Source of the DNA: Octopus sinensis
Taxonomy: Eukaryota
DNA: 8,971 nucleotides
Direction: 5' to 3'
Assembly (NCBI RefSeq): GCF_006345805.1
Contig: NW_021828163.1
Location: forward strand, 1-8,971
Shown: piece after piece, positions 1 to 8,971 of the stretch
Numbering within the stretch: position 1 is the stretch's first letter
Layout of the letters: each line of letters begins with the position of its first letter
Position numbers and translations under genes: made by a program
The notes under the pieces: generated by a model
Database searches by the model: none
Told to the model about the DNA's origin: nothing
Seen by the model: the letters and a program-made list of their open reading frames with translations, nothing else

Positions 1-214
1 ATGAGGATCGCTCAACCATATTTCATATACAGATAGCCTCAAGTTGCACGGCTGCTGCTACAAAAGCAATAAGAGTCACTGTTACATGCAATACGCGAAA
101 TCAGTAGGGAAATTGGTGTGAAAATTTGGGTTAGAAAAATGCACCAAGCAACCTTGAAGAGGACGGGATTTAACGATAGCGATTTATATTGAATTTCATA
201 AAACAATTAAAATA

Positions 215-828
215 AACACAGACTAGCAAATATTTAGTATTTAATGAACCCGACGGAGTACGAAACACAATTGAAGGAAAAGGTTATGAAGGACTATTTT
301 AGAGAAATTAATACATAAACAAAGAATTAAGTAAAAAAAAAAAAAAAGAAATATAATAATAGACATCAATACTTTAGTATATAAATGTAGGTGAATTAAT
401 AAAACTGGAATAATTTCTTTGCGTTTAGAATATACTATCATAGAGCCGACAGAGAAATACTATATTGACTATGAACACAGGGAGGTAGCGCCGTCTGCAG
501 CTAGAGAACTATGGCGAAATATCTATTGTATGACTATAAAAATATTTAGTAAAGTGCAAAAGGTAATTAATACAAACGGAAGAAAAAGAAACATTAGTCA
601 CAAAGGAGATAGCAAATGTAAAACCAAATTTGATGGAGCAGACAGTGTTTAGTAAAAGAAAAACAGAAAAATGTTAAAATCAAAATAATAATTTTAAAAT
701 AAAATAGGAGTTTTTATTATAAGATATATTTATACGAAATACCCCCATATGGCAATGGAAGTGTATAAAAACAAATGAATCATACTTCTGAAGTATATTA
801 GAACTAGAGGTTAACTGCAGAATATAAG
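215..828 (+). mobile_element. Highly decayed Penelope-like retroelement remnant (RT N-terminal piece plus GIY-YIG endonuclease pieces)
   Basis: Hand translation gives short peptides in the expected order, broken by frameshifts and stops: YLMNPTEYETQLKEKVMKDY (from 238), TLVYKCR (371-391), EKYYIDY (~452-472, YIG-like), TMAKYLL, NNNFKIK*EF and IPPYGNGS. These resemble Penelope-type motifs (IYxMxxxEYxxxL, IVYKC, YIG, LxKYIW, IKWxI, PYxNGS). Boundaries are approximate. Confidence 0.5.
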
Positions 829-911
829 TGGTACTTCGTCGGTTACGACGACGAGTGTTCCAGTTGATCCGATCAACGGAACAGCCAGCTCGGGAAATTA
901 ACAGACAAGTA

Positions 912-1262
912 TACCTATTTCTTTACTACCCACAAGGGGCTAAACACAGAGAGGACAAACAAGGACAAACAAACGGATTAAGTCGATTATATCGACCCCA
1001 GTGTGTAACTGGAACTTATTCAATAAGTACCAGTTACGCACTGGGGTCGATATAATCGACTTAATCCTTTGTCTGTCCTTGTTTGTCCTCTCTGGGTTTA
1101 GCCCCTTGTGGGTAGTAAAGAAATAGGTACTTATTTAATCGACCCCGAAAGGATGAAAGGCAAAGTCGACCTCGGCGGAATTTGAACTCAGAACGTAGCG
1201 GCGGACGAAATACCGCTGAGCATTTCGCCCGGCGTGCTAACGATTCTACCAGCTAGCCACCC
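912..1262 (-). mobile_element. SINE-A copy 1 (tRNA-derived), carrying an antisense nested copy
   Basis: It matches the copy at 2853-3082 in two pieces (912-1020 and 1126-1262). B-box gagttcaaattcc lies on the minus strand. Imperfect TSD: ttaacagacaagtatacc (898-915) and ttaacagacacgtgtacc (1264-1281). Confidence 0.9.
1022..1129 (+). mobile_element. 5'-truncated SINE-A inserted antisense inside copy 1
   Basis: This is the reverse complement of 912-1020 with about 5 differences. It is flanked by the candidate TSD ggaacttattcaat (1011-1024) / ggtacttatttaat (1126-1139). Confidence 0.8.
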
Positions 1263-1417
1263 TTTAACAGACACGTGTACCCTTAACGTAGTTTTCAGGA
1301 AAATTCAGCGTGACACAGAGTGTGACAAGGCTGGCCCTCTGAAATACAGGTACTGCTCACTTTTGCCAGCTGAGTGGACTGGAGGAATGTGAAGTAAAGT
1401 GTCTTGCTCAAGGACAC

Positions 1418-1629
1418 TGATACTCTATCGGTTATGATGATGAGGGTTCTAGTTGATCAGGTCAACGGAACAGCCTGCTCGTGAAATTAATGCACAAGTG
1501 GCTGAGTACTCCACAGACACATGTACCCTTAACGTAGTTCTCAGGGAGATTCAGAGTGACAAGGCTGGTCCTTTGAAATACGGCGACTGCCCATTTATGC
1601 AGGTGAGTGGAGTAGAGCAACGTGAAATA
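1418..1629 (-). mobile_element. SINE-B copy 2 (5'-truncated, more diverged), head-to-tail with copy 1
   Basis: It shares tcaacggaacagcc, tgtacccttaacgtagtt and gtgacaaggctgg with 829-1417. Confidence 0.75.
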
Positions 1630-1885
1630 CAGAATATAGGACTGTTGGAAAGACAGAATCGATTATGGGGTAAAAATCTGTTCCAAGGAATCTAAACTAA
1701 CAACAACCCTAGTGTACAATGCCCTTTCTTGTTTTCTCTTTTGTTGAACCATAAAAAAAAACAAATTTAATTACAGTCAGAAATTTTCCAATGTCTCGAG
1801 CAAGTTTAAGTTCATAAGTTGCATGATAACAACACCTCTCGTTCCTCAAGGACCTCTCCACTCAGGCATATCATTTGCGCTATAG

Positions 1886-2003
1886 TATTATTATTATTAT
1901 TATATTATTATTATTATTATTATTATTCTATTAGTAGTAGTAGTAGTAGTAAGTAGTAGTAGTAGTAGTAGTAGTATAGTGGCAGCAGCAGCAGCAGCAG
2001 TAG
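1886..2003. repeat. Compound microsatellite (TAT)n-(TAG)n-(CAG)n
   Basis: Directly visible. Confidence 0.95.
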
Positions 2004-2183
2004 ATATCGTTGCTTTTGTTGTTACAGTTGCCTAACTGTGTACTTAAAACGAACAAATGTGGTTAAAAAGGTTTCTACTACTTTAAGAAGGATATTTTCA
2101 CTCAAGCGGTTATTACGCTATAAACCAGTTACTGTTGCGGTAATAGTATAAGAAATGGTACAAGTTGATAATACTGCTGCTCC

Positions 2184-2214
<31 letters not shown>

Positions 2215-2215
2215 G
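2184..2215. repeat. (TTG)n microsatellite
   Basis: Directly visible. Confidence 0.95.
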
Positions 2216-2384
2216 CAGTGATGTTTATTTTTTACAGTTTTCTAATATACTTGACTATTTATTAGATTTTTATTTACATTGAAACTACTTCAGTTTTATG
2301 GCCGGTGTCAGTCATAATTGTATTGTTCTGCTTGACTTGGTTTAATTGCTCTTTATATCGTTGAAGTGTAAATATGCATATGTC

Positions 2385-2505
2385 ACATGATCACGTGATT
2401 GACCAGGTTATCGGCTGTTGTTAGACATCGCCGGTCAAAATGCACTTTGCATCGGTTTAACATTCGAACGATGCCACCCCGCCGACTAGGCAAGCAGAGA
2501 AACAT
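2385..2505. mobile_element. Probable fragment of another interspersed repeat
   Basis: A GC-richer island (gatcacgtgattgaccagg...gccaccccgccgactaggc) in AT-rich DNA. It resembles an octopus interspersed repeat as I recall it. There is only one copy in the window and it is unverified. Confidence 0.3.
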
Positions 2506-2588
2506 TCTGGCTGACCAGAAAGCTAATCCGTTTGCAACATACATTAATACGTATAAATGCTTGAATTTGTACTGCGTGTAGCAAAAAA

Positions 2589-2607
2589 TGGGTAGTAAAG
2601 AAATAGG
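2589..2607 (+). mobile_element. Extreme 3'-terminal stub of SINE-A
   Basis: tgggtagtaaagaaatagg is an exact 19-nt match to the SINE-A 3' end (compare 1109-1127). Confidence 0.65.
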
Positions 2608-2852
2608 CTGTGTAACATATGGGAGGTATACAGACGGTGCATTCCAGTATTCAGACTATTTTAGGAGAGATTTATAAGTTTCAAGAATGTACAAAACTCT
2701 AATCTCATCCAGAGTAGGATCCTGTCTTCAACGCAATTGTTGTAATGCTCCAGCTACTTCGTGAAGCCTCCATTGAAGTCCTCCAAAGCAAGGGTGTCCA
2801 GGAGAGACTCTGAAGTTTCCCTTCAGCTTGGGGAATAACCAAAAGACGTACG

Positions 2853-3082
2853 TATTTCTTTACTACCTACGAGGGGCTAAACACAGAGAGGACAAACAAG
2901 GACAGACAAACGGATTAAGTCGATTAGATCGACCCAGTGCGTAACTGGTACTTATTTAATCGACCCCAAAAGGATGAAAGGCAAAGTCGACCTCGGCGGA
3001 ATTTGAACTCAGAACGCAGCGGCGGACGAAATACCGCAAAGCATTTCGCCCGGCGTGCTAAAGTTTCTGCCAGCTCGCCGCC
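2853..3082 (-). mobile_element. SINE-A copy 2, full length (~230 bp)
   Basis: Minus strand: ggcggcgagctggcagaaactttagc (A-box-like), gagttcaaattcc (B-box), central gcctttcatcc...ggggtcgat...aagtacc, tail ending gtaaagaaata. TSD aaagacgtacg (2842-2852) / aaagatgtacg (3085-3095). Confidence 0.92.
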
Positions 3083-3289
3083 ATAAAGATGTACGGCACA
3101 GTTTCCCACTGTAGGGAAGGCAAAGGACAATTTTTGTACTGATATTTGGTTACCAAGATGCTCGTCACCGTGCACAGTTGGAACAAACTTTGCACATATT
3201 CAGATCTTCATGGAATAATTCTGTGCACAATTGCTACACCAACTCTAAGCAGTATGCTTATTGTCACGTGAAGATCTTCATTCAGAAAA

Positions 3290-3671
3290 GGCGGTGAGCT
3301 GGCAGAACGTTAGCATGCCGGGAGAAATGCGTAGCCGTATTTCGTCTGCCGCTACGTTCTGAGTTCAAATTACGCCGAGGTCGACTTTGCCTTTCATCAT
3401 TTCGGGGTCGATATAATCGACGTAATCCGTTTGTCTTTCCTTGTTTGTCCTCTCTGTGTTTAGCCCCTTGTGGATAGTAAAGAAATAGGTATTTCGTCTG
3501 CCGCTACGTTCTGAGTTCAAATTACGCCGAGGTCGACTTTGCCTTTCATCATTTCGGGGTCGATAAATTAAGTACAATTTACACACTGGGGTCGATATAA
3601 TCGACGTAATCCGTTTGTCTTTCCTTGTTTGTCCTCTCTGTGTTTAGCTCCTTGTGGGTAGTAAAGAAATA
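3290..3671 (+). mobile_element. SINE-A copy 3, partial tandem dimer
   Basis: Unit 1 spans 3290-3490. Unit 2 spans ~3489-3671 and restarts at gtatttcgtctgcc. One TSD surrounds both: atcttcattcagaaaa (3274-3289) / atctacattcagaaaa (3673-3688). Confidence 0.92.
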
Positions 3672-3716
3672 TATCTACATTCAGAAAATTATGAATTTTC
3701 TCAATCAGCTCAGATG

Positions 3717-3923
3717 TTATGACGTCCCACTCCCGCACCTCTCATTGTCCCTCAGCTCATCTCTACCGTCCTTGAATCTCTTACGCCAATGAAAAACAGA
3801 TGCTTGACTCATACAACTTAATTCATAAGAAGTCTGGTACATTTCATAACTTTCTATGGCGAGTTTATCGCAAAACTTTATTGCATAGCTAGCTTTCAAA
3901 TTGTCTTCAAGTCCTGAGTGCAT
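3717..3923 (-). pseudogene. Mariner transposase N-terminal HTH remnant
   Basis: Provided ORF. It ends at a frameshift, and homology continues in another frame. Confidence 0.85.
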
Positions 3924-4171
3924 TCTTCAAATTGGGTTAGCTGTAACAAGCAGCATTTAGTAGGACGTGTTCAAAATGCTGTCACAGCTGTGTCCTTCAA
4001 TCTGGAATTTTAAAAAAATGTTGATAGGTCAACTTAGTAGATGTATAGTAATGATATTTTAAACACTAAAATAAGAGTAATCTAGTATAGGGAGAGTTTA
4101 CGAAAAAAAAAAGACGAAGACAGGTGGTGTACAAAACAAATGTATTAGTATAACGCTCAGGAATAGAAAAA

Positions 4172-4213
4172 GTCTTTTACGTTTCGAGCCTACGCTCTTC
4201 TACAGAAAGGGAC
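4172..4213 (-). ncRNA. Minimal type I hammerhead-ribozyme-like motif (Penelope-type) with a variant core
   Basis: Minus strand: gtcccttt CTGTAGA a GAGC gtag GCTC GAAA cg TA aaagac. Stem I is cttt/aaag, stem II is a 4-bp tetraloop hairpin, and stem III is the palindromic ACGT. The core reads CUGUAGA rather than CUGANGA. Confidence 0.5.
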
Positions 4214-4217
4214 ACAG

Positions 4218-4308
4218 AAAAAAACAAGGAGAGAAACAAGGAGAGAAAAAAAGGAGAGAAAAAAAGGAGAGAAAAAAGGAGAGTAAAAAGGAGAGAAAAA
4301 AAGGAGAG
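4218..4308. repeat. Purine-rich tandem repeat, 7 x (A-rich spacer + AAGGAGAG), 12-13 bp unit
   Basis: Directly visible. Confidence 0.9.
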
Positions 4309-4677
4309 TTACAGCGAAGTCACAGTAATCTAGTAACTACTCTTTAAAATGTCTCTGAAACTTCTAGAATGCATCTCGCGTGTAAGTGATATGTTGCATG
4401 CACATACATCAATCAATGAGTGGATTTTGGAAATTGCTACAATTATTCGTAATATTGTCAAGAGCTTCTTTTTTTTTTCCTTTTTAGAAGAAATGTGCAA
4501 AGTTTCTAGGAGGTGAATACTTTGCAATTTATATATTTATGGTTTTATGTTGTTTCGTATCACAAGTGCTTTTGGAAAGTAATCTATGACACTCGAGACT
4601 CTAGCTTCACGGATTTTTTTTTTTTGCATTGAGTTCTGTTTCCCTCGTTGCTAGGATACAAGAAATGTACGTATACG

Positions 4678-4857
4678 GACACGTACACTCACATACATAT
4701 ACACACACATACACACACGCACACAAATATATAGCAAAAAAAGATAGAGATAGATAGACAGACAGACAGACAGATAAACAAACAAGCTGACAGACAGGCG
4801 GACAGACAGACAAACAGTTGGACGGACGGACGGGCAAATGGACAGACAAACAGACAG
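4678..4857. repeat. Degenerate (CA)n/(GATA)n/(GACA)n/(GACG)n microsatellite abutting the LINE 3' end
   Basis: Directly visible. Confidence 0.9.
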
Positions 4858-5689
4858 ATTTCTTTGTTTAGCCACGCAGGGCCGAACACAGAGGGGACAA
4901 TCAATGTAGAATTTTTCTCTTCGAAACCGATAAATAAGTATCGAAAGACGTTTTTTGGGCGTGTGCACAAGTAGATGACAAGGTGTCGTTTTTAACATTG
5001 TAAATTCCCAATAGAGGGAGAAAATATAACCGTGGAGAGAAAATCCTACGAAAAAGAACCACAGTAACCTCGGAAAAAGGAAAGTTATATGAAAACAAAG
5101 TGCCCTCACTCTTTTTGTTTTATAGGTTAATGCTCAAAGTGGTTCAGTCTTTCATATGAACCATTTTGCTACATTCGCCCATCTTTTATTGAACCTTTCA
5201 TTAGACAAAACTACCCTCTCTACTCTTACCTTACCTTCCTTTTCAAGTAATATTTGAAAAATCGATGAGTGTTTAGCCAGAAAGGAAAGTATTAGTCTCT
5301 AAGCCTTTCAAGCGAGTCCACCATACATATTCTTTCGCCATAGTCACCAGTACAATGAAAACTGCCTTGCCTTTCCGGTTAAAGGAAAGTGGTGGAGCAA
5401 TATTTACGATAGACTCGACTGACAATCGGATTCGTCCCAGACGCGAGAGCAGCCATTTGACATAGGTCCACAGGTCTGAAATATGTGGACATTACACGAG
5501 TGCGTGCAGAACAGTTTAGTTGTTCTGACTGCATCTCGAGCAGATCGGTTCGTTGTTGATTGAACCGTTTCTGTAGACATTTTCTCGAACAGGCAATGCT
5601 CCCCGATAGCATTGCCAGGCCAGGGATCTCTGGAAATAGTCGATATGCCCTGGCCCGAAAGTGATCCGGGAGAGGTAGGTCAGGTATTT
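4858..5689 (-). mobile_element. 5'-truncated L1/Tx1-clade non-LTR retrotransposon (ORF2 C-terminus plus 3' UTR)
   Basis: A minus frame not in the ORF track reads FQRSLAWQCYRGALPVRENVYRNGSINNEPICSRCSQNN*TVLHALV*CPHISDLWTYV...MAKEYVWWTRLKG...ERFNKRWANVAK. This is a CCHC zf-RVT zinc knuckle with the typical C-terminal W..R and F..RW motifs. A ~290-nt 3' UTR follows, ending aaagaaat. Confidence 0.85.
5152..5689 (-). pseudogene. LINE ORF2 C-terminal (zf-RVT) remnant
   Basis: It has three in-frame stops, a 1-nt deletion near 5260 and a 5-nt duplication (gtaag) near 5230. Confidence 0.8.
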
Positions 5690-5813
5690 GATTAGATCGA
5701 AACCAGTACGCGACTGGTACTTAATTTATCGACCCCGAAAGGATGAAAGGCATGATGAAAGTCGAGCTCGGCGGAATTTGAACTCAAAATGTAAAGACAG
5801 ACGAAATACCGCC
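5690..5813 (-). mobile_element. SINE-A fragment (head and central domain, no tail), fused to the 5' end of the LINE
   Basis: It matches SINE-A from ggcggt/atttcgtc through the B-box and central domain to tcgatctaatc. It carries a small internal gatgaaa duplication. Confidence 0.85.
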
Positions 5814-5821
5814 TTTATATT

Positions 5822-5877
<56 letters not shown>

Positions 5878-5901
5878 TTAATATGTATATATAGATGTGT
5901 T

Positions 5902-5944
<43 letters not shown>

Positions 5945-6114
5945 ATGTGCGTGTGTGAGTATGTATATATATATGTATATGCATATATATATGTATATAT
6001 GTATGTATATCTATGTATATATATGTATGTATATATGTCTATACATATGTTTATATATATGTCTATATATGCATATATGTATATATATATGTATCTAGAT
6101 ATATATGTAGGTAT

Positions 6115-6160
<46 letters not shown>
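5814..6160. repeat. (TA)n/(TG)n/(TATG)n microsatellite tract
   Basis: Directly visible. It produces spurious YI/CV ORFs. Confidence 0.95.
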
Positions 6161-6164
<4 letters not shown>

Positions 6165-6286
6165 TTTACATAAATAAATAACGTGAAATACACGAAGGGA
6201 CGAACAAAAAGACAAACGGTTCATTCAAAGCCTTCATTCTTCAGTCAGAAACCGATTCCTCATCGCAGATTTCGGCTGTTTAATGA

Positions 6287-6327
6287 TTAATATATATATA
6301 TTATATATATATATATATAATATATAT

Positions 6328-6360
<33 letters not shown>

Positions 6361-6372
6361 ATCTTATATATA

Positions 6373-6411
<39 letters not shown>

Positions 6412-6420
6412 TGTATGTAT
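6287..6420. repeat. (TA)n-(GA)n microsatellite
   Basis: Directly visible. Confidence 0.95.
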
Positions 6421-6601
6421 TTTTCTCTTGTTAACAATTAACACGGAAAAATAGATATTACCAGGGTAGCAAAAAATCACACAAGTAAAAAGGATGTAAC
6501 TCTTTGTTTTTAATAGTAGAAGCCCCGAGTTTACGTGAAATATATTGTATAATACATATAAATAAATAAATGGAGTTAAACGCAGGTGTTATTCAAATTC
6601 T

Positions 6602-6696
6602 TTTACTTCAGACACATGTTTAGAAGATATCACTGGTATTATTCCAAAGGAATAAAATGGTATAAAACAATGTAATCTTCTTTTCAGAGAAATGAA
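6602..6696 (-). ncRNA. Decayed type I hammerhead ribozyme relic with an extended stem II
   Basis: Minus strand: ttcatttct CTGAAAA gaagat ta cattg ... ttattcc ttt ggaataa ... cagtg at atcttc TAAA c atgt GTC tgaagtaaa. All three stems can be formed. The core has two substitutions (G8>A, G12>U). Confidence 0.55.
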
Positions 6697-6979
6697 GATA
6701 TGAAACTCGTCAATAAGACATTTAAAAAAAAAATGATGAATATGTATTGTGATTAACTGAACGCTATTATGTTTGTTTAAAAAAAAAACGTTAAACGATA
6801 TAACGTCAAAGGTAGCCTATAGAAAAAGGAAGGGTAAAGGAAAGAAAAAACCAAATAAATGAGAAGTATATAACGATATGAAAATTAAATAAAACCCTAA
6901 AGTCTTGGAAAAAGATATATTTAGTGAATGTGAAATGTAAGAAGAAAATTAATGTGTAAATTATATATAATGATAGATG

Positions 6980-7400
6980 TCACTTATATGAATTAAAGGT
7001 GTGTTTCTGCCAATGTTTAGATCGGTATGCACACTCTATAACCGTGTTTACAAGGGGGTTTTTAGAAAAAAGAAAAAATAGTTCAGAATTACAGAGAAAA
7101 CATAATTCCTTGCCTTTATCATAAGGTATCGAAATTCAGAGAATCAACTAATCTAAGTTAAATTGTTTATTGTAGTTTTTAGATACCAATTTAAATTACT
7201 AAGCCCTGTACTGTTACGTGTATTCCTATCCCTAAATGTAGAATAATGATTAGAAATTCTTTTACATATCTGAGAAAAATACTTGCACCCCACATATGCT
7301 CTCACACAATACATACATACATACATATACTGACAAAAATTATCACCAATACTTTGTTGATAATGATGATATTTACCTTTGATGCATTCATAGCACGTAT
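6980..7400 (-). pseudogene. Penelope-type GIY-YIG endonuclease remnant
   Basis: RxxNHxSxF, STxLS..W.LK and PY....CxLC..E motifs are present, with frameshifts and stops. Confidence 0.8.
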
Positions 7401-7589
7401 TATTGGTGACAGTGATTCGTATAATAGGCTCTTAAATTGTTCTATGAGAATTTCATTTACAAATCAAATACATATTCGGCTGAACTGGCTTCTCTATATA
7501 TCTCGTACATTTTTATCAACTCCTATGAAATAATAGTTGAGTATTTTCCAGTGACACTTGAAATCACAATATTTGGGAAGGTTACAGAA

Positions 7590-7797
7590 GGCGGTGAGCT
7601 GGCAGAAACGTTAGCACACCGGGCGAAATGCTTAGCAGTATTTCATCTGCCGTTACGTTCTTTGCGTTTCATCCTTTCGTGGTCAATTAAATAAGTACCA
7701 GTTACGCACTGGGGTCGATATAATCGACTTAATCCGTGTGTCTGTTATCGTTTGTCCCTTCTGTGTTTAGCCCGTTGATGGTAGTAAAGAAATAGGT
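7590..7797 (+). mobile_element. SINE-A copy with the B-box deleted
   Basis: Perfect TSD aggttacagaa (7579-7589 / 7794-7804). It lacks gagttcaaattccgccgaggtcgact at ~7661. Confidence 0.92.
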
Positions 7798-8430
7798 TAC
7801 AGAACGGTGTCCTGGATAGAAACAGCCATCAGCGTATGTTTATAGTCTTTATAAATTAGAGAAGTTACAGACAATGTGGCCGCAGCCAATTTGAACTCAG
7901 AACCTACAGTATGGGTTCTAAATACTTTTAAAGAATCTTTGTTCAATAATCTACTAATTTCAACAAGGTATCGTATATCCACATCTACTGAAGAACTACA
8001 CAGAACGAGATAAATTTTGGAATTGACTGTTGAGTAGTTTCGTCAGTGAAATACTCTGGTTACGAAATTTAAATCTGTATTCTCTTAAAAGTCGTCGATA
8101 TTGTTGAAAAGACACGTTTACAGCCCTTGGTAGCTACTGATATATGAAACAGTCATCTCTCATCACCATCTCGATAATTCTAAATCCCAAGTACAAACTT
8201 ACACGTGTACGCTTTGTTTAATAGATATCTTTATTTTCCACTTTTTTTACTCGTGTAACATAAACAAAAGTAAAAAGAAAAGAAAAAGGAAAATGTCCTG
8301 AGAATATTTATTCCTGGAATTCTAAGATATCGAATCTAAGATTATCTGACAAAATAAATCGTTAAAATGAGCAGCTAATGAAAATTCTTTTATCTACGGG
8401 ACAGATAAAGAAAAAAGAGACTTTAACAAA

Positions 8431-8443
8431 AAATAAATAAATA

Positions 8444-8520
<77 letters not shown>

Positions 8521-8541
8521 TAAAAACAACAACAACAATAA

Positions 8542-8575
<34 letters not shown>
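8431..8575. repeat. Compound microsatellite (AAAT)n-(AAT)n-(AAC)n-(AGT)n
   Basis: Directly visible. Confidence 0.95.
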
Positions 8576-8580
8576 TGTAC

Positions 8581-8971
8581 GAATCCTTCAAATGGCTCTG
8601 TGAAAATTTCCTAGGCAACAAGAGATCTTCTAGGCTCCTATGCTGCAATGGGCTGTCGGATGTCACTAAAAGTCCATTTCCTCGATTCACACTAGGACTT
8701 TTTTGCTAGAACCTTAGAGCAGTGTCTGATGAGCAAGGTGAACGCTTTCATCAAGATATTGCATCGATGGAACAACGATATCAAGGATTTTGGAATGCAG
8801 CAATGTTAGCTGACTACTGTTGGGTGTTATACAGGGATGAACCTGAGACAAAACACCATAGAAAGTTCAAATCCCAAAGATTTTAAGTTTTTATGTATTT
8901 GAGTGTATTCTAACTTATTTGTACACAATAATTTAAATTTTGTACAATAAAAGCTATGAATGATCGTATCT
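8581..8971 (+). mobile_element. DNA transposon 3' part with a transposase C-terminal remnant (8581-8886), probably CMC/Chapaev3-like; likely continues past the window
   Basis: Peptides: ESFKWLCENFLGNKRS / LLGSYAAMGCRMSLKVHFLDSH*DFF / NLRAVSDEQGERFHQDIASMEQRYQGFWNAAMLADYCWVLYRD...*. The motif family is strongly recognisable. The Chapaev3 label is from recall. Confidence 0.75.

What the first reader, a model, noticed from the sequence alone, without database searches (positions are those of the whole stretch)
4858..4904. L1/Tx1-clade LINE shares its 3' terminus with the abundant SINE-A: candidate SINE/LINE partner pair
Seen: the LINE ends on the minus strand with ttgattgtcccctctgtgttcggccctgcgtggctaaacaaagaaat. 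SINE-A ends with ttgtttgtcctctctgtgtttagccccttgtgggtagt-aaagaaat. By hand alignment 36 of 47 positions are identical, and both can form a small gcc(c)..gg(g/c)t stem-loop before aaagaaat. Neither has a poly(A) tail. Known: 'stringent' LINEs (CR1, L2, RTE) recognise a 3' tail that partner SINEs borrow, while mammalian L1 relies on poly(A). Inference: this L1/Tx1-clade element is a stringent-type driver of the dominant SINE here, which is a less common pairing. The 11-18 bp TSDs of the SINE copies are compatible with this.
Basis: partly seen in the sequence, partly recalled or inferred. Interest (0 to 1): 0.72.

Follow-up and report, generated by a model that had tools for sequence, protein, structure and literature searches.

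The report
SINE borrows Tx1-family hairpin tail
A very abundant short jumping repeat (SINE) in this animal genome, likely an octopus's, ends in the same tail without poly(A), predicted to fold into a hairpin, as a whole group of L1/Tx1-type retrotransposons and likely borrows their copying enzyme, though probably from sister families rather than from the broken, microsatellite-associated copy in this window.

Summary
In detail: 36 of 47 bases match. The 47-mer is the true 3' end of an L1/Tx1-type LINE family (family A): 27 of 30 loci end there, without poly(A), so the SINE-stub idea fails. The tail belongs to a whole radiation: sister LINE families and ORF1-only elements end the same way, and 8 of 9 tail types have a hairpin with different but complementary stems (2.1 expected). 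Family A is a poor candidate for main driver. About 80% of its tails run into (TATC)n, against 0.11% of 34,876 exact SINE tails. Sister family B matches the SINE better (41 vs 36.5 of 47 bases). B/D-type elements sit at the same site inside the SINE head as 384 SINE copies; 0 of 7,427 family A tails do. No LINE with the complete SINE tail was found, so the exact driver is unidentified, and stringent recognition is inferred, not assayed. I found no such pair in print (7 searches); Repbase, Dfam and SINEBase were not available. The scan had already noted this on other DNA of this genome.

The parts
4858..4904 (-). 3' terminal 47 nt of the LINE (family A), homologous to the SINE tail
   Evidence: 36 of 47 identical to a SINE end; same end in 27 of 30 loci
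4861..4892 (-). predicted stem-loop: outer stem between the two conserved motifs, inner 4-bp hairpin at 4870-4883
   Evidence: RNA fold -10.6 kcal/mol, z -2.15; inner stem varies with compensation across families
4748..4857 (-). degenerate (CTGT/CTAT)n tract directly after the LINE end; family A trait (3' repeat and/or target)
   Evidence: TRF period 4; 2,940 of 3,683 plus-strand family A-type tails are followed by it
4905..5119 (-). rest of the LINE 3' UTR
   Evidence: aligns with other copies at 74-79%; lies after the ORF2 stop read
5120..5689 (-). broken C-terminal remnant of ORF2 (zf-RVT region) with stops and a frameshift; copy is 5'-truncated at 5689
   Evidence: 68% identical to ORF2 of a young family A copy, E 1e-57; other copies continue upstream
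5690..5812 (-). internal piece of the SINE abutting the 5' end of the LINE remnant
   Evidence: SINE body match; not LINE sequence in 29 other loci
3290..3670 (+). SINE dimer with two copies of the tail (ending 3486 and 3670), 11-bp target-site duplication
2854..3082 (-). SINE monomer with the tail, 11-bp target-site duplication with one mismatch
7590..7793 (+). SINE monomer with an internal deletion and the tail, 11-bp target-site duplication
917..1261 (.). cluster of SINE pieces in both orientations with two tails (917-962 minus, ending 1124 plus)

Best explanation
The SINE ends in a roughly 60-nt tail without poly(A) that is homologous to the 3' ends of a radiation of L1/Tx1-type LINEs in this genome, and a LINE protein likely binds the tail's predicted hairpin to copy SINE RNA into new sites, most likely the protein of the sister clade whose hairpin the SINE shares (families B/D/E or a lost relative) rather than that of the window's family A. 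Shown: homology, the shared end position, the families' gene content, junctions, target-site duplications and insertion sites. Inferred: (1) the tail came from a LINE; (2) ORF2 protein recognises the stem-loop and starts target-primed reverse transcription at or just behind its AAAGAAAT end, as stringent L2 elements do; (3) each family's endonuclease sets the landing site, (TATC)n for family A and other repeats, the SINE head included, for B/D; (4) family A moved at most a tiny minority of SINE copies. The window's copy is an old, dead, 5'-truncated family A insertion.
For: LINE end: 27 of 30 loci end in register, no poly(A). Near full-length 6.1-kb copies with ORF1 and endonuclease-RT-zf-RVT ORF2; best solved relative human L1 ORF2p, E 2e-50, vs R2 1e-15. 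Sister families found with zf-RVT share the end; RT identity of A to B/D/E/G only 61-65%. Hairpin of 4 bp or more just before the AATAAA motif in 8 of 9 tail types, with different stems; 2.1 expected, P about 4e-5. Mean identity to 30 SINE tails, last 47 nt: family B 41.2 and 39.8, window 36.5; last 26 nt: B 24.2, D 23.2, window 19.2. Junction: next base is A in 60 of 63 SINE ends and 19 of 30 family B ends. (TATC)n follows 2,940 of 3,683 family A-type tails but 39 distinct of 34,876 SINE tails. SINE-head site: 384 SINE tails, 2 of 30 family B tails, 23 D-type tails among the first 100 of 164 listed hits (one ORF2-bearing and six ORF1-bearing among the 30 loci read), 0 of 7,427 family A-type tails. 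Duplications: SINE 9-22 bp, sister LINEs 16-22 bp in 9 of 18 regions. Ages: SINE median 6.4% from its majority, window's subfamily 10.5%.
Against: No LINE with the complete SINE tail was found: three composite patterns gave 0 hits, and over 60 nt family C fits as well as B (48.4 vs 47.9), so the tail looks mosaic or ancestral. Families B and D are small (30 and 266 exact tails) and B is young (2.2%) against about 2 x 10^5 SINE tails (30 in a 400-kb sample). Most SINE copies land at scattered AT-rich sites, not at B/D targets; the head site holds only 1.1%, and those may be amplified dimers rather than separate insertions. The SINE hairpin is thermodynamically weak. The hairpin rule was set after seeing the data and the families are related, so its P value is optimistic. 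Only 150 of 24,042 zf-RVT candidates were scored and about 50 read, so families were missed. Age samples for the LINEs were picked by similarity. No assay.
Confidence: 0.68

Rival explanations
1. The window's own family (A) is the main driver of the SINE.
For: Family A-type tails are by far the most numerous LINE tails counted (7,427 exact), the family has old and young subfamilies (10.5% and 0.7%) that bracket the SINE's age, 24 of 33 apparent 5' truncation points lack a TATC flank, and 22 distinct SINE tails show the family A junction with CTATC directly after the end; six such loci read have TATC repeats on the 5' side too.
Against: About 80% of family A tails but 0.11% of SINE tails run into TATC repeats; the opposite orientation is as common in SINEs (34 distinct vs 39); worse tail match than family B; 0 of 7,427 at the SINE-head site; no convincing non-repeat duplication around 13 truncated family A copies, whereas SINEs usually have one.
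Confidence: 0.07
2. The tail is conserved for another job (3'-end formation or RNA stability: a hairpin next to an AATAAA motif); recognition is loose, and the SINE is copied by any of these LINEs or by a LINE of another clade, priming on short microhomologies.
For: AATAAA is the most conserved part of the alignment; SINE junctions often begin with bases that continue the SINE's own multimer sequence (8,578 tails are followed by an internal SINE restart); SINE sites are scattered; RTE, CR1 and Dong-R4 are active in octopus (PMC13282606, Table 1).
Against: No poly(A) follows the motif in any family read; the commonest SINE variant has changed AATAAA to AGTAAA but kept the hairpin; ORF1-only elements and a second SINE tail carry hairpins of the same geometry, as expected if non-autonomous elements need it; LINE and SINE share one insertion site.
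Confidence: 0.2
3. The 47-mer is an independent SINE stub that landed next to a LINE fragment.
For: SINE tails are very abundant, and a SINE piece does abut the other end of this LINE remnant (5690-5812).
Against: The same tail ends 27 of 30 loci, with LINE-specific sequence upstream and a LINE-type hairpin.
Confidence: 0.01

Closest known systems
Stringent SINE/LINE pairs with a shared 3' tail (UnaL2/UnaSINE, ZfL2-1/2; 58 pairs tabulated in PMC3747384 Table 1; mechanism in PMC4176376, passages read)
   Same: SINE and LINE end in a homologous tail with a stem-loop.
   Different: Animal pairs in that table use L2, CR1, RTE, Vingi, Crack, Rex1 or I LINEs, none L1/Tx1; here the tail has no terminal repeat in the SINE and is shared by many LINE families.
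L1-tailed SINEs of plants and algae: ZmSINE2/3 with LINE1-1_ZM, SINEX-3_CR with L1-1_CR (PMC3472496 part 1 of 3; PMC3747384 passages and table)
   Same: L1-clade LINE, about 50-nt shared end, hairpin with compensatory changes.
   Different: Those are plant or algal, and L1-1_CR and its SINE end in poly(A); this is an animal, with no poly(A) and target-biased families.
SINEU and Tx1-Mar of crocodilians (PMC4494074, parts 2-3 of 5 read)
   Same: A Tx1-type LINE as inferred driver of a SINE, argued from a shared insertion site; microsatellite-targeting Tx1 groups (Kibi, Koshi, TTCC/TTTC) parallel family A.
   Different: SINEU has snRNA heads and poly(A), and no LINE matched its 3' half; here the link is a shared 3' tail, and family A's repeat is TATC.
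HAL1-type ORF1-only non-autonomous LINEs (PMC5786205, passage)
   Same: ORF1-only elements of about 1.7-2.1 kb carry the same tail architecture.
   Different: They are Tx1-like, sit in tandem arrays, and one shares its hairpin with the SINE's second tail.
Octopus SINEs OK, OR1, OR2 (Ohshima and Okada 1994; not read, cited in PMC4758252 and PMC4824008)
   Same: Probably the same organism group and element class.
   Different: Sequences not available here; whether this SINE is one of them is untested.

Membership tests
L1 superclade LINE (L1/Tx1) | ORF2 with APE endonuclease, RT and C-terminal zinc-binding domain | tested here: met
   Pfam PF03372, PF00078, PF13966 on family A pieces and on intact ORF2s of B, D, E
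L1 superclade LINE (L1/Tx1) | RT closer to L1 than to other clades | tested here: met
   human L1 ORF2p E 2e-50 over 9-815, R2 1e-15; no CR1, L2 or RTE reference was in that library hit list
Tx1 clade | RT groups with named Tx1 elements in a tree | not testable with these tools
   no named Tx1 or L1 reference among homologues; the tree has none
Tx1 clade | ORF1 with a CCHC zinc knuckle (feature recalled) | tested here: met
   PF00098 over cut-off in families F and B, below cut-off (E 0.0015, 0.003) in A and D
Tx1 clade | target preference for repeats | tested here: met
   family A: TATC flank at 13 of 13 full-length 5' ends (two are probably one locus) and 9 of 33 apparent truncation points, background 0.5%; other families repeat their flanks
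Stringent SINE/LINE pair | homologous 3' ends in register | tested here: met
Stringent SINE/LINE pair | stem-loop with compensatory changes | tested here: met
   8 of 9 tail types, 2.1 expected; weak in single SINE copies
Stringent SINE/LINE pair | same 3' junction and insertion pattern, for SINE with family A | tested here: not met
   80% vs 0.11% TATC; 0 of 7,427 at the SINE-head site
Stringent SINE/LINE pair | same 3' junction and insertion pattern, for SINE with families B/D | tested here: inconclusive
   same junction type and one shared site, but most SINE sites are scattered
Stringent SINE/LINE pair | concurrent activity | tested here: inconclusive
   SINE 3-11% (median 6.4); A 10.5 and 0.7, B 2.2, C 5.3; LINE samples biased
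Stringent SINE/LINE pair | tail required for retrotransposition | not testable with these tools
   needs a cell assay
tRNA-derived SINE (SINE2) | tRNA-related head with A and B boxes | tested here: inconclusive
   ARAGORN 0 genes, no tRNA hit in Rfam to E 1; box-like motifs seen by eye against a recalled consensus
tRNA-derived SINE (SINE2) | short, non-coding, high copy, target-site duplications | tested here: met
   about 230 nt; 34,876 exact tails; duplications in 38 of 68

The most novel reading that the evidence does not exclude
The hairpin tail is a clade-wide tag read by shape, so one SINE is moved by several target-specific Tx1-type enzymes, each leaving its own junction: family A into (TATC)n (22 copies with its junction), B/D into the SINE's own head, and an unsampled or extinct relaxed-target family for the bulk. 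With a second SINE tail and ORF1-only elements using the same tag, this would be an animal L1-clade community built on stringent, poly(A)-free recognition.
Probability: 0.35. Interest if true: 0.72.

Novelty: new variant of a known kind. Interest (0 to 1): 0.52.

Why it matters
[quoted passage not shown] An animal L1/Tx1 radiation with a covarying, poly(A)-free hairpin, intact ORF2 copies and a SINE of about 2 x 10^5 tails would give natural stem variants with which to test how an L1-type protein recognises its RNA. It would also name the likely enzyme source for a SINE class that makes up 11.6% of an octopus genome (PMC13282606). The principle of tail borrowing itself is long known.

Tried and rejected
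Search for a LINE carrying the complete SINE tail: three composite patterns, 0 hits; a tail scan over all loci held showed none. Orientation test for family A moving the SINE: no excess of TATC over GATA orientation (39 vs 34 distinct), so the count alone does not show it. Duplications around 13 truncated family A copies: none convincing. Relatives in metagenome contigs: none. Named Tx1 references: none from homologue search, cluster look-up or the Atlas. tRNA detection in the SINE head: negative; Rfam hits in the window are microsatellite artefacts below threshold. Flanks of D-type tails could not be read beyond those, so the share of D-type copies at the SINE-head site is only a lower bound (23 of 266). 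Albertin 2015 was not held. SINE-stub explanation rejected. My first idea that the SINE's second tail came from RTE or R4 was dropped when it matched an ORF1-only Tx1-like element.

Full report
Observation. The 47-mer at 4858-4904 (minus) matches the SINE end at 36 of 47 positions, as stated, and two other window copies at 35 and 37. None of 2,000 shuffles of the 47-mer reached the observed score. The LINE piece runs from 5689 to 4858: a broken C-terminal ORF2 remnant, 68% identical to a young copy's ORF2, then a 3' UTR. Directly after the tail lies a (CTGT/CTAT)n tract. An internal SINE piece (5690-5812) abuts the 5' end; 29 other loci have LINE or unrelated sequence there.

Genome. The window is a whole contig of a 2.72-Gb genome with 30 large contigs. 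The closest named protein relative is from Argonauta hians (70%), so the animal is likely an octopus. This is inference.

Is the tail the LINE's own end? Yes. Of 30 loci from a search with the LINE piece (40 of 4,022 candidates scored), 27, the window included, end in this tail; the other three stop earlier. None has poly(A). Near full-length copies of about 6.1 kb carry ORF1 with a zinc knuckle and ORF2 with endonuclease, RT and zf-RVT. The best solved relative is human L1 ORF2p (E 2e-50; R2 1e-15). No named Tx1 reference was available, so 'Tx1' rests on the knuckle (a recalled feature) and on target preference. I call this family A. It is tied to TATC repeats: 2,940 of 3,683 plus-strand family A-type tails are followed by them (minus-strand counts are doubled by overlaps and were not used), as are 13 of 13 full-length 5' ends (two probably one locus) and 9 of 33 apparent truncation points, against 0.5% background. 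Some of the 33 are alignment breaks, and the repeat may be partly carried in the RNA.

The tail belongs to a radiation. A zf-RVT search (150 of 24,042 candidates scored) led to sister families B-H and J, several with intact ORF2s of 1,126-1,140 aa. All end near AATAAAGA without poly(A), with duplications of 16-22 bp in 9 of 18 regions. In an RT tree B, D, E and G form a clade (100/100) only 61-65% identical to A; family C was left out of the tree. An element of about 2.1 kb with ORF1 only (family I) has the same end. Just before the AATAAA motif, 8 of 9 tail types have a stem of at least 4 bp whose sequence differs by family (GCCC/GGGT, AGCC/GGCT, AGGC/GCCT, TCCT/AGGA, GATT/AATC and others); 2.1 are expected from shuffles, P about 4e-5. 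The nine were picked from 12 representatives by merging those with one stem; family H has none. The rule was set after seeing the data, so P is optimistic. Several tails also fold into a longer stem that pairs the two conserved motifs (z -1.0 to -2.4 in seven LINE tails, positive in two).

The SINE. An exact 50-nt pattern finds 34,876 tails; a 400-kb unselected sample holds 30, about 2 x 10^5 per genome. All 30 loci read have SINE sequence upstream. 8,578 tails are internal joints of multimers. Terminal tails are followed by A in 60 of 63 cases and by a duplication of 9-22 bp in 38 of 68. The head's tRNA origin was not confirmed by tools. A second tail type of the same SINE shares its hairpin with family I.

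Which LINE drives it? Not mainly family A. Only 39 distinct SINE tails (47 hits, 8 overlaps) run into CTAT repeats, 0.11%, and the opposite orientation is about as common (34 distinct). Family B matches better: 41.2 and 39.8 vs 36.5 of the last 47 nt, 24.2 vs 19.2 of the last 26. Following a lead from earlier scan notes, I tested one site in the SINE head: 384 SINE tails, 2 of 30 family B tails and at least 23 of 266 D-type tails sit there, and 0 of 7,427 family A-type tails. The window's subfamily (10.5% from its majority; this copy 11.6%) is older than most SINE copies (median 6.4%), though young family A copies exist (0.7%). For family A as a minor driver: 22 SINE tails have its exact junction, and the six such loci read have TATC repeats on the 5' side; this is suggestive only.

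Against a clean answer. No LINE with the whole SINE tail was found. Its upstream half matches family C and its hairpin B/E; over 60 nt C and B tie. B and D are small and B is young, while most SINE copies lie at scattered AT-rich sites. The head-site SINEs may be amplified dimers. The SINE hairpin is weak in single copies. The donor may be extinct or unsampled.

Mechanism. Shown: homology, ends, gene content, junctions, sites. Inferred from stringent L2 elements, whose ORF2 binds a 3' stem-loop (PMC4176376, passages): the LINE protein binds the hairpin, nicks a family-specific target and reverse transcribes from the tail's end; the SINE borrows this by carrying the tail. I put 0.68 on this with a B/D/E-clade or lost relative as main driver, 0.2 on loose recognition with another role for the tail, 0.07 on family A.

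Literature. Searches. Read: PMC3747384 (passages, Table 1), PMC3472496 (part 1 of 3), PMC4494074 (parts 2-3 of 5), PMC13282606 (parts 1-2 of 3), and passages of PMC4758252, PMC4824008, PMC5786205, PMC4176376, PMC11481361 and PMC8967140. L1-tailed SINEs were 3 of 58, all plant or algal; crocodilian SINEU is linked to Tx1 by shared targets and poly(A), not by a tail; the bivalve survey has no occurrence of 'Tx1' in its main text; the octopus papers list L1-Tx1 and SINEs without pairing them in the parts read. I saw no supplements, and Repbase, Dfam, SINEBase and the 1994 and 2005 Ohshima and Okada papers were not available, so an earlier description cannot be excluded.

Verdict. A real shared tail and a new variant of a known kind: right at the level of the clade, wrong for this LINE as the main partner. 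The scan reported the same system from other windows of this genome; those notes are not independent support. Interest 0.52.

Noticed in passing
window 5690-5812 (minus): [quoted passage not shown] No duplication was found around the pair.
   Followed up: partly
L101 2228-2391 (+), G000:C15: The 3' end of a Tx1-like LINE sits directly before a complete U1 snRNA gene (Rfam 125 bits); one case, possibly a U1-targeting or chance insertion.
   Followed up: partly
L247-L283 (family I): ORF1-only element of about 2.1 kb, often 5'-truncated, 13-18 bp duplications, whose hairpin is the one in the SINE's second tail.
   Followed up: partly
L335, L346-L348, L355-L357; G000:C5 48.43 Mb: Head-to-tail arrays of 1.7-kb ORF1-bearing elements, one mixed with a family D LINE, inside the SINE head.
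   Followed up: partly
G000:C3 72.50 Mb, C9 102.24 Mb, C9 76.61 Mb and others: Tandem arrays of LINEs at about 5.4-5.7 kb (and 3.6 kb) spacing, and families with identical 3' flanks in many copies (L102-L109, L141/L142/L148, L143/L154), suggesting several distinct fixed targets.
   Followed up: no
L362-L370, G000:C1 30.02 Mb: A SINE multimer of at least nine 185-nt units.
   Followed up: no
window 912-1261: SINE pieces in inverted arrangement (917-1024 minus, 1018-1124 plus, 1126-1261 minus).
   Followed up: no
window 829-910, 1267-1632, 2369-2508: Other interspersed repeats with many matches in the unselected sample; not classified.
   Followed up: no
window 3717-3923 (minus) and 8719-8883 (+): Short frames that look like DNA-transposase remnants by recall; Pfam gave only a weak helix-turn-helix hit (E 0.096) for the first and nothing for the second.
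   Followed up: partly
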